64,000 nucleotides of DNA. Source: an uncultured delta proteobacterium (GTDB taxonomy: Bacteria; Desulfobacterota; Binatia; UBA9968). This document shows, one piece after another, positions 1 to 64,000 of this stretch (position 1 is its first letter; every line of letters starts with the position of its first letter). The stretch is from positions 64,001 to 128,000 of the forward strand of contig CAWJBB010000062.1 in assembly GCA_963840855.1 (NCBI GenBank), read 5' to 3'. Both the position numbers and the translations under genes were made by a program. Under the pieces are notes generated by a model that worked only from the letters and a program-made list of their open reading frames with translations, did not search any database and was not told the origin of the DNA.

Positions 1-234
1 AGGGTCAAGAATCAACTCAATGAGCGGCAGGAAAAAGCTCTCGCTCGGATCTTCCGTGAAGGGGTGGAGGGTTTCAAGGGCGGCGTGAGCGCCGAAAATT
101 ACATTTCGATCACCGGCGCTGCGCGCGCCACCGCCACGCGCGACCTTCAGGGTCTCGTCGACAAGGGCGTCCTGGTCCGCACCGGCGCGCTCAAAAGCAC
201 GCGCTACCACTTGAACCTCGAGGCAAGAAAATAA
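1..234 (+). CDS. Fic/DUF4172-family protein, C-terminal HTH part (runs in from the window start)
   Basis: My frame-1 translation: QLNERQEKALARIFREGVEGFKGGVSAENYISITGAARATATRDLQGLVDKGVLVRTGALKSTRYHL, TAA at 232-234. This is a typical Fic-family tail. Confidence 0.7.
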   Translation, partial: RVKNQLNERQEKALARIFREGVEGFKGGVSAENYISITGAARATATRDLQGLVDKGVLVRTGALKSTRYHLNLEARK

Positions 235-432
235 ACCTGCCAACGGCGCGCGGATTTAAGGTACCCTTACGAGGCACGTGACATCTCGGGCAAGTTCAGC
301 AATTCCGCATCCGCAGTTTTTAGTTTAGGCTAACGCGCGGTTTTATATTCAGATCCAATCTTAGTCCGTTTTCGGGGCAAATTCGCATTCGTTTTTTTTC
401 CTTGACAAAGGTTGGCTTCTTGTATAGTGAAG

Positions 433-777
433 ATGTACAAGATGGCAACACGCCTGCCCCGAACGACTTTTGCTCCCCCCGAGCGCCGGCGCCGTTCTCG
501 CGTCGCCGAGTTGGCCCACTCTAGCCGGCTTTTGCGCGGGACCCTCTCAGTGCGAAACCAAACCTGTGGCAAGGAGAGCTGCCGCTGCGCTCGTGGGGAA
601 CCCCATGTCTCACTTTATCTGGTCCAGAGCCATCACGGTAAGCCTCGTCAACTCTACGTTCCCAAAGAGTGGGAAGAGCGGGTCAATCGAGCGGTTAAGG
701 ATTATCAGGAATTGCAAACTCTTTTGGAAGAGCTCTCGGAGTTGGAGTGGAGGCGGCTGACGCGCAGGGAGGAATAA
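433..777 (+). CDS. DUF6788-family IS accessory protein (putative Zn-binding)
   Basis: Motif RGTL...CGKESCRCARGEPH..YL......KPRQLYVP directly upstream of a transposase. Start uncertain (412/433/442). Confidence 0.75.
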   Translation: MYKMATRLPRTTFAPPERRRRSRVAELAHSSRLLRGTLSVRNQTCGKESCRCARGEPHVSLYLVQSHHGKPRQLYVPKEWEERVNRAVKDYQELQTLLEELSELEWRRLTRREE

Positions 778-781
778 GCCC

Positions 782-2004
782 GTTCTTCGCCGACTGAGTC
801 GATATTGCGAGAAGGTCTTTGCCTTATCGGAGAAGGTCATTGAAGAGGTCTCTGATGGCCGGCTATTGCCACGCATTGATACAGCGGTGGCGCTCAAAGC
901 CGGGTTGGTGCTTTTCTGGGCTCGCCTGGGTAGCCTCAATGCCTTGGGGACAACGGCTGCGGCGCGGTTCTGGAAGCAGTGGCTGGGAGAGGATCTTTGC
1001 AGTGTGGATACGGTGGGACGGGTTCACGCCCTGATGGACGCGCAGGGACTGAGAAGGGGGCTCCATCGGATCTATGCCTGCTTGAAACGGAACAAGGCGT
1101 TGAGCGCTCTGGGAGGATGGGAGGTGGCGGTGGTGGACGGGCATGAGACTCACTCAAGTTACCGGCGTCATTGTTCGGGGTGCCTTAAAAGAACGGTGCA
1201 CACTAGCGCAGGAGAGCGCGTTCAGTATTACCATCGCCATGTGGCTTTTCTATTATTGACCGACAAGCTTCGGCTTCTGCTCGATCTGGAACCGCAACGC
1301 CCAGGAGAAGACGAGGTAAGGGCGGCGTTGCGGTTGGTGGAGCGGGTGGTTCAAGCCTACCCCCGCGCCTTTAAGGTCGTTCTGGCCGATGCTCTTTATG
1401 CCGAAGCACGGTTTTTAAATTTTTTGTTATCGCACCGCAAACACGTCCTGATTGTGCTCAAGGATGAGCGGCGCGATCTGTACCGCGACGCCACGGCTCT
1501 GTTTGGACTCCAAGAGCCTCAACCAGGGCAGTATCGGAGCCGGCAATGTCTGTGGTGGGATGTACAAGAGCTGAACACGTGGCCCCAAGTGCTCGCCCCT
1601 TACGGGTGGTGCGGTCCCAAGAGAGCTATTTTATCCGGCGGCAAATGACGGGGAATCTCGAGCAGCAAAATACCCAATGGATGTGGGTGACCACGTTGAC
1701 GCAGTCTGAAGTGTCGACCGAGCGGGTAGTCCGCTTGGGTCACGCGCGCTGGGATATTGAGAACTACGGCTTCAACGAATTGGTTAATGCGTGGCATGCT
1801 GACCACGTCTACAAGCATGACTCGTGCGCCATGGAGAGTTTCGCTCTGGTGGCATTCTTAGCTTACAATCTTTTCCATGCTTTCTTGGCTCTCAACCTCA
1901 AACCCCAGCTGCGCCGTTCCTGCACGGAGTCTTTCTGGGCCTGTGCGATGGCAGCGGAAATTTATCAAGATGCCCTGGACTCCAGAGCCGGGCATCCGCC
2001 GTAG
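782..2004 (+). CDS. DDE transposase (IS4/ISAs1-like, DDE_Tnp_1), frameshift near 1600
   Basis: Catalytic motifs VVDGHE, LADALYA and RWDIENYGFNELVNAWHADH. ORFs 866-1648 and 1546-2004 join with a 1-nt indel in a C-run. No canonical start codon at the 5' end. Confidence 0.8.
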
Positions 2005-2389
2005 AACTGGTTCTGATGCTTTAGCATACTATTCCATCCCACCTCCCTGGGGACTACCGGGCACTGCTTGGCCCAGCAGCCCCTAGGTATTTCTTTTGCC
2101 ACGAATATTCGCGGCTCCGAGCCCAAAAAACCATGAGAATTTGACAGATACTTTCGTACACGCCTATGGCTAAGGTTTTCAAACACTTCCAGCCACCGTT
2201 GCGGAATCGCTGGGCCAAGTTGTTTTGCCTTGACTGCCCCTGGCTGTTTGCCTAATGTGCGGCCATTCGATGCGACGGGGGGTCGCTCGTCGTGTAACAT
2301 CTTCGTTTCCAACTCCCCCTCCTTCGTCGATCCCCCGCTCGCGCGGGGGCGAAGACATGTGGGGCGCACCAGAAGTTGGAGATCTCTAT

Positions 2390-3394
2390 ATGCGTGGACC
2401 ACTCTTTCTGAAACGCATTAGGATTTTGCTGCTGATTGTCTGCGCCGTGGCAGGGCTGCCAGCTCTGGCGCCGGCGGCAGAATTTCAGGGAAGAACTACC
2501 GGTTCCGCTACTAAGATCAGACTTGGCACCCCGGTGGCATCGCTGAGCTACCTGCCAATTCATGTGGCGCTCAAGAAAGGTTTCTTTGCGAAACGCGGCT
2601 TTGACGTGGAGGTCATTCAGATGGCCGCCGGCCTGGTGACCCCGGCACTTCTCAACCGGGCGATCGATTACACGACGATACCCAGTGGGCCCGCTACGGC
2701 CGGCGCTCGGGGACTGCCCCTGAAAGTGATTTGCTTTACTTCGGTGAAGCTCCAGCATGTTCTCATCGGCCGCCCGGAGATCATGACGGTGACCGATCTT
2801 GCCGGCAAACGGATCGGTGCCGGAAGCCTTGGGACTCTCCCTGCATACGAGGTGCGCGTGCTCATCGATCGCTACAAACTGGGATCCAACACGGTCATCG
2901 TTCCCTTGAACTCCACCAACGACAGGATGCTCGGCACGCAAAGGGGAACCATCGACGGCACCGTGGTGCCCGCACCGTTCGATCTGAAGGCTGAGGAAAT
3001 GGGATTGAGACGGCTCCTGCAAATGGGCTCGATACTGCCGATCCCCCAAGCCGGCCTGGCCACCACGGAAGAAAAAATTAAGACAGCACGCCAGGAAATC
3101 ATCGAACTCCTCAAGGCTACGGTCGAAGGGCTCGATTACACCTGGAACGAGCGCGAAGGGACGATCGATATCATTGCCAAATGGATGAACCTCAATGCAT
3201 CACAAGCCGGCAGAGCCTACGATTCCGTACGCGACACTTACTCAAAAAACGGCATCCCTTCCGAAGAGCAAACGAAGGCCTATATCGCGATGCTCGGCGC
3301 GACGGCCGGCCTCAAGGGAGACGTTGCCGCTAATTCGATCTTCGATTTTTCTCTTGCCGCGGAGGCGGCGAAAGAAATGACAGGGAAAAAGTAG
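2390..3394 (+). CDS. ABC transporter substrate-binding protein, NMT1/SsuA/TauA family
   Basis: Signal peptide followed by YLPIHVALKKGFFAKRGFDVEVI and DLAGKRIG motifs. Confidence 0.85.
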   Translation: MRGPLFLKRIRILLLIVCAVAGLPALAPAAEFQGRTTGSATKIRLGTPVASLSYLPIHVALKKGFFAKRGFDVEVIQMAAGLVTPALLNRAIDYTTIPSGPATAGARGLPLKVICFTSVKLQHVLIGRPEIMTVTDLAGKRIGAGSLGTLPAYEVRVLIDRYKLGSNTVIVPLNSTNDRMLGTQRGTIDGTVVPAPFDLKAEEMGLRRLLQMGSILPIPQAGLATTEEKIKTARQEIIELLKATVEGLDYTWNEREGTIDIIAKWMNLNASQAGRAYDSVRDTYSKNGIPSEEQTKAYIAMLGATAGLKGDVAANSIFDFSLAAEAAKEMTGKK

Positions 3395-3612
3395 CGTGGC
3401 TTGCAACCGCTCGCTAGGCGCGAAATCAATTTTACACAGGAGTCAACCGCGACAATTACCTCGACGATCATGCGCTGAGCCAGGGAAGTTGGACTTCAAT
3501 TCTGTGCCAGGTCGTAGTTCTGGAAGCCAAAGGAAATGTCATCCCCGACGATCTCATTCCTATCAAGGATATGAAAAGAAGGGAGCAGATGTGAAGAAGG
3601 AGGGACAATAAC

Positions 3613-4704
3613 ATGCCGATAATCGATGCCGATACGCACGTGGATGAGACCGAGGATACCTGGGCCTATCTGGAGCCGGGCGAAGAGCAGTTCAGACCTG
3701 AGACAGCTTACCCCAAAGAGCAAGACCCGTCTCGGCCACCCATGCGTTACTGGGTCATCGATGGAAAGCGCCACCTCCGCTTTATCCGTAGCGACGCGCA
3801 AACAAAGACGACAGTCCAAACCCGTGAACTTATGGATTTGGACGCCCGCCTGCGGGATATGGACCGGATGGGCGTTGACGTGCAGGTCATGTATCCCACT
3901 CTCTGTTTGGTGGAAATAACCGAGCGGCCAGAGGTAACCTTGGCGCTGCGGCGCAGTTACAATCGCTGGCTCGCCGACAGATGGGCGCGGTCGCGAGGGA
4001 GGCTGAGATGGGTCATGCTGCCGCCTCTAAGAACAATGGACAAGGCATTGGAGGAATTGCGTTTCGCCAAGGACCACGGAGCCTGTGGCGTGCTCAAAAA
4101 GGGAGATCGAGAAGCAGGTTTTTGGCCTGTCGATCCTTATTTTTTTCCCCTCTATGAGGAAGCGCAGCGCCTTGACCTGCCGATCTGCTTTCATACAGGA
4201 TCCGGTACTCCGGATTCTAGTCCGGCGCGCCAGTTCCCGTTTGGCGGTTTTTACCGCATCACGCTTCCTGTTGTGCATGCTTTTCAATCGTTGATTCTAC
4301 AGGGAGTGCCGGCGCAGTTTCCGCGGCTGCGCTTTGGTCTCATCGAAGCGGCCGCTTCCTGGATACCGTTTGTTCTTCACAACCTGCGCAGGCATCTCGC
4401 CAAAAATCGGGAACGACCGGCCAGTGTGCTGCGGGGGGCAGATCAATTCTTGGATATTTGCGAAGACGTCATGCGCAGCAACCACATGTATGTTACATGC
4501 CAGGTGGACGAGGATCTGCCCTATCTCCTAAAGTACACCGGCGAGGAGAATCTGCTTTTGGGGTCCGACTACAGCCACAGCGATCCCGCGCAGGAGATGA
4601 GCTTCATGCGCCGGCTCCAGGAACGCGCTGACGCGGGAGATATCGCACAATCGGTCGTAAAGAAAATTACCGATCACAATCCGAGCGCATTTTATGGCCT
4701 GTAG
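3613..4704 (+). CDS. Amidohydrolase family protein (Amidohydro_2, ACMSD-like)
   Basis: IIDADTHV, MDRMGVDVQVMYPT, FHTG, FGLIEAAASW, GSDYSH. RBS GGAGGG. Confidence 0.9.
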   Translation: MPIIDADTHVDETEDTWAYLEPGEEQFRPETAYPKEQDPSRPPMRYWVIDGKRHLRFIRSDAQTKTTVQTRELMDLDARLRDMDRMGVDVQVMYPTLCLVEITERPEVTLALRRSYNRWLADRWARSRGRLRWVMLPPLRTMDKALEELRFAKDHGACGVLKKGDREAGFWPVDPYFFPLYEEAQRLDLPICFHTGSGTPDSSPARQFPFGGFYRITLPVVHAFQSLILQGVPAQFPRLRFGLIEAAASWIPFVLHNLRRHLAKNRERPASVLRGADQFLDICEDVMRSNHMYVTCQVDEDLPYLLKYTGEENLLLGSDYSHSDPAQEMSFMRRLQERADAGDIAQSVVKKITDHNPSAFYGL

Positions 4705-4744
4705 TTGTATAGCTTGAGGGCGCAGGTCACAGCGTTGACGGGGC

Positions 4745-4778
4745 TTAAAGGGGACGGGCTCACTCCTGTCCCCTTTAA
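4745..4778. terminator. Bidirectional hairpin between convergent genes
   Basis: TTAAAGGGGAC...GTCCCCTTTAA 11-bp stem. Confidence 0.6.
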
Positions 4779-4787
4779 ATCGCCCGG

Positions 4788-5702
4788 CTACCGTTTAATT
4801 TGCGGCAACACTTTTTCCCCAAACAGATCCAACTGCCTCGGATCGGGGTCGGCGACGCCGATGATCAGTGTATCGATGCCTTTGCTGAAAAAGTATTCGA
4901 TCTTGTCGGCGCATTGGGCGCCGGAGCCGACGATGGAGACGGGCTCTACGTCGCCGCGCAGGCGGCCGTAGTAGCGCATCGTATAAGCTTCGATGGTTTG
5001 CACGGCCTTGGCTTTGTCGTCGTTGATGGCCATGAACGCGAGGCTGGCTTTGGTGATTTCGTTGGGGTTTCTACCGGCCGCGGCGGCGTAGCTCGCGATT
5101 TTATCCCAGGTCACACGGAAATCCGCAATCGCGGCGCTGCCCGATATGAACCCGTTAGCCCAAGTGCCGGCGCGCTTGAGCGCGGTTTCGGCGCTGCCGC
5201 CGGTCCAGATCGGCGGGTGCGGTTTCTGTACCGGCCGAGGCCCAAGAGTTAGATTCTCCACGTTAAAGAATCGGCCTTTGTGGGTTACGTTGTCTTCGGT
5301 CCAAAGGCGTTTCATCAATTGGACTTGTTCCACCGCCCGGCTGCCGCGGTGCTCATATGGAATCTCGACGGCCTTGTAATCATTTTCGCGGCTGCCGAAG
5401 CCGAGGCCGAGGGTTACGCGGCCATTGGAGATGAAATCCAGCGTGGCGATCATCTTGGCCAAATGGGCCGGGTGACGCGTATTTCCCAATAACACGGAAG
5501 TACCGAGGCGGATCTTTTGCGTGGCGCCCGCCGCGGCGGCGAGAAACGTCAACGGTTCGAGGTTATCGTAGGCGATGCGGTCGATGGCCCACATCGAATG
5601 GCAGCCAATCGCCTCGCATTTCTTGGCGAAGTTCACGGCGTTTTCCGGTTTGGTCAGTGGAGCTGGGTTCACCCAGGCGAGTCCGATGCTGCGCATAATC
5701 AT
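4788..5702 (-). CDS. LLM-class (luciferase-like) flavin/F420-dependent oxidoreductase
   Basis: EPLTFLAAAAGATQKIRLGTSV, LAKMIATLDFISNGRV, PRPVQKPHPPIW. Confidence 0.9.
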   Translation of the reverse strand: MIMRSIGLAWVNPAPLTKPENAVNFAKKCEAIGCHSMWAIDRIAYDNLEPLTFLAAAAGATQKIRLGTSVLLGNTRHPAHLAKMIATLDFISNGRVTLGLGFGSRENDYKAVEIPYEHRGSRAVEQVQLMKRLWTEDNVTHKGRFFNVENLTLGPRPVQKPHPPIWTGGSAETALKRAGTWANGFISGSAAIADFRVTWDKIASYAAAAGRNPNEITKASLAFMAINDDKAKAVQTIEAYTMRYYGRLRGDVEPVSIVGSGAQCADKIEYFFSKGIDTLIIGVADPDPRQLDLFGEKVLPQIKR

Positions 5703-5806
5703 CTCCTCAACGGCTCATGTTAATTGGCTCAAAATAGACTAGTCCGACGCCCCTTTTCAAGTTTCAGCGACTGCGCTATATCGGCAGTACAAGGGAGGAA
5801 ACAATC

Positions 5807-6241
5807 ATGGAAGCTTCCACATTCAAACTCAAAACGCCGCACATCACCGACGGGCGAAGTCATATTCCGCTGGCGCAAACGGAACATATGACAATTGGGC
5901 TCAACTACTACGTCCCCGGCCGGAAAAATAAATTGCACACGCACCCCGGCGAAGATCATACCTTTGTCGTGATGGATGGCCAGGCGACTTTCTACAACAA
6001 AGACCATCAGCCGACGGTATTAAACAGGGGCGAAGGCATCATCCTGCCGGAAAATCATTACTATTATTTCGCTAGCACGGGCGATAAACCCCTCGCGCTT
6101 TTCCGCGTGAGCGCGAAAAAAGGCAACAAGCCTAAAGCCGTGCGAGTGGATACCGAAGGCAACAGACGGGCCAATGAGGAAATGGATTTCATCGTCGTGG
6201 ATGGCCAAGTGGTGGAAGGACAGTTCTGGGAAATGAAATGA
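5807..6241 (+). CDS. Cupin domain protein
   Basis: LHTHPGEDHTFVVMDG and ILPENHYYYF cupin motifs. RBS GGAGG. Confidence 0.85.
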   Translation: MEASTFKLKTPHITDGRSHIPLAQTEHMTIGLNYYVPGRKNKLHTHPGEDHTFVVMDGQATFYNKDHQPTVLNRGEGIILPENHYYYFASTGDKPLALFRVSAKKGNKPKAVRVDTEGNRRANEEMDFIVVDGQVVEGQFWEMK

Positions 6242-6247
6242 GGCGTC

Positions 6248-7402
6248 ATGAAAGTAACTGACGTCAAGACCACTCGGTTACGCGCTGAGATACCGACGGA
6301 AGGCCAAGTTTTTAGCCGCTCCGGTGTGAGAAGCACACGGTCAGCGACGCTGGTGCAGGTGGAAACCGATGAAGGGATTACTGGCATAGGTTCCTGCTCG
6401 GGAAACGGCGAGCTGCTGGAGTTCATTATCGCAAGGGTGCTGAAGCCGCTGATCGTCGATATGGACCCAACCGAGATCGACGCCATTTGGGACAAGGCCT
6501 ATGTGCGCGGCGGTCACAAAGAGTTCGGCACCCGAGGAATTGGTATCGTGGCGCTCAGCGGCATCGACATCGCGCTCTGGGATATCCTCGGCAAGGTGCG
6601 CGGCGTTCCGCTCTACCAATTGTTAGGCGGGAAGTGCCGCGACAAAGTGCCGGTTTACGCGACTGCGTTGTACCCGGAGGAACCATCGAAAGTCGCCGCC
6701 AGGGCGCGCACCTTCGCCGAGCAAGGTTTTCACGGGGTAAAAATTAAAGTCGGATTTGACTTGGATCAAGATGTCCGCATCGTTCGCGCCGTGCGGCAGG
6801 AGCTCGGTAAAGACTTTATCGTCATGACGGACGCGAATCAGGGTTATAGCTTGGATGTGGCCTTGCAAGCAGCGGCAGGGTTCGCCGACGCCGGCGCATT
6901 TTGGCTGGAGGAACCGCTCTTCGTGGAAGATGTCGAGGGTCACGCGGCGTTGCGCGAGCGCGGCAAAGTTCCCATCGCCGTGGGTGAGAACCTACATACC
7001 TGCGGCGCCTTTCGCGATTTCGTCGTGAGCGGCGCGGTGGACTTCTTGCAGCCGGACGTGGCCCGCGCCGGCGGCATTAGCGAAATAAGGAAAATTACCG
7101 CCATGGCAGCCAAGTATAAGGTGCCGGTGTCGTTTCACACTTGGGGGGACGGTGTCGCATTGGCGGCCAGTGTTCACCTTGCGGCGGCGTTGCAGGATTG
7201 CATCGTCATGGAACTGGATTACACTTACAATCCACTGCGAGAAGAGCTGCTGCGCGAACCTATCAACGTTCATGGCGGGTTTCTCACGCCGCCGGAGAAG
7301 CCCGGCCTTGGGGTCGAGTTAAACGCGGAAGCGTTGCAAAGATTTGCCTTTGCTGGAAGCGAGGAGCTTGCGGTCAGGCAGAAAACTCTCGGTTCAGCTT
7401 AG
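6248..7402 (+). CDS. Mandelate racemase/muconate lactonizing enzyme family protein
   Basis: SGIDIALWDILGK, KIKVG, MTDANQ, WLEEP, VGEN, QPDV, PEKPGLGVE. Confidence 0.9.
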   Translation: MKVTDVKTTRLRAEIPTEGQVFSRSGVRSTRSATLVQVETDEGITGIGSCSGNGELLEFIIARVLKPLIVDMDPTEIDAIWDKAYVRGGHKEFGTRGIGIVALSGIDIALWDILGKVRGVPLYQLLGGKCRDKVPVYATALYPEEPSKVAARARTFAEQGFHGVKIKVGFDLDQDVRIVRAVRQELGKDFIVMTDANQGYSLDVALQAAAGFADAGAFWLEEPLFVEDVEGHAALRERGKVPIAVGENLHTCGAFRDFVVSGAVDFLQPDVARAGGISEIRKITAMAAKYKVPVSFHTWGDGVALAASVHLAAALQDCIVMELDYTYNPLREELLREPINVHGGFLTPPEKPGLGVELNAEALQRFAFAGSEELAVRQKTLGSA

Positions 7403-7424
7403 TCCGGGCGAGTTCATTGAGAAA

Positions 7425-7455
7425 AGGCGCGAGGCATGAGGCGAAAGGCGTGAGG
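7425..7455 (+). repeat. Heptamer tandem repeat (AGGCNNN x4)
   Basis: aggcgcg aggcatg aggcgaa aggcgtg agg. Near-identical array at 59692-59722. Confidence 0.7.
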
Positions 7456-7697
7456 AAGACTTTGCGCAAGTCCCGGGGCACTGCGAAATCTAGCTTCTTC
7501 TCGATCGATTTCTAGTAACGGCTTGCAAGGCCGCAAATCGTTTCAGTCCACTCCGGGCGAAAATCCTACGGCGGATTCCAGCAATTGTAGTTTTCGTCCT
7601 CGTCGATGTTTGGCAGCGAGCAACGGTTCGATTGCGCTGCCGATTTTTGTGCGCATGGAATCTTACGACACTAGCCGAGACGAAGATTTTAGCAATG

Positions 7698-7736
7698 AAA
7701 TCCCGGATCGCCGTTGGGCAATCCGGGATTTTTTTT
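7698..7736 (+). terminator. Rho-independent terminator
   Basis: AAATCCCGGAT...ATCCGGGAT stem followed by a T-run. Confidence 0.75.
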
Positions 7737-7810
7737 GACTCGTGTTTGGCGCCACTCAAATTCCGGTCACCATGAAGCAGGGTCTCGTCAAAGTCTTGTT
7801 GAGCAGATGA

Positions 7811-7847
7811 AAATCCCTCTAAATCTCCCTTTATAAAGGGAGACTTT
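7811..7847. repeat. REP-like palindrome (AAATCCC..TCCCTTT..AAAGGG family)
   Basis: Perfect 20-bp palindrome TCTCCCTTTATAAAGGGAGA at 7824-7843. Related copy at 59248-59297. Confidence 0.6.
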
Positions 7848-7997
7848 CTATTTCCTTTTTTTATTCTATGTAAATACCTCGCCCAAGTCTCGACCCGAAG
7901 TTAATGGCCTAGCCCCCGGCGACCTACTCGACTCGTCTTTCCCGATAGTTTTTTATATTGTTTTAAGTTCGAGAGTTGTTAAGATTACCCGGCTGTT

Positions 7998-9374
7998 ATG
8001 TATGAGCAGGATACGATTGCGGCGATCGCCACGCCGGTCGGGGAGGGGGCGGTGGCGATCGTGCGTATGAGTGGGCCGGATGCCGAACGGATCGCGGCCA
8101 ATGTCTTCGTGCGCCGCGAAGGCAAGAATGGGAAACTGGCTTCGCACCGGCTTTATCACGGCAGGATTCAGGACCCCGGCTCGAGGAAATTTCTCGATGA
8201 AGTTTTGCTCGCAGTAATGCGCAAACCGCGCAGCTACACCGGCGAGGATATAGTCGAAGTGTACTGCCACGGCGGCGCGTTTGTTGTCCGGCGCGTATTG
8301 GAGCTGGTACTTGCTCGAGGCGCGCGCCATGCTGAGCCCGGCGAGTTTACCAAGCGCGCGTTTCTAAACGGTCGAATCGATCTGGCGCAGGCGGAGGCGG
8401 TTCTAGATATAATCCAGGCGCGCACGGAAACAGGCGTCGAGCTCGCCGTCAATCAAGCCAGCGGGGAGTTGTCCCGGTGGGTGCATGAGTTGCGCGAGTA
8501 TCTCCTGGATATTCTGGTGCAGGTCGAGGCCGCCATCGACTTCCCGGAGGAAGAAATCGAATTCCTGCAACACCCGGAGTTGATTAGGAAGATCGACTCT
8601 CTCAGATCCAAGATCGGGGAAATAATTGCGACTTACGATTGGGGTCGCATATTGCGGGACGGCGCCAGGGTGTGTATCTGTGGGCGGCCCAACGTGGGCA
8701 AATCCAGCCTGCTCAATGCGCTCTTGGGCGAGCAACGGGTGATAGTGACCCCGGTTCCAGGCACGACCCGAGACGTCATCGAGGAAGCGATCAATCTCGA
8801 CGGTTTGCCGGTAGTGCTTTGGGACACCGCGGGAATTCGGATGACGGAAGATCAAGTGGAAAAGCTAGGTGTCGAGTTGTCGTTGGCGCATGTCGAAAAA
8901 TCTGATGCGGCCATCGTAGTTCTCGATGGCTCGGAGAAGATCACGGAAGATGACCTGCGGTGCTTGGGCTCCACGAAGAGTAAAAAAAGATTGATCGTGC
9001 TAAACAAAAATGATCTGCCGCTAGCTGTCGATGTCGGAGAACTGGGCGAAGCCGTATCAGGGGCGGCTTTGTTCCACGTCTCCGCCAAAAACGGCAAGGG
9101 TCTAGATGAACTGAAACAATCACTGCGGGAGCTGTTGCTGAATCAGGAGGTCGAGGCGCCGGTGGTTTTGACCAATCTACGTCATAGAGCAGCGCTCGAA
9201 GCGAGCAACTCGGCTTTAAGCGATGCGGTTAGCTCTCTGCAAGGCCGGAACGCACCGGAACTGGTAGCGGTCAATCTGCAAGAGGCTAGAGAAAGACTCG
9301 AAGAAATATTTGGCAAGATCACGAACGATAATATTTTAGAACGTATTTTTAGTAATTATTGTATCGGTAAATAG
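7998..9374 (+). CDS. mnmE: tRNA modification GTPase MnmE
   Basis: DTIAAIATP, GRPNVGKSS, GTTRD, DTAG, NKND, C-terminal CIGK. Confidence 0.97.
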   Translation: MYEQDTIAAIATPVGEGAVAIVRMSGPDAERIAANVFVRREGKNGKLASHRLYHGRIQDPGSRKFLDEVLLAVMRKPRSYTGEDIVEVYCHGGAFVVRRVLELVLARGARHAEPGEFTKRAFLNGRIDLAQAEAVLDIIQARTETGVELAVNQASGELSRWVHELREYLLDILVQVEAAIDFPEEEIEFLQHPELIRKIDSLRSKIGEIIATYDWGRILRDGARVCICGRPNVGKSSLLNALLGEQRVIVTPVPGTTRDVIEEAINLDGLPVVLWDTAGIRMTEDQVEKLGVELSLAHVEKSDAAIVVLDGSEKITEDDLRCLGSTKSKKRLIVLNKNDLPLAVDVGELGEAVSGAALFHVSAKNGKGLDELKQSLRELLLNQEVEAPVVLTNLRHRAALEASNSALSDAVSSLQGRNAPELVAVNLQEARERLEEIFGKITNDNILERIFSNYCIGK

Positions 9375-9420
9375 TAAGTTATATTAACAAAATATTTAAA
9401 CATAAATTCATAATATGAAT

Positions 9421-9436
9421 TGTTTCACGTGAAACT
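9421..9436. promoter_or_regulatory. parS site
   Basis: TGTTTCACGTGAAACT, 15/16 to the consensus TGTTTCACGTGAAACA. Abuts the mnmG ATG at 9437. Confidence 0.9.
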
Positions 9437-11317
9437 ATGACATCAAGCCAAATAAAAATTTACGACGTAATTGTCGTTGGCGCCGGCCATGCTGGGATCG
9501 AGGCTTGTCTGGCCGCCGCGCGCATGGGATGCGACACTTTGATGCTTACCCTCAATCTTGACCACATCGGCCAGATGTCTTGTAACCCGGCCATCGGTGG
9601 GATTGGCAAGGGGCATCTGGTCAAAGAAATCGACGCGCTCGGTGGCGAGATGGGCCGAGCCATCGATGAAACGGGAATTCAATTTAGAATACTCAATACG
9701 AAAAAAGGGCCGGCCGTTCGAGCTTCACGAGCCCAGGCTGACAAAGCGCTCTATCGGTCACGGATGAAGCGAGTCCTGGAAAACTGCCCCGGCTTGACTT
9801 TGCGGCAGGGAAGCGTCGAAAGGCTGTTGGTGGAAGGAGATCAAGTTAAAGGAGTCGAAACGCAGATCGGCGAATTATTCTTGGGCCGTCGAGTTATATT
9901 GACCACTGGCACATTCCTAAAAGGCCTGATTCATATTGGGGATCGTAATTATTCAGCCGGCAGAGCGGGAGATTTTGCAGTCCAGGGATTGAGCGAATCT
10001 CTCATGAGTTTGGGATTCAAAGTCGGCCGACTCAAAACCGGTACTTGCCCGCGGCTTGATAGCAGGACAATAGATTATTCTCGCTTACAGCCGCAATATG
10101 GGGACAAGGATCCGGTTCCATTTTCATTTTCCAGTGATGGCATCACGCAACGCCAGGTACCTTGTCATATTACTTACACCAATAAGAGCACCCATGAAAT
10201 CATCCAATCCGGGATACATCGTTCGCCTATGTATTCCGGGACCATAAAGAGCCGGGGGCCGCGTTACTGCCCGTCTATCGAGGATAAAATTGTCAGGTTT
10301 GCCGATAAAGAGCGGCATCAAATATTTCTCGAACCGGAGGGGCTGGATACGGTTGAAATTTACCCAAATGGTTTATCGACCAGCTTACCTCTGGATATCC
10401 AGTTGGAGATGGTTCATTCCATCGTCGGGCTGGAGCATGCTGAGATCATGCGTCCCGGGTATGCCATTGAATATGATTACTTCGAGCCGACACAGCTCTA
10501 TCCGTCGCTCGAAACAAAACTAATTAGAGGGCTCTACCACGCTGGACAAATCAACGGGACAACTGGATATGAAGAGGCGGCGGCCCAGGGAATCATGGCT
10601 GGGATCAACTCGGTCTTAAGCCTGAGAAGACAAGACGCTTTGGTGCTATCACGTGACCAAGCGTATATAGGAGTCATGATCGACGACCTGGTAACAAAAG
10701 GCACCGATGCTGAACCCTATAGAATGTTTACGTCGCGGGCCGAATACCGGCTCTTGCTCCGCGAAGATAATGCAGATTTGCGATTGACAGAGATCGGCAA
10801 GGATATCGGCCTGGCCTCTAGCGAAGCGCATCGGCGCCTGTTGGCAAAGAAACAGTCCATTGATGATTTAATGAGATTTTTAGACAAACAGCAAATTACG
10901 CCGACCGAAAAGGCAAATTCCGCATTGACTTCGTTCGCTTCGGCACCGCTCCGCGATGCTATTTCGTTGGCGCGGCTGCTCCGCCGGCCCGAGATTTCCA
11001 TAGAACAAATTCGCATTATCGCGCCAGATATGCCTATTTATGCGCGAGATGTCGATGCCCAGGCGGAAATTCAGATAAAATACGAGGGGTACGTAAACCG
11101 ACAGATGGAAATGGTCGAACGATTTCAAAAAATAGAAAACCTAAAGCTGCCAGACACCCTTGATTACGCGGATATTAATGGGCTGTCCAAAGAGGCGCGT
11201 GAAAAGTTATCGCACATCCGTCCGCGCTCTCTGGGACAGGCTTCGAGGATTTCCGGAATTACTCCAGCTGCAATATCGTTATTGTCGATCTATCTTAAGA
11301 AGCGAAAAAGCGCATAG
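9437..11317 (+). CDS. mnmG: tRNA uridine 5-carboxymethylaminomethyl modification enzyme MnmG (GidA)
   Basis: [59 protein letters not shown]. Confidence 0.98.
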
Positions 11318-11367
11318 CGGATTTATCATAGCCTAGCTAAGACGCGTAAAATTTTCTCTGCAGTGAA

Positions 11368-11383
11368 CGTTTCACGTGAAACA
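11368..11383. promoter_or_regulatory. parS site
   Basis: CGTTTCACGTGAAACA, 15/16 to consensus, between mnmG and parA. Confidence 0.9.
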
Positions 11384-11474
11384 AAATTTTTTCACTTTCA
11401 TTTCTCAGAGCTCTGTGTTATTAGTCATAGTAAATCGATAAATTATATAACTTATTGATTTTAAAAGGGTTTCA

Positions 11475-12257
11475 TTGACTAATATCATAGCAATCGCAAA
11501 CCAAAAGGGAGGCGTGGGTAAGACCACAACCTCAGTCAATTTGGCTGCATCGCTAGCAATTGAGGGCAAGCGTACTCTCCTCGTCGACGTTGATCCGCAA
11601 GGTAACAGCACCACTGGACTCGGTGTCGACCGTGCCCAGTTAACCCTTAGCCTCTATGATGTGCTCGCCGGCAAGTGCCTTCTCGGAGAGGTTTTGCGCC
11701 AGACAGAGATTCCCCAACTCCTACTTATTCCGTCAACGAAAGATCTCATCGGCGCTGAAATTGAGCTGGTGGCCGCCGAGCGCCGAGAGTTCTGGCTAAA
11801 AGACGCAGTCACGCCGCTGCGCGAATTGTACGATTATATACTGCTCGATTCTGCGCCGTCATTGGGGCTGCTCACCCTGAATGCGCTGACGGCGGCGGAC
11901 TCCCTCTTGGTGCCGATTCAGAGTGAATACTATGCGCTGGAAGGATTGAGCGCATTGTTGGAAACGATGCGCTTGGTGCAAAAGGACCTAAATCCCAGTC
12001 TGCGGCTAGAAGGTATTGTGATTACGATGTTCGACGGCCGCAATCGGCTTTCCCATCAGGTCGTCGAGGAAATCCGCGCGCATTTTCCCGACAAGCTTTA
12101 CCGCACAATCATTCGCCGCAACGTACGATTGAGCGAATCTCCGAGTTACGGCAAGCCGGTCTGCTTATACGATCCAACATCGACGGGAGCGCAAGACTAT
12201 TTTGAACTAGCCAAAGAACTCATGGGTCAAGGAGAACAAAATGGCGGTACAGCCTAA
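11475..12257 (+). CDS. parA: Chromosome partitioning ATPase ParA/Soj
   Basis: [46 protein letters not shown] start. Confidence 0.95.
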
Positions 12258-13122
12258 GGGATTGGGTAGAGGTTTAAGCGCGCTGATTACCAGCGCCACG
12301 GAACCTAAAGCCGAGGCCATAAACGAAAGCCACGGTTTGCGCGTGCGCATCGATCTGATTTCGCCAAGTCCGTTTCAACCGCGCCGCGCCTTCGACGAAG
12401 CCAAGATCGAAGAACTGGCCGCGTCCATCCGTAATCAAGGCATCATTCAACCGCTCGTCATTCGGCGCAAGGAAAACCGCTACGAGTTGATTGCAGGTGA
12501 GCGCCGCTGGCGCGCGGCGATGAAGGCAGGATTAAGTGAAGTTCCCGCGGTCATTCGCGATGCCAGCGATAATGAGGCGTTGCAATTGGCCCTGGTGGAA
12601 AATCTCCAGCGTGAAGACCTGAATCCCATCGAGGAAGCAAGCGGCTACCGGCGCCTCCAAGAAGAGTTTCATTGGAGCCAGGAAGAGACGGCGGACAAAG
12701 TCGGAAAGAGCCGGCCGGCCATCGCCAATTCACTGCGTCTTCTCTCATTACCCGACGAGGTCCAACAAGAAATCGCTCAGGGAAGTCTTCCGGCGGGCCA
12801 AGCCAGAGCCCTCTTGGGCCTTCACTCTGAAGCGCTGATGATCTCGACCTGCCGCGAGGTGATCGCGAAGGGACTTTCGACGCGCGAAACCGAGAAACTG
12901 GTCCGCGCACTCGTCACCGGGCGCCGCCGCCGGCGCCAACTGCCCCTTGTGGATCCCGATCTGCGAGCCATAGTCGAAAACATGCAACGCGCTCTGGGAA
13001 CCCGGGTGCGCCTGTTCCCAAAGGCGCGGTCGACGAAAGGCAAGATCGAGATCGAATATTACTCGCTGCCGGACTTGGAAAGGATCATTCAGACAATCAC
13101 AGCTAGCCAGTCTCGGGCGTGA
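12241..13122 (+). CDS. parB: Chromosome partitioning protein ParB/Spo0J
   Basis: [48 protein letters not shown]. Confidence 0.95.
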
Positions 13123-13127
13123 AGCCA

Positions 13128-13150
13128 GTTCAAGTTTCAACGTTCAAAGT
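13128..13150 (+). repeat. GTTCAA-type short tandem repeat
   Basis: gttcaag tttcaac gttcaaa. Related arrays at 15342-15390, 18602-18622, 18776-18804 and 47009-47089. Confidence 0.55.
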
Positions 13151-13232
13151 GTCGGATGGTTACGCCTGGCGTTTTGGCACGAAGTTAAGTTGCCGTTCGA
13201 GCCGGATGGCGCGCATCGCGGCTGCAGGCCAC

Positions 13233-15290
13233 TTAAGATTCGAGTAACGGTCTTAGATCATCCCAGGTGGTCACCGGCGCGGAGCAAGTGAAGTTATGGC
13301 AGACATAACCCGTCCCTTGGCCACCGATCTGGCTCTTGCCTTTGAGCAGCGGCGCGATTTCGTCGATTTTCTCGTCTGGTCTTACCAGTTGAACCGTGCT
13401 GTTCGGCAAATAGGTCGAATGAACCCCCTGTAAAATTTCCCTGGTCCTCGGGTCGTCCGATTCTCCCACGATCACAATCTCTTTGGGTTTCCGCAGATAG
13501 AAATCCAAGGCGCCGAGCATATGCGCGAGACCGAAAGGTTGGGCTGCCATGGCGTCATGGTAGGAACGCAGGATAGTTTCGGCTTTCTTCAGATAAGCTT
13601 CCCGGCTGGTGTAATGATAAAGCCGGAGTAAAAGTTGTGCAGCCATCGAATTCCCCGACGGTATCGAGGCGTCAAAGGCCGGCTTGGCGCGGCTGATGAG
13701 CTGTTCATGCGATTTTCCCGTGTAAAAAAAGGCGCCGTCGTCATCGTCCCAAAACTCGCTGACCAGGATGTCAGTAAGCTCGATAGCCTTGGCCAGCAAT
13801 GAACGGTCGAGAGTCGCTTCGAAGAGATCGAGTAAACCGACTGCGAGAAAAGCATAATCATCCAGATAACCGAGAATCTTGGCGACGCCGTCCCTGTACG
13901 TATGGAGCAAATGGCCGTCGCGGAACAGCTTGGAAAAAATAAACTCGACGGTCCGTGTGGCCGCCCGCCGATATTCTTGATTCCCGGAGATCTTGATTGC
14001 TTCGGCCAGGCCGGACAGCGCGAGCCCGTTCCACGCCGTGATGACTTTTTCGTCACGGAACGGCTTGATTCTCTTTTCGCGCTCCGTGAATAATTTTGCC
14101 TTTGCGTCTCCCAACAGCGCCGCGATCTCGTCAACGCCCCGATTAAAGTATTTGCTTGCCTGCTCCAGCGTCAGGATCGGATGGAGAATATTTTTATCCT
14201 CAAAGTTTCCTTGCTCGCTTACATCATAGATGCGGCAGAATATTTCAGCCGCATCTTCGCCGAGAATTCGTCTCACTTCTTGCGGCGTCCAGACGAAGAA
14301 TTTTCCCTCTTCGCCTTCGCTGTCCGCGTCCTGGGTGGAGTAAAAGCCGCCTTGCGGCTGCAACATCTCGCGCAACAGATAGTCGACGGTTTCTTCGACG
14401 ACGCGCTTGAATTGGGGCTCGCCGGTGATTTGATAAACCTGAGCATAGACGCGCACGAGCTGGGCGTTGTCGTAAAGCATTTTCTCAAAATGCGGCACCA
14501 GCCATTTCTCGTCTACGGAGTAGCGGTGAAAGCCGCCGCCCAGGTGATCGTAAATTCCACCCTGGGCCATCTTCGTCAGCGTGTAAGTAATCGTATCGAG
14601 AAAGCGCGGGTTTTTAGATTGATGAAAAGCGCGCAGGAAAAGCTCGTAGACGCCGGCGTTGGGGAACTTCGGCGCCCGGCCAAATCCGCCATGCTCGGAA
14701 TCATGGGCTTGCGCAAGCTGCTCGGCGCCGCGGCTGATGATATCTGGATCAAACGGCCCGGCGCTCTCCGCCGAGCGGGACATGCTCTGTAACCGCGCAA
14801 GGATTTGGCTCACGCTGTTTTCGATATCCTGCGGTTGCTTGTAAAAGGCGTTGGCCACCCCCTGCAAGATCTTCGGAAACCCTGGAACGCTGTAGCGGTC
14901 CTCCGGCGGAAAGTACGTGCCTCCGTAAAACGGCTTGCCCTCGGGGGTAAGGAACATCGTCATCGGCCAGCCGCCCCGGCCGGTCATCATCTGCACCGCG
15001 TTCATGTATATCTCGTCGAGATCGGGGCGTTCTTCGCGGTCGACTTTGATGTTGACGAATAGCTCGTTCATAAGCGCGGCGATTTCCTCGTTCTCGAAGG
15101 ACTCGCGCTCCATGACATGGCACCAATGACACGCAGAGTAACCGATACTGAGGAGAACCGGTTTGTTTTCGCGTTTGGCCTTTTGAAAAGCCTCTTCGCC
15201 CCAGGGGTGCCAGTCGACAGGATTATGGGCATGCTGTAACAAGTACGGACTGGTTTCATGGATCAAACGATTCGTGTGTTTGTATTCCAT
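13233..15290 (-). CDS. Thioredoxin-domain protein, YyaL/SSP411 family
   Basis: [54 protein letters not shown]. Confidence 0.93.
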
Positions 15291-15395
15291 CGATTCACGC
15301 TAACACAACCGCTTGAGCACCGAAACCTACTCTCAAACGGAGTTCAAGACGTTCAAGCCGTTCAACACGTTTCGAACGAGTTGAACAACTCGTGA

Positions 15396-16058
15396 TTATG
15401 CGTCGCACTTGGCTTTGAAATGCTCCCAGGCGCGGTCGGTGGAGGCGAGCTTAAACGTCCGCTTGGCGATTCTTTCGGCGTCGTCACGCTCGATGAACAT
15501 CGGCGTTCCAAGCTTCATTGCTTCGGTCTGAAGGCGAGCCGATTCCTCTAGATAAACCGCGAGCATGCAGACTTCGCGAATCGAATGTCCGACCACGACA
15601 GCGCCGTGACCCCGAAGAATCACTGCCTTGGCATTGCCCAGCAACTTGGCCATTTCCCCCGCCCGCGCCGGCGACTCCACCTGCCCGGTTCCCGTATAAA
15701 GCGGTACCCCTTCGTAAAAAATCGCGCTGTAATTATGCATCGGGCGGATGGTTTGCCCGATGACGCTGAGAAGAATCACCGCCGGCGAATGAAAGTGAAA
15801 AACGGCCTTGACGTCGCCGCGGGTCTTGTAAATAGCCTGGTGTATGGACGACTGCGGCACAGGTTTCTCGAAATCCACCACGAACAACTCGTTTGAATTT
15901 ACCAATGCAGGGCTCTTGCGCGGCATGAAAAGCATTGCATCACCGCCATCGGTGCGGGCGCTGAGATGGGCAAAAGCGTCGCTCAAGCCTTCGCAGCTTA
16001 TGATTCGAAGCGCTGTAATGAAGTCGCTTTTCACAGCGGCCATTGATTCTTCAGTCAT
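15396..16058 (-). CDS. Class II aldolase/adducin family protein
   Basis: FAHLSAR, IHQAIYKTRGDVKAVFHFHS, LRGHGAVVVG. Confidence 0.88.
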   Translation of the reverse strand: MTEESMAAVKSDFITALRIISCEGLSDAFAHLSARTDGGDAMLFMPRKSPALVNSNELFVVDFEKPVPQSSIHQAIYKTRGDVKAVFHFHSPAVILLSVIGQTIRPMHNYSAIFYEGVPLYTGTGQVESPARAGEMAKLLGNAKAVILRGHGAVVVGHSIREVCMLAVYLEESARLQTEAMKLGTPMFIERDDAERIAKRTFKLASTDRAWEHFKAKCDA

Positions 16059-16375
16059 GTCTCGATTCTCCTTTCGTCCGCGCCGCTGTCGGCGATCATC
16101 GCCGCGATTTTTACCGTATTCGCGTCCTCGCTGCCGTAGGCGTCGCGGAGCAGATTATGAACTTTATGAAGCAACGCGAGATATTCGCCGCGGATTTCTC
16201 TTCGCACCTCCGGGGCAAGGCAGCCGTAGCCGGCCGCAACGTTGATCAACCAATTGGGCAAATAATTCTTATCGACTTTTTCTTGTGCGTAAAGATACCC
16301 TTCGAGGGAACCGAGGCGCGAGCCGAGGTCGAAAAGCAAGAGATTTGGGGACAGCGATTTGAATTTCTGCATCAC
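16055..16375 (-). CDS. Hypothetical protein (helical, 106 aa)
   Basis: Open frame with 4-nt overlap to the downstream aldolase start. No family recognised. Confidence 0.6.
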   Translation of the reverse strand: MMQKFKSLSPNLLLFDLGSRLGSLEGYLYAQEKVDKNYLPNWLINVAAGYGCLAPEVRREIRGEYLALLHKVHNLLRDAYGSEDANTVKIAAMIADSGADERRIET

Positions 16376-16411
16376 GTAATCACCATTAAAAACAACAGCT
16401 GGAAGAACACT

Positions 16412-16615
16412 TCAGCGTATCTTTAGATCAAAGGCCACCGGCCCTTTCTCGCCTTTTCTGGTTTGAAACTGCACTGTGTCGCCTTCGTTTATGTCTTCGA
16501 TTTGACTGCGCGGCGCGAGGCTGCCGCGGTGAAAGAAAACATCCTCGCTGCCGTCGTCGGGCTTGATGAACCCAAAACCTTTCTGGCGTATGATTTTTCT
16601 TACCGTCCCGGTCAT
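16412..16615 (-). CDS. Cold-shock domain protein
   Basis: MTGTVRK..KGFGFIKPDDGSEDVFFH...GEKGP (RNP1/RNP2). RBS AGGAGG. Confidence 0.92.
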   Translation of the reverse strand: MTGTVRKIIRQKGFGFIKPDDGSEDVFFHRGSLAPRSQIEDINEGDTVQFQTRKGEKGPVAFDLKIR

Positions 16616-16700
16616 ATTCCTAGCCCTCCTGTGATCCTTGACAAGCCGCAGTCCGCTCTCTACCGTGTTCTCTCCAAATACACATACATCCAAAGCCAGC

Positions 16701-17765
16701 TTGAGTTCAATTCTTTACTATATAACCGGCCATGGCTATGGTCACGCGGTCCGTTCCAACCAAGTGATCCGTAGTCTGAAGAAGGCCCGCCCCGATGCCG
16801 ATATCCAGGTTCGCACGACGGCGCCGAAGTGGCTGTTTCCCAAGACAGTTCGCTATTCCCGCCAAGCCATCGATGTCGGCATTGTGCAGCGGGATAGCCT
16901 GGAGATGGACCTCGACGCCACGCTGCAAACTTGCCGGCTAATGCATAAAAATGCCCCGCGGCTCGTCGATAACGAAATTGCCTTTGTCCGCGATCATGAT
17001 GTGCGGCTGATCATCGGCGATATACCGCCCCTTTGTTTTGAGATCGCCGCGCGCGCCGGTGTTCCCTCGGTGGCGATTACAAATTTTACCTGGGACGGCA
17101 TCTATAGCGCCTATCTCAAAGAACATCCGGAATTCGAACCGCTCATCGATGAGATGAAGCAATGGTACGCCAAAGCGACCCTTGCACTCACGCTCCCCTA
17201 TCCCTGCGACATGAATGTATTTCCGCTGCGCGACCCCATTCCTTGGATCGCGCGGGTTTCGGAGTTGCAGAAAAATGAAGCGAGAAAAAAATTTTCTCTA
17301 CCACGACCAGCAACCGTAGTAATGCTGAGTTTCGGCGGCCTGGGCCTTCAGCGCGTGCCGTGGGACCAGCTAAAAGGGATGCGGGATTATGTATTCCTGA
17401 CTACCGCGGATGAGAGAAAGGTTGACGGCAACATCGTGATTTTGTCCGACGCTCAGCGCCATTACGAAGATCTCGTGCGGGCCGTGGATGTCATCGTTAC
17501 GAAGCCAGGGTACGGCATAGTCGCCGACGTTATCGCTCACCAGGTGCCGATGCTCTACACGGATCGTGGTGAGTTTCCCGAGTATCGTAAACTCGTGGAG
17601 GCACTCGACCACTGCGCGATCGCAGGATTCATTTCCCAAACTGAGCTGCTATCGGGAAACCTAGAATCCTACTTGAAGGGGCTCTTGGATAAGTCACCCA
17701 ACTGGCCTGCTGTGGAACTAAACGGCGCACAAGTCGCAGCGGAGAAAATTCTGGCGCTGATGTAG
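16701..17765 (+). CDS. GT-B glycosyltransferase-like protein (resembles the arabinose-kinase N-terminal domain)
   Basis: YYITGHGYGHAVR, IGDIPP, SFGGLG, DVIVTKPGYG, RGEFPE. Confidence 0.75.
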   Translation: MSSILYYITGHGYGHAVRSNQVIRSLKKARPDADIQVRTTAPKWLFPKTVRYSRQAIDVGIVQRDSLEMDLDATLQTCRLMHKNAPRLVDNEIAFVRDHDVRLIIGDIPPLCFEIAARAGVPSVAITNFTWDGIYSAYLKEHPEFEPLIDEMKQWYAKATLALTLPYPCDMNVFPLRDPIPWIARVSELQKNEARKKFSLPRPATVVMLSFGGLGLQRVPWDQLKGMRDYVFLTTADERKVDGNIVILSDAQRHYEDLVRAVDVIVTKPGYGIVADVIAHQVPMLYTDRGEFPEYRKLVEALDHCAIAGFISQTELLSGNLESYLKGLLDKSPNWPAVELNGAQVAAEKILALM

Positions 17766-17777
17766 TACCGCCCGGCT

Positions 17778-18593
17778 TCAGCGATTTCCTATTGGCTCCA
17801 ACCCGCTATTCGTGATGGCGTGGGCCGCCTCCGGCGAGGCGAGAAATTTGATCAGCGCGTGAGCCGCATCCGAATCCCTGGTACTCAGGGCGACGCCGGC
17901 CGAGAACATAGAGACTTTCTGCACTTCCGGCGGCAGCGGTGTCACATGAGCTATGCCGGGCACGGGAAGTAACTCGCTGATCTGCTGGAAGCCGATTTCC
18001 GCCTCTCCCCGTGCGACCACGGCGCCAACTCGCTCACCACCTTCGATGCGCCGGCTTTTGCTTACCACCTGGTCGGCTATTCCCAGGCGCTGAAGCAGCT
18101 CGGTGGAGACGTAGTCGCCGCTTACGCTGGCGGAGTACGCGATGGATTTCGCTTGCAAAAGTGTGCGTTTCAACGTGTCGACCGTGCTGATGTCCGGCTT
18201 GGGGGCTCCTGCCCGCACCGCCATACCGATGGCTGAGCGTGCGAGGGGAGTATAACTTTCGGCCATGATCAGGCCGTCCTTGATGAATCCGACAAGTACG
18301 CTGTCCGCTACAATGACAACGTCAACGGGTTCACCCTGTCGCAGGCGATTCGGGATGGAGGTCTCCCCCGTCCCTATGGACGTTGCGGCGGTCACGAGTT
18401 TTTTCTTCGTAAGGAGTTCGAGTCGAGGAATCAGTTCAAGATATGCCGCGGTAAAAGCGCCTGAGGTCATGACCCGAATGTCATCTGGCATCGTATTCAT
18501 GGTTGTCTTAATCTCGTCAGCCGTACGCTGCTGGAGGTGATCATCGCGATTGCCTATTATCTCTAAAACCTGCGAGCTATCAAGATGTCGCAA
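17778..18593 (-). CDS. ModA-like substrate-binding protein
   Basis: VMTSGAF, IGMAVRAGAPKPDIST, SIAYSASVSG, GEAEIGFQQISEL. True start probably downstream, near 18502. Confidence 0.8.
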   Translation of the reverse strand: MRHLDSSQVLEIIGNRDDHLQQRTADEIKTTMNTMPDDIRVMTSGAFTAAYLELIPRLELLTKKKLVTAATSIGTGETSIPNRLRQGEPVDVVIVADSVLVGFIKDGLIMAESYTPLARSAIGMAVRAGAPKPDISTVDTLKRTLLQAKSIAYSASVSGDYVSTELLQRLGIADQVVSKSRRIEGGERVGAVVARGEAEIGFQQISELLPVPGIAHVTPLPPEVQKVSMFSAGVALSTRDSDAAHALIKFLASPEAAHAITNSGLEPIGNR

Positions 18594-18845
18594 AGGTCAA
18601 TGTTCAACGTTCAAAGTTGAAGTCCGAAGACGCGGAGCTTGAATAGCGCAAGGTGTTTGATTAAACGACCAACAGCGTATAGACGAACACGATTCACGAA
18701 CACGATAACGATGGCGCGACGACGAGCGATGGCTGGCGGTTGTTACTCAGTCTCCTGTGATGTCTCGGGTTTGACTTGAACTTTTGAACCCTTGAACTTT
18801 GAACGATTTTGTTCACATTTAGTGTGAAGAATTGGAGATAATCCC

Positions 18846-19910
18846 ATGCCAGTGATTGATGCCGATACGCATGTCGACGAGTCCGAAGCCACTTGGGAGA
18901 AGTTGGAAGGCACTCCGTTCGCGAAGTACATACCGGTTACGGTTACATTGCCGCCCGATGAGGCTAAACGTGCCGGTTATAACGCGACGAACCGCCGCTG
19001 CTGGTTGGTTGAAGGCAGGTTACAGAACCGTGCCATCCGAGATGAAGTCAACCATCCTCCCCGGATCCGGCGAGAGCTTGAGGACGTGCTGGGCCGACTC
19101 GCCCACATGGACAAGATGGGCGTTGGAGTACAGGTCATCTTCCCGACCTTCTTCATCCGCTACAATACCAGCAACGCAGAAGCCGAATGGGCCCTGACGA
19201 CTACCTACAACCGCTGGCTTGCCGCGAAATGTGCGGAGACAAACGGCCGGTTACGCTGGGCAGCTGTGCTGCCGCTGCTTCGTCCCGACAAGGCTGTCGA
19301 GGAGCTGCGTTGGGCGAAGGAGCACGGCGCCTGCGGTATCTTCAAGCGCGGATTCGACCTAGACCGGAAGGTCACCGACCCGCACTTTTTTCCAATTTAC
19401 GAGGAGGCCGGCGCGCTCGATCTGCCTCTGTGTATTCACACCGGTCATCCGCTGCCTGGCCACGAATGGGACAGGGGTTTCCCCATCATGTACTCCTTCA
19501 CCGAGCTGGTGACCTCCGGTCTTCCGAAGAAGTTCCCGAAGCTTCGGTTTGGGCTCATTGAGTCGGGGGCCTCCTGGATTCCCTATACGATCTCTCAATT
19601 GGGAGCGGTAAAACGCCAAATGCTGCGAGGTAAACAGACTCGATTGCCCCGCCTGTTTGAACTGGAACCGGAATTGTTCCGCGCCAACCGGCTATTCGTC
19701 ACCATCGACCCGATTGACGACATCGAGTCTCTATTGAAGTTCGGAACTGAAGACAACCTGATGATCGGCACCGACTACAGCCATACCGACATCTCTGCCA
19801 ACCTGAGCGCGCTGGACGAAGTCCGCAGCTGGGTGGATGAGGGCAGAATCAGCAAGGCCCAGGCCCACAAGATTCTCGAGAGCAACTCCCAGGTGTTCTA
19901 CGGCCTGTAA
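18846..19910 (+). CDS. Amidohydrolase family protein (Amidohydro_2)
   Basis: VIDADTHV, MDKMGVGVQVIFPT, IHTG, GTDYSH. Paralog of 3613-4704. Confidence 0.9.
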   Translation: MPVIDADTHVDESEATWEKLEGTPFAKYIPVTVTLPPDEAKRAGYNATNRRCWLVEGRLQNRAIRDEVNHPPRIRRELEDVLGRLAHMDKMGVGVQVIFPTFFIRYNTSNAEAEWALTTTYNRWLAAKCAETNGRLRWAAVLPLLRPDKAVEELRWAKEHGACGIFKRGFDLDRKVTDPHFFPIYEEAGALDLPLCIHTGHPLPGHEWDRGFPIMYSFTELVTSGLPKKFPKLRFGLIESGASWIPYTISQLGAVKRQMLRGKQTRLPRLFELEPELFRANRLFVTIDPIDDIESLLKFGTEDNLMIGTDYSHTDISANLSALDEVRSWVDEGRISKAQAHKILESNSQVFYGL

Positions 19911-20066
19911 AAAAGGTGCGCCGGCCGCGGGCCGCGCGCCGATTCAAGGCTTCTTGCTGCGGGCGGGTAGCAAATTAGAATCGACAGCGGAAATTATCAT
20001 TGATATCGAGGAGTGTGATCGAGTCGAACAAAATAGCTCAAAACTCAGGCATGAACCTTGTTGTCG

Positions 20067-20498
20067 TCATCTTCTCACCGAGAGACGCCAGCAGCGGCGA
20101 CAATGGCGGGCGCCGAAAGCTTTGCGGCCACCGCACGCCGTGCAACTGTAGGCGCGGGGATTTTTTCTGCTCTTCTCAACCGACCTGAGCGGGCTGAGAG
20201 CCAACCGTAATTCGCGCACTTCTTTTTCGCCCGCGCGCTCGGGGCACTCGCGGTCACGCCGCAGCCAGGGCCAGAAAAACGGCACATTCCCGGGCTTCGT
20301 GATCGTTATAGTCCTTAACTGCCGGAGGCTTCCGCAGCCAAACTCTTTTTGCATCTCGGCGCACTTCATGAGGGCCATACCGCTCATCTTCATGGGGCAC
20401 CAAACCATTCCCGTCGGGTAACTCCACTCCTCCTGGGCAATCCGTTCGACAGCGCCCAGTCTCTTCCACACTTGAGCTTTTCTGATTACACCGGCCAT
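20067..20498 (-). CDS. Hypothetical Cys-rich protein with C-terminal CxxC-x10-CxxC
   Basis: CTACGGRKAFGARHCRRC plus four more Cys. No family recognised. Confidence 0.55.
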   Translation of the reverse strand: MAGVIRKAQVWKRLGAVERIAQEEWSYPTGMVWCPMKMSGMALMKCAEMQKEFGCGSLRQLRTITITKPGNVPFFWPWLRRDRECPERAGEKEVRELRLALSPLRSVEKSRKNPRAYSCTACGGRKAFGARHCRRCWRLSVRR

Positions 20499-20805
20499 TT
20501 TTCAAAAAACTTTCTTTCAACTCAGTATGCGTAAAATTTTCGAGATCGCAAGCCAGAAAAAAACGCGAAAAAGCGCGAACGCTGGGCCGGTGCATCGCCG
20601 AGGCTCAGGTCTGACACTCGGTGAGCCGAGTTACTGCGTTGCTGCACCATAAGACCTGACCGTGACAACTCAAAACGTACGCAGGACAGGGATGGACATA
20701 CGCCGCCAGATGGGCTAGTAAGGGTTCAAATTACTTGGCTGTTCCTCGATCTTCCTCGGGGCGGTGAGTTGATCGAACTGTAGGATGGAAACCGGAGGAT
20801 CTTCT

Positions 20806-20891
20806 CCGGGATAGGCATGAGACTCTTCCCACAGACCCAGGTGTTGAAGGATTTTTGATTACTTCTGATTGATCGACAAAAAGATAAGGCG
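20806..20891 (-). pseudogene. IS91-like transposase C-terminal remnant
   Basis: Allowing two small indels it reads RLIF-VDQSEVI-KILQHLGLWEESHA, resembling the IS91-type tail MRIISFI..PEVIKKILQHLGLW (recalled consensus). Confidence 0.5.
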
Positions 20892-20898
20892 GTCTCTT

Positions 20899-21963
20899 AT
20901 GAATACTCATAGAACGTTTGTTGGAATAGCAGTTTTTGGCGCGCTATTGGTGCTCGCCGGGCTTTCACCCGATCACGGGTTCACTCAAGCGCCATTTTAC
21001 CAGGGCAAAACCATAACGGTCATCGCCGGTACCGCCCCCGGAGGAATCGGCGATAACCGCGTCAAGTCTATGGTTCCTTTTCTGCGCAAATATATCCCAG
21101 GAAATCCCGCCATCGTGGTCCAGTTCATGGACGGCGGCGGCGGTCGACAAGTGGGCAATCATATGTTCCGCAACGCCCGTCCTGACGGGCTCACGATCGG
21201 AGCGTTCAGCAGCTCCGTAATTGCACTGAATCTCTTGGGCGAGACCGGAGTGATGTACGATGTCGATAAATTTATCTACCTTGGCTCACCCGAAAGCGAA
21301 AGCCACCTGGTGTTCTATACCCGAAAAGAAGCCGGCTTGAACAATTTGGAGAAACTCAGAACTACGCCCGGGATCAGAGTCGGCGCCAGGCCGGTAGGAC
21401 ATAGCGCCTACATATCGGCTCGGTTTTTTGCCTACTTTCTCGGTTTAAAGGATACGAAGTTCATCCCGGGTTACGGAGCGCCCGAATTGGATCTTGCGCT
21501 GGTACGCGGGGAAGTCGATGCCAGAGCGAATACTGCGACATCGATTTGGCAGCGGAATCCCGATTGGGCGGAAAAAGGGCTGATGGATTTCCACGCCATT
21601 TTGGAGGTTCCCAAAGGGCTCAAGTTTCCCCGCTTCAGCCACCTTCCTGAGATCGAGACTTTTGCTAAAACTGAAAAAGAAACCAGGCTTATCGCCCTCT
21701 CGCGAACATTAAGGCTTACGGGCTCACCTTACGTTTTGCCTCCTGGAACGCCCAAAGATCGAGTGGAGATCTTTCAGGAAGCGACGCGCAAGACTTTCAA
21801 AGATCCCGACTTTCATCGCGAATACCGAAAGATCGTCGGCGACGACGCCAGTCCCATGACACCGGAGGAATTGACCAAGGCCATCAAAGACACGCCTCGT
21901 GATCCCGAAATGATCGAAATGTTCAAGCTTTTCTCTGGCGGAGCGCCACTGCCAGCCCGCTAG
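20899..21963 (+). CDS. Tripartite tricarboxylate transporter substrate-binding protein (Bug/TctC-like)
   Basis: Signal peptide, FYQGKTITVI.GTAPGG, IPGNPAIVVQ, PDGLTIG, PPGTPKDRV. Confidence 0.85.
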   Translation: MNTHRTFVGIAVFGALLVLAGLSPDHGFTQAPFYQGKTITVIAGTAPGGIGDNRVKSMVPFLRKYIPGNPAIVVQFMDGGGGRQVGNHMFRNARPDGLTIGAFSSSVIALNLLGETGVMYDVDKFIYLGSPESESHLVFYTRKEAGLNNLEKLRTTPGIRVGARPVGHSAYISARFFAYFLGLKDTKFIPGYGAPELDLALVRGEVDARANTATSIWQRNPDWAEKGLMDFHAILEVPKGLKFPRFSHLPEIETFAKTEKETRLIALSRTLRLTGSPYVLPPGTPKDRVEIFQEATRKTFKDPDFHREYRKIVGDDASPMTPEELTKAIKDTPRDPEMIEMFKLFSGGAPLPAR

Positions 21964-21991
21964 AAGGCGCAGAAAAGAGGTCGGGAATCTT

Positions 21992-22072
21992 CTCGCGCCA
22001 AGACGCCAAGAACGCAAAGGAGATCTTCCTTATCCGACTCTGAACTTGGCGCCCTTTGCGCCTTGGCGCGAG
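21992..22072. repeat. Inverted-repeat element built of CGCCAAG/CGCAAAG units
   Basis: Arms ctcgcgccaagacgccaagaacgcaaag and cttggcgccctttgcgccttggcgcgag, between convergent genes. Confidence 0.7.
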
Positions 22073-22150
22073 TTATAATCGGTGTTTGGAGTATGGGGTC
22101 GCGACTTGCAATGCGATTGCGTGATTGCAAGACTTGGGTCGCTTTCCTGC

Positions 22151-23359
22151 TCAGTAGAAGACTTTCTCTTCCTCTAGCTGCCGGATCTCTTCATCCGTCA
22201 GCCCCAAAAGATCACTTGCGATTTCATAGGTGTGTTGCCCCATGAGCGGAGCGAGCCCCCGTACTTTCCCCGGAGTTTCCGAGAGGCGAATGGGAACATT
22301 TTCGGTGGCGATAGTGCCGGCCTCGGGCTCGTTCATTTCCAATAAGAAACCCGTGGCGGCGTACTGTCGATCGCGCTTGAATTGATCCTCCACGTCCTGA
22401 ACGACGGCGGCGCAAACCCCGACGCCTTGTAAAAGCTCCATGACTTCGTAAGGGTCGTGTTGCAGCGTCCAGTCGGTCACCCACTGGTCTAATTCTTTCC
22501 GGTGGCGTGCGCGGCCCAGGTGAGTGGCAAACTTGGCATCGGGTCTCGAGCCCGATTTTTCCAGTAACCGCGCGAAGTTTTCCCAATCAGCTTGCGTGTA
22601 GACTGAGATCACACACCAACGGTCTGTTCCTCGACATTGATAAGGCCCATAGGGTGCTGCAATCAAACTGTGGTTGCCCACGGGTTTGGGATCGCGCTGG
22701 TTGACAGAATATTCCATATATTTAGGTCCCAGGAGGGTGGCGCCAATTTCCAACTGTGCGTTATCGATCAAGTCGCCGCGCCCCGTGGTCTTGCGTTGCA
22801 GCAGAGCCAGGACGACGCCGAACGCGCCCACGACTCCGCCCATAAAATCGGGATGCTGGGTTCTTGGCTCTGCGGTCGGCGTAGTCGCCCCAGGATAGTT
22901 CCACAGATAACTTGCGCCCATGTTGTTAATGACGTTTGGACCGTAAGTCAGGTCGGTGGCGTGCGGGCCGGTGCAGCCCATGCCTTTGACGCGGATCAAG
23001 ATGCATGCGGGATTGAGCTCCTGGAGTTGAGGATAATCGAGGCCCCATTTTTCCAGCACGCCCAAGCCGAAATTTTCTATGAGGACATCGGACTTCCGGA
23101 CCAATTGCTTTACGAGCTCGCGGCCTTTGGCCATTTGCATATTTACGGTGAAGGACTTCTTGCCGCGCTGGAGCTTGATGAAATCCGGCTTCTTGTTCCA
23201 CAACTTCGGGTCCTCGCCCCGGTGACCATCGCCGCGCAACCGCGTCTCGCAACGGATCACTTCGGCGCCGAACTCGCAGAGCACGCGCCCGACCGTCGGA
23301 CCTGCCGCTCCGGTCGTCAACTCGACAACGCGAATACCCTCCAAAGGTAAATTGGCCAT
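22151..23359 (-). CDS. CoA transferase, CaiB/BaiF (family III)
   Basis: PLEGIRVVEL, AGPTVGRVL.EFGAEVIRCE, RGKKS, DVLIENF, APLMGQHT. Confidence 0.9.
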   Translation of the reverse strand: MANLPLEGIRVVELTTGAAGPTVGRVLCEFGAEVIRCETRLRGDGHRGEDPKLWNKKPDFIKLQRGKKSFTVNMQMAKGRELVKQLVRKSDVLIENFGLGVLEKWGLDYPQLQELNPACILIRVKGMGCTGPHATDLTYGPNVINNMGASYLWNYPGATTPTAEPRTQHPDFMGGVVGAFGVVLALLQRKTTGRGDLIDNAQLEIGATLLGPKYMEYSVNQRDPKPVGNHSLIAAPYGPYQCRGTDRWCVISVYTQADWENFARLLEKSGSRPDAKFATHLGRARHRKELDQWVTDWTLQHDPYEVMELLQGVGVCAAVVQDVEDQFKRDRQYAATGFLLEMNEPEAGTIATENVPIRLSETPGKVRGLAPLMGQHTYEIASDLLGLTDEEIRQLEEEKVFY

Positions 23360-24571
23360 CTAAATCACTCCCGACGATCGCAAGGCAACCAAATCGTCGC
23401 TGCTAAACCCGAGTTCGCCGCAAAAAATTTCGTTATTGTGTTCGCCAAGCAGAGGCGCCGGACGGGTGATCGCCCCAGGGCATTCCTTCAGGCGCGGCAC
23501 AGGGGCGAATTGCAGATATTTGCCGACCACGGAGTGATTCATTTCAATAAAGAGCTGCCGCGCCTTGGTTTGAGAGCTCTCCATAAACTCTCCCACCGTG
23601 TTGATCGGCGTCACGCTAATGCGCCGTTTCTGGCCTTCCTCGTACATTTCCTGCTTGGTAAAACCGCGGCAAAATTCCGCTATCGCGGCCTGAACGATGG
23701 CCGGGTGTTGTCGCCGATAGGTCGTCTTTTCGAACTCGGGGCCGGAAATCGCCGCGGGCCGCCCCATCCATTCTACCAGGCGGCGCCATTGTTCCCTGGC
23801 GACAATGAAGAAGCGCACGTAGCCGTCTTTGACCGCATAGGGATCGTAAAGATCCGCCTCTTCGCCGTTGCGCCTCGCCCGCGCTGGTTTCGCCCCCGTG
23901 GCACTGTAATGGGGAATGTAATACCCGGCGATGTGCGCTGCGCATTCGTGGGTCGACACGTCGATATGCTGGCCGCGTCCACTCGCCGCTCGGTGATAGA
24001 GGGCCACCGCAACGCCAAAGGCGCCATAAGCCGATGCCATGCCGTAGGCGAGCTCGCCCGCGGGTTGAAGCGGCGGTTTGCCCCGTTCACCGGCGAGGTA
24101 CAACAAATTGCCGAGCGCGATACCGGCGATGTCATCGGCTTTGTAATCGCGCCATGGACCCGATCGACCAAACGGAGTGATCGAAGCCACGACGAGACGC
24201 GGATTGATGACGCTCAACTGCGCGTAGCTCAGCCCAACTTTGTCTGCGCGTTCCGGTGAATAGGTTTCAATGAGCACATCGGCTTTACGAACCAGCTCGA
24301 GTAAAATCGCTCTACCGTCGGTTGTTTCCACGTCCAGCGTGATGCCGCGCTTATTGGTATTGAAGTGGAGGAAATAGAGGCTTGCCTCGGGATGCGGAAT
24401 ATCATCCTTGAACGGCGGAATGCGCCGCGATTCTTCGCCCGAGGGCGGCTCGACTTTAATGATGTCGGCGCCCATATCGGCCAGGAGCTTGGTGCAATGC
24501 AGTCCCGGCGGCCCAGCCAAGTCGAGCACGCGATAACCAACCAGTGGTCCGCTGGTATGCGGTTTTTCCAT
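23360..24571 (-). CDS. CoA transferase, CaiB/BaiF (family III)
   Basis: GYRVLDL, LADMGADIIKVEPP, NTNKRGITLD, APLLGEHN. Tandem with the previous gene, possibly a two-subunit enzyme. Confidence 0.9.
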   Translation of the reverse strand: MEKPHTSGPLVGYRVLDLAGPPGLHCTKLLADMGADIIKVEPPSGEESRRIPPFKDDIPHPEASLYFLHFNTNKRGITLDVETTDGRAILLELVRKADVLIETYSPERADKVGLSYAQLSVINPRLVVASITPFGRSGPWRDYKADDIAGIALGNLLYLAGERGKPPLQPAGELAYGMASAYGAFGVAVALYHRAASGRGQHIDVSTHECAAHIAGYYIPHYSATGAKPARARRNGEEADLYDPYAVKDGYVRFFIVAREQWRRLVEWMGRPAAISGPEFEKTTYRRQHPAIVQAAIAEFCRGFTKQEMYEEGQKRRISVTPINTVGEFMESSQTKARQLFIEMNHSVVGKYLQFAPVPRLKECPGAITRPAPLLGEHNNEIFCGELGFSSDDLVALRSSGVI

Positions 24572-24663
24572 AGACTCTCCAGAAATGTATACGAAGCATT
24601 GCGTCAAGCGATCCTGGTATACCGTGTGACTTTGCGAGGTGTCAATAAACAACAAGCTTGAGA

Positions 24664-24906
24664 AATCCCCTCATACAGCTCACCGAAAATTTTCCCGCGA
24701 TCCTTACCTGCGACCTCTGGCAAGTACAGCTGATAGGACAAGTAAACCTGTCCGGCTGAAAGCGCATCTACCCGCAAATGTCTCGGTTGATCTCGATATT
24801 GGTTGCCTTTTCTTTCATGAAAAAGACCAAGGTCTCGAAAAGATTCTTCCAGCTTCCTTTGAACATCGTCATTCGAACGAAGATCGCGAGATATTTGGGG
24901 GTCTGA
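24664..24906 (-). pseudogene. AIPR-family protein internal fragment
   Basis: QTP (adjacent frame) then ISRDLRSNDDVQRKLEESF..LGLFHERK...RVDALSAGQ.YLSY.L.LPEVA.KDRGKIFGELYE. No plausible N- or C-terminus. Confidence 0.6.
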
Positions 24907-25028
24907 CGCGGTGAAAGATGATAACTTTCGTGGCCTGTGCGAAAAATCCGTTCGTTGTAGGGTCACGATCAACACGGCGCTGGCAACGAACATAGCGTGG
25001 TGCAACCGGAAGTTTTGGAACTGTAACT

Positions 25029-25979
25029 TTAAGGCGGGCAGCCCAGGATCCAGCCTTCCTCGCTTCGGATCAAGGTATCTTCCCGTGATCCGCTAATGAT
25101 CCCCGGCGGAATGGTGAATTCCCTGAGGAGTAGATTCTTTGCATCGAGATCGCGCGCCCAGTGCCACATCGCGCGCACCTGACCTCGGTCCTTGATCGTG
25201 TCGGCAAGGGGGATTCGGACGCTCGGATAAATCTCGGCGTGCACAACTCGCAGCTCCGGATCGAGCCATGACCCCGTCGCGGGCGCCCACCCAGTCTCAA
25301 AGGGCCACACGGCGGAGCACCGGGCGAACTGCGGATCGAATCGGATGCTCTCGAGGCGCGGAATGCCGGTGATCACCTGGCTGCCGACGCTGCCCGTGCC
25401 GAAGAGACGGAACGGGGTGTCGCTCCTCGCTCTTTCGTCCGTTATGCGCCGCGGAGCGATAGTATCCCTGACGGAAGCGAACGGCTGCGCGGGCCTTTTC
25501 TGTGGAACGCATACGTAACTACCGGACTTGAAAAGACACCAGAATGGACCGGGGGAAACCGGAGTCGAGCCTATGGTGTTGATTGCGCTCGCGACCTCGA
25601 AGCGATTGCTACGGTTCGTTGGTTGTCGGCCCGGCCTCGTCCCGAGGTCATCCTGCACGTGTTTCCTGAGGTACTGCCAGACGATGCGCCAAGGCGATAA
25701 CTCGCCGGGGAGCAACTTGGGAAGCAACGACGCGAACCCCGCGGGGTAACCGTATCCGAAGTCGGCGCAGAGTAGCACGCGGCCCTTCTTCGACCCGACA
25801 ATAAACTGGAGCTGCGAGCGGATGATGTGCGCGGCTTCGGTCCTCGACGGTGGGCTCACCGTTTTTGGCCCGGTGGCTGTAGCGGATCCATGTGCAATCC
25901 AGATGCAGTCCGGCTTTCCCGCACGACGCCCATTTCCTCCGGACCAGTCCACCATAACGTAGGCGTCGAATAGCGGCAT
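25029..25979 (-). CDS. Hypothetical protein, DUF429-like/RNase H-fold candidate
   Basis: FDAYVMVDWS, IWIA, ADFGYGYP, GSVGSQ, VWPFETG, AEIYPS, EEGWILG. Confidence 0.6.
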   Translation of the reverse strand: MPLFDAYVMVDWSGGNGRRAGKPDCIWIAHGSATATGPKTVSPPSRTEAAHIIRSQLQFIVGSKKGRVLLCADFGYGYPAGFASLLPKLLPGELSPWRIVWQYLRKHVQDDLGTRPGRQPTNRSNRFEVASAINTIGSTPVSPGPFWCLFKSGSYVCVPQKRPAQPFASVRDTIAPRRITDERARSDTPFRLFGTGSVGSQVITGIPRLESIRFDPQFARCSAVWPFETGWAPATGSWLDPELRVVHAEIYPSVRIPLADTIKDRGQVRAMWHWARDLDAKNLLLREFTIPPGIISGSREDTLIRSEEGWILGCPP

Positions 25980-26226
25980 CCCCGTTCATCTGACTTTGAA
26001 TATTTGAGACCTGGAGTCAGGTATGGAAACCTTGCAAGTTTGATTCATTCGTTTAGATAGCACGGCCTTGCCTCTCACCTCGTGATACCGATATACGCTG
26101 ACATTGAGCAGAAATAAACCCGGACTCCGCAGTTAACCTCCGTCCCGGCGCGCGAGGTGCAAGGACGATAGCGCATCAATGGCAGCAGGAGAGCGCCGGC
26201 AAAGAAAGCCGCGGTTTCGCAGTCGA

Positions 26227-26559
26227 TCACTTTCGGCCAAACGACTTCCGAAGTTCGCTTTTGGCCCGTTCCAAGATGCCTCGCTGCCGCTTCGACAAAC
26301 TTTTACCGGCGCGGTTGATGTAAAAGTTCAGCATTGACATGGCTGACTGATAAGGCGTGGCTTTGCGTCTCTTACTGCGTTCGGCCGAGCGTTTGAGAGA
26401 GTTTGCGATTCGTCGCGGGTTAGCCGACCGGAAAATGTTCGACTCGAGGTCGAGCGCGTTACTCCTTCGAGTAACATCGAGCGACCAATAGCGAGCCGCC
26501 GATTTTCGGCCTCCAGTGGGTCTTGCGGTGGAATGGTTCCCATGTCTTCTCATGGTCAA
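26227..26559 (-). CDS. DUF3175 family protein
   Basis: WS..VT..SNALDLE..IF...P..IA.SLKRSAE.S.RRK..PYQSAMSMLNFYINRAG. Confidence 0.8.
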   Translation of the reverse strand: MTMRRHGNHSTARPTGGRKSAARYWSLDVTRRSNALDLESNIFRSANPRRIANSLKRSAERSKRRKATPYQSAMSMLNFYINRAGKSLSKRQRGILERAKSELRKSFGRK

Positions 26560-27059
26560 CCTCTTTGGGCTGCTTGAGCTTTCTCGATATTTTGCTTTCG
26601 CGCTCTGCGCTGCGCTCGCGTGGGTTTTTCACGCTCAGGGACATTCGGCCTGGGTTTGGCCTTGAATCGATCGCCGGCCAGGTGGGCAGGCTTTGCACCT
26701 AAAGCCGCCAGGACTTTTCGTGCAGCCGCGCTATCGGGGACCAATTCGCCATCTTCAACATGCGCATCCTCTTTGCTGATCAGCCACTTTTGCGTATCCC
26801 ACGAACCATTGCCGCGTCTGCCGGCCACACGCTCAATGCCATGTTTCTTGCCAACGTCTTGAACTCGGAACGTCTCGAACTCGGTCTTCGGCCTGACCTC
26901 GACGTGGTAAAATTCACCTTTTCCTGTGGTTCCCGGCTTTTGCCGCCCTCTTCCGTCGGGTTGAGATCGAGCGCGTGCTGCTAACGACATGCTGCGCCAT
27001 GTTTTCTGCGCTTTTCTAATATTATTCTTCGCAGCCTGTCTTTGCTTCGTCGATGCCAT
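26556..27059 (-). CDS. Basic conserved hypothetical protein
   Basis: RBS GGAGG. 4-nt overlap with the DUF3175 gene. Similar N- and C-terminal motifs (Q..AA..NI.KAQ). Confidence 0.7.
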   Translation of the reverse strand: MASTKQRQAAKNNIRKAQKTWRSMSLAARARSQPDGRGRQKPGTTGKGEFYHVEVRPKTEFETFRVQDVGKKHGIERVAGRRGNGSWDTQKWLISKEDAHVEDGELVPDSAAARKVLAALGAKPAHLAGDRFKAKPRPNVPEREKPTRAQRRARKQNIEKAQAAQRG

Positions 27060-27258
27060 GTTTCATCCTCCTCCAGACCTGGGCCAGCACCACAAAATGA
27101 TATCCGTCATGTGAATGTTCTGACTGCTGCGCCACTCAAAATGAACGACTGATGCCTTTTGGGATAGTCAAATCCTTTGCGCTTTGGGGGGCTTACTGAA
27201 CCTCTTTTACCTCTTAAAAATTTAGGCGGCAAAAAACTCCAGCCTTTTCTTTTGTCGC

Positions 27259-27274
27259 AGCAAGGCGCATGCCA
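27259..27274 (-). promoter_or_regulatory. sigma54 -24/-12 promoter
   Basis: Minus strand TGGCAT-GCGCC-TTGCT with exact GG-N10-GC spacing, ~200 nt upstream of 27059. Confidence 0.6.
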
Positions 27275-27546
27275 TCAAGGATAACGTTCGCCGCATCGAG
27301 TAAAAGTGCACTATCTTGTTGCTGCGGGGATCGAACGTCCCAAAGCTAATAACTAAAACTTCACGCGGCGTTTCAAAATCGGGACGGCCCTCGCCCTTCT
27401 TCGATTTGCTCAGTGCAACGACGGCGCAAACCGCATAATCGCATCCCTAGTTGATCCGCCCTACTTCGCATTTTATGCTGTAGCATGTGGCACAAATTGT
27501 GTTACGCGCCTGGTACAACAGTACGGGCCATCAAGGAGAATTAAAA

Positions 27547-28743
27547 ATGCAGGTAAAATCAGATATTTTGCTTATCAGCTGCTGTGCAACTAGGTTGCCG
27601 CTGAAGCTAATGTATCTCCTGCTCATCGCCTGCTTGATGGTGGGCGCGCCGTCGCCGGTACAAGCGCAGGCGCCGCGCTCGCCGACGCCGGCCCCGGCAA
27701 AAGGTGTCGTTGACGTCCAGACAATTGCCAAAGGGCTCGAACATCCCTGGAGCCTCGCTTTCCTGCCGGACAAGCGGCTGCTCGTCACAGAACGTCCGGG
27801 TCGCTTGCGCTTGGTAGGGCCGGACGGCCGTGTCTCCGAACCGCTCACCGGTGTGCCGCAGGTATACGCTAGCGGGCAAGGCGGGCTTTTAGACGTAGCA
27901 CTGAGTCCGACATTCGATAAGGATCGGCTCGTCTATCTGTCTTTTGCCGAATCCGGCGAAGGCGGCGCAGGCACTGCCGTCGCCCGCGGGCGACTCGGCG
28001 AGCGCGGACTTGAAAACACTCAGGTGATCTGGCGTCAGCAGCCCAAGGTGAGCGGCCCCAATCACTGGGGCTCGAGAATTGTGTTTCGTCCCGACGGCAC
28101 ACTATTTGTAACTTTAGGTGAGCGGTTCAATTACTCCGAGAGAGCCCAGGACCTAGCTGCAACCCTCGGCAAGATCGTGCGTATCAACCCGGACGGCTCG
28201 GCGCCGCGCGACAACCCGTTCGTCAACCGCGCCGGAGCGCAGCCGGAGATCTGGTCGTACGGGCATCGCAACGTCCAAGCCGCCGCGCTCGATCCTGAGA
28301 CCGGACAGCTCTGGACCGTGGAGCACGGCGCGCGTGGCGGCGACGAGCTGAACCACCCGGAAGCCGGGAAGAATTACGGCTGGCCCGTCATCTCCTACGG
28401 TGTCCATTATTCTTATCTTAAGATTGGCGAAGGCACGGCGAAACAAGGAATGGAACAGCCGGTCTACTATTGGGATCCGGTGATCGCGCCCTCCGGCATG
28501 GTCTTTTACACGGGGAATTTGTTCGCGGGCTGGAAGAACAACATCCTCATCGGCTCACTAACTCCCGGACTCTTGGTGCGGCTCGTAATGAAGGATGGCA
28601 AAGTCGCGCAAGAAGAACGTTACCTGGGTGATTTGCGAGAGCGCATCCGCGACGTGGGCCAAGCGCCGGATGGGTCGCTCTATCTTCTCACCGACGCGCG
28701 CAACGGGCAGATCCTGCGGATAACACCGGCAGCCAACCGCTGA
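27547..28743 (+). CDS. PQQ-dependent sugar dehydrogenase (glucose/sorbosone, YliI-like)
   Basis: [50 protein letters not shown]. Start uncertain. Confidence 0.9.
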
Positions 28744-28763
28744 TGACGTTGGGGCATTGGGGA

Positions 28764-28872
28764 GGAATGCGTCGAGACCCTCAGCATGAACGGAAAATCA
28801 TGAACGGTTTCAAATCGCTCTCGTTGGTCCTGAGCCAGTCGAAGCATTCCGAAAGTTGTTTTTCAGCAACCT
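28764..28872. repeat. Degenerate MITE/REP-like palindromic element
   Basis: Arms GGAATGCGTCGA... and ...TCGAAGCATTCC, terminus TTTTTCAGCAACCT. A matching inverted terminus AGGTTGCTAAAAAG..GGAATGCTTCGA lies at 30751-30783. Confidence 0.55.
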
Positions 28873-28939
28873 GCGCGTTTCAAACTGCGCCGCATTTGAT
28901 GTGCACAAAATCCCCAGCAGCTCTTAAGAGGTCGAACCT

Positions 28940-30731
28940 ATGGCGTCACGGATAGAAGACTACGCGCTCATCGGGGATTGCCATACGGCCGCGCTCGTGG
29001 CGCGCAACGGTTCCATCGACTGGCTATGCTTCCCGCGATTCGATTCGGGCGCGTGCTTTGCGGCTCTATTGGGTACCGAGGAACATGGCTGCTGGAGCCT
29101 AAGACCCGCCGGGAAGATTAGCCAAATCCGCCGCGGCTACCACGACGACACTCTCGTTCTCGAGACGGAATACGAAACCGCCGATGGAGTGGTCAGTGTC
29201 ATCGACTGCATGCCACCGCGCAGCAAGGAAGCGGATCTAGTTCGCATCGTGGTCGGCAAACGCGGGCAGGTTCCCATGCGCATGCAGCTCGTGCTCCGGC
29301 CGGACTATGGCTCGATCATTCCGTGGGTGCGCCGAACTGAAAAACGGCATCTGCGCGGTGGCCGGTCCGGACACGCTCACCTTGCAGTCGGATGTAAATC
29401 TGCGCAACGAGAACTTTAAAACCGAAGCGGAGTTCACGGTCTCCGCCGGACAACGTTTGCACTTTGTGCTGACGTGGCTGCCGTCGCACGATGCCGACAA
29501 GGTCACAGCCGACGCCGAAGCATTGCTCGCGCAGGCGGAGCAATGGTGGCAAGAGTGGGCCGGCCACTGCACGTATAAAGGTCCCTACCGCGACAGCGTC
29601 GTCCGTTCGCTGGTGACATTGAAAGCGCTTACATACGCGCCGACGGGCGGGATCGTTGCCGCGCCAACGACTTCTCTTCCGGAACGGCTCGGCGGCGTCC
29701 GAAACTGGGACTACCGCTATTGCTGGGTTCGCGATGCGACGTTCACTCTCTACGCGTTGCTGCTGGCGGGCTACACCGCCGAAGCCGCCGCCTGGCGCGA
29801 TTGGCTTCTCCGGGCGGTCGCCGGCAAGCCGTCCCAGCTGAATATCATGTATGGCCTGGCGGGAGAAAGAAGGCTGCCCGAGATGGAGCTCAACTGGCTA
29901 CCCGGTTACGAAGATTCAGCGCCCGTGCGCATCGGCAATGCCGCATGCGAGCAGTTTCAACTCGACGTCTATGGCGAGCTGATGGACGCGATGTATCTGG
30001 CGCGCCGGGGTGGTCTTGCACCAGACGAAAACGCCTGGCGAGTCGAGCGGGCGCTGACCGATTACCTGGAATCGGCGTGGAGCGAACCGGACAATGGTAT
30101 CTGGGAAGTGCGCGGTCCGAAGCGCCACTTCACTCATTCAAAGGTGATGGCATGGGTAGCCCTGGATCGAATGGTGAAGGCCGTGGAGAACTTCGGCCTG
30201 CAAGGTCCGGTCGAGCGCTGGCGCGGTGTGCGCGCCAAGATACATGACGAAGTCTGCCGCCATGGCTTTGATCGCGAGCGCAACACCTTCGTGCAATACT
30301 ACGGCGGCACGGAGCTCGATGCCAGCCTGCTGATGATCGCGCTAGTTGGGTTTCTGCCGCCAGGCGATCCGCGCATAAAGGGCACCGTCGAGGCTATCGA
30401 ACGCGACCTCATGGACGAGGGTTTTGTCCTGCGCTATCGAACCAAACCGAAAGTTGACGGCCTTCCACCCGGCGAAGCGCCTTTTCTTGCCTGCAGCTTC
30501 TGGCTCGCGGATAATCTGGCGCTGATGGGACGGCGAGAAGACGCGCGGATGCTCTTTGAGCGCTTGTTGGGTCTTTGCAACGACGTGGGTTTATTGGCGG
30601 AAGAGTACGATCCGGCGACCAAGCGCCACCTGGGCAATTTTCCCCAGGCATTTAGCCACGTCGCGCTGATCAATACGGCGTCGAATCTCTCGCAGTCGCA
30701 GGGGCCGGCCAAGGATCGCCAACAAAGCTGA
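28940..30731 (+). CDS. Glycoside hydrolase family 15 (glucoamylase/trehalase-like), frameshift near 29340
   Basis: IEDYALIGD, IVAAPTTSLPE..GG.RNWDYRY.W.RD, QLDVYGE, GIWEVRG, LGNFPQAFSH. 1-nt indel in an A-run. Confidence 0.9.
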
Positions 30732-30828
30732 ACATACGCAGGGACACCTGAGGTTGCTAAAAAGTGCCGGAATGCTTCGAGAGACAGTTGAAAACAGATG
30801 GCCGTAAGAATATCCCCAAGCCAAGATT

Positions 30829-32583
30829 CTACTCGGCATACTGGCTATATAAACCCTCGATTTCCTGTTTTACCCGGCTGATTTTCTTGGACAGCTCGTT
30901 GATCTGAGGGAGATTATTACGATTCGCTTCGATCACGAGTTGCTCGTTGTATTTCTTTAGCGCGTTTTCACTTCTCAGGATCTGGGCTTCGAGCTTTTCG
31001 ATTCTTGATCTTTCTCTGCGTTGCGCTTTCTCACGTTCTTTTTTCTGGCTGTAATTATTTAGCGACGTAGGCTTCTTCTGCGCGCCGCTGCCGTTGTTTT
31101 CGTCCTCCCAGCCGATCTTTTCTAAAAACTCGTCATAATCTGAATCGAAGACATCCACTCGGCCGCGGTGAAAGACGATCAGCTTTGTGGCCAGGGCGCG
31201 AAGAATCCGTTCGTTATGGGTGACAATCAATAAAGCGCCGGGAAAGTCTTGCAGGCTCTCGATTAAGGCGTCGATGGATTCCATGTCGAGGTGGTTATTG
31301 GGTTCATCCAATAAAAGCAGATTTGAGGGATGAGCGAGGATCTTGCCCAGGAGGGTTCGACTTTTTTCGCCGCCCGACAACACGGAAACTTTCTTTAGAG
31401 CCAAATCGCCGCCGAACATCATCGTGCCGCAAATGTTGCGCACCTGTGTGCGTGTCAGCGCCGGATTGGTCTGTTCAATTTCCTGTTCGATGGTCAACTT
31501 TGGATTGAGCCGTTGAATGTTGGTTTGGCCGAAGAATCCTAGTTTCATGTCGGGATGAGCCTTGATCTCCCCCGTCACCGGTTTGAGTCCGCCAGACAGT
31601 AGTTTTAACAGAGTCGATTTGCCTTTGCCGTTGTTGCCGATCACGCCGAATCTGTCGCGCGCGTTGATGGTCAGATTAATACGCCGAAACAAAGGATTGT
31701 CGGGCGTGTAGCCGAACGAAATATTGCGCGCCTCAAGCAAGGTTTTGGCGGCAAAGGCGGCGTGTCTGAATTCGAAATCCAAACACTCGATATCGGTTAG
31801 CCCGTCGAGTTTGGGGAGTTTTTCGAGCATCTTGATGCGCGACTGAACCATTTTGGCTTTTGCAGCCTGTGCTCGAAACCGATTGATAAAGGCCTCGGCG
31901 TGAGCCCGTTTGCGGTCTTCGTTGGCGCGGGTTTTTTCGTGAATCTCGTCTTCGAGGACGATTTGAGCATATGCTTTGGCGGTGCCGCCCTCGAATTTGC
32001 GAATTTTCTGGCGATGGATAACCGCGGTGTGCGTCGTGACGCTGTCCATAAAGCCACGATCATGAGAAATCAAAATGAGCTCGCCCTTAAAATTAGCCAG
32101 AAATCTTGCGATCCAACGAACCGACGTTATGTCGAGGTAGTTGGTCGGCTCGTCGAGCAAGAGCAGATTGGCCTCGCAGAGCAGCAGTTTCGCCAGGTTG
32201 ATGCGAATTTGAAAACCGCCGGAAAACTCGCGCGGTGCCTTTTCAAGATCGGCGTGGGAAAATCCCAGTCCGGATAAGATGGCTTCAGCCTTATAGATGG
32301 AATGGGATTCTTCTTCCGGCAGTCCTAAAGCCGCTTCCGCCAAAATCGTCGGTTGGGTAAAGTGCAGATGCTGCTCGAGATGGCCGATGCGATAGTTTCG
32401 CGGGATAGTGATCGCTCCGGAGTCGGGCTCTTCTTCTCCCAAAATGAGTTTAAAGAGGGTGGATTTGCCGTGGCCGTTTCGTCCGACTAAACCCAAGCGA
32501 TCGCCGGCATTCATCTGAAAGGTGACGTCAGTGAAAAGCTCACGAGCGAAATACGACTTAGAAAGTTGGTTGATCTTAATCAC
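30829..32583 (-). CDS. ABC-F family ATPase
   Basis: Two NBDs (GRNGHGKST...LLLDEPTN and GNNGKGKST...LLLDEPNN), no TM segments, C-terminal coiled coil. Confidence 0.92.
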   Translation of the reverse strand: MIKINQLSKSYFARELFTDVTFQMNAGDRLGLVGRNGHGKSTLFKLILGEEEPDSGAITIPRNYRIGHLEQHLHFTQPTILAEAALGLPEEESHSIYKAEAILSGLGFSHADLEKAPREFSGGFQIRINLAKLLLCEANLLLLDEPTNYLDITSVRWIARFLANFKGELILISHDRGFMDSVTTHTAVIHRQKIRKFEGGTAKAYAQIVLEDEIHEKTRANEDRKRAHAEAFINRFRAQAAKAKMVQSRIKMLEKLPKLDGLTDIECLDFEFRHAAFAAKTLLEARNISFGYTPDNPLFRRINLTINARDRFGVIGNNGKGKSTLLKLLSGGLKPVTGEIKAHPDMKLGFFGQTNIQRLNPKLTIEQEIEQTNPALTRTQVRNICGTMMFGGDLALKKVSVLSGGEKSRTLLGKILAHPSNLLLLDEPNNHLDMESIDALIESLQDFPGALLIVTHNERILRALATKLIVFHRGRVDVFDSDYDEFLEKIGWEDENNGSGAQKKPTSLNNYSQKKEREKAQRRERSRIEKLEAQILRSENALKKYNEQLVIEANRNNLPQINELSKKISRVKQEIEGLYSQYAE

Positions 32584-32828
32584 GATGGGTTGTTTCCATA
32601 GAGGATAGAGTTCCGTTAATCAGGCGAGCGGTTCGGAAATTTAGATTGGGCACGGTGCCAGGATAGCGCGGTCGAGCATGGAGATAATATTAGCAGGACA
32701 TTGGGCGTATTTCGAATCTGCGGAATCGACGGGGGTTCAGTTTCGCGAAATTGTTTCGGCGCATTCTACTTTCCCGCGGAGACTGCTTCCAGCAAAGAAC
32801 GACGATTATCTTACCCGTCCTGCAGAAC

Positions 32829-35297
32829 CTACTCCCTCCTATCTCGATTCTCCTGCCGCCGTTGCTCTTGCTTCTCCCTTAATAGCTCCAAGAGTCGCTC
32901 CTTCGTGAGTGGTCTTTCCAACTCCCTCGGTTCACGCTGCGTTTGTTCGGGTCGCGGCGCTTCACGCTGCAGGTCGCGGTTTGGCGCAGGCGGTGGCTTG
33001 GCTGTTTCTCCGAACAACCAATCTTTGAAGATTCCGCCGAACCATTCTTTGGCTGCGTCGAGATAAGGTTCCCAGATAGAGTCCTGCGGTCGTGCGAACG
33101 GAAACTCAATGTTGCCGTCGATCAACCGCGCCGCGAGCGTTTGCTGAAAAAAATCGCCAACCACCAGCAAGGCGTTATGCGCGCCCTCGCCCCAGTAGTT
33201 GCTGCGCATGGTGACCCGCGGATCGTTGAAGCCGACCCAGGACCCGGCGACGAGGCGCGGATGCATCAAGATAAACCAGCCGTCGGTATTCTTTTGCGTG
33301 GTTCCGGTTTTCCCCGCCACATCGGCGCGCACGCCAAACAGCGTTCGCACGGCTTGTCCGGTGCCTTGGTCGACTGCGCCGCGCAGCATGTTGATCAAAT
33401 TTCCCACGGTTTTTTCAGTCATGACGCGCTTGTTTTCGGTTGCGAACTGGGCGAGCACGTTGCCATTCTTGTCGGTGATGTGGGTGATATAGGTCGGCTG
33501 GCGGTATTCGCCGATGGCAGCGATGGTGCTGTAAGCGGAGACCATTTCCAACGGGGTAACCGGACTGGTCCCGAGCGCTAACGCCGGTACCTCGTCGAGC
33601 TTACTTCGGTTGACCCCCATGCTGCGCGCTAGCTGCGCGGTTTTTTTGGGACCGACTTCCTGCATGACCTGCGCGGTGATCGTGTTTTTCGAATAAATGA
33701 GACCCTCCCGCGCCGTCATGCGCTGACCGGTGGGCTCCGATAGATCGGAAGGACGCCATACGCTGCCGTCCGGCAGGGGAATTTCCACTGCGCGGTCGGT
33801 GAAGCGTTTATCCGGTGACATCCCCTGCTCGAGCGCCGCGCCGTAAACAAACGCTTTAAACGTGGAACCCGGTTGTCGCCTGGCCTGCGCCACATGATCG
33901 AATTGGTCGGTTTTGAAGTCGCGGCTACCGACCCACGCCTTAACGTGACCGGTGGTCGGATCGATGGCCACAAAGCCGGCCTGCAAACGCGTTTTTTCGG
34001 CACGCAGCTTAGCGATGAATTCACGATTGCTCTTGAGCTCCGCCAGGGCAGCTTCAGGCGCCGTGCCGGAATCAACCGCGCTGCGGTAAGCCGCGGATTC
34101 CCGAATGAACAAATCGACCAAGCCAGCCTTGGTTTTCCAAAAAAATCCGAAAGGCTGCACACGCCGGCGCAGATCGACGTACGCGTTGGCGCTCGACGAT
34201 ATCAATCGCTCGGAACTCAGTCCCCACTCGACATCGGCGACAGCCTGCAAGGCCTCCATTTGGCGGTTTACGGCTTGATTGGCAAGCGCCTGCAAACGCG
34301 AGTCGATGGTGGTGTACACGATCAATCCGTCGGAATAGATGTCGTGGTCGTTACGATCGGCCCAATCGATCAGCCATTTACGAATGTGCGCGGCGAGATG
34401 AGGAGCGGGACCGACTGCTTCGGGCTGGCGTTCAAAATCGAGCCGGATCGGCTGGGTTTTTAGCCTATCGAAATCCGCCTGGCTCAACACCTCGCGCTTG
34501 ACCATTTGCGACAGCACCACATTGCGGCGCCGAAGCGCGCGCTCGGGATTGAGCACCGGGTTGTAGTAGCTGGTGCCTTTCAACATGGCGATCAAGGTCG
34601 CGCTTTCGATGACATTTAGTTTTTGGGCGGGCTTGTCGAAGTACGTGCGCGCCGCCATTTCGATACCGAATGCGTTGTACAAAAACGGCATGCTGTTGAG
34701 ATACGTTTCTAATATTTCTTTCTTTGTATAGGCGTATTCGATTTTAATCGCAGTGATCGTCTCCTTTATTTTCCGTGTCACCGTCCGTTTGCGGCCAATT
34801 TCCTCCGGGTATAGGTTGCGCGCGAGTTGCTGGGTCAGAGTCGAACCGCCCTCCGGGTCGCCGATCAAGGCGCGCAAGACGCCAGTCGCGGCGCGCTGCA
34901 AGTCAATGCCGTAGTGCTGGTAAAAGCGGTGATCTTCGGTGGCGATCAGCGCGTTGATCACATGCGGCGAGACTCGATTTAGCCCGACCCAATCGCGGTT
35001 CATCGGCTTAAAAGTGGCCAGGCGCTTGCGATCGGATGAGATCAACACGCTGGGCTGGTCGATTTTGGCTTTCCGTAGATCGGAAATACTCGGCGTGAAC
35101 GGGATCAAAATGACCGCGTACGCGGATAACAGGGTTAAGCCAAGCGCGCCTAAAGCGGCCAGACCTTTGGCGCCACAAAACAGCCGGACCCGCATACTCA
35201 AGGTCGGATCGATCACAGCCCTGAAGTAGCCTGAGAGCCGCCGGTACAAGCGCGTAACGAGTCCGGGAGACCTCATGGTTTCATCCGATTGCTTCAT
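32829..35297 (-). CDS. Class A penicillin-binding protein (PBP1A family)
   Basis: EDHRFYQHYG, GGSTLTQQL, RKIKE, then STFK, SKN and KTG transpeptidase motifs. Confidence 0.93.
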   Translation of the reverse strand: MKQSDETMRSPGLVTRLYRRLSGYFRAVIDPTLSMRVRLFCGAKGLAALGALGLTLLSAYAVILIPFTPSISDLRKAKIDQPSVLISSDRKRLATFKPMNRDWVGLNRVSPHVINALIATEDHRFYQHYGIDLQRAATGVLRALIGDPEGGSTLTQQLARNLYPEEIGRKRTVTRKIKETITAIKIEYAYTKKEILETYLNSMPFLYNAFGIEMAARTYFDKPAQKLNVIESATLIAMLKGTSYYNPVLNPERALRRRNVVLSQMVKREVLSQADFDRLKTQPIRLDFERQPEAVGPAPHLAAHIRKWLIDWADRNDHDIYSDGLIVYTTIDSRLQALANQAVNRQMEALQAVADVEWGLSSERLISSSANAYVDLRRRVQPFGFFWKTKAGLVDLFIRESAAYRSAVDSGTAPEAALAELKSNREFIAKLRAEKTRLQAGFVAIDPTTGHVKAWVGSRDFKTDQFDHVAQARRQPGSTFKAFVYGAALEQGMSPDKRFTDRAVEIPLPDGSVWRPSDLSEPTGQRMTAREGLIYSKNTITAQVMQEVGPKKTAQLARSMGVNRSKLDEVPALALGTSPVTPLEMVSAYSTIAAIGEYRQPTYITHITDKNGNVLAQFATENKRVMTEKTVGNLINMLRGAVDQGTGQAVRTLFGVRADVAGKTGTTQKNTDGWFILMHPRLVAGSWVGFNDPRVTMRSNYWGEGAHNALLVVGDFFQQTLAARLIDGNIEFPFARPQDSIWEPYLDAAKEWFGGIFKDWLFGETAKPPPAPNRDLQREAPRPEQTQREPRELERPLTKERLLELLREKQEQRRQENRDRRE

Positions 35298-35595
35298 AGT
35301 TCAGCGATGAGTGAAAAGTCCCGACGGTGGTTAGACGTACGGAGCACCCGATGATTATTTTACCAGTTCGATAGAAAGGGTTCAGCCCCTTGCCTGATGG
35401 GGGCCGGGCAGATCGGCCCAAAGCAGTCGAGGGATTATATGGAGGTCACTCATTAGAAGGCAGGTCAAGAAGCACAGAGGAGAAAATGTAACGGGAATCT
35501 TTTGTCGCCTTGGACGTGCAGATAAAGCTTCTTTGCGTGCTCTGAACGAACCGCCAAGGGGTATACGGCTCTCTTAAAGTGCGCTACCTAAGCCG

Positions 35596-36726
35596 TTACC
35601 TGACGTCGGCCTTGGGAAAGCCGTATGCTTCCACGATCATCTTTATCCGTTCCGGTGACTTGTGATAGGTGCGAAAATCGTTCAGCGAAACTTTTTTTCC
35701 TTTTAGCAATCTGGCGATCTCGCCGTCGGCGAAGACATTCGACTTGAGGGGGTTGAATTCATCGATGATTTTCTGCGCCTCAGGACTGGCATTGTGCTCG
35801 AGAAACAGAAGCGCGCGAGAAGGGTTTGGGGCGGATTGCAGAACTCCGTCAACGTCCTGGATTTTTGCCGGTACGGGTTCAATAATTTTACAGCCGAGGG
35901 ATTTGGTGACGTCCTTTGCGGCGGCGCGCATGCAGGAATGGTATTGCGTCATCTGATGGAGATCGTATTCGCCGGCAATGATCCCGCTCATGGCGCGTGT
36001 CTGGCCTCGAACCCAGATGGGTTCCTGTTCCTTGATCTTACGGGCATAGTTTTTGACCCACTCTTCACCCATGGCGGGCACGAGGGCGGCGAGGCAGTAG
36101 GGCCGGATATCGACAAGCATCTTTCGTCCCTTGAACTCCGGCTTCAAGAAGTCTTCCCACGTATTCGGGACCTTGTCGGCGGCAAGCTGTTTCTTGTTGT
36201 ACGCGATGGAGCAGAGCGCAGAGCCGATGCTCACCACGCTGCGGTATTCGGGATCAACCATCTTGGGGTTGATCTTCAAGACTCCCTGCTCCACCATCCC
36301 TAAGACATCGAGTTTCTTCGCATACGGCGCATAGTCGTTATAAAAATCTTCCGGGAGGTGTAGCGTATCCCATTCCTTGACCGTTCCCGCCTTGAGCTCC
36401 AAGAGAAAGCGTTGGGCCGTGTCTGTCCCCGTCATCTCCTGGATTTCAATATCCGCGAAGGGGTATTTCTTTTTGAAAGAGGCCATGAGGGGCTTGAACG
36501 TATTCGGGTCCAATGAACTTTGGGCGCGAAGTTTGCCCTCTCTCTTGGCGCTGGCAAGGATTTCGTCATGGCTGGTAATGAAGGCATAACCCTTGGCATC
36601 AGCCGCTTGCTTAGCTTTCTGGAGTGCAGCGGCGGTTACCGAGGCGGCGAATGCCGGCGCGGCGAATAGCCACGAGCCCAGAAAGAACAACACGGTTACA
36701 ATTGTGGTAGCTATCATGTTTTCCAA
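35596..36726 (-). CDS. ABC substrate-binding protein (Fe3+/thiamine-type extracellular solute-binding family)
   Basis: Signal peptide, AKREGKL, FKKKYP, IAYNK, PNTWEDFLKPEFKG, APNP..A.LF. Confidence 0.8.
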   Translation of the reverse strand: MENMIATTIVTVLFFLGSWLFAAPAFAASVTAAALQKAKQAADAKGYAFITSHDEILASAKREGKLRAQSSLDPNTFKPLMASFKKKYPFADIEIQEMTGTDTAQRFLLELKAGTVKEWDTLHLPEDFYNDYAPYAKKLDVLGMVEQGVLKINPKMVDPEYRSVVSIGSALCSIAYNKKQLAADKVPNTWEDFLKPEFKGRKMLVDIRPYCLAALVPAMGEEWVKNYARKIKEQEPIWVRGQTRAMSGIIAGEYDLHQMTQYHSCMRAAAKDVTKSLGCKIIEPVPAKIQDVDGVLQSAPNPSRALLFLEHNASPEAQKIIDEFNPLKSNVFADGEIARLLKGKKVSLNDFRTYHKSPERIKMIVEAYGFPKADVR

Positions 36727-36942
36727 CCTCCTCGGCGACGCGATCTGCTAGTCGGAAATTGGGGCACGGAAATGGACGGACGTTGCATTGTAATTGGAGT
36801 ATTCGTTCGGAGAATATGAGATTAGTCGATCGCTGTCAAAGTGATTCCAACTCCTGTTGTAGCATGGTGATCACGTCTGGGTGTGGAAGCAATGCTTGAC
36901 TGACGGTTGACTGCCTCTGGGGTTTCATCCAGACTATAAACC

Positions 36943-37881
36943 ATGGCAGTGGAAAAAGTCATCATTGCTCAGCCCCGCGGCTTCTGCGCCGGCGTGGACA
37001 TGGCAGTGGAAACCGTCGAGCGCGCGCTCGCGCGCCACGGCGCGCCGATTTATGTGTTCCATGAGATCGTGCACAACAAATATGTGGTCGAGAATTTTAC
37101 GGCGCGCGGTGTGCGCTTTGTTCAGTCCATCGATGAGGTTCCCACGGGCGCAAAATTGGTTTTCAGCGCTCATGGCATATCTCCCTCGGTGTGGCAACGG
37201 GCCAGAGAAAAACGGCTGGAAATCGTCATCGACGCCACTTGTCCGCTGGTAGAAAAAGTCCATCGCGAAGTGCGCAAATTCGCCGCGCAGGGCTACTGGA
37301 TCATTCTCGTCGGTCACGAAAATCATGACGAGATCGTCGGCACCAGCGGCGAAGCGCCGGAGCGCATCCGAATCGTGGCTAATGTCGATGACGCCAACCG
37401 GGTTGAGATTCCTGAACCCGAGAAGGTCGTGGTGCTAACGCAAACCACGCTCAGTGTCGACGACACTCGCGACGTTATCGATACACTCAAACGGCGCTTT
37501 CCCAAGCTCGTCACCGCGGCCAAAGAAGACATCTGCTATGCGACGCAAAACCGCCAGGACGCCGTTAAGCAGCTAGCTAAGGAAGTCGATCTGGTGCTGG
37601 TGATTGGCTCGCGCAATAGCGAAAATTCCAATCAGCTCCGAAAAGTCGCCCAAGCTCAGGGAGTGAAAGCTTATCTTGTGGATGATCACCGGACCATAAA
37701 TCCAAAATGGCTGGATGGTATTCGCCGCCTTGGTATTACTTCGGGTGCGTCAGTGCCGGAGCACTTGGTGCAAGAAGCCGCTGAGTTCTTCAAGACTCAA
37801 GGCGCGCAAATTTCGACCCTGGGGTTTACGGAAGAAAATATTCGCTTCAGCCTACCCAAAGAGATATCGGATTGCGCTTGA
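36943..37881 (+). CDS. ispH: 4-hydroxy-3-methylbut-2-enyl diphosphate reductase
   Basis: PRGFCAGV, EIVHN, SAHG, DATCPLV.KVH, QTTLS, DICYATQNRQ. Confidence 0.97.
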   Translation: MAVEKVIIAQPRGFCAGVDMAVETVERALARHGAPIYVFHEIVHNKYVVENFTARGVRFVQSIDEVPTGAKLVFSAHGISPSVWQRAREKRLEIVIDATCPLVEKVHREVRKFAAQGYWIILVGHENHDEIVGTSGEAPERIRIVANVDDANRVEIPEPEKVVVLTQTTLSVDDTRDVIDTLKRRFPKLVTAAKEDICYATQNRQDAVKQLAKEVDLVLVIGSRNSENSNQLRKVAQAQGVKAYLVDDHRTINPKWLDGIRRLGITSGASVPEHLVQEAAEFFKTQGAQISTLGFTEENIRFSLPKEISDCA

Positions 37882-37887
37882 ACTGCC

Positions 37888-38352
37888 ATGGAACGGCGCA
37901 GCATTAAGGATCTTTCTTCAGCAATTGCTCTCGCTGCGTTTGGGCTCTACGTGACCATTGAAGCCGCGCGCTTTAGCTATCTAACCGAGGATGGTCCCGG
38001 TCCCGGTTTCCTGCCCCTTTGGTTGGGCATTGCCATCTGTAGTTTGTCCTTGTGTTTGATGGTCGTTAATCAGCTTCGTGCGGCGGAGAAACCGCTTGGC
38101 AGGGAGCGCGACTGGTCCTCTGGATCCCGAGCGATGTCCGGCTGGCTGGCGTTCATGGGGGCGGTTTTACTATTTCCGTTCTTGGGGTTCACTCTCTGCC
38201 TGGTGCTACTGACCGTATTTCTCATCGCATTGATGGAGCGACGGTCGATTTGGAGCGCTGTCCTCGTCGCGCTGGGACTCGGCATCGGGTTTCACCTGAT
38301 ATTCGTCGTTGCTCTGGGACTTTCCTTACCGAAAAGCCCTTTGGGTTTTTAA
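37888..38352 (+). CDS. tctB: Tripartite tricarboxylate transporter small membrane subunit
   Basis: About 4 TM segments, GPGPGFLP, F...LG..LP. Confidence 0.85.
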   Translation: MERRSIKDLSSAIALAAFGLYVTIEAARFSYLTEDGPGPGFLPLWLGIAICSLSLCLMVVNQLRAAEKPLGRERDWSSGSRAMSGWLAFMGAVLLFPFLGFTLCLVLLTVFLIALMERRSIWSAVLVALGLGIGFHLIFVVALGLSLPKSPLGF

Positions 38353-38366
38353 GAGGCAAACCAGAA

Positions 38367-39878
38367 TTGGACGCGCTTGACAACCTTCTGTTGGGATTTT
38401 CGGTGGCCCTTAGCCCCGCCAATCTGTTTTGGTGCTTCGTTGGAGTTTTTCTCGGAACTATCGTGGGGATCCTTCCCGGATTGGGACCGCCGGCGACCAT
38501 CGCCATGCTCCTTCCACTGACGTTTAAATTGGATCACACCACCGCCATCATCATGCTCGCCGGCATCTACTATGGCGCCAAGTACGGCGGTTCCACGACG
38601 TCCATCTTGCTCAACGTGCCGGGCGAGTCGGCTTCAGTGGTCACCTGCCTCGATGGGTACCAAATGGCCAGGCAGGGCCGGGCCGGCGCCGCATTGGGCA
38701 TCGCTGCGATCTCCTCCTTCGTCGCCGGTACATTCGGCGTGTTGGGCTTGATGCTGGTCGCGCCTCCCCTGGCGCGCTTTGCGCTCAAATTTGCGCCGCC
38801 TGAGTATTTCGCGCTCATGGCCCTGGGCCTCGCCATGGTGGTATTTCTGGCTGGCAAGTCGATGCTCAAGGCGCTGCTCGCGATGCTCGTGGGCCTCTGG
38901 TTTGCGACCGTAGGCACGGATCTATTCAGCGCCGAATCGAGGTTTACGTTCGGCAGATTCGAGCTCCTCGACGGCATCGATTTTATCGTCGCAAGCATCG
39001 GTATCTTCGCTGTCGGCGAAGTACTCGCCAATTTGGAAACCCGCGGCGGGACTGAATTATTTAAAGTTTCCGGGCGCCTCAAGAGCCTGCTTCCGACACT
39101 TGAAGAGATAAAGGCTTGCCGATTCGCGTTCGTGAATGGTTCGCTGGTGGGATTCATTATCGGCGTCCTGCCGGGAGCGGGTTCCACCATTTCGTCGTTC
39201 ATTTCCTACGGCTTGGAGAAAGCGGTTTCAAAGCATCCCGAGAAATTCGGCACCGGCGTGATAGAAGGCGTGGCGGCGCCGGAAGGCGCCAACAACTCGG
39301 ACACCTGCGGTTCGCTGGTGCCGCTGTTGACACTCGGCATTCCAGGATCGAATACGACGGCGATTCTGCTTGCGGCGCTCATTCTCTGGGGATTCAGGCC
39401 GGGGCCGCTCCTGATTCAAGATAATCCCACTCTTTTTTGGGGCCTGGTTGCGAGCATGTATATCGGCAACATCATGCTGTTGATCTTGAACCTGCCGCTG
39501 GTGCCGCTCTTCGCCCAGATCCTGCGGGTACCCTATTATGTTCTCTACCCTGCGATTCTCGGCGTATCCATCGTCGGCGCCTACAGTGTGAGTAGTAGTT
39601 TATTCGATGTTTGGATGCTGGGTTTTTTTGGGCTTCTGGGTTACGTTATGCGCAAGCTGGATTTTCCCGCGGCGCCACTAGTGCTTGGATTGGTGTTGGG
39701 CGATGGTCTGGAGCGGGCGCTGCGCCAATCGCTAATGATGTCCCAGGGTGATTTGTCGATTCTAGTGACCAGACCGCTTTCGGTGACGATGCTGCTACTG
39801 ACCTTGGTCATCATATTGATGCCGCTTTTGCGAAAGGTGAAACAGTGGCGCTTGAAAACGGCCGGTGAAGAAGCTTGA
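38367..39878 (+). CDS. tctA: Tripartite tricarboxylate transporter large membrane subunit
   Basis: GILPGLGP, YGGSTTSILLNVPG, DGYQMARQG, APEGANN, LTLGIPG. Confidence 0.95.
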   Translation: MDALDNLLLGFSVALSPANLFWCFVGVFLGTIVGILPGLGPPATIAMLLPLTFKLDHTTAIIMLAGIYYGAKYGGSTTSILLNVPGESASVVTCLDGYQMARQGRAGAALGIAAISSFVAGTFGVLGLMLVAPPLARFALKFAPPEYFALMALGLAMVVFLAGKSMLKALLAMLVGLWFATVGTDLFSAESRFTFGRFELLDGIDFIVASIGIFAVGEVLANLETRGGTELFKVSGRLKSLLPTLEEIKACRFAFVNGSLVGFIIGVLPGAGSTISSFISYGLEKAVSKHPEKFGTGVIEGVAAPEGANNSDTCGSLVPLLTLGIPGSNTTAILLAALILWGFRPGPLLIQDNPTLFWGLVASMYIGNIMLLILNLPLVPLFAQILRVPYYVLYPAILGVSIVGAYSVSSSLFDVWMLGFFGLLGYVMRKLDFPAAPLVLGLVLGDGLERALRQSLMMSQGDLSILVTRPLSVTMLLLTLVIILMPLLRKVKQWRLKTAGEEA

Positions 39879-39913
39879 TGCGAATTACGGTAAAAAGGCA
39901 AAAAGGAGATCTT

Positions 39914-40891
39914 ATGGAACGAAGCATATGTTCGCTGAGCGCGATTTTCCTCGTATTGGCGTTAGCGGCGCCGCTATCCGCGCAGTCGTTTAAGCCTACG
40001 AAGCCCATCGAAGGGGTCGTGCACACGGGCCCGGGCGGCGGCTCGGACATCTTGGCGCGGGCAATTGCCGAAATGATGGAGAAAGAAAAACTCCTGCCGC
40101 AACGCTTGCAGGTGGTCAATAAGTCCGGCGGCAACAGCGCCACCGCCATGGCGTACCTGGCGGAGAAAAAGGGCGAGACCCATACCATCGGATTCTTCAC
40201 CGGGGTCTGGGTTACCAATCCTTTAACAACCCTGGAGGCGAAGGTCATGATCAACGATCTGACCCCCATGGTCCGTTTGGTTTTGGAGCCTGCAGTGGTG
40301 GCCGTCAAGGCGGATTCGCCATACAAAAACATGAAGGACTTGATCGAGGCGGCCAAGAAAAGCCCTGGCCAGCTGAAGCAGTCGGGGGGCTCCGTCACCG
40401 GTCGAGATAACTTGGTGCGTCTGGTGATTCAGAAGGCCACCGGGGCCAAATGGGTGTACGTCTCCTTTCCGAGCGGCGGAGAGCGGATTGCCAATTTGCT
40501 TGGCGGGCATGTGCAGTTGATGGTGATCGAGCCGCAGGAGGCCGGTGAGCATATCAAGGCGGGTAATCTGAGAGTCATTGCCGCCTTGACGGAAAAACGC
40601 TTGCCGTCGTTTCCCGATGTCCCAACCTTGAACGAGCAAGGCATCGACGTGCCGGTCATACCCCAGACGCGCGGGGTGGTGGCGCCGCCGGCGGTTCCAA
40701 CGGAAGTGGTGCAGTACTGGGAAGGAGTTTTTGATCGCTTCACCAATACGGCAAGTTGGAAAAAATATCTCGAGCAAAATCAGTTCGAAGACGGCTACCT
40801 CAAAGGTCCGGGGTTGAATAAATTCTTTGATAGTCTGACCGAACAAATGCGCGAGGTACTCAAGGAAGCCGGCGCCAAAGTCGTGCGCTAA
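39914..40891 (+). CDS. tctC: Tripartite tricarboxylate transporter substrate-binding protein
   Basis: Signal peptide, GPGGGSDILAR, VNKSGG, LLGGHV, PDVPTL.EQG. Confidence 0.9.
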   Translation: MERSICSLSAIFLVLALAAPLSAQSFKPTKPIEGVVHTGPGGGSDILARAIAEMMEKEKLLPQRLQVVNKSGGNSATAMAYLAEKKGETHTIGFFTGVWVTNPLTTLEAKVMINDLTPMVRLVLEPAVVAVKADSPYKNMKDLIEAAKKSPGQLKQSGGSVTGRDNLVRLVIQKATGAKWVYVSFPSGGERIANLLGGHVQLMVIEPQEAGEHIKAGNLRVIAALTEKRLPSFPDVPTLNEQGIDVPVIPQTRGVVAPPAVPTEVVQYWEGVFDRFTNTASWKKYLEQNQFEDGYLKGPGLNKFFDSLTEQMREVLKEAGAKVVR

Positions 40892-40984
40892 ATCGTGCTT
40901 CGTGTTCGTTGCGTTCCGTTTCGTTCGAAGAAACGCAGCATCGACTGCACGAGCAACGAGACACTGAAACTTGGACCAATCGCC

Positions 40985-42354
40985 ATGAACGCCACTCAAC
41001 GCCTCGCGAACTACGCCGTGACACCTTCGCTACAGTCAGATCCCGCGTGAAGCGATCGACCGGGCCAAGGCTTGTATACTGGATATTTTAGCGGTGTCCC
41101 TTTACGGGTCGACCAAGCCGTGGAGCCGGGCCGTTGTCTCGTTTGTCCGCGCCTCGCGCGCTAAAGGTCGTTCGACCGTATTTGGCGAGCGATGGAAAGC
41201 AACTGCCGCCCAAGCGACGCTTGCCAACGGCGCCATGGCTCACGCCTTCGAGCTCGACAACGTCCGTCAACCCGGAGCCGGTGTCCACCCTGGAGCGACT
41301 GCGTTTTTGCCCGCGTTGGCAATGGCGGAAGAGACAAGAGCCGATGGTAAAGCGCTGCTGACCGCTTTCGTAGCGGCGTGCGAGGTGGTGTCTCGGATCG
41401 GCGTTGCCGCGGGAAACTCATTGGAGAAAAGGGGTTTTCATGCGCCGGCATTAACCGGAACCTTCGGCGGTGCCGCAGGGGCAGGCAGGCTTCTCGGTCT
41501 GGACGAAAAACAGATGGTGAATGCCTTCGGTATCGCCGGTTCCTATTCCGGCGGGCTCATGGAGTTCTCCCGCTGCAAAGAAGGCGCGATGATCAAGCGC
41601 CTCCATATGGGCAAAGCCGCGGAGGGCGGGGTGAATGCCGCTCTGCTGGCGAGCAAGGGATTCGCCGGCCCGGAGAGCGTGCTGGAAGGAAAATTCGGAT
41701 TCTGCCACGTCTTCTCGGACGCGCCGCAGCTTGCCGCTCTGACGCGCGGTTTAGGGCGCGATTTTGAGTCCATGAATATCGGCATCAAACGTTATGCTTG
41801 CCACATCAACGCCCATGCCCCGATTGAAGGCCTGACCAAGCTCAGAGCAGATCATCAATTTGGCCCCGCGGACATCAAAGAGATCACTGGTTGGCGGTAT
41901 TGAAAAGCTCGTGACGCATCACGCCATTTATGCGCCGACTGATCTCATGGCGGCGCAATACAGCATCCCCTTCTGTGTTGCTTTAAGTCTATATGATGAT
42001 CCGATGGATCCGGGTTCTTTTGACGAAAAGAGAGTTAGGGACAAAGAAATCCTCGCAACGACTCGACGGGTGCGGCTCAAGATCGACGATGAGATTGAGC
42101 AGAAACATTGGGACAGAGCGGCGCGAGTGACAGTCCAGCTCAAAGACGGCCGGCGCTTTGCCGCCCTGATCATTCACTTTCGCGGCGCGCCGAAGAATCC
42201 CCTCAGTCAGGTAGAGCTTGAGGACAAGGCAAAGCGGTTGACGAAGTCCCTGCTCGCGCCCAAAACATTCGACCGGCTGGTTGAATCGGTTTTCACGCTG
42301 GAGAAAGAAAAGAAAGTCTCGGCGTTGAGCTCGCTGCTCCGAGGTAATCGGTGA
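40985..42354 (+). CDS. MmgE/PrpD family protein, frameshifts near 41025 and 41890
   Basis: Repaired N-terminus MNATQRLANYAVTLRYSQIPREAIDRAKACILD, then NGAMAHAFELDN, HPG, KRLH.G.AA, KRYACH, AQYSIP. Confidence 0.85.
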
Positions 42355-43478
42355 AAATCCTCAGGGTCGAGTGCTTTCCGTTAGTTTTGCCCGTCCGAGA
42401 GGTGTACGGCGGAGCGGCCGGATTCCTCGAAGACTGCCGCCCCTTGCTCGTGCGCGTCGAAGCACAAGGCGGCGTCGAAGGTTGGGGCGAGGCCACACAA
42501 GGCAGACCGGGCAACACCTACGAGACTCTGGAGACAATGACGGTGATGGTGCGGAACTACTTTGCGCCTCGGCTGATCGGCATGGATCTCGAGGATATCG
42601 GACCGGTGGTGCAACAGCTCCAGCAAGTCCGCTACGGCAATCCGCTCAGCAAAGCAGCAGTCGAGACCGCGCTTTTCGACGCGCTGGCGCGACACTACCA
42701 TGTTCCGCTCTATGTTCTGCTCGGCGGTCCGTACCGAAAAAAGATTGCCCTAACCGGTGGCCTGGGGCTCGACTTGGGACCCAAGGAAATCGTCGAGCAA
42801 GCGCGCCGCCTCAGGGGAGAAGGTTTTACGGCGTTCAAGCTCAAGATCGGCCAGAAGGATCGGTCACAAGACGTAGCGCGGGTGCGTGCGGTGCGCGAGC
42901 AGGTGGGCGACGAGGCGACGATCCGAGTCGATGGCAATGGAAGTTACTCTTTCGTTGAGGCGCGCGAGGTTTTAAATGAGCTTGCGCGCTTTCACATCGC
43001 CGACGTCGAGCAGCCGCTGGCGCGCGGCGATCTGCAAAGCCTCGCGGAACTACGCAAAGTGGTTGGAATACCCATCGCCGCGCAAGAAAGCGTCAGCACG
43101 CCGGAGGATGTTTTGGCTGTGGTGCGGGAGAAGGCGGCCGATCTCTTGAAAATCAAGCTCACGCATATCGGCGGCTTCAAGCGGGCCTTGCAAGTCGCGG
43201 CCGTCGCCGACGCGGCCGGCATGCCGGTTGTCGTCGGACAGGGCAGCGCATGCACAACGATCCTCTCGGTCGCTGAACTACATCTTCACGCCGCGTTGAA
43301 GAACGGCCAGCCCGGCGGTGAGATGACCGGCTTTCTGCGCCTCGCCGACCAAGGCCCCTTCGGTCGAATCGGGTATAAGAACGCAAAAGTGTACCTAAAC
43401 AATGACGCTGGTTTAGGACTCGATATTGACCGAGACTCGATCGAATCGCTCGCACTTCGGTCGGCGCCTAAGAATTGA
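42351..43478 (+). CDS. Enolase superfamily protein (muconate cycloisomerase-like)
   Basis: GWGEA, KAAVETALFD, FKLKIG, RVDGN, EQP, KIKL..IGG. Confidence 0.88.
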   Translation: MKILRVECFPLVLPVREVYGGAAGFLEDCRPLLVRVEAQGGVEGWGEATQGRPGNTYETLETMTVMVRNYFAPRLIGMDLEDIGPVVQQLQQVRYGNPLSKAAVETALFDALARHYHVPLYVLLGGPYRKKIALTGGLGLDLGPKEIVEQARRLRGEGFTAFKLKIGQKDRSQDVARVRAVREQVGDEATIRVDGNGSYSFVEAREVLNELARFHIADVEQPLARGDLQSLAELRKVVGIPIAAQESVSTPEDVLAVVREKAADLLKIKLTHIGGFKRALQVAAVADAAGMPVVVGQGSACTTILSVAELHLHAALKNGQPGGEMTGFLRLADQGPFGRIGYKNAKVYLNNDAGLGLDIDRDSIESLALRSAPKN

Positions 43479-43483
43479 CCATT

Positions 43484-43500
43484 TGCCTACCAAACGGGCA
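43484..43500. promoter_or_regulatory. Candidate NtrC-type enhancer site
   Basis: TGCCTACCAAACGGGCA (TGC-N11-GCA), ~75-90 nt upstream of the sigma54 -24 box. Confidence 0.45.
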
Positions 43501-43541
43501 AGTGGCTCGACCCAATCTAACGCCGAACTAAGAGAACGGCG

Positions 43542-43570
43542 TTGACATTTCAAGAGAATTTCTATTATAG
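43542..43570 (+). promoter_or_regulatory. Candidate sigma70 promoter
   Basis: Perfect TTGACA followed by TATTAT/TTATAG at 15-17 nt spacing. Confidence 0.45.
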
Positions 43571-43574
43571 GTCG

Positions 43575-43591
43575 TTGGCATACCGGTTGCT
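43575..43591 (+). promoter_or_regulatory. sigma54 -24/-12 promoter of amtB-glnA-glnB
   Basis: TTGGCAT-ACCGG-TTGCT with exact GG-N10-GC spacing, upstream of nitrogen-assimilation genes. Confidence 0.75.
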
Positions 43592-43664
43592 CACCACGGT
43601 CATTGCTTGCACGCTTTTGGATTGATAACGCCTAGTCTTTGAACAACTACTGGGAGGATTAATC

Positions 43665-45062
43665 GTGAATCGGCAAAAACGAAATTGTGCAATGATGCTT
43701 CTACTGGCTTGCATGTTGTCGGTCTCAATGGCCATGCCGAGCCGTGCTCAAGACGCCCCGAAATCACCGACAGAAGCTCCACAGGCAACTGTGCCTGCGG
43801 TCACTACTCCCGCTCCGCGCGGCCGGCAGCGCCGCCTAAAATCGACAAAGGCGACACCGCTTGGATGCTGACCTCGTCGGCGTTGGTGCTCATGATGACG
43901 ATTCCGGGACTGTTTCTTTTCTATGGCGGTTTGGTGCGACGAAAGAACGTGCTCGGCACGATCATGCATAGCTTTATAATCGTCGCGGTAATTACCATTC
44001 AATGGGTCCTCTGGGGTTACACTCTTGCGTTCGGTCCCGATATCGGGGGCATTATCGGGAGCCTCGCATGGATGGGCTTGAACGGTGTCGGCCCTGAGCC
44101 AAACGCCGACTACGCCGCGACAATTCCTCATGCGGCCTTTATGATCTATCAGATGATGTTCGCGATCATCACGCCGGCCCTGATTACCGGCGCGTTCGCC
44201 GAACGGGTAAAGTTCAGTTCCTTTCTGGTTTTCATCCTGCTTTGGGCAACGTTCATCTATGATCCGCTCGCCCACTGGGTATGGGGTGTCAAGGGCTGGA
44301 TGCGGGAAATGGGCGCGCTCGATTTTGCCGGCGGGACGGTGGTCCACATAAGCTCGGGCGCTTCGGCTCTGGTGGCGGCGATCATGTTTGGCAAGCGCAT
44401 CGGTTACGGACAAGAAGCGATGCCGCCACATAATCTGCCTTTTAGCGTGATCGGCGCGGGTCTTTTGTGGGTCGGTTGGTTCGGTTTCAACGCCGGCAGC
44501 GCGCTGGCGGCGGACGGCCTGGCCACTTCTGCTTTCGTAGTGACCCATGTCGCCACGGCCGCAGCCGCTCTTTCCTGGCTCGCCATGGACTGGATTTTCA
44601 GAGGCAAACCGACGGTCTTGGGGGCCGCCAGCGGCGCCGTAGCCGGGCTGGTTGCGATTACACCGGCATCCGGATTCGTTGGGCCGATCTCGGCGATCTG
44701 GATTGGCATCGGCGGCGGCGTGCTTTGTTCGATCGCCTGTAGCCTAAAACCCGGGTTGGGATACGATGATTCCTTAGACGTCGTCGGCGTGCATGGCAGT
44801 GGGCGGAACTTGGGGAGCGCTCGCCACGGGCCTTTTTGCTTCCAAGGCGATCAACGCCGCCGGCAACGACGGCCTTTTCTTTGGCAACCCCGGGCAGCTG
44901 TGGACTCAAATTGTTGCCGTCGCTGCTACCTGGATTCTCGCGGTCGTCGGGACCTGTATTCTCCTCTCCATCGTGAAGGCGATAATGGGCCTGAGGCTCG
45001 TAGATGAAGAGGAGCGAATGGGTTTGGACTTGAGCCAACACAACGAGCGCGCTTATGAATGA
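43665..45062 (+). CDS. amtB: Ammonium transporter AmtB, frameshifts near 43815 and 44798
   Basis: Signal peptide, GDTAWML.SSALVL.M, FYGG, DFAGGTVVH, W.GWFGFN.GS, DDSLDV.GVHG, EE.MGLDLSQH.E.AY. Confidence 0.93.
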
Positions 45063-45152
45063 TTGAGAGGGAACCAGGGGTAGCTCTCAAGCGCAGAATG
45101 TGATACCAAAATTGTCGCCAACTTTAATCAATCACCGGAGGGGAGGAGTTCA

Positions 45153-46569
45153 ATGTCAGTTAAAGACGCCCTAGACATGGCGAAGAAGAACAAAGCGGAG
45201 ATCGTGGATTTAAAGTTCATCGATTTACCGGGCCTATGGCAGCATTTTTCGATACCGGCCACAGAATTGAGCGCGGAGTTGTTCGAAGACGGGCTGGGCT
45301 TCGACGGCTCGAGCATCCGGGGATTTCAGTCGATCAATGAATCCGACATGATCCTGTTGCCCGACGCCGACACCGCCATGATGGACCCGTTTACCGAGCA
45401 CTCAACCATCAGTTTTATATGTAACGTGCTCGATGCCATCACCCGCGAGCCGTATACCAGAGACCCGAGATACGTCACGCAGAAAGCCGAGAAGTATTTA
45501 AAGTCCACGGGCCTGGCCGACACCAGTTACTGGGGTCCGGAGATCGAGTTCTTTATATTTGACAGCGTGCGTTTCGACCAGAACCATCATGAGGGCTACT
45601 ATCATATCGACTCCATCGAAGGTTTTTGGAACGCGGGGAAGAACGACGGGCCGAATTTGGGCAACAAGATCAGATACAAAGAGGGTTACTTTCCCGTGCC
45701 GCCGATGGACCAGTACCAGGATTTGCGCTCCGAGATGGTGCTGAACCTGGAGAAATGCGGCGTCAAGATAGAAGTTCACCACCACGAAGTGGCCACCGCC
45801 GGGCAGACCGAGATCGACATGAGATTCGACACCATGACCAGGATGGCCGACAAGGTGTTGCTGTATAAGTACGTCATCAAAAACACCGCCCAGAAACGCG
45901 GTAAAGTGGTCACCTGTATGCCCAAGCCGCTGTTTCAGGACAATGGATCGGGAATGCACTGTCACCAGAGTCTTTGGAAAGCCGGCAAGAATATATTCTA
46001 TGACAAGAAGGGCTATGGGCTGATCAGCGACACGGCGACGGTATTATATCGGCGGCTTGCTCAAGCATGCCCACGCGCTGTGCGCATTTATCGCGCCCAC
46101 GACAAACTCCTACCGGCGCTTAGTTCCCGGTTATGAAGCGCCAATCAACCTGGTGTACTCGGCGAGAAACCGCAGCGCCTGCGTGCGTATTCCCATGTAC
46201 TCCACCAGCGAGAAGGCCAAGCGGTTGGAATTCAGAACCCCCGATCCAAGCGCCAATCCGTACTATGCGTTTCCGGCGATGATGATGGCGGGGTTGGACG
46301 GTATCAGGAACAAGACCGAACCGCCGAAACCTATAGACAAGAACCTCTATGAGCTGGAGCCGGAAGAAGCGGCGAAGGTAAAGTCGATGCCGGGGTCCTT
46401 GGATCAATCCCTGGACGCCCTGGAGAAAGACCACGACTTTCTGCTGCGCGGGGACGTGTTCACTAAGGACGTGATCGAAACCTGGCTAGAGTACAAGCGC
46501 AAGGCCGAGGTCGATGCCATCCGGCTTCGTCCCCATCCCTGGGAGTTTGCGCTGTATTTCGATATCTAA
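45153..46569 (+). CDS. glnA: Glutamine synthetase type I, frameshift near 46038
   Basis: [25 protein letters not shown]...[32 protein letters not shown] adenylylation site. Confidence 0.96.
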
Positions 46570-46992
<423 letters not shown>

Positions 46993-47008
46993 TTTTTGCG
47001 CCCACGGA

Positions 47009-47089
47009 GTTCAAGGTTTCCGGATTCAAGGATCCAGGTTGAAAGAGGTTATTTCATCCGCGTTGAACCTTGAACTTTGAACATTGAAG
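47009..47089. repeat. Inverted GTTCAA/TTGAAC heptamer arrays between convergent genes
   Basis: gttcaag..gattcaag.. facing ttgaacc ttgaact ttgaaca ttgaag. Confidence 0.6.
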
Positions 47090-47106
47090 TATCCGTACCT
47101 CACCGG

Positions 47107-48708
47107 CTATTCCTTCTCCCCTTTATCTTCTCCTGGCTGTTTGCCGGGTTCAAAACCTCCCACTTCATGATAGACGACTTTCTTTTCTTCCTCGAAGGCG
47201 CGCACGGTGGGTATCTGTCCCGGTAAGCCGAGTTTTTTCCATTCGCCCGCTACTTTGTCGTAAATCTCCTTGCGCAAAGCGGTGCGTTTGGAGAACACCG
47301 GCAAGTAACGGTGTTCCTTGCAGGCGTTGATTAGCGCTTTCGAACCATAGGGCCGTTTCTCCGGCGGATTCTGTGTCGGGTCGAGCCAGGTGCTCCAGGT
47401 GTTGCGCAGAATATCGATATCGTCGATTGGATTGCAGCGGCTGCTCATGGCCCAGATTACCTGATCCATGTCAGTGGGATCGACATCCTCATCGACCGCA
47501 ATAATCCATTTTGTGAAGTAAGCGCCACCCGGGACCTGGGCTGCAAGCGCCAACGCCTGCGCCGCATGACCCGCGTAGCGTTGTTCGAGGGCGATGACCG
47601 TCATGCCGAACCCGCCGGCGCCGGCGGGATGAGCATAAACTCCCTGAATCCCCGGCACGCCGAGTTTGTCCAAGTCATCCCAGATGCGCGCCGAGCGGAT
47701 AATGGAGAAAAAACCGCTCTGCTCGTTTGACGGGTAATCCGCCATCAACGCATTGGTCAAAATCGGATTGCTGCGATAGTGGACCGCGGTCACTTCGACC
47801 AGCGGGCAACCGGCTTCAGGTCTGCCATAGTAGCCGGGAAATTCACCGAAGGGGCCTTCGCTCTTGATTGAGTTCGGCTTAATGATGCCTTCAATCATGA
47901 ATTCAGCATTGGCGGGGAGTAAAAGACCAGTCGTCTTGCCCTTGACCACTGGAATCGGTTCGCCCTTGATGCCGCCCAGGAACTCATATTCGGAAACATT
48001 TTTGGGAAATGTCTGTGATCCGACGACCATGAATAACGGATCGATGCCCCAGGCGGCGGCGACTTCCACAGGCTTTCCCTGTTGCCATGAGCGAGTGATG
48101 TGCAGCCGCGCGTCTTTTCCCGGAGAGAGATATAGACCGGTTTCATTCTTTCCCTGCAGCATCATGCGGTAGGTGCCGACGTTGAGATAGCCGGAGTCAG
48201 GATCGCGGGTAATGACGCAATCGGCGGTGCCGGCATAACGCCCGCCGTCCAAAGGCCAGTGCTTGGGAATCGGCAACTGCGTAAAATCGATCTGATCGCC
48301 GGTGAGCGTGTTCTCGTAGAAGCCGGCCTGAGACTGCGGCACCTCGCGGGGAAGCGTGCGAAATTTGAGCTTTTCCTTAACCCGGCGAATCAGTTCCACA
48401 ATTGGCGTGTCGGGCGGCTCTTCCATCGTTAGAGCGATGCGCGGGATGCTCGGCCCGAGGATGTTCCACAGGGAACGGGCTTTGTACGGGCTTTTTTCGT
48501 AGCCTTTGATATTGTCGAATAGTATCGCGGGGGAGGGCGTATGTTTTGCCACCAGGTAACCGATGGCGCTCATCTCCTCCTCGCAGCTAACCGCCTCGGA
48601 TACGCGCACCAGATCGCCCATATCTTCAACGCGATCAAGCCACTCGCGCAGATCCTGAATCGGCCCCCTGCTCGCGGTTGCGGTTACTTTTTCTTCTCGC
48701 TTGGCCAT
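47107..48708 (-). CDS. UbiD family decarboxylase
   Basis: DLREWL, LPIP...PLDGGRY, NVGTYR, EGPFGEFPGYY, K.IIAVDEDVDP. Confidence 0.92.
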   Translation of the reverse strand: MAKREEKVTATASRGPIQDLREWLDRVEDMGDLVRVSEAVSCEEEMSAIGYLVAKHTPSPAILFDNIKGYEKSPYKARSLWNILGPSIPRIALTMEEPPDTPIVELIRRVKEKLKFRTLPREVPQSQAGFYENTLTGDQIDFTQLPIPKHWPLDGGRYAGTADCVITRDPDSGYLNVGTYRMMLQGKNETGLYLSPGKDARLHITRSWQQGKPVEVAAAWGIDPLFMVVGSQTFPKNVSEYEFLGGIKGEPIPVVKGKTTGLLLPANAEFMIEGIIKPNSIKSEGPFGEFPGYYGRPEAGCPLVEVTAVHYRSNPILTNALMADYPSNEQSGFFSIIRSARIWDDLDKLGVPGIQGVYAHPAGAGGFGMTVIALEQRYAGHAAQALALAAQVPGGAYFTKWIIAVDEDVDPTDMDQVIWAMSSRCNPIDDIDILRNTWSTWLDPTQNPPEKRPYGSKALINACKEHRYLPVFSKRTALRKEIYDKVAGEWKKLGLPGQIPTVRAFEEEKKVVYHEVGGFEPGKQPGEDKGEKE

Positions 48709-48745
48709 CGTAAATCCTCCGAGCATTGCTCTCTAAGTTTGAATT

Positions 48746-49492
48746 TTACAGTCGACTGCCTTTGGGCAAGAGAGATCTGAAATATGCAAAGGCGTCATAG
48801 GAACGGTACATCATATTCTCTTTCATGAAATCAATATCATTTTGCGGCATCACCGCCGGTTTACCGACGCAGCTGGCGACGAACTGCATGTATGCAGTCC
48901 TTTCCAGGTAGATCGCGTGAACCGTAGCATATTCCAAGCTGTCGCCGACCACAACAATCCCATGGCCTTTAAGCAGCATCGCCATACGGTCGGCCAAAGT
49001 TTGGCAAATCTCCTTGCCGTCTTGAACCGTATATATCAACCGCGGACTGGGAAAAATCGGCGTCTCAGGGGCAAAGACCGCAGCCTGATTGTAAATCGGC
49101 AGGATCGGCGTGCCCGCCACGGAAAAAGCGGTGGCCAATGCTTGATGCGTGTGAACCACCGAGTTGACATCCCGGCGGGCGTTATAAATCGCCGCGTGGA
49201 TCATCGTTTCCCGCGGCGGATTCTTGAGCTTGGTGACGGCCCGCGTGCCGCCCGCCCTGGCGTAGTTCTGTTCGCAATCCTCCATGTATTCGTCGATATC
49301 CACCAGGATGATATGTTTCGGAGCGATTTCGCCGAGGGGCGCGAGCACCGGTTTGATGAAAAACTTCCGTGTCCCCGGTATGCGCGCGCTCACGTGACCG
49401 TGGTAATCGGCCAGGCCCTGGTAAAACATAATGCGGTTACCCAGGGCGACTTTCTTTTTCAGTTCCTCCAGATCCTTCTTACTGCTTGCCAC
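48746..49492 (-). CDS. Class II aldolase/adducin family protein
   Basis: HGHVSARIP, PPRETMIHAAIY.ARRDVNSVVHTH, LLKGHG. Confidence 0.9.
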   Translation of the reverse strand: MASSKKDLEELKKKVALGNRIMFYQGLADYHGHVSARIPGTRKFFIKPVLAPLGEIAPKHIILVDIDEYMEDCEQNYARAGGTRAVTKLKNPPRETMIHAAIYNARRDVNSVVHTHQALATAFSVAGTPILPIYNQAAVFAPETPIFPSPRLIYTVQDGKEICQTLADRMAMLLKGHGIVVVGDSLEYATVHAIYLERTAYMQFVASCVGKPAVMPQNDIDFMKENMMYRSYDAFAYFRSLLPKGSRL

Positions 49493-50471
49493 TTAAATTC
49501 CCCTTTCTTGCCAGAGGTCGGAGGTCAGAGGTCTGATCTCCGACTTCTGATCTCTGACTTTCGTTGTCTCCCGACCAGCGGATGTTCATCCAGTTCCACT
49601 GATCGGGATAGGCGCGCACGGTTTTTTCGAGCCACTGAGTCATGCGCAAAATGTTCTCGGCGATTTCCGCCTTGCCGTTGCTGGACCGAGCTAATTCCAG
49701 TTCCGGCTCGATTACGAGTCGCAAAGTATCATCGGGTTGCCGGACGAGGCAGGCGGGGACGACGGCGGCGCCGGTTCTTGACGCGAGCGTCGCTGGACCC
49801 CGACGCGCCAGGACGGTGCGACCGAAAAATGCTGTGGGTATGCCATTACCTCGGCGATATTCATCCGTGATCATGACCGCGATCTCGTTGCGTCTGAGCA
49901 CCGCGTTAATCTCCTGCAGCGCTTGACGCCGAGGCCGGGCGTGGATCGTGCTTAATCTTATCTGCAAGCGGTAATCATCCAAGAGTTTGCCAACCTGGCC
50001 CTCGCCGCGGTGATTGATCAATACGTGAATGGGATGGCCCTCGACCGCTAATCTGGTCCCCACCAGAAAAAAATTCCCCAGGTGCGCGCTCAATACGATG
50101 ACGCCTTTGCCTTTAGCCAGAGCCGTGTCCAGGTGCTCGCGCCCATCGACCGGAATCGCGGCGCGCCTCTCGTTATCGGAAGATTCCAGAGCGATAACCA
50201 TCTCAACGCAGGCGCGAAAAAAATTCCGTAAAGATCGCCGCGCTATCGCGCGCGCACTGGCAGCTTCCCCGCGACCGGCAAAAGCAACATTTAAATTCCT
50301 TATTGATCTCGTCCGGTAACCCCGAAATAGCAAGAAGGCCAGGCTTGCCAATGCGTCACAGAACCCGAATAGCCCTCGCCGCGGGAAAATTCTAACGGCG
50401 AGACATCCTAATTTGAAACCAAAAAGGGTAGCTGCGTAGGAGGTCTTTTCAACAAACCACCGCGTCATCAA
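49479..50471 (-). CDS. Lysophospholipid/lipid A acyltransferase (LpxL/HtrB-like)
   Basis: GKGVIVLSAHLGN, FFG, GPATLA.RTGAAVVP, PDQWNW..RW. C-tail encoded by a heptamer repeat. Confidence 0.85.
   Translation of the reverse strand: MMTRWFVEKTSYAATLFGFKLGCLAVRIFPRRGLFGFCDALASLAFLLFRGYRTRSIRNLNVAFAGRGEAASARAIARRSLRNFFRACVEMVIALESSDNERRAAIPVDGREHLDTALAKGKGVIVLSAHLGNFFLVGTRLAVEGHPIHVLINHRGEGQVGKLLDDYRLQIRLSTIHARPRRQALQEINAVLRRNEIAVMITDEYRRGNGIPTAFFGRTVLARRGPATLASRTGAAVVPACLVRQPDDTLRLVIEPELELARSSNGKAEIAENILRMTQWLEKTVRAYPDQWNWMNIRWSGDNESQRSEVGDQTSDLRPLARKGNLSGKQ
49512..49560. repeat. Inverted heptamer arrays (CAGAGGT x3 / CTGAYYT x4) inside the acyltransferase tail
   Basis: cagaggt cggaggt cagaggt ctgatct ccgactt ctgatct ctgactt, translated as SQRSEVGDQTSDLRPL. 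Confidence 0.7.
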
Positions 50472-50722
50472 AGTTCATCAAAATAAGCCGATTGGTCTCT
50501 CCCAGAAACACCAAAGGAGCCCAATCTACGACACTTTTTCGCCAGCCGCAAGGGACTGTGGCGCCCCACGAGGCCTTCTGAGAAAGTCGCCGTACGGTAA
50601 AAAACACTTGTAAAAACAGTGAGTTACAAATCTAAGGCAATTGTATCTTGGAGCCGCAGTGGTTTTGTTCCGGAACTACTTGTGGTACAAACTGATAGCG
50701 AGCCGTCGGTAGGAAAATTGCC

Positions 50723-51100
50723 ATGCGGATGATGTTGCCAACGATCAAAGAACGCCGGGTTGTGGACCGCCTGTTGTCGACCTTTTTCGCCGACTACAAG
50801 GCCCAGGATTTCAAAAGGGCGGTCTCCGCGCTCTGCCGCTTTTACCATTTGAAAAATCCCAAGGTCGAGTGGTTTGAATACATCGATTGGGGCAGGACCG
50901 CCGGTAAGACTTATGAAAACGGCCAGATCTATCTGGTTCACCCCGAAAACTGGAAAAAAGGGACGAAATACAATTCGGAGCGAAGCTGGGTCAACATGGT
51001 TTACCACGAAATGGGACATTATATTTTCTGGGCGGATGCGGAGACCAAGGCTGATATGTTCGCCTCCCGAATGGTGCGCGGCGTGAACGGGAACAAATAG
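50723..51100 (+). CDS. Small HExxH zinc metallopeptidase-like protein (ImmA/IrrE-like motifs)
   Basis: YHEMGH followed by AETKADMFA. Confidence 0.65.
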   Translation: MRMMLPTIKERRVVDRLLSTFFADYKAQDFKRAVSALCRFYHLKNPKVEWFEYIDWGRTAGKTYENGQIYLVHPENWKKGTKYNSERSWVNMVYHEMGHYIFWADAETKADMFASRMVRGVNGNK

Positions 51101-51160
51101 TCATTCAATTTCACCCAGGACCGGCCTAATAAATCTTTTTTCGCCTCTCTGACTGGGGCC

Positions 51161-51253
51161 GTGGAATACAAAGATCCGCTGAAACTGCCCAACGCGAATT
51201 TTCCCATGCGGCTGAAGCCTCGTTATCTCGACGGCGTTAACCGGTCTAGATAA
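51161..51253 (+). pseudogene. N-terminal remnant of type-1 isoleucyl-tRNA synthetase
   Basis: GTG-start 30-aa ORF MEYKDPLKLPNANFPMRLKPRYL..., compared with the IleRS1 start MDYKDTLNLP.T.FPMR. Confidence 0.7.
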
Positions 51254-51326
51254 TTGCATCACCTTGGAGTACTTATCTTAGGTCTGTAAAAAACTAGTGT
51301 GTCTTAGAGCATGAGCCTTGATGGTG

Positions 51327-54300
51327 ATGTCGTTTACGTTCAATAAAGTCAACAGCGAAGTCGATTTTCCCGCCCTCGAACGTTCGATCCTGGATTTTTG
51401 GCGGCGAGCGGATGCTTTCGAGCGTCTGCGAAAAAAAAATCAGGGTAAACCGCCATGGTCGTTCCTCGACGGCCCAATCACTGCAAACAATCCCATGGGT
51501 GTTCATCACGCCTGGGGCCGCACGTACAAGGACTTGTATAACCGTTACTTCGCCATGACCGGTCATGAGTTGCGCTATCAAAACGGTTTTGACTGCCAAG
51601 GCCTTTGGGTGGAAGTAGAAGTAGAAAAGGAGTTGGATCTCAAATCGAAGCAGGACATTGAAAATCTTGTGACCGGCGATCGCTTTGCGAGCATCGATCG
51701 CTTTGTCGCTCTCTGCAAAGAGCGGGTCGATAAGTTCGCTCGTATCCAGACGGATCAATCGATCCGGCTTGGTTACTGGATGGATTGGGATCGTGACGAT
51801 GATTGGCTCAAGCCACCCGACCTCAGAAGAAGCTACTTCACCATGTCCGAAGAGAACAACTACACGATCTGGAGCTTCCTAAAAAAATGCCACGATCGTG
51901 GCCTGGTTTATCGAGCCTACGATGCGATGCCCTGGTGCCCGCGATGCGCCGTGGGAATCAGCCAAATGGAGATGCACGAGGGCTACCAAAAAGTCCCGCA
52001 TCAAGCGGTATTTGTGCGCTTTCCACTGCGCGGCCAGCCTGGGGAAAATCTACTTGTTTGGACGACTACGCCTTGGACATTAACCAGCAATGTCGCCGTG
52101 GCGGTCAATCCTGGTCTCACCTACTTAAAGGTCCGTCATCGGGGCGAAATTTACTTTCTGGCGAAAAATACTTTCTCCGCTCAACGGCTGGACGAGGAGT
52201 TCCGAAAAAAGGAGTGGATCGAAGGGGTTCCCAAGCTGAAGTCGATTGAACAGATTTTCAAAGAAAAGGGGGGCTACGAGGTACTTGGCGAGCTTGCCGG
52301 GAGCGAGATGCTCGGGTGGACTTATGATGGGCCCTTTGATGAGTTCGAAGCGCAAAATTATCCTGGGGGGTACCCTGCACAGATTGCGGATGTGGCGATC
52401 AAGCAACAGTGGGGACCGTCAAAGCCCGCTCGAGAAATTCATCGCGTGATTTCATGGGACGCGGTCAGCGAGGCCGAAGGCACCGGCATCGTGCACATCG
52501 CACCGGGATGCGGCAAGGAAGATTTTGCTCTCGGCAAAGAGGAAAGTCTCGTGCCGATTGCGCCACTGGATGAGGCCGGCATTTTCCTCGATGGTTTTGG
52601 CGAATTGAACGGTCGTTCGGCCGTAGATCCAGCCACCGTGGATTGGATCCTATCCAACCTCCAGCAAAAGGGACGGCTGGTCGCGGTGGAGCGTTATCCG
52701 CACAATTATCCGCACTGTTGGCGCTGCAAGACGGAGCTTCTTTTCAGACTCGTCGATGAGTGGTTTATCGATATGCGATGGCGTGACGCCATTATAAGGA
52801 TTTGTCATGACGCCCGTTGGATACCAGAATTCGGTCTGCACCGAGAACTGGACTGGCTCAAGAACATGGGCGATTGGATGATCTCTAAAAAACGTTACTG
52901 GGGGCTTGCGCTCCCCATTTGGGTCTGTGAGAGTTGCGGCGCTTTCGATATCGTGGGCAGTCGGGATGAGCTCAAAAACCGGGCTATAGGCGGCTGGGAA
53001 CGGTTCGAGGGACATACGCCGCACAGACCTTGGATTGACTTGGTAAAGATCCGTTGTGCCAAGTGTGGCGGTTCGTCGAGTCGGATTCCTGATGTCGGCA
53101 ATCCTTGGCTTGACGCCGGTATCGTCCCCTATTCCACTCTGGGCTACAACCGGGACCGGACCTATTGGGAAAAGTGGTTCCCGGCCGATTTCATTACCGA
53201 GTGTTTTCCAGGTCAATTTCGAAACTGGTTCTATGCACTCCTGGCGATGAGTGCCCTGATGGAGAACCGAGCCCCTTTCAAGGTTCTTTTGGGGCATGCG
53301 CTGGTGCGCGACGAAAAAGGCGACGACATGCACAAGTCCAAGGGAAACGCCATTCCCTTCGAGGACGCGGCGGAAAAAATGGGGGCGGACGTGATGCGCT
53401 GGATGTTTTGCCGCAACAATCCCGCCAACAACATTAATTTTGGTTACCGCCCGGCAGACGACGTCAGAAACCGCTTCGTACTGAAGCTTTGGAATACCTA
53501 CGCGTTCTTTTGCAACTACGCCCGATTGGATGGCTTTGACCCAAAGTCACCCGCCGTTCCCGTTCAGCAACGGCCGGACATCGACCGCTGGATCCTATCC
53601 GACTTGCAGCTGTTGATCCAAAGCGCCCGGCGCGAATACGAAGACTTCAACGTGATGGGATTTTGTCTCCTCGCCGAAGATTTCGTCGCCGAGAAGCTAA
53701 GCAACTGGTACGTGCGTCGGAACCGCCGGCGTTTTTGGAAAAGCGAGCAAAATGATGATAAATCTGCCGCTTATCAAACTCTTTACACCGTCCTCACGAC
53801 GCTGATCAGGCTGTCTGCGCCGGTCATGCCGTTCCTGACCGAAGTCATGTACCAGAACCTGGAGGGGAGCGAGACAGAACCGGTGGACCGTCCGGTAAGC
53901 ATTCATCTTTGTGACTTTCCACAGGCCGATCCCTCCCTCATCGACACGGAACTTTCCGCCGATATGGAGGCGTTGCTTAAACTGGTGTCCCTCGGTTCTG
54001 CTGTCAGGAACAGCGTTAAAATCAAGGTTCGCCAACCGCTGGCGGAAATAAGGATCCAACCAGCCACCGATGCGGAACGTCATGCCGTCTTGCGATTTAG
54101 CGAGCAGATCGCCGAAGAACTCAACGTAAAAAAAGTGAGCCTGCATGATGCCGCGCAGGGTCCGCTTTTGCGTTATGAGATTAAACCGAACCTCAAGTCG
54201 CTCGGTCCAAAGCTCGGCCAGCGAGTAAAAGAAGTCCAAAGCGCTTTAGCGGCTCTGGATCCCGTTGTCAGTGACAGAGAAAATCCAGACCGACGGCCGC

Positions 54301-54714
54301 CTGGAAGTGTCCTACTCCGGCGGGACTGTGGTCTTGGAAAGCAATGACATTTTGACAAGTACGAAAGCGCCCGACGGCTGGGCAGGACTGGCCGATCACG
54401 GCACGCAGATCATCGTCGACGTACGCGTCACTCAGCAACTCGCTTTCGAAGGGACTGCCCGGGAGATTGTCCGACACATCCAGGACTTGAGAAAACAAGC
54501 CGGCCTTGAAATGGAGGACCGCATCCGCTTACATTTAAAGACGGAATCTGCCACGGTGCGAGAAGCAATCGCGGCTCATGAACACTACATCCGCGGGGAG
54601 ACTCTAGCCATAGAGATCGCCAGGCAGCCGGTCGATGGTGATGCTCACAAAGCGGAAATCAATCTCCAAGGTGACACGTTGACCATAGAACTCGCCAAAG
54701 CCGCCCGGGTCTAA
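51327..54714 (+). CDS. ileS: Isoleucine--tRNA ligase type 2 (GVHH signature), frameshift near 54270
   Basis: DGPITANNPMGVHH, WTTTPWTL, GTGIVHIAPG.G, YPHCWRC, DMHKSKGN. Type-2 C-terminus EGTAREIVRHIQDLRKQAGLEMEDRI. Confidence 0.95.
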
Positions 54715-54748
54715 TCCTCGAAATTGACGACTCAGTGGTTCGTTAAAT

Positions 54749-54910
54749 ATGGACATGCTTCAAGCTGATCTACCTATGGACTTTTTCGAAAGTCAGATTA
54801 CGGAAGTCGAAGAATGTCCCGGAAACGGCGTCTTAGCTGTTCAGCAGGCCGTTCACTTCAATGTCCGTTGCTGCTGCGCGGCGGTACTCGCTTCGGGAGC
54901 CGCAGCTTGA
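54749..54910 (+). pseudogene. Probable degenerate C-terminal remnant of type-1 IleRS
   Basis: 53-aa ORF with ADLPMDFFESQI (cf. DL..LFIVSQV) and AVQQAVHFNVRCCCAAV (cf. VG....HP.LC.RC..AV). Its TGA overlaps the lspA TTG. Confidence 0.5.
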
Positions 54911-55404
54911 GCGCCAAGGCCAAACTGACTCTGACGTGGATTGCGTTCATCGTCGCCGCGGACCAGGTGACCAAGTTGTGCGTGGACCGATGGTTGCCGC
55001 TCCATCATTCCATCCCGGTGATCGATGGTCTATTTAGCCTGACTTATATCCGCAACACCGGCGCTGCGTTCGGCATCTTCGCCGGCAGCGCCGCCGCCTT
55101 TCGCCTGCCCTTCCTGATTATTTTTTCGCTGGTCGCCATCGGCTTCGTGGTGACGATGCTCAGGCGCTTGCCGGATAATCAAACCGGGCTGATCACCGCG
55201 CTGGCGTTTATCATCGGCGGCGCCGTCGGGAATTTGATAGACCGAATCGCCTACGGTGAAGTCATCGACTTTCTCGATTTTTACTGGCGAAGCTACCACT
55301 GGCCGGCGTTCAATCTCGCCGACAGTTTTATCACCGTCGGTGTCCTGATCACCGTCTTTTATCTGATCAAAGCCAAAGGCGAAGACCCCTTCGCCGCGCG
55401 TTAA
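54907..55404 (+). CDS. lspA: Lipoprotein signal peptidase
   Basis: DQVTK, NTGAAFG, GGAVGNLIDR, V.DF, WPAFNLAD. Confidence 0.95.
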   Translation: MSAKAKLTLTWIAFIVAADQVTKLCVDRWLPLHHSIPVIDGLFSLTYIRNTGAAFGIFAGSAAAFRLPFLIIFSLVAIGFVVTMLRRLPDNQTGLITALAFIIGGAVGNLIDRIAYGEVIDFLDFYWRSYHWPAFNLADSFITVGVLITVFYLIKAKGEDPFAAR

Positions 55405-55736
55405 GTCTTTTTTCCGAGCGTGACCACCGTTGCGCCCCAGCTGCCGGCTTCGGCTGGCGCGTCATGGAACGACGCCACCGCCGGGTGCTTTTCAAGGACG
55501 GAGCGAACGACGTTGCGCTGCACGCCCTTGCCTTTGCCGTGGATCAAGCGCACTTCAAGAATTCCCGCATCGATGCATTGTTGCAGGTATTCTTCGACCA
55601 CGCTGGGAATGTCCTTGGGCTGGAACGGATGGAGATCGAGATGATCCTCGATGGGTAAAATGACCGGGTCGACGAATGGAGAGCCGGTTTCGTTGCCAGA
55701 GGGATCGAAGCCCTTGTCTTTGCCTCGCTTGCCCAT
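55401..55736 (-). CDS. Smr/MutS domain protein
   Basis: LDLH.F, VRLIHGKGKGVQR, GSWGATVV. Confidence 0.88.
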   Translation of the reverse strand: MGKRGKDKGFDPSGNETGSPFVDPVILPIEDHLDLHPFQPKDIPSVVEEYLQQCIDAGILEVRLIHGKGKGVQRNVVRSVLEKHPAVASFHDAPAEAGSWGATVVTLGKKT

Positions 55737-55794
55737 AAAAAAGAGGGCAAGAAAGTTGTTCTTGCTCTCTGCGATCGTTAGTTCACGGGCTATT

Positions 55795-56811
55795 TCAATC
55801 CCAGCGTTTGTCGCCTTTAAGCCGGCCTCCCACCTTGGCGAGCGCCGCTTCGATGATCGACAGATCGACGAGTTTATCGTAGGTCGGTTTTTCTTGAGCT
55901 TTGATGGTTCCCAATTCTACTTGACGGTTGATGGTCCACTCGACCATGTCCTTCGGGAGACCGTCGTTGACCGGCCACGCGCCGGCATTCGCGAGAATAT
56001 CGTAAGTTTGCCCCACCGCGTCGGCGTCCTGCTGAGTGTATTTGACGGCGATCTCCACCGTCTTGGCCTTATTGTTGTAAATAAAGCGATTCGCTTTAAC
56101 CAGCGCTGTCATGATGTCGACGTAAAGTTGACGGTTTTCTTTGATCTCTTTTTCGGGAGCGATATACGCCGCGTAAAGCCATTTCGGCAGCGGTTCCCAG
56201 AGATTGACGAGAATATTGAGATCGGGTTTTTTCTTTTTGGCGACGATCGCTTGATCGACGTGAAGAATGGCGGTATCGATCTGTCCGCTGAGCAATCCGG
56301 CCACACGCCCTTTGGTGCTCACCGGCACATACTCCACGTCCTTCTGTGTTAGACCGCAACTCGCCATCACGGCACGGCTCATGACTTCATTGAATGCGCC
56401 AACTTCCTGAATGCCGATCTTGCGGCCTTTGAGTTCTTTGCAGCTTTTGATGTCGCCCTGCACCAGCATCGATTGAGAGAGCTTGTGCGAATAGGTGCCG
56501 AGCACCTTGGTGCCTGCGCCGCGCGCGGCGGCGATGATCGCCGGATCGGAACTTGTCCCGGTGATATCGAGCCCGCCGGCGACACTGCCTCTTAACGTCT
56601 GCGTGCCGCCCTCGAAGGTCACTAACTCGACGTCGATGTTAGACTCGCCGAAGAATCCCATCTCTTTGGCGATATAGGGCGGCAAGTGCACCACGTTGGG
56701 CGGCGTAACCGGCACACCGAAAACGATTTTACGCTTGGTCTGCGTCTCGCCCGCTTGCAAGCCCAGGGTCAAACTAATCGACGCCACGAGAAGGCAAACG
56801 ATCTTTTTCAT
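55795..56811 (-). CDS. ABC substrate-binding protein, NMT1/SsuA/TauA family
   Basis: Signal peptide, LPPYIAKEMGFF, ELKGRKIG, RVAGLLSGQID. Confidence 0.88.
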   Translation of the reverse strand: MKKIVCLLVASISLTLGLQAGETQTKRKIVFGVPVTPPNVVHLPPYIAKEMGFFGESNIDVELVTFEGGTQTLRGSVAGGLDITGTSSDPAIIAAARGAGTKVLGTYSHKLSQSMLVQGDIKSCKELKGRKIGIQEVGAFNEVMSRAVMASCGLTQKDVEYVPVSTKGRVAGLLSGQIDTAILHVDQAIVAKKKKPDLNILVNLWEPLPKWLYAAYIAPEKEIKENRQLYVDIMTALVKANRFIYNNKAKTVEIAVKYTQQDADAVGQTYDILANAGAWPVNDGLPKDMVEWTINRQVELGTIKAQEKPTYDKLVDLSIIEAALAKVGGRLKGDKRWD

Positions 56812-56831
56812 AGAATCCCCTTTTGTTCGGC

Positions 56832-57587
56832 TTAATCCTTTTCTGTCGAGCTTCGCCACGGAGCGATGCGTCCTTCAACCCACTTGGCCAACCACATAAG
56901 TCCTACTCCTAATATCATAACCACGACTATGGGAACAAAGAGTTTATCCGTCTCCAGCGCATTGGCGTAACGGACGATCATATAGCCCAAGCCGGTAACC
57001 GATGTATAAAATTCGGCGACGATCATGCCGACTAGGCCGCGGCCGATCGCGAGGCGCACGCCAGCCACGATGAAAGGAATGGCCGACGGGATGATCAAAT
57101 GACGCCAGAGCTGCGACTCGCTTGAGCAGAAAGAACGTGCAACCTCTTGAAGATTGCGGTCGACATTTTTCACGCCTTCATAGGTGTTGAGCAGCACCGG
57201 AAATACCATGAACGAAAAGACGATCACTACCTTGGCTGGGATTTTAAAACCGAACCAGAGAACAATTAACGGTACGACGGCGACCATCGGTGTCGAATAG
57301 AGCGCGTTAATGTAGATATCGGTGGCCCATTCGACGACCGCAAAACGCCCCATGGCGACGCCGAGGAGCACCCCCACAACAATGGAAAGTACAGACGCAT
57401 AGGTTAGCACGAGCAGACTTCCAGACATGTAACTCTGCAATTCGCCGCTCGCCACCAACTCGACAAAGGCCCGCGCGATGGCCAGGGGATAAGTAAACAG
57501 GATCGGGTTAATCCGCCGGCCGAAGTATTCCCAAAGCAAGATAACGACGACGAAGGAGAGCGCACGCACGGCAAACTTGCGGTTCAT
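56832..57587 (-). CDS. ABC permease, TauC/SsuC family
   Basis: P.VAVVPL.VLWFG, NTYEGVKNVD..LQEVARSF, IVAEF. Confidence 0.9.
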   Translation of the reverse strand: MNRKFAVRALSFVVVILLWEYFGRRINPILFTYPLAIARAFVELVASGELQSYMSGSLLVLTYASVLSIVVGVLLGVAMGRFAVVEWATDIYINALYSTPMVAVVPLIVLWFGFKIPAKVVIVFSFMVFPVLLNTYEGVKNVDRNLQEVARSFCSSESQLWRHLIIPSAIPFIVAGVRLAIGRGLVGMIVAEFYTSVTGLGYMIVRYANALETDKLFVPIVVVMILGVGLMWLAKWVEGRIAPWRSSTEKD

Positions 57588-58369
57588 TGATCTTTCCTTC
57601 CAGATTCCTCGCCGCCGAGATCCTGCATGAGCATCTCCCAGAGAGAGTTTCTCAATTCGATATAGCGCGGATGAGCACGCACCGAGATTATTTTTCTCGG
57701 CCGTGGGATGTCGACGTGAACGATTTCGCGGATGCGGCCGGGGCGGCGCGACATCATCGCGATGCGGTCGCCGAGCAGGATCGCTTCGTCGATGCTGTGT
57801 GTGACAAAGATCAACGCTTTTTTCGCTGTTTCGAGAATTCGCAGTAGCTCCTCTTGCATCATCTCTCGGGTTTGGGCGTCCAACGCGCCAAAAGGCTCGT
57901 CCATGAGCAAAAGCGAAGGGTTGATTGCCAGCGCCCGCGCGAGGCCGGCGCGCTGCTGCATGCCGCCGGAGAGTTGATGCGGATAGGACTTGGCGAAGTC
58001 CTGGAGCCCCATAAGCTCGAGATATCGCGTGATCGTGTTAGAAATCTCTTGTTTTGAGCTTCCCCTCAGCTCCAAGCCATAAGCGATGTTTTCATCGAGC
58101 CGCTTCCACGGAAACAGCCCGAAATGTTGGAACACCATAGCGACGTCTGGCCGGGGTCGAGTTACTGCGGTGCCGTCGAAAAGAATTTCACCGCGGTCGC
58201 GGGGAATCAAACAATCGATGATTCGCAACAGCGTTGTCTTGCCGCAGCCGCTTGGTCCGAGGATACACAGGCTCTCGTCGGCTTCGACTTCTAGATTGAT
58301 ATCCTGCAGCGCTACCACATCGCCGCCGCTGAAGGTCTTGGTGAGATTTCGAATGACGATCTTGGCCAT
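57584..58369 (-). CDS. ABC ATP-binding protein, TauB/SsuB family
   Basis: GPSGCGKTT, YPHQLSGGMQQR, LMDEPFGALDAQTR, VTHSIDEA. Confidence 0.93.
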   Translation of the reverse strand: MAKIVIRNLTKTFSGGDVVALQDINLEVEADESLCILGPSGCGKTTLLRIIDCLIPRDRGEILFDGTAVTRPRPDVAMVFQHFGLFPWKRLDENIAYGLELRGSSKQEISNTITRYLELMGLQDFAKSYPHQLSGGMQQRAGLARALAINPSLLLMDEPFGALDAQTREMMQEELLRILETAKKALIFVTHSIDEAILLGDRIAMMSRRPGRIREIVHVDIPRPRKIISVRAHPRYIELRNSLWEMLMQDLGGEESGRKDQ

Positions 58370-58376
58370 GCGGAGA

Positions 58377-59684
58377 TTAAACTGCTGGGGTTTCCAACAA
58401 TTGCTTGACCTCTTGCAGAAAGCGCGCAGCGATGGCGCCGTCAATGACCCGATGATCGGCGGACAGTGTAGCGGTCATCATGGGACGGATCATCATTCCG
58501 ACTTCGTCAGCAACCACGCGCGGCGCTACCCTTCCCGTTGCCAGAATGGCGCACTGCGGCGGGTTGATGATCGCGATAAAGCTATCGACGCCGAGCATGC
58601 CGAGGTTCGACACCGTAAATGTTCCGCCTTCGTAATCCAGCGGGAAAAAGTTTTTTTGTTTGCGCCTTGTCGGCCAGCTCGCGGCTCTTTTGGGCTAACT
58701 GGGTTAACGTCAACCGGTCGGCGTTGCGAATGACGGGGACGACGAGTCCTTCTTCCAGCGCCACCGCCATGCCGATATTGATGTCGGCGTGAACCTTGAT
58801 TCCCTGCTCCGTAAAAGTTGAATTCACCGACGGGAAATCTTTGAGCGCTCGGGCGCAGGCTAGCAGAATAAAATCATTGATCGACGGAATCGACTCGTCG
58901 CCGCGCTCCTTCAACTCGGTTCTGACCTTGACGACCGCGGTCATGTCGATATCCATGCTCAGATAAAAATGCGGCGCGCTCTGTTTGCTTTGCGTCATGC
59001 GTTGGCCGACGATCCGGCGCATGGGGCTCAGCGGCACCAAGTCCGGCGCCGTCGAGGTAGGGGCGACCGGCCGGTCGCCCCTACTTTGCGCTTGTGCGGC
59101 GCGAAGCACGTCTTCCGCCAAAACACTGCCTTCGGGCCCGCTGCCGCGCAGCGTTGCGAGCTCGATTCCCTTTTCTTTGGCGATCCGCTTTGCCGCTGGA
59201 GATGCAAGAATGCGCGTTCGACCAGGAGGTGAAGTTTCGGAGGCGAGAAAATCCCCCTTTGATCCCCCTTTATAAACGGGGAAACAGGGGGATGATTCCG
59301 CTGCGGGGTTGTCTTTTCCGGCGGGAGGGCCAGACGAGACTCGCTCCCCTCTCTCTCTGGGAGAGGTTAGGGTGAGGGCGAGAGCCTGCCCCGGACGACG
59401 ATCCGAGGGTGAGGGTCCTGAAGCGTAGCCGGTGTCGCCACTTCGCCCGGCGCAAGGATGACTGCGATTTTATTTCCGACCGGCACTTCGTCGCCGGGCT
59501 TCGCCGTGACATGCGTCAAAATTCCAGAGGCCGCTGCTTCGATCTCCACCGTGGCCTTGTCGGTCTCGACTTCCATCAAAGGCTCGCCCTTTGAGACGGA
59601 CTCGCCTTCGGCTTTTAGCCACTTGAGCAGAGTTCCAGTTTGCTGCGCCACACCGAGGGCGGGCATGATCACATTGGTTGCCAT
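58377..59684 (-). CDS. Dihydrolipoamide acyltransferase (E2), frameshifts near 59370 and 58645
   Basis: Lipoyl domain ETDKA, PSBD RILASPAAKRIA...GSGPEG, catalytic SKQSAPHFY, SNLG, DHRVIDG. Confidence 0.9.
59057..59084. repeat. GTAG-family REP palindrome within the E2 linker
   Basis: Perfect 28-bp palindrome GTAGGGGCGACCGGCCGGTCGCCCCTAC. Confidence 0.8.
59248..59297. repeat. AAATCCCCC/CCCTTT..AAAGGG REP-like element within the E2 linker
   Basis: aaaatccccctttgatccccctttataaacggggaaacagggggat, same family as 7811-7847. Confidence 0.65.
59346..59415. repeat. Composite CCCTCTC..GGGAGAGG.TAGGGTGAGGG palindrome within the E2 linker
   Basis: Hairpin core plus a duplicated AGGGTGAGGG flanking GAGAGCCTGCCCCGGAC..GATCCGAGGG. 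Confidence 0.65.
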
Positions 59685-59808
59685 GATTTTTAGGCGAGAG
59701 GCGGAAGGCGACAGGCGTGAGGAAAATTATTTCCTCTTTGCGCGTTTTGTGATGCCTTCTGTTTCTCGGTTTTCGCTTCCTTAATCCAAAAATCCAAAAT
59801 CTTTCCTA

Positions 59809-59878
59809 ACGTAGCCCGGATGGAGCGTGAGCGAAATCCAGGGACCCTGGATTACGTTTCACTTCATCCCGGCTACGT
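59809..59878. repeat. Inverted doublet of GTAG-type REPs
   Basis: ACGTAGCCCGGATGGAG...AATCCAGGGACCCTGGATT...TTCATCCCGGCTACGT. Overlaps the ORF6N stop. Confidence 0.75.
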
Positions 59879-60464
59879 CCCTGAGTTTCTTAGCTCCTCG
59901 ACCGTATTTCCGTCCTTCCGTATTTTGCGGTCCTTTCGCTAAGATAAAACCAATCTTTCGTTTCTTCGGCTCGGATGGGGCCATAAGCTGGCGGATCGCG
60001 TCAAAGACCACCTTGAATTGCGCATCGTACCTTTTCTCCAGCGCCTCCAGTTTCCGCGCCAGTTCAGCATTAGTGGCAAGTAACTGGCGCAAGCGAACAA
60101 AGGTCCGCATGATTTCAATGTTGACCTCGACTGCGCGCTTGCTTCGCAGAACGCTCGAAAGCATGGCAACGCCTTGTTCCGTAAAGGCGTAAGGTGGGTG
60201 CCGTCGACCACCCCAATCGGAACTTGATATCGCAAATTGCGATTTCAAGTTGCCAACCTGCGCCTTCAAGCTTTGGAATTCCGCTTCACTCAGCTGAAAC
60301 ATAAAATCGTCGGGAAAACGATTACGATTACGTTTGACCGACTCGTTCAGTCTACCTACGCTAACTCCGTATAGCAGAGCTAAATCGGCATCAAGCAGGA
60401 CTCTGTGGCCGCGAATGAGAAGAATCGCGTGCTCAATTCGCTCGGCTGAAACTTGCTTGGCCAT
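59859..60464 (-). CDS. ORF6N-domain DNA-binding protein
   Basis: [63 protein letters not shown]. Confidence 0.9.
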
Positions 60465-60482
60465 CTAGTATCTGTTCCCTGT

Positions 60483-61800
60483 CTAGCTCTTCACTCTCTC
60501 CAGCGCTCCCGGGTTATTCAAATTCGATTGCGTTTCGCGCGTGGTCGATAGTTCGCCGCCGGTGGTGAAATAGTGGGTTCCGGCTACGAGCAATTTTTCC
60601 GACGGGAAGCGCGTGATCACTTCGCAGCCGTCTTTGGTCACGACAACTTCCTCTTCCAGCCGGGCGGCAGACCACCCGTCCGACGCGGGCCAGTAGGTTT
60701 CCAGAGCGAAGACCATGCCTTCTTCGATGACTTCAGGATTCTCCAACGAAACCAGCCGGCTGAAGATCGGTTTCTCCCAGATCGACAAGCCGACGCCGTG
60801 GCCGTATTGGAGAGCGAAGGCGGCTTCTTCGTTGGCGAAGCCGAATTCTTCGCGCCTTGGGCCAGAGCTTGACCACATCGGCCGTGGTGATGCCCGGCTT
60901 GACGATACTGATCGCCGCGTCCATGTAGTCGCGGCTGCGTTTGTAAGCATCGACCATCGCCGGCGAAGCGCTTCCCACCGCGAAGGTGCGGTAGTAGCAA
61001 GTGCGATAGCCGTTGTAGCTGTGCAGGATATCGAAGAACGCTGGGTCGCCCGGGCGGAGCACGCGGTCGGTATAAACATGGGGATGCGGGCTGCAGCGCT
61101 CGCCGGAAATCGCATTTACGCCTTCGACATGTTCCGAGCCGAGGTCGTAAAGCACTTTGCTGACGACGCCGACGCATTCGTTTTCCTTGACGCCCGGTTT
61201 CATGAAACGGTAAAGCTCGTCATAGGCGGCATCGACCATCATGGTCGCGGCATTGAGCAGCGTGATCTCGTCTTGGGTTTTGATTTTCCGCACCTCGTGC
61301 ATTAGTTGCTGGCCGTCGACGACTTTGATGCCTTGCGCCTGTAGTGCGAAGAGCACCGGCATCTCGATCACGTCGACACCGACAGGCTCGTTGAGCAGCT
61401 TGCGTTTGTCGAGTTCGAGCCGGATTTTTTTCGCGACATCTTCAGCCAAACCGGATCCCGGATTGGTCGCGCCGCGCAGTGTGGAAATACCGGCGCGGGA
61501 ACGCTCGCCGAGCCATGGGCAATAGATTTGATGATGGCGCGCCGCCGAGCCGAAGTCCCAGAGGATCGGCTCATCGTCTTGCGGTAACAGCGAGAAACGC
61601 ACCAGCTTATCCATCGCCCAGGTGCCGATATGGGTGGCGGTGATGTAGCGGATGTTGTTCATGTCGAAGCAGAGCAGCGCGCCAAGCTCCGATTTCTTCA
61701 GCGCGGCTTTGATGCGGGCCAGCCGCTCCTGCCGAAGCCGCTCGATATTGACGCGCTCTTCCCAATCGACGGCCATCAGGCCAAATGTTTTAAGGCCCAT
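60483..61800 (-). CDS. Xaa-Pro peptidase family M24 protein, frameshift near 60852
   Basis: NNIRYIT, RKIKT.DEI, FFDI, GYRTCYYRT, GHGVGL, GMVFALET, RLEE. Confidence 0.88.
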
Positions 61801-61813
61801 ATTTTACCCTCCC

Positions 61814-61844
61814 GTTTCGGGTTTCGAGTCTCGGGTTTCGAGTT
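61814..61844. repeat. Heptamer tandem repeat GTTTCGR x4
   Basis: gtttcgg gtttcga gtctcgg gtttcga gtt, just upstream of the M24 RBS. Confidence 0.7.
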
Positions 61845-61921
61845 GAACCTGAAGTGCGCTTTCCGGCAGTTTCCAATTCCGCCTGCTTCCTAAAATCGAA
61901 TTTCCTCGCCCTCCTGAGGAG

Positions 61922-64000
61922 CTGATCGTTACCCATAATCCTTATGGCTGGCGACTGGGGGATTGGGGTCAGGGGGTTGCTGCATAGAATGATCATGTTG
62001 TTTAAAGATCAAGAAAGCAGTGGCGATGTCTTGCAAGCGTTGCAGACCGCGAGCAAGGGTTGTCGAGCCGGGCTCGCCGTCACCCTTTCGGCCAAGGAAA
62101 CCTCCGAGCTCAGCGGTCAGGCGTGTGATCTCGCGCAGGTTGGGTGGAGTGGAAGGCAGCGGTTGATCGGGACGCTTGAAGGCCAACAGCGCCTGCCACT
62201 CGTGTTGTTCAAAAGCAATGCTACACGGCGCCTGTGGGCGGGTGCGCGAGAGTTTCTTGATATGCTCGATTCTCCAGGCCACCACCAAATCGATGGCCAG
62301 GCAATTTTCCCAAACTGTGCGATCAGCGAGTTGACGATTCTCAATGCGGCAACCACTCTTGAGCGTGCGATGATACTCCTCGATCCCCCAGCGCTTATTG
62401 TACCAATCGATCTTTTCGACAGCCTGCTCGAAGCTGTCGACCTCGAGCGTGGTCAACAACATCCACTCGATGGCTTCTTTGGGCGAAGGTGGATTGACTT
62501 CGGTGACGTAGACGGCCCAAAGGCTCAGCGCACCCAACGAAGGATTGCGCTTGGGAGCGTGCAACTCCACCTGCGCAAAGCGAATCTCCAGCACACAAGT
62601 GCGGGCCGCTCGCCCCTTGCGTCGGGGCAGATAAAGGACACGCTGACCCGCCACCGCTTGGCTTTCCATGTACGGCCAAAGACACGCGCTGCTATCTTTG
62701 ACTCGTCGGTCCTGCTCAGCTCTAACCAAAAGCTTAGGGTGAGCCGGATCGCTTTTGGCCAACAAAAACAGCTCGTAGACATCGGCCTCGCGATCCCCGA
62801 CACTGACCACCGTTGTGGCGGCTCCAAGCTGGCGTTGCAGGCGCGCCGCGCCCTGAAAACTCTTGAGCCATTTGTAGCTCTCTTTTTGTTCAATCGCTCG
62901 CTGGTAACGGGTGGCACGTTTACCGAACTGCTTAGGATCGCGCGCCCAGGCCTGGATGTCGACCAAACCCATCGCCGTGCCCGCAGGCGTGTAGGCCATC
63001 GTATCGTGCAAAAGAATGCCCTGTGCGCCGTCGACATGCGTATTAATCGGTCCCAGCCCTTCCATGTCGGCGTGGGTGTCATAGTTAAAGCTGGTGGTGT
63101 CCTGCACCGCCAGCACCACGGGAATTTTCTCGCGCGCAATGCGCTCCATGGTGCTGTGATAGTGCGAGGAAAGGATCGCCTCCATGTTTACGGCCTTGTG
63201 CTCAAACAATCGATAAGCCGCTTTGGTTTTGGCGCGGCTTTGGCAGGCCTGCGGAATATTGGCCCCGGGCTGCGCATAGAAATCACGCGCGACGGTAAAC
63301 AGCCGCTTTCGATGGCGGCGATCACGCAGCCGGACATAACCGAACTCTTGTTCCGCCCAGTCCCGGGGTGGCTTGGGCAGCTTGCCGCACCGGGTAGGCG
63401 ACAGACGCGCCGGGCCAGGCTCCTCGCACAAACGCTTTTGGAAGTCAGGGACCAACGGGTAGAGATAAATGTCTTTGATCGGTTTTTTCTCTCGATGGGC
63501 TCGATCTTGACGACCGCGCCCGCAGGTCTTGCCCACATAGATCCAATTGGCGGCACGATACGAGGTGGCTGCAAAACGTTTCGACTCAACGTAGGTCTCC
63601 AACAAAAGCGGTCTATAACCATACGCTTGAGCCCAATCCCCTGGCAAGCGTTTCTGTGCCATCGCCAAAATCTTGGAAGCCAGATTCTTTACCCCCACCC
63701 CGCGCACGATCACAAAGCGCGAGTTGGCCACTACCTTTTGCAGATGACTCTGACGCGCCGCGTGACTCCAGCCAATCCAACGCTCGCGCGCCTTCAAATG
63801 CAACGCCGCCGCACTGAAACCCAACGCTCCCAGCCATCCCTGCTCGCAGCCGATCAAGTAACGCAGCTGCGCGCCACACAACGGTCGATACCCCAAGTAG
63901 TGATGGGTCGCTACCAGCTTCTTCCACTGCAAGTCCAGCTCACGATCTTTGGAACTAACCAAAACCAACTTAAGCCCGCGCAACTCCTTGACCGAGCCCT
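61922..64000 (-). mobile_element. IS4-family element (partial, runs off the window end)
   Basis: Terminal CTGATCGTTACCCATA (61922-61937) overlaps the transposase stop. Near-palindromic CTCCTGAGGAG lies just outside. Confidence 0.75.
61929..64000 (-). CDS. DUF4338 (DruA-like) domain fused to an IS4/Tn5-type transposase, 5' end outside the window
   Basis: HHYLGY, NSRF.I, NLASKIL, LLETYVE, YRAANW..VG.T.GRG, then WAEQEFG, VQDTT, GDREAD, RWGIEEYHRTLKSGC, LGGFLGRKGDGEPG. Confidence 0.88.
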   Translation of the reverse strand, partial: GSVKELRGLKLVLVSSKDRELDLQWKKLVATHHYLGYRPLCGAQLRYLIGCEQGWLGALGFSAAALHLKARERWIGWSHAARQSHLQKVVANSRFVIVRGVGVKNLASKILAMAQKRLPGDWAQAYGYRPLLLETYVESKRFAATSYRAANWIYVGKTCGRGRQDRAHREKKPIKDIYLYPLVPDFQKRLCEEPGPARLSPTRCGKLPKPPRDWAEQEFGYVRLRDRRHRKRLFTVARDFYAQPGANIPQACQSRAKTKAAYRLFEHKAVNMEAILSSHYHSTMERIAREKIPVVLAVQDTTSFNYDTHADMEGLGPINTHVDGAQGILLHDTMAYTPAGTAMGLVDIQAWARDPKQFGKRATRYQRAIEQKESYKWLKSFQGAARLQRQLGAATTVVSVGDREADVYELFLLAKSDPAHPKLLVRAEQDRRVKDSSACLWPYMESQAVAGQRVLYLPRRKGRAARTCVLEIRFAQVELHAPKRNPSLGALSLWAVYVTEVNPPSPKEAIEWMLLTTLEVDSFEQAVEKIDWYNKRWGIEEYHRTLKSGCRIENRQLADRTVWENCLAIDLVVAWRIEHIKKLSRTRPQAPCSIAFEQHEWQALLAFKRPDQPLPSTPPNLREITRLTAELGGFLGRKGDGEPGSTTLARGLQRLQDIATAFLIFKQHDHSMQQPPDPNPPVASHKDYG

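Follow-up and report, generated by a model that had tools for sequence, protein, structure and literature searches.

Probable in-place displacement of an essential ileS1 by a type 2 ileS in Candidatus Binatia, with decaying remnants of the resident gene

In one family of Candidatus Binatia, the essential gene for a type 1 isoleucine-tRNA ligase (IleRS1, ileS1) was very probably displaced at its own locus by a foreign type 2 gene (ileS2), whose segment later spread between genera while the leftover ends of ileS1 decayed. We analysed a stretch of 64,000 nucleotides, hereafter the window, from a metagenome-assembled genome (MAG) of a soil bacterium (G000, 94% complete), in which the only ileS copy is ileS2; all compared genomes were MAGs as well. 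The gene order in the window is HExxH gene, ileS2, lspA, and all features described below lie on the + strand.

Both neighbours of ileS2 are native to the locus. The HExxH gene (50723–51100; 125 aa) is conserved and forms the left flank of ileS in the family, as it precedes ileS in 28 ileS1 and 8 distinct ileS2 loci (full tblastn matches, 69–93% amino acid identity); its product matched no Pfam or NCBIfam family above cut-off. The right flank, lspA (54907–55404), encodes signal peptidase II (TIGR00077, 120.2 bits against a cut-off of 73.95; PF01252, 142.6 bits). In the long ORF, residue 35 is the first covered by the HMM match, consistent with a start at the TTG at 54907. A search of Rfam at E <= 1 returned no match between 50900 and 55100, indicating that no known leader or riboswitch lies there.

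Remnants of ileS1 on both sides of ileS2

The product of ileS2 (51327–54714; start set at 51327 in agreement with G002) was identified as an isoleucine-tRNA ligase by TIGR00392 (690.4 bits against a cut-off of 621.4). Compared with PDB entries, it was nearer to type 2, with E-values of 5e-171 for 1ILE, 5e-164 for 8C8W and 2e-75 for 1FFY; we take the first two to be type 2 and the last to be type 1, following in part PMC10485003. Its C-terminus is DUF5915 (PF19302) in place of a zinc finger, and the CxxC tail is absent. PF19302 is split over two frames, with positions 2–53 at the end of frame A and positions 57–194 in frame B.

As a separate observation, which the initial annotation had missed, one extra base at about 54265–54267 splits ileS2 into two ORFs (51318–54347 and 54265–54714). 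This base is absent from ileS2 of G002, G058 and G016, and from the contigs of all four read runs.

Upstream of ileS2, a 30-aa ORF at 51161–51253 had been described as an IleRS1 N-terminus (of the MDYK-TLNLP-T-FPMR kind). The ORF exists as given, with a GTG start, and directly follows the HExxH gene. An HMM of 40 columns was built from the IleRS1 N-termini of 23 relatives and used to search the six-frame translation of the window, 2571 fragments in all. The upstream stub was the sole significant match (E = 7.7e-5, model positions 2–17), the next match having an E-value of 2.6. By tblastn, its residues 1–17 fell on the first ileS1 codons in 31/31 ileS1 loci, at 47–59% identity, and it could be lined up, column for column, with the starts of live ileS1 genes. 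The HMM and tblastn results confirm the proposed identity. The 5' fossil occupies 51161–51244, corresponding to codons 1 to ~28; it is recognisable at 51161–51211 and scrambled beyond.

As a full-length IleRS1 HMM is ill-suited to short remnants (E = 0.11 for the upstream and 18 for the downstream stub in the six-frame window), end-specific models were used instead. Neither stub matched any family in NCBIfam or Pfam.

On the other side of ileS2, a 53-aa ORF had been reported at 54749–54910, and it too is present, with an ATG start and a TGA (54908–54910) overlapping the TTG of lspA (54907–54909). In a six-frame search with a protein HMM of the IleRS1 C-terminus, this stub ranked third and was not significant (E = 0.96). 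With a DNA HMM (nhmmer) of the last 50 ileS1 codons, the best match in the window was 54849–54910 (E = 0.047), ending on the last base of the model. We also compared the ORF with 8 ileS1 tails in an end-anchored, ungapped manner, using 18,183 control windows. Its last 60 nt showed 56% identity to the tails against a null of 25.7 ± 4.4%, and none of the 18,183 controls was as good.

The similarity is confined to this end. The middle 60 nt of the ORF score no better than chance (z = 0.7), and for the first 42 nt the result is marginal (z = 1.9; equalled by 660 of 18,183 controls). The front of the ORF thus has no significant likeness to ileS1 tails, and the assignment of ADLPMDFFESQI to the LFIVSQV motif of IleRS1 is not supported. 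As to the degenerate Cys/His tail reported in the same ORF, the last ~20 codons and the stop overlap match the ileS1 end, but the first CxxC is unrecognisable. The second CxxC is degenerate in G000 (VRCCC) and intact in the sister genome G002 (VCSPC). We place the 3' fossil at 54851–54910, where it comprises these codons, the ribosome-binding site of lspA and the TGA/TTG overlap. The preceding spacer (54715–54850), which takes in the front of the 53-aa ORF, is of uncertain origin and may be the tail of the imported segment and/or fully decayed ileS1.

Ancestral locus, left junction and origin of ileS2

Among 35 relatives having an ileS match, 31 carry ileS1 at this locus, with the HExxH gene on its left and lspA on its right. 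ileS2 is carried by 11 genomes of the family. The IleRS2 sequences of these 11 genomes form one clade (SH-aLRT 100), nested in a clade of 15 rows (98) whose other members are Planctomycetota plus a single Acidobacteriota row, in a tree rooted at midpoint only. The transfer probably ran from Planctomycetota to Binatia, a direction that rests on ileS1 as the common state in Binatia.

The left junction is common to all nine ileS2 loci with upstream sequence: after ileS1 codon 28–29, each continues into TCTAGATAA. In the window, this left end of the imported cassette spans 51245–51276 and contains TCTAGATAA (51245–51253), inside which the 30-aa ORF terminates on TAA, and a second conserved box (~51266–51276), likewise identical in 9/9 loci. 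The 9-mer TCTAGATAA was found in 0/70 Planctomycetota-type ileS2 loci and at no ileS1 junction, and the 70 non-Binatia loci likewise lacked the second box ahead of ileS2. The left end of the cassette is thus untraceable to donors by the exact 9-mer. It is possibly the promoter of ileS2; a simple promoter scan detected none at the conserved box and three sites, against 2.6 expected, all elsewhere.

The shared junction bears directly on whether different genera acquired ileS2 at this site through repeated, independent insertions. The stub of G042, with own-genus codons right up to the junction, would be in line with such repeated insertion. However, all nine Binatia loci with upstream sequence share an identical 9-mer and second box, both absent from the 70 non-Binatia loci, and all Binatia IleRS2 sequences fall in one clade, making separate insertions extremely improbable.

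The initial annotation had proposed that the interior of the resident ileS1 gave way in place to a foreign ileS2, and had suggested synteny across relatives and an IleRS phylogeny as checks. Both agree with its proposal, as does the common junction. The locus has the features of in situ xenologous displacement: the native orthologue stands at the locus in relatives, ileS2 is of foreign origin, and G000 has no second copy. We propose that, in an ancestor within the family, a DNA segment with a Planctomycetota-type ileS2 replaced the ileS1 body from ~codon 29 to within roughly the last 20–50 codons. The left and right ends of ileS1 would have stayed between the native HExxH gene and lspA, as pseudogene scraps decaying by substitution and deletion, save for the last ~20 nt. 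ileS2 would now be the only IleRS, as found for G000, and homologous recombination in the conserved flanks would later have carried the whole segment from one genus of the family to another.

'Gene displacement in situ' was reportedly described by Omelchenko et al. 2003. The Binatia locus is similar in having a foreign orthologue in the place of the resident gene with its neighbours unchanged, but differs from usual xenologous displacement in that the decay of the joints can be traced across 11 genomes. In the sections of Koonin and Wolf 2008 (PMC2588523) that set out the concept of xenologous gene displacement, displacement of an essential gene is considered likely to involve two events, gain and then loss. 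In contrast to that scheme, the foreign gene here lies inside the old gene's own ends and both joints are readable. Since ileS2 sits within these ends, gain and loss share one locus, and the swap may have been a single recombination, or may have come after a phase in which both copies coexisted.

Decay of the remnants and retention of the lspA start

The remnants have decayed neutrally. Stops and indels interrupt the upstream ORF in G002, G049 and others, and little of it can still be recognised in G005, G045, G056, G058 and G016. In a close strain, 51113–51285 is replaced by 68 other letters, as seen on a contig (X1) bridging this region. Between G000 and G002, the downstream stub shows 31 nonsynonymous and 3 synonymous codon changes, with 16, 19 and 15 changes at the three codon positions, and its nucleotide identity is 63%, compared with ~91% for the flanking genes. 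The length of the 3' remnant in other genomes ranges from ~160 nt down to ~25 nt. Sister copies keep different ancestral residues, namely KATLILAKTNFP and VCSPC in G002 and EYKDPLKLPNANFPMR in G000.

Read cover was missing in some runs at 90% likeness in the bins 51134–51267 and 54752–54885, which by itself is no evidence.

What has been kept in nearly all stub loci is only the last ~20 nt, consisting of a GGAG-type ribosome-binding site and the start/stop overlap with lspA; G016 has a degenerate site, and in G002 the overlap is ATGA, not TTGA. In the window, the site (GGGAG, 54895–54899) lies inside the 3' fossil, and a TTGA or ATGA overlap of the ileS1 end with the lspA start is found in most loci of the family. 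These ~20 nt are kept because lspA has its ribosome-binding site and start codon there, and they represent a signal for lspA rather than an open stub. Eight stub loci were read, and in seven of them the frame that ends on the lspA start was open for only 7 to 60 codons. In the eighth (G089), ileS2 itself extends to the stop at the lspA start.

It had been suggested that the stubs stay open because they keep native expression signals and translational coupling to lspA. On that account they would be functional small ORFs, the upstream one a leader or native start signal for ileS2 and the downstream one a uORF coupling into lspA. Both stubs are indeed open in G000, G002 has an open stretch of 45 codons in the frame ahead of lspA, and the lspA site and overlap are widely kept, with the exceptions noted above. 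Moreover, the upstream stub of G042 is intact, with 6 synonymous and 4 nonsynonymous differences from the live ileS1 of a genus-mate. However, the same frame is open for only 7 codons in G045, where it has no start codon, and the upstream stub is broken, barely recognisable or missing in the genomes listed above. The selection check advised in the initial annotation also went against this suggestion, since nonsynonymous changes far outnumber synonymous ones in the downstream stub and show no codon-position bias. We therefore regard functional stubs as very unlikely and the suggested role as mostly unsupported. Simple neutral decay nevertheless leaves one case unexplained: the upstream stub of G042 is near-consensus (E = 6.7e-21), while its ileS2 is ~20% diverged from the nearest cassette.

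Spread among genera and the resistance motif

Holders of ileS2 occur in 8 of 23 genera, and five of those eight also include ileS1 holders. A tree of the HExxH gene follows genera, not ileS type (support 100 for g1, 92 for G042 with G014, 96 for G049 with G017 and 99 for G016 with G007). The valS data reject a single clade of the nine holders with a valS row (p-AU 7.5e-69). When only the g2, g26 and two g17 holders were considered, one clade was not rejected in the AU test on valS (p-AU 0.186), and the lateral spread of these holders therefore rests on the identity gap, a crossover and genus codes. Between g2, g26 and g17, identity is 86–88.5% for ileS2, 73–74% for valS and 76–80% for the HExxH gene. 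The excess of ileS2 over valS identity is thus 13–15 points between these genera, compared with 2–6 points within genera. A crossover is visible between G058 (g17) and G005 (g2), where identity rises from 67–80% to 93% and 91% in the last 75 nt of the HExxH gene and the following spacer.

A single ancient replacement with strictly vertical inheritance ever since, the patchiness being an artefact of MAG binning or genus codes, would account for the single left junction and for the valS result in g2, g26 and g17. Several MAGs also have short ileS contigs (G042, 6.2 kb; G080, 4.1 kb; G089, 3.4 kb; G004, 4.4 kb), so mis-binning could inflate the patchiness. This reading is nonetheless quite unlikely, as the HExxH gene on the same contigs groups every holder either with members of its genus or with the closest ileS1 bearer, and the G058 locus lies on a 111-kb contig. 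The rejection of the all-holder clade, the ileS2 identity excess and the crossover likewise argue against it and for recombination between genera.

In streptococci, mosaic penicillin-binding-protein genes are resistance alleles of essential genes that spread by homologous recombination. The Binatia locus is comparable in that a resistant version of an essential target moves between related lineages through crossovers in conserved flanks. It differs in that the allele comes from another phylum and encodes an enzyme of a non-homologous type, so that crossovers must fall outside ileS2, and in that the exchange crosses genus boundaries at ~73–80% flank identity.

The GVHH motif of ileS2 aligns with HVGH of 1ILE, with the first and third residues of HXGH swapped, and GVHH occurs in 77 of 81 rows, including all 10 Binatia rows covering the site. 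In PMC10485003, this class (G/AXHH) is tied to mupirocin hyper-resistance, with millimolar Ki, in other enzymes of the subclass. Judged by its motif, Binatia ileS2 belongs to this class linked to very high mupirocin resistance, and resistance is predicted. Horizontal transfer of ileS2 together with mupirocin resistance, and resistance as the proposed driver of transfer, appear in excerpts of Cvetesic et al. 2016 (PMC4861432), the Zanki et al. 2022 preprint and Brkic et al. 2023 (PMC10485003). As in those reports, the Binatia enzyme is a type 2 IleRS with the G/AXHH signature and is the lone housekeeping enzyme. In Bacilli, however, ileS2 is an added second copy, whereas in Binatia it replaces ileS1 at its own locus. 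The same excerpts contain no mention of lspA, synteny, displacement or Planctomycetota-to-Binatia transfer. Among the ten best of 387 literature matches on IleRS or mupirocin in Binatia or Binatota, none named either taxon; the source-data IleRS trees and alignments of PMC10485003 and PMC13752280 might include Binatia.

Antibiotic selection may have driven the displacement. More tentatively, and with less than even confidence, the ileS2 segment with its ileS1 ends and the HExxH/lspA flanks could act as a homology-armed resistance cassette, sweeping repeatedly across soil Binatia genera with a one-step replacement of ileS1 each time and with natural IleRS inhibitors such as mupirocin selecting. 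The intact stub of G042 would then mark a recent sweep with a crossover inside the stub.

Displacement of essential genes is usually inferred from trees alone, and avoidance of a lethal gap is argued, not seen. Here, both joints survive, and the incoming gene can be seen to lie within the frame of the gene it displaced. The locus shows which signal of the old gene had to stay, namely the lspA start region, and how fast the rest decayed in 11 genomes. It also shows a resistant type of essential target gene being exchanged among genera through recombination in the conserved neighbouring genes. Should natural IleRS inhibitors be the driving force, this spread would be a parallel in wild soil to the clinical spread of mupirocin resistance.

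The ileS locus and its ileS1 remnants

The ileS gene of the window (51327-54714, + strand) scored 690 bits against TIGR00392 (cut-off 621) and carries a C-terminal DUF5915 domain, marking it as a type-2 isoleucyl-tRNA synthetase gene (ileS2, encoding IleRS2). It is the sole ileS in the source MAG, G000 (7.1 Mb, 94% complete, 8% contamination), where the remaining matches are valS- and leuS-like. Also on the + strand lie a gene for a 125-aa HExxH protein (50723-51100), a 30-aa ORF (N-stub, 51161-51253), a 53-aa ORF (C-stub, 54749-54910) and the signal peptidase II gene lspA (54907-55404), whose TTG start overlaps the TGA of the C-stub. The initial annotation had read both ORFs as fossils of a resident type-1 gene (ileS1, encoding IleRS1) replaced in place by a foreign ileS2. 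This main reading was borne out by the fossils, by ileS1 at this locus in relatives and by the IleRS2 clade.

A 40-column HMM built from 23 IleRS1 N-termini was searched against 2571 six-frame fragments of the window and matched the N-stub with an E-value of 7.7e-5 (runner-up, E = 2.6). With a model of the last 50 ileS1 codons, the top nhmmer match in the window was 54849-54910 (E = 0.047), which reached the model's final base. When anchored at their ends, the last 60 nt of the C-stub were 56% identical to eight ileS1 tails, a level that none of 18,183 control windows reached; likeness was at chance level in the middle 60 nt and marginal in the first 42 nt. The proposed descent of the C-stub from the IleRS1 tail was thus upheld for its end only. 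The sister genome G002, which is colinear with the window (85.5% identity across 5.7 kb), retains the same remnants, in which other ancestral residues survive (KATLILAKTNFP at the 5' end, VCSPC in the tail), as two independent decays from one ancestor should look.

An ileS match was found in 35 of the 41 genomes searched. Bits per position, read together with the N-terminal sequence, assigned ileS1 to 31 and ileS2 to four (G000, G002, G005 and G016); the low score of G019 reflects an ileS1 cut by a contig end. Four unpublished genomes (G015, G009, G046 and G067) are within the ileS tallies of relatives, the first two having also contributed two of 23 sequences to the IleRS1 HMMs; they are absent from all trees, and no conclusion rests on them. 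The ileS1 and ileS2 loci alike have the HExxH gene upstream and lspA downstream, and most family members show a TTGA at which the stop of ileS1 and the start of lspA overlap. The HExxH protein is always encoded directly 5' of ileS in this Binatia family and a sister family; it reached no Pfam or NCBIfam cut-off, with weak SprT-like and Matrixin matches (E ~0.06-0.09). In G013 (locus L034, 3651-4125), the ileS1 HMM match ends at position 744 of 861, and the C-terminal part, without the first CxxC, is found in a 42-codon frame of its own; either the gene is broken or its assembly is at fault.

The window ileS2 itself is split by one extra base at 54265-54267 into ORFs 51318-54347 and 54265-54714, and the downstream frame shares 85% identity with the G002 IleRS2 protein. 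This base was not found in G002, G058 or G016, nor in contigs of the soil runs covering the site (4/4). The likeliest explanation is an error in the assembly or a private mutation.

Origin of ileS2 and the left junction

A scan of GTDB species genomes recovered 10 more loci with window-type ileS2 (81-92% protein identity), all in the same family. The remaining 70 kept loci were mostly from Planctomycetota (Gemmatales), with best-segment identities of 57-75%. In an 81-row IleRS2 tree, rooted at its midpoint only, the 11 Binatia rows formed a single clade (SH-aLRT 100) nested in a 15-row clade (SH-aLRT 98) whose other members were three Planctomycetota rows and one Bryobacterales row.

At the left junction, the remains of ileS1 codons 1 to ~28 pass directly into TCTAGATAA(T) in all nine ileS2 loci with upstream sequence. 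This 9-mer occurred in none of the 70 non-Binatia ileS2 loci and at no ileS1 start. Judging from sequence, it may form, with a second conserved box 12-15 nt further on, the promoter of the imported cassette; neither a simple promoter scan nor Rfam gave a call at the two boxes.

Spread within the family

At least 11 of 90 family genomes, spanning 8 of 23 genera, carry ileS2. By our own classing, ~64 have matches of the ileS1 type, 56 of them full-length and 8 partial, and no genome among the 90 has both types. Holders of each type occur together in five genera (g1, g11, g17, g19 and g21). The one ambiguous case, G090, has a partial ileS (C118:36-1301, positions 2-369) with one internal TAG and bits per position closer to type 2 than type 1, and may be a twelfth ileS2 holder.

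The valS tree reproduces the genus codes, and a single clade of the nine ileS2 holders with a valS row was rejected on valS (p-AU 7.5e-69); a clade restricted to the g2, g26 and two g17 holders was not (p 0.186). In the tree of the HExxH gene, which shares its contigs with ileS, every holder falls with its genus or its closest ileS1 neighbour. Among g2, g26 and g17, DNA identity was 86-88.5% for ileS2, 73-74% for valS, 76-80% for HExxH and 72-77% for lspA; within genera, ileS2 exceeded valS by only 2-6 points. Between G058 (g17) and G005 (g2), successive 75-nt HExxH windows were 79, 67, 79 and 80% identical; identity then rose to 93% over the final window and was 91% in the spacer, two stretches where G058 and its genus-mate G020 shared 75% and 43%, respectively. 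This pattern marks a crossover ~80 nt upstream of the HExxH stop. On the right flank, likeness to the g2 locus faded, in a noisy comparison, within roughly the first 100 nt of lspA.

Fate of the stubs and the enzyme signature

The suggestion that the stubs are kept open was not supported. Stops and indels break up the N-stub in G002 and G049, and it can hardly be made out in G005, G045, G056, G058 and G016; in a contig of sequencing run X1, 68 other letters replace 51113-51285, N-stub included, between sides ~98% identical to the window. The 3' remnant is ~160 nt long in G000 and G002, ~25 nt in G080 and G089 and ~50 nt in others. Over the last 45 C-stub codons, G000 and G002 share 63% DNA identity, with 31 nonsynonymous and 3 synonymous changes distributed 16/19/15 across codon positions, compared with 8/0/26 for the HExxH gene.

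In the seven loci read besides G089, the open stretch of the frame that ends at the lspA start spans 7 to 60 codons. In G089 (L047, ~3306-3345), the ileS2 frame reads on across what remains of the ileS1 tail and stops at the TGA of the TTGA overlap with lspA; the old stop/start overlap now belongs to the foreign ileS2. Only a GGAG-type site and the start/stop overlap, which serve lspA, are kept in nearly all loci, the exceptions being G016 (degenerate site) and G002 (ATGA). The stubs themselves are decaying scraps.

The N-stub of G042 (L115, 2326-2412) is intact and near-consensus (29 codons, E = 6.7e-21), differs at only 12 of 87 nt from the live ileS1 of a genus-mate and, as far as the junction, carries codons typical of its genus. 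Its intactness would fit selection, recombinational refresh or recent arrival. The ileS2 downstream is diverged, and tblastn recovered it in two pieces, which suggests that it is frameshifted near 2824.

The class I signature of the window IleRS2 is GVHH (51450-51461) rather than HXGH, aligned to HVGH of Thermus IleRS (PDB 1ILE); published work ties this motif to mupirocin hyper-resistance. GVHH is present in 10/10 Binatia IleRS2 rows covering the site and in nearly all Planctomycetota-type rows; ileS1 of relatives encodes HLGH or HIGH. In the results on this motif from Brkic et al. (2023), G/AXHH raised the mupirocin Ki of IleRS2 ~1000-fold at most and was not tolerated in IleRS1. The window IleRS2 may be mupirocin resistant, and such inhibitors may have selected for it. 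The window locus shows a known process in a new and exceptionally readable form.
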